DNA of 41,822 nucleotides from a virus (taxonomy: Duplodnaviria; Heunggongvirae; Uroviricota; Caudoviricetes), in IMG/VR virus record IMGVR_UViG_2897346870_000006; one strand, 5' to 3'. The translations under genes were made by a program, and so were the position numbers. Of this stretch, positions 1 to 41,822 are shown piece by piece. Under the pieces are notes generated by a model. That model saw only the letters and a program-made list of their open reading frames with translations. It was not told the origin of the DNA and ran no database searches. Positions within the stretch are counted from its first letter, which is position 1. The number at the start of each line of letters is the position of its first letter.

Positions 1-294
1 TTAACGGATCAACATCCAGATCAGCAGACACGCCACCACCGGCACAGCAAAATCCATCAGGCTTGCCACATCCCACACGCGCGGATCAAAACCGCCCCAC
101 CACGGCATGTTAATCCTCTTGCCATGCCCAAACATTTCAATCCAGCGATATTCTGCCTGGGTGTGTTCACGCGCAATGAAGAACGTACAACCGGCTATCG
201 CCCCGTAAGCCCAGTTCCCGGTAAAAAGACCAATCAGTAGCTGCGCAGCCACAGCACAAAGCGCATGAAGGAAAGGTGTTATATCCATTTTCAT
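1..294 (-). CDS. Hypothetical small inner-membrane protein (about 95-98 aa)
   Basis: Hydrophobic segments (LHALCAVAAQLLIGLF, FAVPVVACLLIWMLI); the ORF track starts at an apparent TTG at 303, but ATG codons at 294 and 288 are preceded by GGGTAGG. Stop codon at window positions 1-3. Confidence 0.45.
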   Translation of the reverse strand: MKMDITPFLHALCAVAAQLLIGLFTGNWAYGAIAGCTFFIAREHTQAEYRWIEMFGHGKRINMPWWGGFDPRVWDVASLMDFAVPVVACLLIWMLIR

Positions 295-303
295 CCTACC
301 CAA

Positions 304-324
304 TAAAACGGGGCGCTCGGCCCC
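304..324 (-). terminator. Putative intrinsic terminator downstream of the tail fibre gene
   Basis: Hairpin GGGGC-gctcg-GCCCC (310-324) followed on the minus strand by TTTTATT. Confidence 0.4.
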
Positions 325-330
325 TTGATA

Positions 331-1371
331 TTATTTAGACGCAAGCGCCGCCTCAATTGCAGATAATCTTTGTCTTAATTCTGCGTTTTCTTCTTCCAGT
401 GCTGTTATTCTGTCGTCTGACTCTCTGGCTACCTGAACAAGCAAGCCAGTAACACCAGAATAATCTACTGTGTAATAACGTTCACCTTCTTCACCTTCCG
501 ATCCGCTTGCACCGTCCTGATATTTCATTGCGGAACCTACAACTTCTGGGATTGCTTCCAGAGCTTCCTGTGCAATGACACCAGCATAGGGCATACCGTT
601 TTCTTTAAGCGTGTATGTATAGCCGTTCATTTTACGGATGCGGTCGGTTGCATTATCGATCACCTGAATGTTGTCTTTCAGATCCCGGTCGGAATGCTGG
701 TTAAATGCGGTGGCATGACATGCACCATTAACGCTTAACATATAGGTGTTATCGGTATTTTTCTGCGCATAGAACATATAAGCGCCACCATCAGCACCAA
801 CTTCATATACAACCGGACGGGTAGAGTTACCCCACAAACTAGTAGTAGCGCCAGAATGAGCGGTTCCCTGTGTGTTGATTGTCATGGTTGACCCATGATT
901 GGCATATTTGATTTGTAATGTGTCTGTGCAGTCAAACTTAATAAGCGCGTTACTTCCCCGCACACCATACGACATGAGACAGTTCCCCATCTTAAGGTAA
1001 CCATCACTGCCTGGAAAAATTAATGTTCCACCGTAAAGATCGCTAAAATCCCAAAAGATACCTTTTGTTCCATTGTGTGTGACAATCCTTGTCATTGTAT
1101 CTTTTGTACCGTCAATATTTTTTCTAGTGTACATCTCACTATAAGCGTTTTCGGTTTCTCCTGTCTTATTTGACAAGTGAATCTTACCGCTAAATATAGT
1201 TCCAGTGGTCGGCAATGTCTTTTGATCATAGATTACATTGCAATAACTATTCCATGTTGTTTTATTGTCTACATATGATTTTGTTGCGTAGCTTCCTTGA
1301 TCGTTTTTTAATTTGCTAACGTCGGATTTTAGCGTTTTGATGTCTTCAGGAATTACTGTCGATGTAGCCAT
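331..1371 (-). CDS. Tail fibre/tailspike-like protein with C-terminal intramolecular chaperone (peptidase S74-like) domain
   Basis: 346-aa ORF; C-terminal SDRDLKDNI ... YAGVIAQEALEAIPEVV ... YTVDYSGVTGLLVQVARE ... ITALEEENAELRQRL resembles the auto-cleaving chaperone domain of endosialidase-type fibres; GAGGAA ribosome-binding site upstream. Confidence 0.6.
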   Translation of the reverse strand: MATSTVIPEDIKTLKSDVSKLKNDQGSYATKSYVDNKTTWNSYCNVIYDQKTLPTTGTIFSGKIHLSNKTGETENAYSEMYTRKNIDGTKDTMTRIVTHNGTKGIFWDFSDLYGGTLIFPGSDGYLKMGNCLMSYGVRGSNALIKFDCTDTLQIKYANHGSTMTINTQGTAHSGATTSLWGNSTRPVVYEVGADGGAYMFYAQKNTDNTYMLSVNGACHATAFNQHSDRDLKDNIQVIDNATDRIRKMNGYTYTLKENGMPYAGVIAQEALEAIPEVVGSAMKYQDGASGSEGEEGERYYTVDYSGVTGLLVQVARESDDRITALEEENAELRQRLSAIEAALASK

Positions 1372-1380
1372 TTTTCTTCC

Positions 1381-1662
1381 TCACATCCAGCCACGAAGTT
1401 GATGCTCAACAGCAACCACGTATTCATCGAATATTGACGATTTTTTTGCATCATTAATGATGCGCACGTTTACAAAATATCCGTCTTCCTTAACACATAC
1501 CGGCTCGCCATCTTCGGTAAGTTCTCCGGTTTCTTTGTACACGTTACCTATCACGTCAATAAGAATATCATCCTGCATCGACTCGTCATCATAATAGCCG
1601 GCACTCTCCATAAAGGCCGAAAAGTCGGCCCTGTCGGCAAATTTGAGTGTTAAATCTTTCAT
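1381..1662 (-). CDS. Hypothetical acidic protein (93 aa), tail-fibre associated by position
   Basis: Start codon overlaps the stf stop (TAATG coupling); no family recognised. Confidence 0.45.
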   Translation of the reverse strand: MKDLTLKFADRADFSAFMESAGYYDDESMQDDILIDVIGNVYKETGELTEDGEPVCVKEDGYFVNVRIINDAKKSSIFDEYVVAVEHQLRGWM

Positions 1663-4046
1663 TAGATTGACTCCCCCACCTGAGCATCAGTCAATGCCTT
1701 GTGCCATATTCTGAAATTCCTGACATGACCAAATAAATGACGCAACCCGGCTGTAGTCTGGCCTCCAATACGGATAATTGCGGTGTTCTGAATATAGGAC
1801 CATGTGGCTTTCTTTTCGCTGGATATACGCCCGTTACTTACTGAGCACGTAGACTGCTCTGACTTTACACGCATCCCCATAACCATTTTTTCAAGCGATG
1901 CGTTTTCGTTTACCCGTCTGTTAGCCAAACCTATATCGCAATAAGGAAATCCGTCGTAATCTGTTGAACGACCGAAGCCAAGAATAATAGCCGCTCCGGT
2001 TTGATGACCGCCGGTATCAAAAACACGCGGTGCTGCATTTGGCGTTTTATACCAGTTCTTATGTACCTCACAAAGAACTGTAAAAGGAAGATTATAAAGG
2101 TTATTCTTGATTGGGACTGTCACCATATCGCTTGCGCGAGTGCTTGCAATTATATCAGTTACAATAAATGACGAAGCACTTGATCCACCTTCCACTTGTG
2201 GAGTTGCGATATCCAGATAGTCTCCAGATGCTGTGCCTGAACCTTTTACTGGAGCATATTGAACCATCGCACCAATCATGCTCTCTGTATCTAGTGCATT
2301 AATTGTAGCCTGATAGAAAATCCAACCAGTAGCCTCATCTTTTACAGCCTTTGCAATAATACGATTTGCTGCACCACCAGTCTTATCAATTACAAGTGTT
2401 GATAAATTGAGGTAAGCATCTCCCAAAAAAGTGTAAGTAGAACCATCATGATGTTCAAATCTTAAACGACACCTTATATTTTCAACATCACTTCTGACAC
2501 GGCATGAAATGGTCACATATTTTTCATCACCTGTGACATCAAATCCTTTACTGCCAGAAACCGTTACGATATTAATCGCACTTGTCTGATCAATAAGAGT
2601 ATCTTTTACAGTAAATCTCCCATAAGTAAAATTAAAAGAATCCGTGGATATTTCTGTGAGTTCCAGATTGCCTGACTTATTCCATTTAGATGGATTTGTT
2701 GAATTAAGCAGAAGATTAGTTCTTTGCCCCTCAATAAGCAGGCCATCACGTTCAAATCGCGGCTCGTCAATGGCAGCCTCTGTCAGTACACCAGATTTAT
2801 TAATATAGGTTGCTTTCGATGCGCGTTTAAACTTAACAACCTTGTCACCAGGCATCGTTATTTCGTCGTCGCCAATAACAATCTTTTTATATGATGGCGA
2901 AAAGCCCGTAATCATATCCAGTGAATCGTTAAACGGTATCCACACATCGGGAAGCGGCTGCAAAACTTGTTTATACGGCTCCGCAGCCTGGCTTGCATAC
3001 TCTCTGGCTGCGTCTTCACTTGCTTTTGCAGCCGTCTGGCTTGCAGCGGATGCTTTCGCCGAGTTAGCCGCCGCAGTCTCGCTCGCCTTTGCGTTGGTTT
3101 CACTGGTTTTTGCAGCTTTTTGACTGTTGGCTGATGCAGTGGCAGAAGAAGCCGCCGCACTTGCAGAACCAGCTGCGGCACTCTCGCTTTGGGCTGCAGC
3201 ATCCTGACTGTTTTTCGCCGCAGTTTCACTGGCTTTGGCATTCGTTTCGCTGGTCTTCGCTGCCGTCTGGCTGGACTTTGCGTTAGTTTCACTCGTCTTC
3301 GCAGCTTTCTGGCTGTTAGCCGCAGCAGTTGCTGATCCAGCTGCTGAAGTCGCAGAACCAGCTGCCGCGCTCTCGCTTTGGGCTGCTGCAACCTGGCTGT
3401 TTTTTGCCGCAGTTTCACTGGCTTTGGCATTCGTTTCGCTGGTCTTCGCTGCCGTCTGGCTGGACTTTGCGTTGGTTTCGCTCGTCTTTGCGGCTGTCTC
3501 GCTGTTTTTCGCGTTGGTTTCTGATTTTTTGGCTGCTGTCGCGGAGTTTGCCGATGCAGTCTGTGAGGTCGCTGCCGCCTGTGCGCTGTTAGCTGCATTC
3601 GTTTCTGAGGTTTTCGCCGCGTTCTTCGATGATGCCGCTGCAGTTTCGGATTTCTTTGCCGCCGCTGCGCTCTGAGAGGCGGCTTCGGCGTTGCGTGCCG
3701 CTTCTTCCACCATTTCCTCAAAACGGCGCAATGCCTCCGGCATGACATCATCTTCCGTCATGGCACCGAGAAAATCATTCAGCGTACCTGGTCTGGAACC
3801 TTCATAGACGGTAATGGTCCCGGCATGTGAAGGCGGAAAACCTTCAACCAGCAGGGTGACGCTGTACTGGCCATACTCAACATCCATGCTGTAACGTCCG
3901 GCTTCATCCGGATTTTCAGAAGCCACCGTGTTCACCAGTACCGTGGTGCTGTTACGCTTTGCCTTCAGTTGAATAGTGCAGTTCTGTATTGGTTTTCCCG
4001 CACCATCTTTCAGCACACCTGAGATTTTTACTGCTGCCATATCCAC
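1662..4046 (-). CDS. stf: Side tail fibre protein (Stf-like), 794 aa
   Basis: N-terminus AVKISGVLKDGAGKPIQNCTIQLKAKRNSTT ... EAGRYSMDVEYGQYSV ... FPPSHAGTITVYE matches lambda Stf; long Ala/Ser/Thr-rich repetitive shaft and a divergent C-terminal domain. Confidence 0.85.
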   Translation of the reverse strand: MDMAAVKISGVLKDGAGKPIQNCTIQLKAKRNSTTVLVNTVASENPDEAGRYSMDVEYGQYSVTLLVEGFPPSHAGTITVYEGSRPGTLNDFLGAMTEDDVMPEALRRFEEMVEEAARNAEAASQSAAAAKKSETAAASSKNAAKTSETNAANSAQAAATSQTASANSATAAKKSETNAKNSETAAKTSETNAKSSQTAAKTSETNAKASETAAKNSQVAAAQSESAAAGSATSAAGSATAAANSQKAAKTSETNAKSSQTAAKTSETNAKASETAAKNSQDAAAQSESAAAGSASAAASSATASANSQKAAKTSETNAKASETAAANSAKASAASQTAAKASEDAAREYASQAAEPYKQVLQPLPDVWIPFNDSLDMITGFSPSYKKIVIGDDEITMPGDKVVKFKRASKATYINKSGVLTEAAIDEPRFERDGLLIEGQRTNLLLNSTNPSKWNKSGNLELTEISTDSFNFTYGRFTVKDTLIDQTSAINIVTVSGSKGFDVTGDEKYVTISCRVRSDVENIRCRLRFEHHDGSTYTFLGDAYLNLSTLVIDKTGGAANRIIAKAVKDEATGWIFYQATINALDTESMIGAMVQYAPVKGSGTASGDYLDIATPQVEGGSSASSFIVTDIIASTRASDMVTVPIKNNLYNLPFTVLCEVHKNWYKTPNAAPRVFDTGGHQTGAAIILGFGRSTDYDGFPYCDIGLANRRVNENASLEKMVMGMRVKSEQSTCSVSNGRISSEKKATWSYIQNTAIIRIGGQTTAGLRHLFGHVRNFRIWHKALTDAQVGESI
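3119..3490. repeat. Tandem duplication of about 186 bp (62 codons) inside the stf shaft
   Basis: Near-identical DNA blocks, e.g. ctcgctttgggctgc...gcagtttcactggctttggcattcgtttcgctggtcttcgctgccgtctggctggactttgcgtt occurs at about 3182-3285 and 3370-3472; the protein repeats NSQKAAKTSETNAKSSQTAAKTSETNAKASETAAKNSQ. Confidence 0.75.
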
Positions 4047-4051
4047 TCCAC

Positions 4052-4078
4052 AAAAAAGCCCGCCTGAACCGGCGGGCT
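4052..4078 (-). terminator. Putative intrinsic terminator downstream of lom
   Basis: Hairpin AGCCCGCC-tgaacc-GGCGGGCT followed on the minus strand by TTTTTTG. Confidence 0.5.
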
Positions 4079-4104
4079 GTCATAACACTGTGTTACCTGG
4101 CTAA

Positions 4105-4704
4105 TCAGAATTTATAACCGACACCCACGATGAAACCGTCAGTGCGCCAGTCACCACTGCCGGAGCCTTCATAAGCAATATCAATGGCCACGGATTCGGT
4201 CGGGTTAAACTGCACGCCAGCCCCCCACGCCAGAGACGTGTTGCTGTGGCGACCGTCATCACTTCCGGTCAGCACATCGTGCGTTTTCCCCTTGCTGTCA
4301 GTTACGCGGAGATAATCCCCGGAAAAAGTCGAAACACGGCTGTAAGCCACACCTGCCATCGCATAAGCACTGAACCATTCATTCACGCGTACAGATGGCC
4401 CCGCCATCATGCTGAACCAGCGGTTACGCACGGAATCTTCATGCCAGCGGGTATCGCTGTAATGCGTTTTTTGCTCATCTTTGGCATTGGCATAACTGAA
4501 TGACGTCACCAGCCCCAGCGTGTCCGTAAATTCATAACGGTATTTCACGTTAATGCCCTTCAGGTCATCACTGCCTGGCATATCAGTATGGGTCTGAAGA
4601 TACCCGGCGCTTAGTGTGGACTGATGCTCTGCTGCGCTCGCTGGCGTACCAGCGGCGACCAGCCAGACTACTGTGGACAGAATAACAGCACATAATTTAC
4701 GCAT
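4105..4704 (-). CDS. lom: Outer-membrane protein Lom (Ail/Lom family)
   Basis: 199 aa, N-terminal signal peptide MRKLCAVILSTVVWLVAAGTPASA, beta-barrel-like composition ending GYKF; located directly after J as in lambda. Confidence 0.9.
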   Translation of the reverse strand: MRKLCAVILSTVVWLVAAGTPASAAEHQSTLSAGYLQTHTDMPGSDDLKGINVKYRYEFTDTLGLVTSFSYANAKDEQKTHYSDTRWHEDSVRNRWFSMMAGPSVRVNEWFSAYAMAGVAYSRVSTFSGDYLRVTDSKGKTHDVLTGSDDGRHSNTSLAWGAGVQFNPTESVAIDIAYEGSGSGDWRTDGFIVGVGYKF

Positions 4705-4727
4705 AATTACCTCTCGCTTTTCTGCAA

Positions 4728-4752
4728 TAAAAAAGGCGCCATTTCTGGCGCC
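4728..4752 (-). terminator. Putative intrinsic terminator between J and lom
   Basis: Hairpin GGCGCCA-tttc-TGGCGCC followed on the minus strand by TTTTTTATT. Confidence 0.5.
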
Positions 4753-4771
4753 CGTATCTGGGTTATAAAAT

Positions 4772-7700
4772 TCAGCTAATCGTGATGCCTGCAGTGGCTT
4801 TCTTCATCACAACAACCAGCAAATCGCTGATACTTGCTGTGGGATACCAGCCATTTACCAGCCATGCTGACACCGAAAACTCCAGTGTCATGTGACCGTG
4901 ACCGGCAGGCATATCAATAACGCCACTGTAAATCAGCGTATTATCCAGCGCGGTACGGTTATAAATTTCAGCACCGTTTTTCCGCACTATCAGACGGCAT
5001 GAGGAGTAAATATCAGTATGCTCTCTCTCATGCTTAGCGCCACTGAATGCCACCGCCGGAATAACAATCTGCCGGTCAAACGGCTGATCGTCATAAATCC
5101 TGACGGTAATGGTCCCTGATGGCCACCGTTCCGGTGCACGGGAGTCCCGGGGGAAAGCTTTGCCCACTGTTTTAACGAGATCGCCCTCAATCTGGTTCGC
5201 GGACAGTTTTCCCAGAACCCGGCAGTTCTCGTTAATCGTGACGTTGTTGAGCGTCCCGGAGTTCGCATTCACGTTACCGCTGATATCGGCATTTTTCGCC
5301 GTCAGCCGCCCGTCCGGTGTCAGGGAAAATGCCGGAGGATTACCGCCGCTGGTAATGGTGGGAGCCGTCAGATATTTCAGGAACACTTCGTTCATGAATA
5401 TCTGATCGCCCTGACCAACAAACATCGGCTTTGTGTTGCCATTCGCAGGATTAACCATCGCAATCCTGTCCGCCGCCAGCAGCACCTGACTCTGCATGCC
5501 GTCAGGGGTGTTCTCAATACCGGCACCAATACCCGCGATATAAAGGCGTCCGTCCTGCATCTGCTGCAGCTTCACAGCCCACATGCTGTTCAGGTTATTA
5601 TTTGTATCAACCTGAACCTTCTGTATCTGCTGAATTGCCGCACTCTGGTCTTCCAGTTTCTTATTGACGGTCTGTGTGATTTCATTGCTGACATCCGTAA
5701 TGGATGTCCTGATTTCAGCCAGGTCAGGCGCAAGCTGACCGTTATCAATCTGCGTCCACAGCTCCTGAGCCAGATGGGTTTTCCCTATCTCGCCTTTGAA
5801 AAAATCCAGATAGCCGGATGCGTCATCACTCGGCTGACCAACAGCCTCCACGAATGCCGATTTGCCAACGGTGTTCACACTGCGAACGTAAAAATAATAA
5901 TTATGGCCCGGCCTGATATTGATACTGGCGGCTATCCAGTACAGCGCCGTGCCAAGATAGCGTGCTGTGGTTTCAACCTGCCTGATATCCGCAATCCGCT
6001 TTTCCGAGAACCAGAACTCAAACTGTACCGTCGGATCATAAACCGCAAGATGCGGCGTGGCGGTTATCTGAAAATAGCCCGGCGTCAGCTCAATCCGCGA
6101 CGGCGCTGCCGGTGCGGCAATCCGGAACGATACCGACGCCGGATCGCCCTGCTGTCCCCACGCATTTACCGCCCGGACTGTCAGCCTGTAGTTTCCCAGC
6201 GCCAGCTGCGTGAAGCGGTATGTGGTTTCCGTCGTCCTGGCCGTGCTGACCAGCCGCTCACTGCCGTCATCCGCTGTCACGGTCAGACGGAGCAGGAAGC
6301 TCACGCCCTTCACCACCTTCGGTGTGTCCCAGCGCGCCAGAACCTGATATTCCCCGCTGTCTGCGGTGACTTCGGCGGTCAGGTGCTGCACCGCTGGCGG
6401 CGTGACACCATTCACCGTGCCGCTCTGGTCGCCGTCAAAGTGCGCCCCGTTATCCACGATGGCCTCTTTTTCCGGTACATGCTGCACGGCGGTGATGGCA
6501 TACGTACCGTCATCGTTCTCACGGATACTCACACAGCGGAACAGGCGCTGGCGCAGCGTCGGCAGCTTCAGCCCCCACACGCTGTATTCGGCAACGCCGT
6601 CAGGAACACGGCTCACTTTCACCTTCACGCCGTCGGTGACGGACTGGACCTCCACGCTGACCGGATTGCCATTTCCGTCAACCAGGCTTATCAGCGTGGT
6701 TCCGGAGGATGGCAGCATGATTTCACGGTCGAGCGTCAGTGTCCGGGTCTGGCTGTTTACCGCAAGCACGCGCCCGCCGACGCTGATACCCGCATAGTCA
6801 TCATCGCAGATTTCAATGACATCGCCCGGTACATGGCGAAGCCCTTCTGCGCCCACGCTGAAGTCCACAGTCTGCGTTTCCAGCAGCTCCGTTTTAATCA
6901 GCCACAGCCCGGCGCGGTGTGCCTGCCCCCGGCTGGTACAGCCAAAGGCATCCATCTTCGTGACGTTACGACCGTAACGGGCAATGGCCTGCGTGTCCTC
7001 CACAAGCTCTGTTGCCGTCTCCCAGCCGTTGTCCGGGTCAATCCAGTTCACCTCAACGGCATTATGGCGGTCCTTCAGGGCGCTGAAGCTGTAGCGGAAC
7101 GGCGCGTCATCATCCGGCATCACCACATTACTGCGGTTATAGGTCCACACCTTATCCGACGGTCGGTCCTGCACGAACGTCAGCGTCTGCCCGTTCCATA
7201 CCGGCATACAGCGCATCGCCGAGCAGAAATCACTGAGCACATCCCACGCCTTTCGCTGTGTGGTCAGGTAGGCATTACAGGTGATGCGCGGCTCCGTGCC
7301 GCCAAAACCGTCCGGCACCGACTGGTCGCAATACTGGCCGATGACATACAGCGCCCATTTGTCCACATCCGCCGCACCAAGACGTTTCCCCATGCCGTAG
7401 CGCGGATGGGTCAGCATATCCCACAGACACCATGCCATATTATTGCTGTATGCCGGTTTAAACGTCCCGTCCCAGATACCGCTGTATTGCCGCGTCTGCG
7501 GGTTATAATTCGACGGCACCTGCAGAATACGCCCGCGCAGATGATAATTACGGCTCACCTGCTGGCTGCCGAACTGCTCCGAGTCCACCTGCACGCCGAC
7601 CAGTGCCGTGTTCGGGTAGCACTGTTTCACATCGATGATTTCAGTGTATGACGACCAGAGCGTTTTGTTCTGCAGCTGGTCTGTGGTGCTGTCCGGCGTC

Positions 7701-8251
7701 ATCCTGCGCATCCGGATGTTGAACGGGCGCGGCGGCAGGTTACCCACCACCACCGAGGCCAGATACTGCGAGGTGGTTTTGCCCTTAATGGTGATGTCTT
7801 TTTCCGTCACCCAGCCACCGTTACGTTGTATCTGAACCAGCAGGCGGACTTCCGACGGATTCCTGTCACCCTTTGAGGTGGTTTCCACCAGTGCCTGTAC
7901 ACCGAAGGTAAAGCGCAGACGGTCGATGTTTGCCGACGTAATGGTGCGGGTGATCGGCGTGTCATATTTCACTTCCGTACCCAGCACCGTCTCGGAGCCG
8001 GAGGATTCAAATCCCTCCGGCGGTGACTGCTCCTGCTCACCTGCCCGGAACACCACCGTGACGCCGGATATATTGGTATTCCCCTCACTGTCCAGCACCG
8101 GCGTACTGTTCAGCAGCACGCTTTTTAATCCATCCACCGGACCTTCAATCGGCCCTTCGCTGATGGCATCAATCACACTCAGCAGCTGCGTGGATTTCAG
8201 GTTGTCCTTCGCTTCGCGCGGGGTATGCCCCTTACTGCTGCCTTTACCCAT
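4772..8251 (-). CDS. J: Tail tip host-specificity protein J (central fibre)
   Basis: 1159-aa ORF in the lambda J position, N-terminus [26 protein letters not shown]. Confidence 0.95.
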
Positions 8252-8311
8252 TCGTCATGCTCCATAAACGATAAAACCGCCCGGAGGCGGTTTCACATAA
8301 AACGTTTTTCA

Positions 8312-8953
8312 TCAGCGACCAATCACCACAACCTGACCACCATCACCTTCATCTGCTGTGCTGATCTCCTGAGATACCACACGTGATCCCACGCGCATTT
8401 CACCGTACAGAACGGGCAGAACATTGCCCTGGGCAACCATATTATCCAGTGAAGAAAAATAGGTGTTCTGTTTGCCGTTATCCGTTGTCTGTGTGCGGGG
8501 GGTTTTGGGTTTAGGGGCCAGCATCTGTGCAACACCGCCAAGCGTCATACTGGCACCGAGAGAAAACAGCAGATTACTCGCCATAATTCCTACCCCCGGC
8601 ATCCATATAGCAACCGCCATAACAGCCGCCCCCAGCACAGCCTGAAACACACCGCCACTTTTGGCTCCTGCCAGACGCGGCACGATATGGATCACAGCAC
8701 CATTTGCCAGCGGTTCATTAAGACGGGCTGATAATTCCGTTTCACCTGTATCACGCCCGGCAATGCGTACCTGATACCAGCCGTCGCTCAGCTTCTGACG
8801 AAACGCCGGGATCTGCATGGCCAGCGCCCGGATGGCTTCGGCCCCCGTTTTCACACGCAGATCGATGCGGCGGACAAATCGTTGTAAATCCCCGTAAAGG
8901 CAGATGCGTGCCATGCCTGGTGACGCCAGAGGGAGTGTGTGCGTCGCTGCCAT
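8312..8953 (-). CDS. I: Tail assembly protein I
   Basis: 213 aa, MAATHTLPLASPGMARICLYGDLQRF... as lambda gpI, with a hydrophobic central segment. Confidence 0.9.
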   Translation of the reverse strand: MAATHTLPLASPGMARICLYGDLQRFVRRIDLRVKTGAEAIRALAMQIPAFRQKLSDGWYQVRIAGRDTGETELSARLNEPLANGAVIHIVPRLAGAKSGGVFQAVLGAAVMAVAIWMPGVGIMASNLLFSLGASMTLGGVAQMLAPKPKTPRTQTTDNGKQNTYFSSLDNMVAQGNVLPVLYGEMRVGSRVVSQEISTADEGDGGQVVVIGR

Positions 8954-9594
8954 TTGTCGGTATACCTCTCTCGTTTGCTCAGTTGTTCAGGAATATGGTG
9001 CAGCAGCTCGCCGTCACCACAGTAAATGGCGGCATGATTCGGCACCGATGAACCAAAACAGCACAGCAGCACATCGCCCGGCTGCGCCGCTGACAACGGC
9101 ACCTGATACAGCCCTGTGGCCTCCAGATTATCCAGATAGAGATTCTGACCTGATTTCCACCAGTCATCATGTCGGTAAAAATCCGGCAAATCGATACCTG
9201 CAAGATGATAGGCATCCCGGAACAGCGTATAACAGTCCGTCACCCCGTGCTCAAAGCGCCGCCCGGTGAGATGCGGCACACAGCGGAACTTGTGAATCGC
9301 CCCCCGGCAGACCAGCCACCACGGCAAATCACTCTGCACCTGCAGCCGCCGGTCAGCCTCACTCAGCCAGGGCAGACCACCGGGATGACTGTGGACCAGT
9401 GCCACAATCTCACCCTGCATCTCTGCCTGCAGCCAGTCCTCCGGAGCCATCCGGAAATAATCCTCCGGCTCACCGGAAATATTCACGCAGGGAAAATATC
9501 GTTCCCCCTCCGGCGCTCTCACCACGAAGCCGCACGACTCCGCTGGCGCACATCGCCGGGCGTGCGCCAGAATCGCTGATTCTGTCTCTGTCAT
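8851..9594 (-). CDS. K: Tail tip assembly protein K (JAB/MPN plus NlpC/P60-like)
   Basis: MTETESAILAHARRCAPAESCGFVV... with an HSHP metalloprotease-like motif and a later Cys/His pair; overlaps I by 103 bp, so the exact end or length is uncertain. Confidence 0.8.
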   Translation of the reverse strand: MTETESAILAHARRCAPAESCGFVVRAPEGERYFPCVNISGEPEDYFRMAPEDWLQAEMQGEIVALVHSHPGGLPWLSEADRRLQVQSDLPWWLVCRGAIHKFRCVPHLTGRRFEHGVTDCYTLFRDAYHLAGIDLPDFYRHDDWWKSGQNLYLDNLEATGLYQVPLSAAQPGDVLLCCFGSSVPNHAAIYCGDGELLHHIPEQLSKRERYTDKWQRRTHSLWRHQAWHASAFTGIYNDLSAASICV

Positions 9595-9599
9595 GGGAT

Positions 9600-10298
9600 T
9601 TACTGCGAAAGTTTGTTAATGGAAAGGAAGCCGCCAAAGTTGCCGACGTTATTGCGAAACTTACAGCCGCTCAGGCATTTGCTGCATTTATCCTTCGTGA
9701 TATCGGACGTTGGCTGGTCATATTCATCCGCGACAGCCGGACCGTGATAACCGCACTCATCACCGCGATAGGTCCAGGTGCAGGTGTTGGCCAGCATGAT
9801 ACGTCCCGGAAAAACAGCGCCGTCCGTTTCCGTCGGCGTGGACAGTACAAAGGAGGCACTCACCGCGCTCAGTTCGCTGCACTGCTCGATGCGCCAGCGG
9901 CTGATCACCTCCTGCTCCGGATCGGCGTCACTGTTTCCGTTGACGAAGTTCACCGCATCCAGAAAACGGGCGTAAACCTTACGCCGGACCACCGTTCCGC
10001 CGACCAGACTCTGCAGATCTTCCGCCATCCCGGTGACCATACCGTACAGGTTAGAAACCGTCAGCGTGGGGCGCGTACTGGTGCCTTTGCCATTCAGTTC
10101 AAAACCACTCCCCTGAATGGGATACGGCTGATACTGTCGCCCCTGCCAGGTGACCGGCTCACCTTTTTCGTTCTGCTCATTACAGAAAAAATAACGTTCT
10201 CCACCGACCTCTGTCAGGTCGATTTCCCAGAGCACCACGCTGGCCGACTGCTCCGCACGGGTGCATTCATTCAGTGTTTCCTGCCGGATATCCTGCAT
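9600..10298 (-). CDS. L: Tail tip protein L
   Basis: 232 aa, MQDIRQETLNECTRAEQSASVVLWEIDLTEVGGERYFFCNEQNEKGE..., C-terminal cysteine cluster. Confidence 0.9.
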   Translation of the reverse strand: MQDIRQETLNECTRAEQSASVVLWEIDLTEVGGERYFFCNEQNEKGEPVTWQGRQYQPYPIQGSGFELNGKGTSTRPTLTVSNLYGMVTGMAEDLQSLVGGTVVRRKVYARFLDAVNFVNGNSDADPEQEVISRWRIEQCSELSAVSASFVLSTPTETDGAVFPGRIMLANTCTWTYRGDECGYHGPAVADEYDQPTSDITKDKCSKCLSGCKFRNNVGNFGGFLSINKLSQ

Positions 10299-10627
10299 CA
10301 GTTCACCACCTGTTCAAACTCTGCGCTGAACTCAACACGCAGCATACTGACCCGCGACGACCATTTTGCGCAGGTCACCTTTATCTGCCGCCACTCATAA
10401 GGCGGCGTCCACAGAAAGGCTTTCCAGCCCCCGTGCTCTTCCAGAAACGACTCCAGTACCGTGGCCTCCCAACGGGGGACAGAAAGCGTCACGCTGTACG
10501 TTTTCAGGTTGGCATTCAGCCCGGCAGGCGCTCGCTGGGAATAGCCATCACCAAAGCGCACCTTTCTTACAGAAGGGGCCGAAGCCACATCCATACCGGG
10601 TTTCACTTTCCAGCGGAAGGTTTTCAT
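10298..10627 (-). CDS. M: Tail tip protein M
   Basis: 109 aa, MKTFRWKVKPGMDVASAPSVRKVRFGDGYSQRAPAGLNANLKTYSV... Confidence 0.9.
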   Translation of the reverse strand: MKTFRWKVKPGMDVASAPSVRKVRFGDGYSQRAPAGLNANLKTYSVTLSVPRWEATVLESFLEEHGGWKAFLWTPPYEWRQIKVTCAKWSSRVSMLRVEFSAEFEQVVN

Positions 10628-13185
10628 CGTCCACCTCCGGAGAACAGGCCACCATCACGCATCTGTGTCTGAATTTCATCACGGGCACCCTTGCGGGCCA
10701 TGTCATACACCGCCTTCAGAGCAGCCGGACCTATCTGCCCGTTCGTGCCGTCGTTGTTAATCACCACATGGTTATTCTGCTCAAACGTCCCGGACGCCTG
10801 CGACCGGCTGTCAGCCAGACTGCCCGGTGTACCGACATAACCACCGGTGGCATAGCCGCGCATCAGCCGGTAGAGATTCCCCACGCCAATCCGGCTGGTT
10901 GCCTCCTTAGTGAAGACAAATTCACCACGGTGAACAATCCCCGCTGGCTCATATTTGCCGCCGGTTCCCGTAAACCCTCCGGTCGCAAAATGGAATTTCG
11001 CCGCAGCTGCCTGAATGGCTGTACCGCCTGACGCGGATGCGCCGCCACCAACAGCCCCGCCAATGGCGCTGCCGATACTCCCGACAATCCCCACCATTGC
11101 CTGCTTAAGCAGAATTTCTGTCATCATGGACAGCACGGAGCGGGTGAAGCTGCGCCAGTTCTGTTCACTGCCGGTCAGCATCGCCGCCATATTCTGCGCA
11201 ATACCATCAAAGGTCTGCGTGGCTGCACTTTTAACCTGTGACATACTGTCCGTGGCGCTCTCTTCCCACTCACTCCAGCCGGACTTCAGGCCTGCCATCC
11301 AGCTCCCGCGAAGCTGGTCTTCAGCCGCCCAGGTCTTTTTCTGCTCTGACATGACGTTATTCAGCGCCAGAGGATTATCGCCATACTGTTCCTTCAGGCG
11401 CTGTTCCGTGGCTTCCCACGCTGCCTGCCGGTCAGTCAGCCCCCGGTTTTTCGCATCAATGGCTGCCCGTTTTGCCCGTTGCTGCTGTGCGAATTTATCC
11501 GCCTGCTGCGCCAGCGCATTCAGGTGCTCCTGATACGTAACCTTGTCACCAAGTGCAGCCAGCTGGCGTTTGTACTCCAGCGTCTCGTCTTTATGCGCCA
11601 GCAGGGATTTCTCCTGTGCGGACAGCTGGCGACGTTGTGCCGCCTCCTCCAGTACCGCGAACTGACTTTCTGCCTTCCACAAATCCCGGCGCTGCTGGCT
11701 GATTTTCTCATTCGCTCCGGCATGCTTCTCCAGCGTCCGGAGTTCTGCCTGAAGCGTCAGCAGGGCCGCATGAGCACTGTCTTCCTGACGATCGCCCGCA
11801 GACACCTTCACGCCGGACTGTTTCGGCTTTTTCAGCGTCGCTTCATAGTCCTTTTTCGCCGCCGCCATCAGCGTGTTGTAATCTGCCTGCAGAATTTTCC
11901 CGTCCTTCAGTGCCTTGTTCAGTTCTTCCTGACGGGCGGTATATTTCTCCAGCGGCGTCTGCAGCCGTTCGTAAGCCTTCTGCGCCTCTTCGGTATATTT
12001 CAGCCGTGACGCTTCGGTATCGCTCTGCTGCTGCGCATTTTTGTCCTGTTGACTCTGCTGTTCAGCCTTCTTTCGGGCGGCTTCAAGCGCAAGACGGGCC
12101 TTTTTACGATCATCCCAGTAACGCGCCCGCGCTTCATCGTTAACAAAATAATCATCCTTGCGCAGATTCCAGATGTCGTCCGCTTTCTTAAACGCAGCCT
12201 CTGCCTTAATCAGCATCTCCTGAGCGGTATCAGGACGACCAATATCCAGCACCGCATCCCACATGGATTTGAATGCTCGTGCTGTCCTGTCTGCCCAGGT
12301 CTCCAGCGTGCCCATGTTCTCTTTCAGGCGTCGGGTCTGGTCATCAAACCCTTTCGTTGCGGCCTCGTTCGCCGCCTGCAATGCCCCGGCTTCATCGCCG
12401 GAACGCTGCAACTGAGCAACATACGCAATCTGCTCCGCCGTCACGTTACGGAACTGGCGTGCCATCGCCGTCAGTCCCGACGTCGGGTCTGTGGTCAGCT
12501 TCCCGAAGGCTTCAGCGACCTTGTCCACCTCCACGCCGGATGCAGAGGAGAAACGCGCCACACTCTGGCTGATCGCCTCAAACTGCTCACCACCACGCAC
12601 ACCGGCATTCACCAGCGCCGTCAGTGACTCGCTGGTCTGGTTAAACGTCAGCCCTGCCGCCTGCCCGGCTCTGGACAGGACCAGCATACGATCTGCCGTC
12701 AGTCCCGCCTGATTGCCGGAAAGGACCAGCGTTTTGTTGAAATCGGACAGGGTTGAGTTGCCCTGATACCAGGCATACGCCAGCGCACCGGTCGCCACCG
12801 CCAGCGAGGTGGCCCCCACCATCGGCAGGGTGATCGCGCCGGCAAGCCCCCTGAACATGGGGATCATCCCGCCGAAGGAGTCCTTCACCTGACCACCCTG
12901 TTGCAGCAGGATCAGCCACGGGCTTTGCCCGCCTGCAAGCTGCGTGGCCACGTCGGTGAACTGTGCAGGCAGCATACGCATGGCGGCTTTATACTGCCCG
13001 ACGGAAATCCCCGCTTTCTGTGCAGCCAGTGCCTGTCGGCTCAGCGACTGTTCAACGACTGCCGCTGTTTTTTTCGCATCACTTTCCGTACCGGAAAAAT
13101 GACGCCTGACTCTGGCCATCTGCTCGTCAAATCTGGCCGCATCCAGACTTAAATCAACGACCAGATCGCCTACCGGTTCAGCCAT
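10624..13185 (-). CDS. H: Tail tape measure protein H
   Basis: 853 aa, MAEPVGDLVVDLSLDAARFDEQMARVRRHFSG..., long coiled-coil centre and glycine-rich C-terminus. Confidence 0.95.
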   Translation of the reverse strand: MAEPVGDLVVDLSLDAARFDEQMARVRRHFSGTESDAKKTAAVVEQSLSRQALAAQKAGISVGQYKAAMRMLPAQFTDVATQLAGGQSPWLILLQQGGQVKDSFGGMIPMFRGLAGAITLPMVGATSLAVATGALAYAWYQGNSTLSDFNKTLVLSGNQAGLTADRMLVLSRAGQAAGLTFNQTSESLTALVNAGVRGGEQFEAISQSVARFSSASGVEVDKVAEAFGKLTTDPTSGLTAMARQFRNVTAEQIAYVAQLQRSGDEAGALQAANEAATKGFDDQTRRLKENMGTLETWADRTARAFKSMWDAVLDIGRPDTAQEMLIKAEAAFKKADDIWNLRKDDYFVNDEARARYWDDRKKARLALEAARKKAEQQSQQDKNAQQQSDTEASRLKYTEEAQKAYERLQTPLEKYTARQEELNKALKDGKILQADYNTLMAAAKKDYEATLKKPKQSGVKVSAGDRQEDSAHAALLTLQAELRTLEKHAGANEKISQQRRDLWKAESQFAVLEEAAQRRQLSAQEKSLLAHKDETLEYKRQLAALGDKVTYQEHLNALAQQADKFAQQQRAKRAAIDAKNRGLTDRQAAWEATEQRLKEQYGDNPLALNNVMSEQKKTWAAEDQLRGSWMAGLKSGWSEWEESATDSMSQVKSAATQTFDGIAQNMAAMLTGSEQNWRSFTRSVLSMMTEILLKQAMVGIVGSIGSAIGGAVGGGASASGGTAIQAAAAKFHFATGGFTGTGGKYEPAGIVHRGEFVFTKEATSRIGVGNLYRLMRGYATGGYVGTPGSLADSRSQASGTFEQNNHVVINNDGTNGQIGPAALKAVYDMARKGARDEIQTQMRDGGLFSGGGR

Positions 13186-13612
13186 ACCGGACTCCTCCTG
13201 CGATCCCTTCTGATACTGTCATCAGCATTACGTCATCCTCCGTCATGTCCGCCACATCCGGGGAAACGGGGATAACTTCATTCACATCCGGGCCAAAGCG
13301 GACGCCTCCGGCAAGCCCTGCCGCTTTCTGCATCAGCACATCATCTTCAGGCTCTTCGTCAGCCTCGCGCCGGTTCAGCAGACTGAAATCCAGCGGATGC
13401 ATATCCGGATCGCTGAAAAACAGGCTGAGTACGGTGTACGTCAGCCCGGAAAAGTGCATATCCAGCAGAACATCATGAAAATAATGGGTACTGTAAAAGC
13501 GGTGCCAGTCGGCATACTCCGTGGATGACATCCCGGCAAGCATGGCGCGCCAGTCGGGTCGCCCCATCTCACGCGCCAGTTTCAGGGCAAAACTCAGCTC
13601 ACCGTCGAACAC
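13178..13612 (-). CDS. T: T frame of the tail assembly chaperone, expressed as a G-T fusion by -1 frameshift
   Basis: Open frame in -1 relative to G, beginning at the slippery site and ending just inside H; the ORF-track start at 13612 is an apparent GTG, not a true initiation codon. Confidence 0.75.
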   Translation of the reverse strand: MFDGELSFALKLAREMGRPDWRAMLAGMSSTEYADWHRFYSTHYFHDVLLDMHFSGLTYTVLSLFFSDPDMHPLDFSLLNRREADEEPEDDVLMQKAAGLAGGVRFGPDVNEVIPVSPDVADMTEDDVMLMTVSEGIAGGVRYG

Positions 13613-14016
13613 TTTCCCGCAGAAACAGGCTCTGCAGGCCCGGCGTCCTCTGCCTGTTCAGGAGCATCATTCACCACAAACTCATACATACCGGACAGCC
13701 GGTACACCACGTTTTCAGCATGAGAAATTGCCTCCGTGGGCCAGGTGGTAAGCACTTCCTGCTCAATCTGCGTAATGGCTTCATTCATGGACGGCAGCTT
13801 TGTCTTCTGCGGATGGTTATGCCACAGGGACATCGCCACCAGAAACGCCCCGCCTCTGATAAGCTCCTCTACAGACACCTGCAGGTTGCCACTGGATTCA
13901 GCCTTTTTTTCCTGCTCTTTCAACCAGGCAAGATGCTCAATACGCTGCAGGGCTGACAGTTCAGAAAGCGTGACGGTCACACCGTTATGTTCAAATGATT
14001 CGGTTTTCAGGAACAT
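13594..14016 (-). CDS. G: Tail assembly chaperone G
   Basis: 140 aa, MFLKTESFEHNGVTVTLSELSALQRIEHLAWLKEQEKK... ending ...PVSAGKCSTVS. Confidence 0.9.
   Translation of the reverse strand: MFLKTESFEHNGVTVTLSELSALQRIEHLAWLKEQEKKAESSGNLQVSVEELIRGGAFLVAMSLWHNHPQKTKLPSMNEAITQIEQEVLTTWPTEAISHAENVVYRLSGMYEFVVNDAPEQAEDAGPAEPVSAGKCSTVS
13612..13618 (-). promoter_or_regulatory. Programmed -1 ribosomal frameshift slippery heptamer G GGA AAG (G to G-T)
   Basis: The minus strand reads gcg GGA AAG tgt near the 3' end of G (plus strand ctttccc at 13612-13618). Confidence 0.8.
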
Positions 14017-14031
14017 CGCTGACTCTCCGGA

Positions 14032-14772
14032 TTAACTGGCGGTGACGTTGATTTCTGCAACCGCAGCAAGTTCACCATTACCGGATACGACCGGAATGTT
14101 GACCTTGCCTGCAGCAACACCTTTCACGGTGATGGTCATACCACTGACCGACACGGTGGCTTTTGTTTTATCCGCTGACACCGCACGGAAGCTCTTGTCG
14201 GTTGCGCCTTCCGGCTGGAATGCCACGGTCAGCGTGGTGCTCTTCCCTTTCACTACGGAAGCGCTGGCTGGCGTCACGGTCATACCGGTTGCCGCTGTTA
14301 CCGTGCTGCGATCTTCTGCCATCGACGGACGTCCTACGTTGGTGACTTTCACCGTGCGGGTGATCACGTCCTTCGCCGTCACCGCCTTACCGATACTGCT
14401 GACCCAGCCGCGGAACACATCGACCGTGCCGTTCGGGAAGCGGATTTTATAGGCACGGGTATCACCTTCATTAAACCACGCCAGCAGCGCCTGCTGCCCC
14501 TGCTCTCCGGGCATCCACGCCAGCGTGAAGCTGGTATCTCCGGCAGATTTCTGCCCCTGTCCGGTCGCGGTCCAGTCCGCATCTTCATCATCGAGATAAC
14601 TGTCGTCATAGGACTCAGCGGTCAGTTCGCCGGGCGTCAGGTCTTTAACCTTTGCCAGACGCGACCAGTCATTGTCTGAAAGCGGGTTTGCATAAGGGTC
14701 GCCGCTCCCGTTATAAACCCACAGTGTGGTCCCGGCCCCTTTCACCGGTGCCAGAGGATTTGGTGTTGGCAT
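14032..14772 (-). CDS. V: Major tail tube protein V with C-terminal Ig-like domain
   Basis: Start placed at the internal Met ([20 protein letters not shown]...) to give the lambda-like 246 aa; the ORF track extends 10 codons further to 14802. Confidence 0.9.
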
Positions 14773-14779
14773 ATCGTCC

Positions 14780-15175
14780 TCACATTTCATAGGTAATGAC
14801 ATAAGTCAGATCGGCTGAACTCCACAGGCCCGCATCATCGTCGCGCCGGTAGTCATAGCCACTGGCCACCATACTGGTGATCAAATCTGACAGTGCCGGG
14901 ATATCGCTCATCACCGGATAAATCCGGGACTCCATCCACGCATCCAGCTCTGAATCCGGCACCTGAGCAGGCAGGAAAACTTCAATATGCAGCTCCGCCT
15001 GCCAGGTATCGCTGTCCAGCTCTTCGCCCGTGTATTCAGCGCCGGTGAGATAAACGGCAATTGCCGGAAAATCTTCCTCATCAAAAACAGCGGGGCGACC
15101 ATCAAAAAGCGTCGCCCCGGTGTCATGCTTCTCCAGTGCATCCAGTACGGCTGCACGGAGTTCAGTATGTTTCAT
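14780..15175 (-). CDS. U: Tail terminator protein U
   Basis: 131 aa, [54 protein letters not shown]... Confidence 0.9.
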
Positions 15176-15750
15176 CGCTTTATTACCATTCTCAGTTGAT
15201 GCTGCAGCGCATAGCCCAGCTCTTTCGGAAGACGCTCACGCCGTATCCGCTCAATATTCTGTTTAAACGCCGTGGTCAGCGGCACCGCCATCGGGATTTT
15301 CACCACATCAATGGGGTAACGGTTTTTCCCGGCCACACGCTGCATGACATGCCACCGGCCATTTTTCAGTTGCTGAATAAACGCGCCGGGAATACGACGG
15401 TTTCCCACCACAAGCACGCTGCCGCCACCTTTCAGGGATGAACGCTGCCCCTTTTTACGACGCCTGCGGCGGGACAGGACAACCCGCGCATTACCCAGCT
15501 TGATTACGGGCAAATCCCCCCGGTTAACCCTGATTCTGGCCTGCGGATTTTTGACCGTGGCCCTTTTCAGCCTGGCCCTTTCCTTTACCAGTTTCCGGCG
15601 TACCTTTGTCTCACGGGCAACCTGTGACGCAGACTGCGATATCGCGGATGAAGCAACGCGGTTAATGGCCATTGCGGCGGCACCGGGCACCGCCGTTCTG
15701 CTGATACGGCTGAGGTTTTCAACGGCCTGCTCAAGACCTTTTATGGCCAT
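15172..15750 (-). CDS. Z: Tail completion protein Z
   Basis: 192 aa, MAIKGLEQAVENLSRISRTAVPGAAAMAINRVASSAISQ... Confidence 0.9.
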   Translation of the reverse strand: MAIKGLEQAVENLSRISRTAVPGAAAMAINRVASSAISQSASQVARETKVRRKLVKERARLKRATVKNPQARIRVNRGDLPVIKLGNARVVLSRRRRRKKGQRSSLKGGGSVLVVGNRRIPGAFIQQLKNGRWHVMQRVAGKNRYPIDVVKIPMAVPLTTAFKQNIERIRRERLPKELGYALQHQLRMVIKR

Positions 15751-15761
15751 ACATCCCCCTT

Positions 15762-16115
15762 TCAGCGGCGACGGTTAACGGCAGGCGGTACGCCCCGCCC
15801 AAGCCAGAGATGACAGCTTCCGCCATCATCCGGCGAAATCCGGTCTATCCAGAAGTTTTCCTCACCGATGGTCAGCGTGTCGCCGCGCCGCAGCTGCCGC
15901 ACCTCATCAGTCCGGACAAACAGGGACGGGCTGGAGCCTTCAACGCGCACGCCCTGTCCGGCATAGCTGATATTTTCAGGGTCATCAAAAACACCACGTA
16001 TCACAGCACCGGACTGCTCACCGGATGTCATGGTGGCTGACGTTCCCATGTACCCGCGTATCGTTTCATCGGCGCAGGCAATGGCAGCATCGAACAGGTT
16101 ATCGAAATCAGCCAC
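15762..16115 (-). CDS. FII: Head-tail joining protein FII
   Basis: 117 aa, MADFDNLFDAAIACADETIRGYMGTSATMTSGEQSGAVIRGVFDDPENISYAGQGVRVEG... Confidence 0.9.
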   Translation of the reverse strand: MADFDNLFDAAIACADETIRGYMGTSATMTSGEQSGAVIRGVFDDPENISYAGQGVRVEGSSPSLFVRTDEVRQLRRGDTLTIGEENFWIDRISPDDGGSCHLWLGRGVPPAVNRRR

Positions 16116-16126
16116 AGCGCCTCCCG

Positions 16127-16522
16127 TTATTGCATTCTGGCCAGGCCGCGCTCTGTCATTTCAGCTGCCACACCGGCAGAGACACGGAACGCCGTTCCCG
16201 GCAGCACAAATGCCACAGCCTCATCCCGCGTGGCGTGAAGTGCATCAGTATGCAGCGTCACCAGTGCCACAACCGTGACCAGATCAGCCGTATCAGTCAC
16301 GGTATCCGGCTGCGCTGATACAACCTCATTTTCATGTCCGGTCAGCACATTTTCCGGGCTGAGAGGGGTCTCCTGACCGGCAGTGTCGCCCGTGTCATCA
16401 AGCTCTTCTTCCAGCTCTGCCACACGGAGCGCCAGTTCTTCTTTCGTCCCCGTCAGGCTGATATCACGGTTCAGTTGTTCACCCAGCGAGCGGAGACGGG
16501 CAATCAGTTCATCTTTCGTCAT
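16127..16522 (-). CDS. FI: DNA-packaging protein FI
   Basis: Start placed at MTKDELIARLRSLGEQLNRD...; the ORF track extends 13 codons further upstream. Confidence 0.85.
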   Translation of the reverse strand: MTKDELIARLRSLGEQLNRDISLTGTKEELALRVAELEEELDDTGDTAGQETPLSPENVLTGHENEVVSAQPDTVTDTADLVTVVALVTLHTDALHATRDEAVAFVLPGTAFRVSAGVAAEMTERGLARMQ

Positions 16523-16563
16523 GGACTCCTCCACAGAGAAACAATGGCCCCGAAGGGCCATGA

Positions 16564-17589
16564 TTACGCCAGTTGTACAGACACGAACTCATCAGGGTCA
16601 GCCAGCAGCATCAGCGGTGCTGACTGAATCATGGTGAACTCACGCGCCGGGTCGCCGGTGGTCACCCAGTTTTTCGGGTAACGGGCAGAGGCGTTAATGC
16701 CTTCGCGCTGTGCGTCCGCATCCTGAATGCAACCATAGGTGCGCAGACCGCGTGCCTGAGTGTTCCCCAGCACCATCGTGTTGTCCGGCAGGAAGTTCTT
16801 TTTGACGCCGTTTTCCACGTACTGTCCGGAATACACGACGATGGCCACATCGCCATACATTCCCTTATAAGACACCGCTTTGCCCAGGTCTTTTACCGCT
16901 GTCTCCAGCTCGGAATGAGAGCCGCGACGGGTATCCAGCTTCTCCCTGACGGCCTTGAAGGAACGGAACAGCGCCCAGCCTTTCGGATCAAACACGATGA
17001 TATTCACCACACCGCTGGCGTTCAGCGCGTAGGCTTCGATATCGTCGGTCGGGTCATACGTGGACTTGTCACGCTTGCTCCACTCCGTGCCGCCGGACTG
17101 CGTGATGTTATTCGCCGCACTGCGGCCCATATCCACCTCAACCGGATCGAAGGCTTCACCGGTCATGGTGTATTTGCCCTTAAGCACGGCAGAAACTGCC
17201 TGCATCTCTTCGACCTGGGCAATCGCCAGATTTTCATCCAGCATATTCTGCCGAATAATACGGCGACGACGGTAAGCCGGGTCAGCCAGGTTCTGCGGAT
17301 CTTCATCCGGCAGGCGACGCAGGGTCATCTGCGGATTCACCTCATGCTTGGGTTTGACATAACCCGGCGTAAATTCAGAGGTGGAGCCGCCACGGGATCG
17401 GATAACCTCACCGGAAACAATCGGCGAAACGTACAGCGCCATGTTTACCAGTCCCGGAATTTGTGAGAGATAGACTTTTTCCGTGGTGAAAGGATAGGTT
17501 TCACGGAAAAACAGGCGCAGAAACAGCGGATCGAACTTAAAGTGATGCTGGGTCGATGCCAGTAATTCTGCAGTTGTATATACAGACAT
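16564..17589 (-). CDS. E: Major capsid protein E
   Basis: 341 aa, ...FKFDPLFLRLFFRETYPFTTEKVYLSQIPGLVNMALYVSPIVSGEVIRSRGG... Confidence 0.95.
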   Translation of the reverse strand: MSVYTTAELLASTQHHFKFDPLFLRLFFRETYPFTTEKVYLSQIPGLVNMALYVSPIVSGEVIRSRGGSTSEFTPGYVKPKHEVNPQMTLRRLPDEDPQNLADPAYRRRRIIRQNMLDENLAIAQVEEMQAVSAVLKGKYTMTGEAFDPVEVDMGRSAANNITQSGGTEWSKRDKSTYDPTDDIEAYALNASGVVNIIVFDPKGWALFRSFKAVREKLDTRRGSHSELETAVKDLGKAVSYKGMYGDVAIVVYSGQYVENGVKKNFLPDNTMVLGNTQARGLRTYGCIQDADAQREGINASARYPKNWVTTGDPAREFTMIQSAPLMLLADPDEFVSVQLA

Positions 17590-17644
17590 AAATTATTTCC
17601 ATAAAAAAAGCCGCACAGGCGGCCTTTGTTGATGAAGGGGAAGA

Positions 17645-17977
17645 TTAAACGATGCTGATTGCCGTTCCGGCAAACGCGGTCCGTTTTTTAGTCTCGTCGC
17701 TGGCAGCCTCCGGCCAGAGCACATCCTCATAACGGAACGAGCCGGACTTGTAGAACGTCAGTGTGGTGCTGGTCTGGTCAGCAGCAACCGCCAGAATGCC
17801 AACGGCAGCACCGTCGGTGGTGCCATCCCACACAACCAGCTTACGGGTAGTGCCATCCAGCATCAGCGGGGTCATTGCAGGCGTTTTCGCACTCAATCCG
17901 CCAGGCGCAATTGCTGTATGAGCCGGATCACTGTTACCCAGCGGCTGGTAATGGTTAAACTCTTCTTTTGTCGCCAT
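17645..17977 (-). CDS. D: Head decoration protein D
   Basis: 110 aa, [42 protein letters not shown]... ending AGTAISIV. Confidence 0.95.
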
Positions 17978-17986
17978 AACTGCCTC

Positions 17987-19298
17987 TTATACCGGTAAAG
18001 CTTCAGGTGTATTAAGTAATTCTTTATTGGTATCAGATGCCAGGTTACCTGCAGCCAGCGGTGCCGGTGCCCCCTGCATCAGACGATCCAGCGCAGTGTC
18101 ACTGCGCGCCTGTGCACTCTGTGGTGCTGCAGCCAGAATGCGGCGGGCCGTTTCCACGGTCATTCCGGGGGTTTCTGCCAGAACGCGCGCCTGTTCTTCG
18201 CGTCCGTGAGCCTCCTCACAGTTGAGGATCCCCATAATGCGGCTGTTTTCTGCCGCAACCGCTGCGGTGATCTGCGCGTTCACGTCCGGCTGCGCCGCGC
18301 TGGCGTTTTCGCCCTCCGTCGCTGGCACCACGTCAGTAACGTCAGCCTGCGAAGCAGTGGCTGAAACAGTTGTTGATTGAGTCTCTTTGGTCATTCGCCC
18401 TCCTGAGAGACGGGATTTACGCGCATCCAGTGCATCACGCATGACGGTGATCGCATCGGTGCTGTTAACAAGTTCATCAGCCAGTCCGGCATCAATGGCC
18501 TCCTGACCGCTGTACACTGCAGCCTCGGTATCCAGCACAGCCTGCACGGACAGGCCGGTATATGCCGACACCTTCTGCGCAAACATCTGGCGGGTTGCGT
18601 CCATCCGGGACTGCAGTGTCTCCCGGACGTCATCCGGAAGATGGCTGTAGGGATTGCCATCCACCTTATGGCTGCCGCTGTAAATCAGCGTGATTTCCAC
18701 ACCCTGTTTCTCCAGGGCAGCACCGTAATTACTGTGAGCCATCATGACGCCGATGGAGCCTGTCCGGGCGGTCTGCGTGACCAGGCGCCGGGAGGCGGCA
18801 CTGGCAAGCAGCTGACCTGCACTGCAGTTCATGTCGTTGGCCAGCGCCCATACCGGTTTTATGTCACGCACACGGGCGATGATGTCAGCGCAGTCAAATG
18901 CCCCCGCCACCATTCCGCCTGGCGTGTCCATATCGAGCAGAATGCCGTCCACCATCGGGTCGCTGGCAGCCTGTTGCAGACGGGCGATAATGCCGTTGTA
19001 ACCGGTCATCCCCGAGTACGGCTGCAGCGCCCGCGTCCGGCTGACCAGCGTGCCGGACACCGGCAGCACGGCGATGCCGTTCATGACCTGATAACTGCAG
19101 GCCTGTCGTGGTCCGTCATCATCACCGGATAATGCCAGCGTCGCGAGTGCCTCCTGGGCAGTCAGGCTGTCGCCGGACACCGCATCCGTCAGGCGGCTGA
19201 TCCCAAGCTGGCCTGCAAGCGCACAAAAGAAAACCCGCGCATAGGCGGGTTCAAGCATCAGCGGCTCATTAAAGGCCATGCTGGCAATATGCGGGAGA

Positions 19299-19318
<20 letters not shown>
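17987..19318 (-). CDS. C: Prohead protease/scaffold protein C, with nested in-frame Nu3 scaffold
   Basis: Homology to lambda gpC begins at (V)TAELRNLPHIASMAFNEPLMLEPAYARVFFCALAG, implying a GTG start at 19318 that overlaps the B stop by 20 bp; the ORF-track extension to 19453 is probably not translated. Confidence 0.85.
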
Positions 19319-22999
<3,681 letters not shown>

Positions 23000-23025
<26 letters not shown>

Positions 23026-23545
23026 TCAGCAACCCCGGTATCAGTTCATCCAGCGCGGCTGCTTTGTTCATGGCTTTGATGATATCCCGTTTCAGGAAAT
23101 CAACATGTCGGTTTTCCAGTTCCGGAAAACGCCGCTGCACCGACAGGGGGATCCCGTCGAGAATACTGGCAATTTCACCTGCGATCCGCGACAGCACGAA
23201 AGTACAGAATGCGGTTTCCACCACTTCAGCGGAGTCTCTGGCATTTTTCAGCTCCTGTGCGTCGGCCTGTGCACGCGTAAGTCGGTGGCGTTCGTACTCA
23301 ATAGTCCCTGGCTGGAGATCTGTCTCGCTGGCCTGCCGCAGTTCTTCAACTTCCCGGCGCAGCTTTTCGTTCTCAATTTCAGCATCCCTTTCGGCATACC
23401 ATTTTATAACGGCGGCAGAGTCATAAAGCACCTCATTACCCTTGCCACCGCCTCGCAGAACGGGCATTCCCTGTTCCTGCCAGTTCTGAATGGTACGGAT
23501 ACTCGCACCGAAAATGTCAGCCAGCTGCTTTTTGTTGACTTCCAT
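23000..23545 (-). CDS. nu1: Terminase small subunit Nu1
   Basis: 181 aa, MEVNKKQLADIFGASIRTIQNWQEQGMPVLRGGGKGNEVLYDSAAVIKWYAERD...; overlaps the start of A. Confidence 0.95.
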
Positions 23546-23770
23546 TGTTCATTCCACGGACAAAAACAGAAAAAGGAAACGACAGAGGCCAAAAAGCTCG
23601 CTTTCAGCACCTGTCGTTTCCTTTCTTTTCAGAGGGTATTTTAAATAAAAACATTAAGTTATGACGAAGAAGAACGGAAACGCCTTAAACCGGAAAATTT
23701 TCATAAATAGCGAAAACCCGCGAGGTCGCCGCCCCGTAACCTGTCGGATCGCCGGAAAGGACCCGCAAAA
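23546..23770. other. cos region: cosB (23546-23722), cosN (23723-23734, 12-nt cohesive end GGGCGGCGACCT on the minus strand), cosQ side to about 23770
   Basis: The reverse complement of 23546-23734 reads GGGCGGCGACCTCGCGGGTTTTCGCTATTTATGAAAATTTTCCGGTTTAAGGCG... matching the lambda left end; the adjacent sequence cgtaacctgtcggatc matches the lambda right end. Confidence 0.85.
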
Positions 23771-23933
23771 TGATAATAATTATCATCTACATGTCACAAC
23801 GTGCATCTACGCCATCAAACCACGTCAAATAATCAATTATGACGCAGGTATCGTATTAATTGATCTGCATCAACTTAACGTAAAAACAACTTCAGACAAT
23901 ACAAATCAGCGACACTGAATACAGGGCAACCTC

Positions 23934-24167
23934 ATGTCAACGAAGAACAGAACCCGCAGAACAACAACCCGCAACATCCGCTTTCCTAACCAAATGATTG
24001 AACAAATTAACATCGCTCTTGTTCAAAAAGGGTCCGGGAATTTCTCAGCCTGGGTCATTGAAGCCTGCCGCCGGAGACTGTGCTCAGAAAAAAGAGTTTC
24101 GCCTGAAGCAAACAAAGAAAAGAGTGACATTACTGAATTGCTCAGAAAACAGGTTAGACCAGATTGA
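23934..24167 (+). CDS. Hypothetical basic protein (77 aa) on the right-end side of cos
   Basis: ORF MSTKNRTRRTTTRNIRFPNQMIEQINIALVQKG... in DNA that resembles the lambda right-end region; function unknown. Confidence 0.35.
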   Translation: MSTKNRTRRTTTRNIRFPNQMIEQINIALVQKGSGNFSAWVIEACRRRLCSEKRVSPEANKEKSDITELLRKQVRPD

Positions 24168-24209
24168 AGCAATCTAGATAATCGTGCAGACTACGCCCCC
24201 TCATATCAC

Positions 24210-24635
24210 ATGGAAGGTACTACAATGGCTCAGGTTGCCATTTTTAAACAAATATTCGATAAAGTGCGAAATAATTTAAACTATCACTGGTTTTATTCTG
24301 AACTAAAACGTCACAATGTCTCACATTACATTTACTATTTAGCCACAGAGAATATTCATCTTGTTCTTGAAAACGATAATACGGTTTTAATAAAAGGACA
24401 GGGTAAGGTTGTAAATGTAAGATTTTCAAAAAATAAATGCCTTATAGAAGCCACCTTAAAAGGATTCAAATCAGGAGAGTTATCATTTTACGAATACAGG
24501 AAAAATCTTGCTACAGCAGGGGTTTTCAGATGGATTACAAATATCCACGAAAACAAAAGGTATTACTATACCTTTGATAATTCATTACTCTTTACTGAGA
24601 ACATTCAGAACACTACACAAATATTTCCGCACTAA
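24210..24635 (+). CDS. DUF1398-family protein (YbcV-like)
   Basis: 141 aa; its position between cos and the lysis cassette on the opposite strand matches ybcV of DLP12-type prophages; family assignment is from memory. Confidence 0.5.
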
Positions 24636-24921
24636 ATCATAACGTCCGGTTTCTTCCGTGCCAGAACCGGACTCGCTGGCATGATGAAATATGTGTACCC
24701 GGTAACCCCGGTGTGCATCGTTTTTGATTATTCCCGCACACTCGCGCAGAAGGAGTTCCCCGTCGGGCTACGGTCTCTGTTAATACGGGAACACGGCGAC
24801 GATACAGCGCATGATGTGTCAGGCTTGAATACCTTTATCCTTTAAAAGGGATATCAGTTAAGTTATCCCGTGTAGGGTATAAGCCATTATCAAGCCCACC
24901 CGTAGATAGGCTTTGTAATGG

Positions 24922-25179
24922 CTACTTCGCTTTTGCTTCCGCTCGCTTACGCCGGCGCTCTTCTTTCCTCTCGGCTTTTGCCATGTCCATGAATGCCTGC
25001 ATGATCGAGTTCCGCATCATGTAGCTAACAAAGTGATGATTGACACAGCCGTTGAGGCGCAGCTGCTCGCCAAACTCATCCACCGAGGCCAATGCTTCCA
25101 TCATGCCCTTCTCGCCTTTCATGAACTCTGAGAAGTCGCGCCCCGCTCTGGAGGCGCATTCAATAACACGATCACTCAT
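24922..25179 (-). CDS. Hypothetical protein (85 aa) with basic C-terminal tail
   Basis: Translationally coupled to the upstream KilA-N gene (4-nt overlap); lysine/arginine-rich C-terminus ERKEERRRKRAEAKAK. Confidence 0.4.
   Translation of the reverse strand: MSDRVIECASRAGRDFSEFMKGEKGMMEALASVDEFGEQLRLNGCVNHHFVSYMMRNSIMQAFMDMAKAERKEERRRKRAEAKAK

Positions 25180-41822: not shown

Follow-up and report, generated by a model that had tools for sequence, protein, structure and literature searches.

Three consecutive minus-strand ORFs follow J and lom in the window, by which we mean the whole stretch of 41,822 nucleotides that was analysed. J (4772-8251) lies upstream of both lom and stf, and lom (4105-4704) lies upstream of stf. 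The first of the three ORFs is an stf-like gene (1662-4046) encoding a proximal side tail fibre of 794 aa (Pfam phage_tail_N; PHROG 1419). The second (1381-1662) encodes a small protein of 93 aa from PHROG 1361, and the third (331-1371, stop codon at 331-333 included) encodes a putative distal tail fibre of 346 aa with a precursor mass of 37.9 kDa. The stop codon of stf and the start codon of the 93-aa gene share one nucleotide (TAATG), which suggests translational coupling. Nine nucleotides, containing GGAAG, separate the stop codon of the 93-aa gene from the ATG of the 346-aa gene. Directly 3' of the latter, an intrinsic-terminator-like hairpin (GGGGCCGAGCGCCCC + GTTTTATT) was located at 310-324 on the minus strand by consensus match only. 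In E. coli SMS-3-5, the prophage ends just past these fibre genes.

A reading of this DNA made from its letters alone (the sequence-only reading) had proposed that stf is followed by a 93-aa gene and a 346-aa gene instead of a lambda-type tfa. The ORF calls reproduced this gene order as stated, and the 93-aa, 346-aa, and 100-aa products gave no match to the tail-fibre-assembly (Tfa) families of Pfam, PHROGs, and NCBIfam.

Two further features of the locus were recorded. A predicted membrane protein of about 95 aa (MDITPFLHALCAVAAQ...) is encoded at window positions 1-288 on the minus strand (listed as ORF 1-303) and belongs to PHROG 1443, whose function is unassigned; the PHROG 1443 protein of phage 21 is annotated with two TMDs. 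In nearly all related loci, this gene lies beyond the hairpin and closes the prophage arm, with or without the distal gene, a moron-like position. Moreover, antisense and out-of-frame ORFs of up to 279 aa occur on both strands at 2842-3751, over the Ala-rich SETNAK/SQTAAK repeats of stf (aa ~115-350). These ORFs are by-products of the repeat composition and not genes.

Domain composition of the 346-aa protein

The PHROG 4563 family ("tail fiber protein") matched all 346 positions of the third product (E 3e-208), and this full-length match makes the ORF far more than a chance ORF. The sequence-only reading had called the product fibre-like, with an endosialidase-type chaperone domain, and had named an HMM search for Peptidase_S74 as the check. 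The search was positive: Pfam PF13884 (Peptidase_S74) scored 52.5 bits (E 6.2e-14; gathering cutoff 22), its profile positions 1-57 of 58 aligning with aa 227-278. Together with the PHROG 4563 match, this result bears out the description, and the two motifs quoted in it were located as S227-D-R-D-L-K232 and G264-V-I-A-Q-E-A270. The intramolecular chaperone (IMC) was assigned to residues 227-346 (334-693, minus strand; 13.2 kDa), at the extreme C-terminus of the protein, and ends in a helix at residues 304-344 in the AF2 model.

An S-x4-K pair stands at the start of the IMC. It consists of the predicted nucleophile Ser227 (codon at 691-693, minus strand) and the predicted Lys232 (codon at 676-678, minus strand), each at least 90% conserved among 26 homologues, and the S227-D-R-D-L-K232 segment aligned with SDRRIK of S16 gp37. 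By reference to endoNF and T5 pb1, we take Ser227/Lys232 to be the catalytic dyad. In these characterised IMC proteins, the chain is cleaved before the Ser. If cleavage occurs here, the predicted cut between His226 and Ser227 would release a mature chain of 24.8 kDa (aa 1-226) and a domain of 13.2 kDa.

We submitted a profile of the 26 homologues against the PDB, which resulted in the IMC of phage S16 gp37 (6f45) with E 5.3e-8. Over aa 174-227, the same profile matched a repeat of the T4 gp34 proximal fibre (E 3.8e-7), the only significant solved match in that region, and residues ~174-226 correspond to a conserved gp34-like knob repeat. This repeat closes the beta-rich body of the mature fibre (residues 28-226; 694-1290, minus strand), which we propose as the receptor-binding part based on allele variation and the AF2 strands. 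The AF2 monomer comprised a helix at residues 9-25, beta strands at aa 45-135 and 170-215 (pLDDT 70-87), and the long C-terminal helix. Its overall pLDDT was 61, with the IMC region below 50, and Foldseek against the PDB returned nothing at E<=0.001. The monomer was dropped as a basis for fold assignment due to this pLDDT and the lack of a significant PDB match; a poor monomer model is expected of an intertwined trimer.

Likeness to the long fibres of T5-like phages was found in the C-terminal 200-260 residues, where the PHROGs of these fibres matched within aa 85-342. Additionally, tblastn returned ~45-53% identity over aa ~146-343 in fibre genes of T5-like, rV5-like, and other coliphages, the value for T5-like phages being ~50% over aa 146-337. 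The chains of T5 pb1 and endoNF were not recovered by the PDB sequence search, nor T5 pb1 by the profile search, so the T5-like nature of the tip is a matter of PHROG and tblastn similarity only. Neither a phage_tail_N collar nor another recognisable anchor domain was detected in the 346-aa protein with Pfam, PHROGs, and NCBIfam. We also considered the protein as a trans-acting chaperone of Stf, that is, as a replacement of Tfa. This candidate was rejected, as the S74 domain acts in cis and the fibre-like body varies by allele.

Stf and the 93-aa protein

The stf product matched phage_tail_N (Pfam, E 7e-67) and, over its full length, PHROG 1419. Its residues 5-97 matched the Ur-lambda Stf collar (PDB 9e7m, E 8.2e-49), and the collar/anchor domain was set at residues 5-134 (3645-4034, minus strand) from the Pfam and 9e7m matches. 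In the Ur-lambda cryo-EM structure, Stf residues 1-94 form a 12-copy collar ring that anchors four trimeric side fibres (PMC12617516).

The other end of Stf, a C-terminal module of residues 365-794 (1665-2954, minus strand), travels with the ~90-aa gene. The NCBIfam model NF048003 (GTA_spike_fiber) matched aa 437-638 of Stf with 57.9 bits against a cutoff of 36, and Laminin_G_3 gave a sub-threshold, weakly concanavalin/LamG-like match (E 0.003-0.008). Both matches agree with a lectin-like Stf end. We propose that this module is the carrier of the distal subunit, and it possibly forms a second glycan-binding site. Homologues of the module were 76% identical in ESCO3, 64% in IrisVonRoten gp22 (424 aa), 52% in phage 21, and 48% in the rV5-like EmilHeitz, with conserved ends and a variable centre.

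Within the C-terminal 430 aa of Stf and the small protein, no residues were found that track the presence of the distal gene beyond linkage. Only the last 10 residues of Stf differ between loci with and without a distal gene, and they follow the subtype of the small gene next to them, a difference that linkage to this gene accounts for. The T5-type Stf tail resembles the phage-21 type despite having a distal gene.

The 93-aa protein was assigned to PHROG 1361 with E 1.6e-46 and had no match in Pfam or NCBIfam. In 181 phage records, which span at least six phage groups, a homologue is encoded immediately after a fibre gene. A homologue search returned no fusions, only unnamed proteins of 87-114 aa, and a search with the T5-type small protein gave 24 matches, all of them unnamed. 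The AF2 model of the 93-aa protein had a pLDDT of 82, and its comparison with the PDB gave no informative fold match and no fibre-chaperone neighbour. In phage-21-type prophages and rV5-like phages, the small gene accompanies the Stf C-terminal module at loci that lack the distal gene. Since the small gene is kept there, its core role must concern the Stf module itself.

N-terminal motif, alleles, and distribution of the distal gene

Codons 1-16 of the 346-aa gene (1324-1371, minus strand) encode MATSTVIPEDIKTLKS, a conserved N-terminal motif that we propose as a docking peptide from its invariance across phage groups. The motif reads M-[AV]-T-x-T-x-I-P-x-D-I-x-x-L-K and runs on into a short helix or coiled coil predicted for aa 9-25. 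Positions M1, T3, T5, I7, P8, D10, I11, L14, and K15 were invariant in the distal genes of the lambdoid, T1-like, Dhillonvirus, 9g-like, and T5-like groups. Across these groups, the DNA of the motif region was only 56-67% identical, with synonymous differences at 3-9 of the first 16 codons. When the window was translated in six frames, the motif appeared a single time. It also starts IrisVonRoten gp24 of 574 aa (MVTKTVIPTDITKLK), gp15 of the T1-like tuinn (MATVTVIPSDITKLK), gp30 of the Dhillonvirus KarlBarth (MVTKTNIPADITALK), in whose sequence no IMC motif was seen by eye, and the fibre of Nonagvirus JenP1 (MVTKTIIPTDITTLK). A 234-aa allele with a different, S74-positive body starts with it as well. 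An exhaustive search with the first 40 residues resulted in 19 matches, which were close relatives and coiled-coil noise, the query being too short for the size of the database.

Past residue 27, most of these motif-led proteins were ~20% identical to that of the window. The fibre of JenP1 combines a body 93% identical to the window's with an N-terminus of the other subtype, and this near-identical body behind another N-terminal subtype points to a natural recombination joint directly after the motif. Elsewhere (L144:3719-3988), a strongly divergent 89-aa small-protein subtype precedes an 88%-identical 346-aa fibre whose N-terminus is the variant MVTKT. The residues at motif positions 2 (A/V) and 4 (S/K/V) may co-vary with the small-protein subtype, of which there are few.

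We then compared 25 distinct alleles of the 346-aa protein. The mean pairwise identity was 0.98 for aa 1-27 and 227-280, and 0.72-0.75 for aa 28-100, with a minimum of 0.30. Variation is concentrated in aa 28-140, while the N-terminus and the IMC are constant. The C-terminal variants of Stf, whose identity to the window's spans 38-100%, are freely paired with the two distal alleles: a 38% variant (L085) and a 44% variant (L063) are joined to the 346-aa allele, and a 97% variant (L061) to the 234-aa allele. The entire cassette was also found in Nonagvirus ESCO3 with ~90% DNA identity. The host-range module that the sequence-only reading had described as swapped is therefore supported by the variation in aa 28-140, the free reassortment of Stf and distal alleles, and the presence of the cassette in unrelated phage groups.

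The 234-aa allele replaces the 346-aa gene in about half of the closely related prophages (L013-L016, L019-L027, and others; e.g., L015:6292-6996). Its S74 domain lies at aa 116-172, behind the same N-terminal motif, and its mature part of ~115 residues is mostly coiled coil.

The locus survey comprised 146 related loci, mostly closely related E. coli prophages that are not independent events, so that the cross-family cases carry the weight. A motif-bearing gene stands right after the small gene in all 81 scorable loci with a small gene of the window type, and in all seven scorable loci of the IrisVonRoten, tuinn, KarlBarth, and JenP1 subtypes. None was found after the small gene in the 48 scorable phage-21-type loci or in the two rV5-like ones. 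Besides these subtypes, the 89-aa subtype seen in L144, which has only 31% identity with the small protein of the window, is likewise followed by a motif-bearing 346-aa fibre. Outside the lambdoid prophages, the three-gene set was recovered in Nonagvirus ESCO3 and JenP1, the T5-like IrisVonRoten, the T1-like tuinn, and the Dhillonvirus KarlBarth.

Several loci showed particular arrangements. In phage 21 (L004) and in L089-L138, stf and a 92-aa homologue (54% identical) are followed directly by the small membrane protein; this phage-21-type small gene is intact and conserved. In SMS-3-5 (L001:10441-11669), an IS3-family element lies between stf and the 93-aa gene, the C-terminus of stf is truncated, and the 346-aa gene is 100% identical to the window's. 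In L146 (667-3092), the stf region ahead of the 89-aa small gene has given way to a DDE transposase and a beta-lactamase gene, which represents the insertion of a resistance gene within a prophage fibre locus. The distal gene is annotated in two pieces in KarlBarth (L142:3770-4649; gp30/gp31, with an 8-nt overlap) and in tuinn (L141:3792-4529; tuinn_15/14, with a gap). These split annotations could stem from a frameshift or a programmed event, or from an error in sequencing.

The 346-aa gene is widespread, as it matched 711 of 5,426 complete E. coli genomes (about 13%), and it is annotated generically, as "tail fiber domain-containing protein". We considered whether a defective prophage has kept the gene at its end as a decaying remnant or as cargo, with no working role in the virion. 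Its position near the prophage end, the disrupted relatives (IS3 in SMS-3-5; transposase and beta-lactamase in L146), and a few loci whose alleles are shortened to 90-227 aa would agree with decay. However, at least 15 listed complete E. coli genomes carry an intact copy with 100% identity, and in 248 genomes the match spans at least 80% of its length. Intact homologues occur in the plaque-forming lytic phages ESCO3, JenP1, and IrisVonRoten, and their codons have diverged synonymously with the catalytic and motif residues kept. Moreover, the remainder of the window contains a complete lambda-like tail and head arm. A remnant is consequently very improbable.

A proposed composite side tail fibre and its counterparts

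The lack of a collar in the 346-aa protein, and the restriction of its motif to loci where the Stf C-terminal module and the ~90-aa gene precede it, fit a distal or branch subunit carried on Stf and not an independent fibre. Similarly, a variable stretch (aa 28-140) between a constant N-terminus and a constant IMC reads as a distal receptor-binding subunit. We conclude that the 346-aa protein is probably the distal receptor-binding subunit of a composite side tail fibre, folded by its IMC and docked on Stf. Its attachment to Stf is inferred from comparative genomics and from the published prediction for a homologous locus, described below.

The sequence-only reading had called the 346-aa product a second fibre-like protein and had suggested that it forms an additional or alternative fibre. 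As worded, this is not supported for a protein that has no collar and whose motif is tied to the Stf-module/~90-aa pair. An independent second fibre would be attached elsewhere on the tail tip or tube, parallel to Stf. In its favour, the gene is separate, with a ribosome-binding site and a folding domain of its own. Many phages have two independent receptor-binding proteins, and a weak density in DT57C suggests that its second fibre protein may touch the tail tip. However, no collar or recognisable anchor domain is present here. The only conserved element outside the IMC is the ~16-residue motif, and in every locus examined it stands behind the Stf-module/small-gene pair. The tail tips of the phages that carry the motif are otherwise unrelated (lambda-like, T1-like, 9g-like, and T5-like), so an anchor site on the tail body is not expected to be conserved across those groups. 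We regard an independent fibre as unlikely.

For the composite fibre, we propose the following assembly. Stf, the 93-aa protein, and the 346-aa protein would be co-expressed from the late operon, on the same late transcript. Stf would be anchored by its collar and extend as an Ala-rich coiled coil with the lectin-like module of ~430 residues at its end. The 346-aa chains would trimerise via their own IMC (aa 227-346), which would then excise itself before Ser227 by means of the Ser227/Lys232 dyad, leaving the 24.8 kDa chain (aa 1-226). The mature trimer may plug into the distal end of Stf by its N-terminal peptide (MATSTVIPxDIxTLK) and short coiled coil, docking either on Stf directly or via the 93-aa protein. 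Finally, the variable body (aa 28-226) would bind a surface structure that differs between strains, most likely a glycan such as O-antigen. This binding would provide a reversible primary adsorption step, ahead of the contact of J with the terminal receptor.

The second mode of docking defines a three-component variant of the composite fibre, in which the 93-aa protein is a physical adaptor that caps the Stf module and forms the socket for the distal N-terminal peptide. We put this variant forward tentatively, at somewhat less than even chances. A broader proposal is that the 16-residue peptide, the PHROG 1361 protein, and the Stf module make up a universal plug-and-socket joint common to lambda-like, T1-like, Dhillonvirus, 9g-like, and T5-like siphoviruses, the small protein being a new kind of fibre-to-fibre connector. 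This generalisation is doubtful. If true, each of these phages could take up any distal receptor-binding protein that bears the peptide, and the joint would be a natural, portable interface for host-range swaps.

With a composite fibre at this locus, many lambdoid E. coli prophages would carry a side fibre of two or three proteins and not the textbook Stf/Tfa, and the outer part of this fibre would be a small exchangeable cassette. The conserved N-terminal peptide is a likely splice point for host-range engineering, and JenP1 represents a natural exchange there. Such a splice point could be used in lambda-based delivery particles, and the host range of prophages could be predicted from sequence. 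No new principle is involved, as IMC-bearing fibres and multi-protein lateral fibres are already established. The composite-fibre architecture is already described for other coliphages, and our literature search found no paper describing it for lambdoid prophages.

Four known systems were compared with the locus. The Ur-lambda Stf and Tfa (PMC12617516, PDB 9e7m) share with it the collar domain, the coiled-coil shaft, and the position after J and lom. However, lambda has a single-chain fibre whose gp37-like tip is folded by the separate Tfa, whereas here the tip is replaced by the lectin-like module, followed by the ~90-aa gene and a separate IMC-bearing subunit. The endosialidase-type IMCs of K1F endoNF, T5 pb1, and S16 gp37 are alike in the PF13884 domain, the Ser-x4-Lys pair, the C-terminal position, and the long terminal helix. 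Unlike in these proteins, the IMC here sits on a very short mature fibre (226 aa) with no enzymatic domain, and its cleavage is predicted. In DT57C and DT571/2, the second protein, LtfB, is carried by the first, LtfA, and both recognise O-antigens and extend the host range (PMC4728585, PMC10713586). No ~90-aa gene is described for these phages. The LtfA/LtfB fibre of DT57C is a functional analogue of the locus.

According to the BASEL papers, the lateral fibres of T5-like and small siphoviruses may consist of one polypeptide or of two or more proteins. The lateral fibre of IrisVonRoten (Bas32) comprises the proximal gp22, the 92-aa gp23, and the distal "T-shaped" gp24 with an IMC (Humolli et al., bioRxiv 10.1101/2024.09.12.612763 / PMC11990801). 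In the same study, AlphaFold-Multimer predicted gp24 to be attached to the proximal gp22, which has a galectin-like domain at its C-terminus. K-12 with its O16 O-antigen restored is infected by IrisVonRoten, whose lateral fibres, the authors suggest, bind that glycan (bioRxiv 10.1101/2024.09.12.612763).

IrisVonRoten and the window differ in several respects. The proximal anchor is a lambda-type collar here and not T5 LtfA/LtfC, and the distal protein has 346 aa against 574 aa, with a middle that is ~20% identical. The gp12-like first receptor-binding domain of gp24 is absent here, which would give one head and not a T-shape. The three-gene order and spacing are the same, the C-terminal ~424 residues of the proximal protein are 64% identical, and the small protein bas32_0023 (gp23) is 37% identical in the same position. 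Additionally, gp24 opens with the motif and ends in Peptidase_S74. The window thus presents the features of the IrisVonRoten type, namely a lectin-like module of ~430 aa, a PHROG 1361 gene overlapping the stop codon of the proximal gene, and, 9-12 nt further on, a distal gene led by the motif.

Follow-up and report, generated by a model that had tools for sequence, protein, structure and literature searches.

A nine-heptad tandem duplication, probably old, in the stalk of a lambda Stf-type side tail fibre of a lambda-like E. coli prophage

The window, that is, the whole 41,822-nucleotide stretch of Caudoviricetes DNA that was analysed, carries a group of tail genes on its minus strand. These include the central tail fibre gene J (4772..8251), a 1159-aa ORF which corresponds to gpJ in an annotated 99.8%-identical locus, and lom (4105..4704), which encodes an Ail/Lom outer membrane protein (PF06316, E 8e-127, and annotation). 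The side tail fibre gene (1662..4040) lies directly downstream of lom. The ORF list and translation give it 792 aa from an ATG at 4040; the ORF listing itself stretches the gene to a GTG at 4046. The order J, lom, fibre gene, all on the minus strand, is the same in the annotated locus L001 and in lambda. Two further minus-strand genes follow downstream: one encodes a 93-aa protein (1381-1662), and the other a second fibre protein of 346 aa with a Peptidase_S74 chaperone domain (331-1371; PF13884 at aa 227-278). The PHROG matches for this gene pair are 1361 (unknown function) and 4563 ('tail fiber protein'). Neither the 93-aa nor the 346-aa protein matches a tail-fibre-assembly family in Pfam, NCBIfam or PHROG.

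An earlier assignment of the gene as a side tail fibre gene holds. Judged by its sequence, it is a lambda Stf-type side tail fibre gene of the PF08400 family; the evidence is the Pfam match (aa 5-134, E 7e-67), the collar and the heptad register. The N-terminal collar domain, which is the tail anchor, occupies aa 1-95 (3756..4040, minus strand) and is defined by PF08400 and by alignment to gpStf of Ur-lambda. Residues 3-95 align with the solved N-domain of Ur-lambda gpStf (9e7m/9mgh; E 8e-49) and agree with it at 82 of 93 positions, so that the two collars are about 88% identical. Ur-lambda gpStf (lambda orf-401/orf-314; PDB 9e7m, 9mgh; Yu et al. 2025, PMC12617516) also shares the position after J and lom. 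In Ur-lambda the side fibres are trimeric and twelve chains make up a collar on the tail; the model of Stf assigns residues 102-393 to the proximal coiled coil of the trimeric fibre (PMC12617516). Lambda orf-401 has 58% identity to the present protein over aa 3-344 and has the same register, in which heptad position 3 is Ser and position 7 is Ala.

The similarity to lambda orf-401 stops at aa 344, and there is no match here to the distal part of the lambda protein or to a Tfa-type assembly gene. Unlike lambda, the locus continues with a 'head spike fiber'-type domain, followed by the 93-aa gene and the second fibre gene with its S74 chaperone. The distal C-terminal part (aa 358-792; 1665..2969, minus strand), as delimited by NCBIfam, PHROG and DNA matches, is presumed to be the receptor-binding region. 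It contains the NCBIfam 'phage head spike fiber' domain (aa 435-636) and a PHROG 5939 match (aa 368-790), and its DNA resembles tail fibre genes of E. coli and Salmonella phages of about 50 kb and about 108 kb. The N-terminal half places the protein in the lambda Stf type; the distal half is mosaic.

Collar and distal part are separated by a predicted alpha-helical stalk (aa 99-357; 2970..3746, minus strand), the counterpart of the lambda Stf proximal coiled coil, which was placed by an AlphaFold2 single-sequence model and by the lambda orf-401 heptad register. Within it, heptad layout and composition define an unbroken array of 33 heptads (aa 115-345; 3006..3698, minus strand) with the consensus K-x-S-E-T-A/N-A. 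Ser is found at position 3 in 32 of the 33 heptads and Ala at position 7 in 30, and no insertion or deletion breaks the phase anywhere in the array of this allele. The array has the seven-residue periodicity, the conserved core positions and the continuous phase of a canonical heptad repeat. The shaft had been described as rich in Ala, Ser and Thr; these residues do make up 64% of it. Heptad core residues are small rather than hydrophobic, and the same is remarked for PCoil in a study of collagen-like prophage fibres (PMC3368898).

The AlphaFold2 model has helices at aa 99-226 and 235-357, with pLDDT mostly 70-89. The monomer model folds the stalk back as a hairpin at aa 227-234; this is probably a modelling artefact, because the folded-back full-length Stf that AlphaFold3 gives for Ur-lambda conflicts with cryo-ET (PMC12617516). 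The helix itself is predicted for the monomer; by analogy with its relatives, the stalk would form a trimeric coiled coil. Pfam finds no fibre-repeat family over the heptads, only PF08400 and a sub-threshold CarboxypepD_reg match. NCBIfam matches to the shaft (DnaX, SMC and others) are far under the cut-offs and were rejected as low-complexity noise. In a search of solved structures for the stalk, the lambda Stf collar domain is the only solved part, and other matches are marginal and low-complexity. One of these is Klebsiella phage RAD2 depolymerase DpK2 (PDB 7LZJ), residues 130-172 of which align with aa 230-272 here (E 9e-4; marginal, low-complexity). The DpK2 residues before 191, which have no atomic model, include an 'N-terminal triple helical bundle' in the map (PMC8552709); the remainder is a beta-helix depolymerase, unlike the fibre described here.

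The heptad array contains a larger repeat. A preliminary description had placed a tandem duplication of 186 bp at 3119-3490, as two near-identical 62-codon units. A head-to-tail repeat is indeed present there, but its period is 189 nt and the array extends over 3069-3506, with about 2.2 copies. Tandem Repeats Finder reports this interval with a period of 189, 2.3 copies and 85% matches; a separate repeat search returns two copies of 189 nt at 84% identity. Measured from coordinate 3119, identity is 30% at an offset of 186 nt and 85.7% at 189 nt, which rules out the shorter period. Each unit is therefore 63 codons long, or nine heptads of the 33. Unit 1 (aa 185-247) lies at 3300..3488 and unit 2 (aa 248-310) at 3111..3299, both on the minus strand. 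They are followed by a partial third copy of two heptads (aa 311-324; 3069..3110, minus strand), which matches the start of either unit at 34 of 42 nt. Units 1 and 2 are identical at 164 of 189 nt (86.8%) and at 58 of 63 aa (92%), and so fall short of near-identity. The 25 nucleotide differences affect 16 codons synonymously and 5 non-synonymously (dS 0.62, dN 0.043). The likeness is not evenly spread: heptads 1-5 are about 92% identical between the units, against 75% for heptads 6-9. The longest stretch that is repeated exactly measures 68 nt (3217..3284 = 3406-3473; no strand).

It should be considered whether such likeness could arise by chance in a heptad array of low complexity, without any particular segment having been duplicated. 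The shaft does have a 21-nt period over its whole length, and identity at other multiples of 21 nt is 43-49%. However, the 189-nt offset stands out from these at 60%. When the order of the heptads was shuffled 2000 times, no two adjacent blocks of nine heptads were more than 70.9% identical; the real units are at 86.8%. The lambda Stf shaft is an array of the same kind but has no 63-aa super-repeat: shifted by 63 aa, it matches itself at a background level of 0.30, and the shaft here does so at 0.63. Chance likeness can hence be given hardly any weight. The two adjacent copies are head-to-tail, in frame and above the background of the array; they are a tandem segmental duplication.

The repeat had also been flagged as a hotspot for assembly error, in which case the true gene would have one unit and an assembler would have made a false second copy. 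A false copy would be identical to its source, whereas the real copies have diverged; assembly cannot give rise to copies whose differences are mainly synonymous, and the exact repeat is just 68 nt long. Many database homologues end at contig ends, but no positive support for an artefact was found. From end to end, the 2385-nt gene aligns co-linearly with 30 of 30 complete E. coli records among the matches listed. The two-unit gene is present at ≥99% identity in at least 30 complete E. coli records from various countries and hosts, and 176 genomes hold at least 80% of the gene. Of 5426 complete E. coli genomes, 967 have 80% or more of the shaft. Isolated phages, namely 2G7b and ev207, also have the two-unit form. 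All 120 homologues among the 120 matches listed are 412-630 aa long and thus extend beyond aa 324, where the repeat ends; both shaft anchors are present in 60 of the 120, and all 60 read through the shaft. The probability of an assembly artefact is negligible.

These records also show how ordinary the two-unit form is. The fibre protein matches PHROG 1419 ('tail protein'; profile of 793 positions) from end to end, and the 99.8%-identical copies of its gene carry the RefSeq label 'prophage tail fiber N-terminal domain-containing protein' (e.g. WP_077251782.1). PHROG 1419 and WP_077251782.1 represent the same protein as the one here, with no substantive difference. The end-to-end match, together with 99.8% identity to annotated genes in many complete genomes, makes the two-unit form the norm of the family. 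The duplication is thus already known in kind, as a common and widely shared feature of a known protein family.

The age of the duplication is indicated by a comparison with related stf alleles, which the preliminary description had recommended. Eight alleles from E. coli chromosomes and from phages of two genera share the duplication. Units at the same position are 93-100% identical between alleles; the two units inside any one allele are 83-87% identical. The greater likeness of same-position units means that the duplication is older than the divergence of these alleles. Sixteen differences between unit 1 and unit 2 are fixed across all eight. Identity between unit 1 and unit 2 is equal within alleles and between alleles, and the alleles give no indication that the units have evolved in concert or undergone gene conversion. 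Alleles of the 31-heptad class, whose downstream module is a different one, have the duplication as well.

The repeat had been thought recent, meaning that a one-unit parent duplicated shortly before sampling and left copies which are still nearly the same. The two units resemble each other closely over their first five heptads, the 68-nt exact repeat is present in this allele, and one-unit alleles exist; all of these would suit a young duplication. They have to be set against 86.8% nucleotide identity, a dS of about 0.6, the fixed differences in chromosomes and two phage genera, and the closer likeness of same-position units. A recent origin is very improbable. The preferred reading, which we hold at a probability of about 85%, is that the feature is an old in-frame nine-heptad tandem duplication within the heptad stalk of a lambda Stf-type side tail fibre, in a lambda-like E. 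coli prophage.

Stalk length varies among the relatives of this gene. Sampled alleles have stalks of 24, 29, 31, 32 or 33 heptads. One-unit alleles are found in phage IdasGreatGrand and in three complete genomes. All four are polar chimeras which run from unit 1 into unit 2, and they switch in two different crossover intervals; three of the four change from unit-1 to unit-2 type inside the high-identity head region. This is as expected of unequal crossover, for which the 68-nt exact repeat is the most likely site, and it bears out the suggestion that the repeat is a substrate for recombination. Length differences mostly, though not always, follow whole heptads: the rule holds in 55 of 60 cluster representatives, and the other five have deletions of 4, 5, 12, 30 or 41 aa. 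The 4-aa deletion in the shaft is found on seven contigs. A synthetic three-unit query was compared with 5426 complete E. coli genomes; the best 25 matches are all two-unit, and no record reaches ≥99% identity. Contraction of the array is documented; no expansion appears among the best matches to that query.

The one-unit alleles could instead be survivors of an ancestral, unit-2-like form, at a locus which is not a site of recurrent recombination. Of the 16 diagnostic sites, 15 are of unit-2 type in three of them (L010, L011 and L012) and only one is of unit-1 type, as would suit such an ancestor. However, the unit-1 base stands at the first diagnostic site in all four one-unit alleles. IdasGreatGrand equals unit 1 of allele L007 at 104 of 105 nt in heptads 1-5 and then follows unit 2 in heptads 7-9. 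Each one-unit protein variant matches a different two-unit allele, and the alleles of 32, 31 and 29 heptads are evidence that the stalk undergoes other internal deletions too. An ancestral one-unit form is therefore unlikely, and recombination between the units of an old duplication is preferred as the source of the one-unit alleles.

The history and probable effect of the duplication are as follows. A block of nine heptads (63 aa, 189 nt) was duplicated in frame within the Ala/Ser/Thr-rich stalk. In relatives, three stalk chains assemble into a parallel alpha-helical coiled coil, which joins the tail-side N-terminal collar domain to the distal receptor-binding part. An extra unit had been proposed to lengthen the shaft, and it should do so, judging from coiled-coil geometry and from relatives (PMC12617516; PMC3368898). 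The gain is 63 residues per chain, which would amount to about 9.3 nm of rod, and the helical stalk would measure 36 heptads (about 37 nm) with the duplication and 27 (about 28 nm) without. This change in length is an inference, as are the trimeric state of the stalk here and any effect on adsorption. Purifying selection has maintained both copies since. DNA with periods of 21 nt and 189 nt permits misaligned homologous recombination, which would occasionally drop one unit or a few heptads, mostly whole heptads, and so give rise to a family of stalk-length alleles.

Variation of rod length by recombination between repeats is familiar from other systems. In the adenovirus fibre shaft and the streptococcal M-protein, blocks are duplicated or deleted by misaligned recombination, which alters the length of the rod and leaves the termini undisturbed. 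Both are unrelated to the fibre described here; the adenovirus shaft is a beta-spiral and not a coiled coil, and repeat variation in M-protein is tied to immune escape.

Closer parallels are EPclA and EPclB, the collagen-like prophage fibres of E. coli O157:H7 (Ghosh et al. 2012, PMC3368898). They have PF08400 followed by Ala/Ser-rich heptads (PfN-PCoil), as here, and the PCoil lengths of proteins of this type differ by multiples of seven residues. In EPclA and EPclB these heptads are succeeded by a collagen triple helix and then PfC, both of which the fibre here lacks. The available part of that account makes no mention of a duplicated nine-heptad block.

Gain and loss of nine heptads might also be selected in its own right, in the manner of a contingency locus, with fibre reach matched to the thickness of O-antigen or capsule. 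The repeat would then be a built-in recombinational switch which shifts side-fibre reach by about 9 nm. A discrete length polymorphism of about this size and recurrent crossover products are consistent with a switch, and Ur-lambda side fibres contact the cell before the central fibre does (PMC12617516). However, the two-unit form dominates, no three-unit allele is among the best 25 matches, and 87% identity around a 68-nt exact core should keep the rate of rearrangement low. Such a switch is improbable.

With the old duplication as the preferred reading, the repeat now has a settled size, strand and age, and a common E. coli prophage fibre gene normally carries it. The repeat gives no reason to distrust the assembly and has little importance beyond annotation. 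The length alleles are nevertheless of some practical use. IdasGreatGrand (one-unit) and 2G7b and ev207 (two-unit) provide a natural pair for relating side-fibre length to adsorption, a question which bears on engineered lambda-Stf chimeras for phage delivery. The allele junctions mark places in the fibre which tolerate in-register cuts.

A 792-aa minus-strand ORF (1662-4040) contains the repeat. Directly upstream of this ORF is lom (PF06316; 4105-4704), and the J gene (1159 aa; 4772-8251) is upstream of both. At its N-terminus the fibre protein matches PF08400 ('prophage tail fibre N-terminal'; E 7e-67), and aa 3-95 agree at 82 of 93 positions with the collar domain solved for Ur-lambda gpStf (PDB 9e7m/9mgh). 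The protein is 58% identical to lambda orf-401 over aa 3-344, and PHROG 1419 ('tail protein', 793 positions) covers it end to end. These matches and neighbours identify the product as a side tail fibre, as it was labelled in the preliminary description.

Residues 115-345 (gene orientation) comprise 33 uninterrupted heptads with the consensus K-x-S-E-T-A/N-A. Position 3 is Ser in 32/33 and position 7 is Ala in 30/33; the Ala/Ser/Thr-rich character ascribed to the shaft holds. Tandem Repeats Finder detects a repeat of period 189 at 3069-3506 (2.3 copies, 85% matches), within which periods of 21 and 42 are nested, and a second repeat search found two 189-nt copies with 84% identity. The preliminary description had placed a tandem duplication of 186 bp (62 codons) at 3119-3490; the place was right and the duplication exists, but the unit size and strand context were wrong. 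Starting from 3119, identity is 30% at an offset of 186 nt and 85.7% at 189 nt, so the unit is 63 codons long. Unit 1 (aa 185-247; 3300-3488) and unit 2 (aa 248-310; 3111-3299) each contain nine heptads (KTSETNA KSSQTAA KTSETNA KASETAA KNSQxAA AQSESAA AGSAxxA AxSATAx ANSQKAA), followed by a partial third copy of two heptads (aa 311-324; 3069-3110). Self-comparison over the shaft gives 60% identity at 189 nt, above the 43-49% seen at every multiple of 21 nt, and the two units are 86.8% identical, compared to at most 70.9% for the best adjacent nine-heptad pair in 2000 shuffles of heptad order. Low complexity does not account for the 189-nt repeat, which is real.

Contrary to the preliminary description, the units are not near-identical. 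They agree at 164/189 nt and 58/63 aa; of the codons that differ, 16 do so synonymously and 5 non-synonymously (Nei-Gojobori dS 0.62, dN 0.043, dN/dS 0.07). Identity is uneven (~92% in heptads 1-5, 75% in heptads 6-9), and the longest exact repeat between the units is 68 nt. Eight two-unit alleles were compared: those of the window, five E. coli chromosomes, and phages 2G7b (Nesevirus) and ev207 (Jouyvirus). Between alleles, unit 1 is 93-100% identical to unit 1 (mean 97%) and unit 2 has a mean identity of 96% to unit 2, whereas unit 1 and unit 2 are 83-87% identical in every allele; 16 sites have a fixed difference between the units in all eight. Inter-unit identity is equal within and between these alleles (0.921 and 0.921 for the first five heptads; 0.753 and 0.752 for the last four), and concerted evolution between the units is not seen among them. 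Alleles of the 31-heptad class, whose downstream module differs, carry the duplication too; the lambda shaft does not have it. Judged by allele comparison, the duplication predates the spread of this fibre allele family, and the description of it as recent does not stand.

Misassembly was rejected as a source of the two-unit shaft, since the copies have diverged, mainly at synonymous sites, and all 30 complete E. coli records among the matches listed contain the 2385-nt gene co-linearly from end to end. The gene reaches ≥99% identity in 30 records, 176 genomes hold at least 80% of it, and for the shaft the same 80% threshold is passed by 967 of 5426 complete genomes. It is a common and already catalogued prophage gene, and the two-unit duplication is its normal state. 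The repeat is also not the assembly hotspot that had been proposed: all 60 protein clusters carrying both shaft anchors read through the shaft. The 120 closest protein clusters listed are all 412-630 aa long, which is past the repeat end at aa 324, and most are contig-end fragments labelled partial; the breaks in short-read assemblies thus tend to fall within the gene's distal half and not at the 189-nt repeat. Related fibre genes occupy a median of two places per genome (up to 13), which is a likely cause of these breaks. In some complete genomes, for example E. coli EFF60 and 2020N21-110-15, the annotation interrupts the gene inside the shaft, giving fragments or a pseudogene, through either true decay or sequencing errors in the repeat; the array of EFF60 has 29 heptads, one of them a KNSQ/KAA fusion.

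Shaft length was compared to the window allele in the 60 cluster representatives sharing both anchor sequences. It is the same in 45, shorter by 63 aa (one unit) in seven, by 14 aa in two, by 28 aa in one, and by 4, 5, 12, 30 or 41 aa in one each. Changes of whole heptads dominate but are not absolute. Complete genomes also hold a 32-heptad and a 29-heptad allele. One isolated phage, IdasGreatGrand, has a one-unit allele, as do the complete genomes AVS0655, CB209 and MSB1_4I. Scored by unit type at the 16 fixed-difference sites, IdasGreatGrand reads 1122222222222222 and the other three read 1222222222222222. The one-unit alleles are thus polar chimeras (unit-1 head, unit-2 tail) with two different switch intervals, in agreement with the proposal that the units are a substrate for recombination. 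The IdasGreatGrand allele matches unit 1 of allele L007 at 104/105 nt in heptads 1-5 and matches unit 2 in heptads 7-9, a pattern that is the signature of an unequal crossover deleting one unit. The alleles of AVS0655, CB209 and MSB1_4I may alternatively represent an ancestral one-unit form. A synthetic three-unit query against the 5426 complete E. coli genomes had only two-unit alleles among its top matches. In another 33-heptad class (cluster representatives P0048 and P0049), both units end in unit-2-type tails (A[SG]SASAA A[TA]SATAS ANSQRAA) and the first unit has diverged strongly, which suggests that the same array has recombined differently in this class.

In Stf of Ur-lambda, the collar on the tail consists of residues 1-91, followed by a linker (92-101) and by a segment (102-393) modelled as a proximal coiled coil within a trimeric fibre. 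Ur-lambda has four side fibres, which exceed the central fibre in length and probably touch the cell first (PMC12617516). For PCoil, the coiled coil of this fibre family, length differences in steps of seven residues were already noted in 2012 (PMC3368898). For aa 1-420, a single-sequence AlphaFold2 model has helices at 99-226 and 235-357 (pLDDT mostly 70-89) and a hairpin at 227-234, which is most likely the same fold-back artefact as described by the Ur-lambda authors. With a rise of ~0.148 nm per residue, one unit would add ~9.3 nm to a ~37-nm stalk, consistent with the proposed lengthening of the shaft.

Downstream of the fibre gene (331-1662, minus strand), a Tfa-type assembly gene is absent. 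This region encodes a 93-aa protein (PHROG 1361, function unassigned) and a second fibre protein of 346 aa, whose residues 227-278 are a Peptidase_S74 intramolecular chaperone domain; this arrangement hints at a side fibre that is branched or built from two proteins. The distal half of the first fibre (aa 358-792; 1665-2969) is mosaic. Its DNA is 74-93% identical to tail fibre genes from unrelated lytic phages of E. coli and Salmonella, whose genomes measure ~50 kb and ~108 kb; similarity to lambda-like phages is confined to the first ~1350 nt of the gene. Residues 435-636 match a 'phage head spike fiber' domain (NCBIfam).

Several long ORFs (65-146 aa) lie antisense to the shaft on the plus strand at 3089-3675, and in lambda an antisense 'orf206b' is annotated at the corresponding part of orf-401. 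Rather than being genes, the antisense shaft ORFs most likely result from a lack of stop codons opposite the Ala/Ser/Thr codon repeat. The remainder of the window (8000-41822) resembles a lambda-like prophage in gene order and sizes. On the minus strand, large ORFs occupy 10624-13185 (853 aa) and 21100-23025 (641 aa), with other ORFs between these two and outside them; a plus-strand ORF (40659-41822) closes the window. Strain LR-60 has a locus with 99.8% identity, where annotated genes for tape measure, minor tail protein L, C40 peptidase, tail assembly protein and J precede the fibre gene and zinT flanks the prophage at its fibre end.
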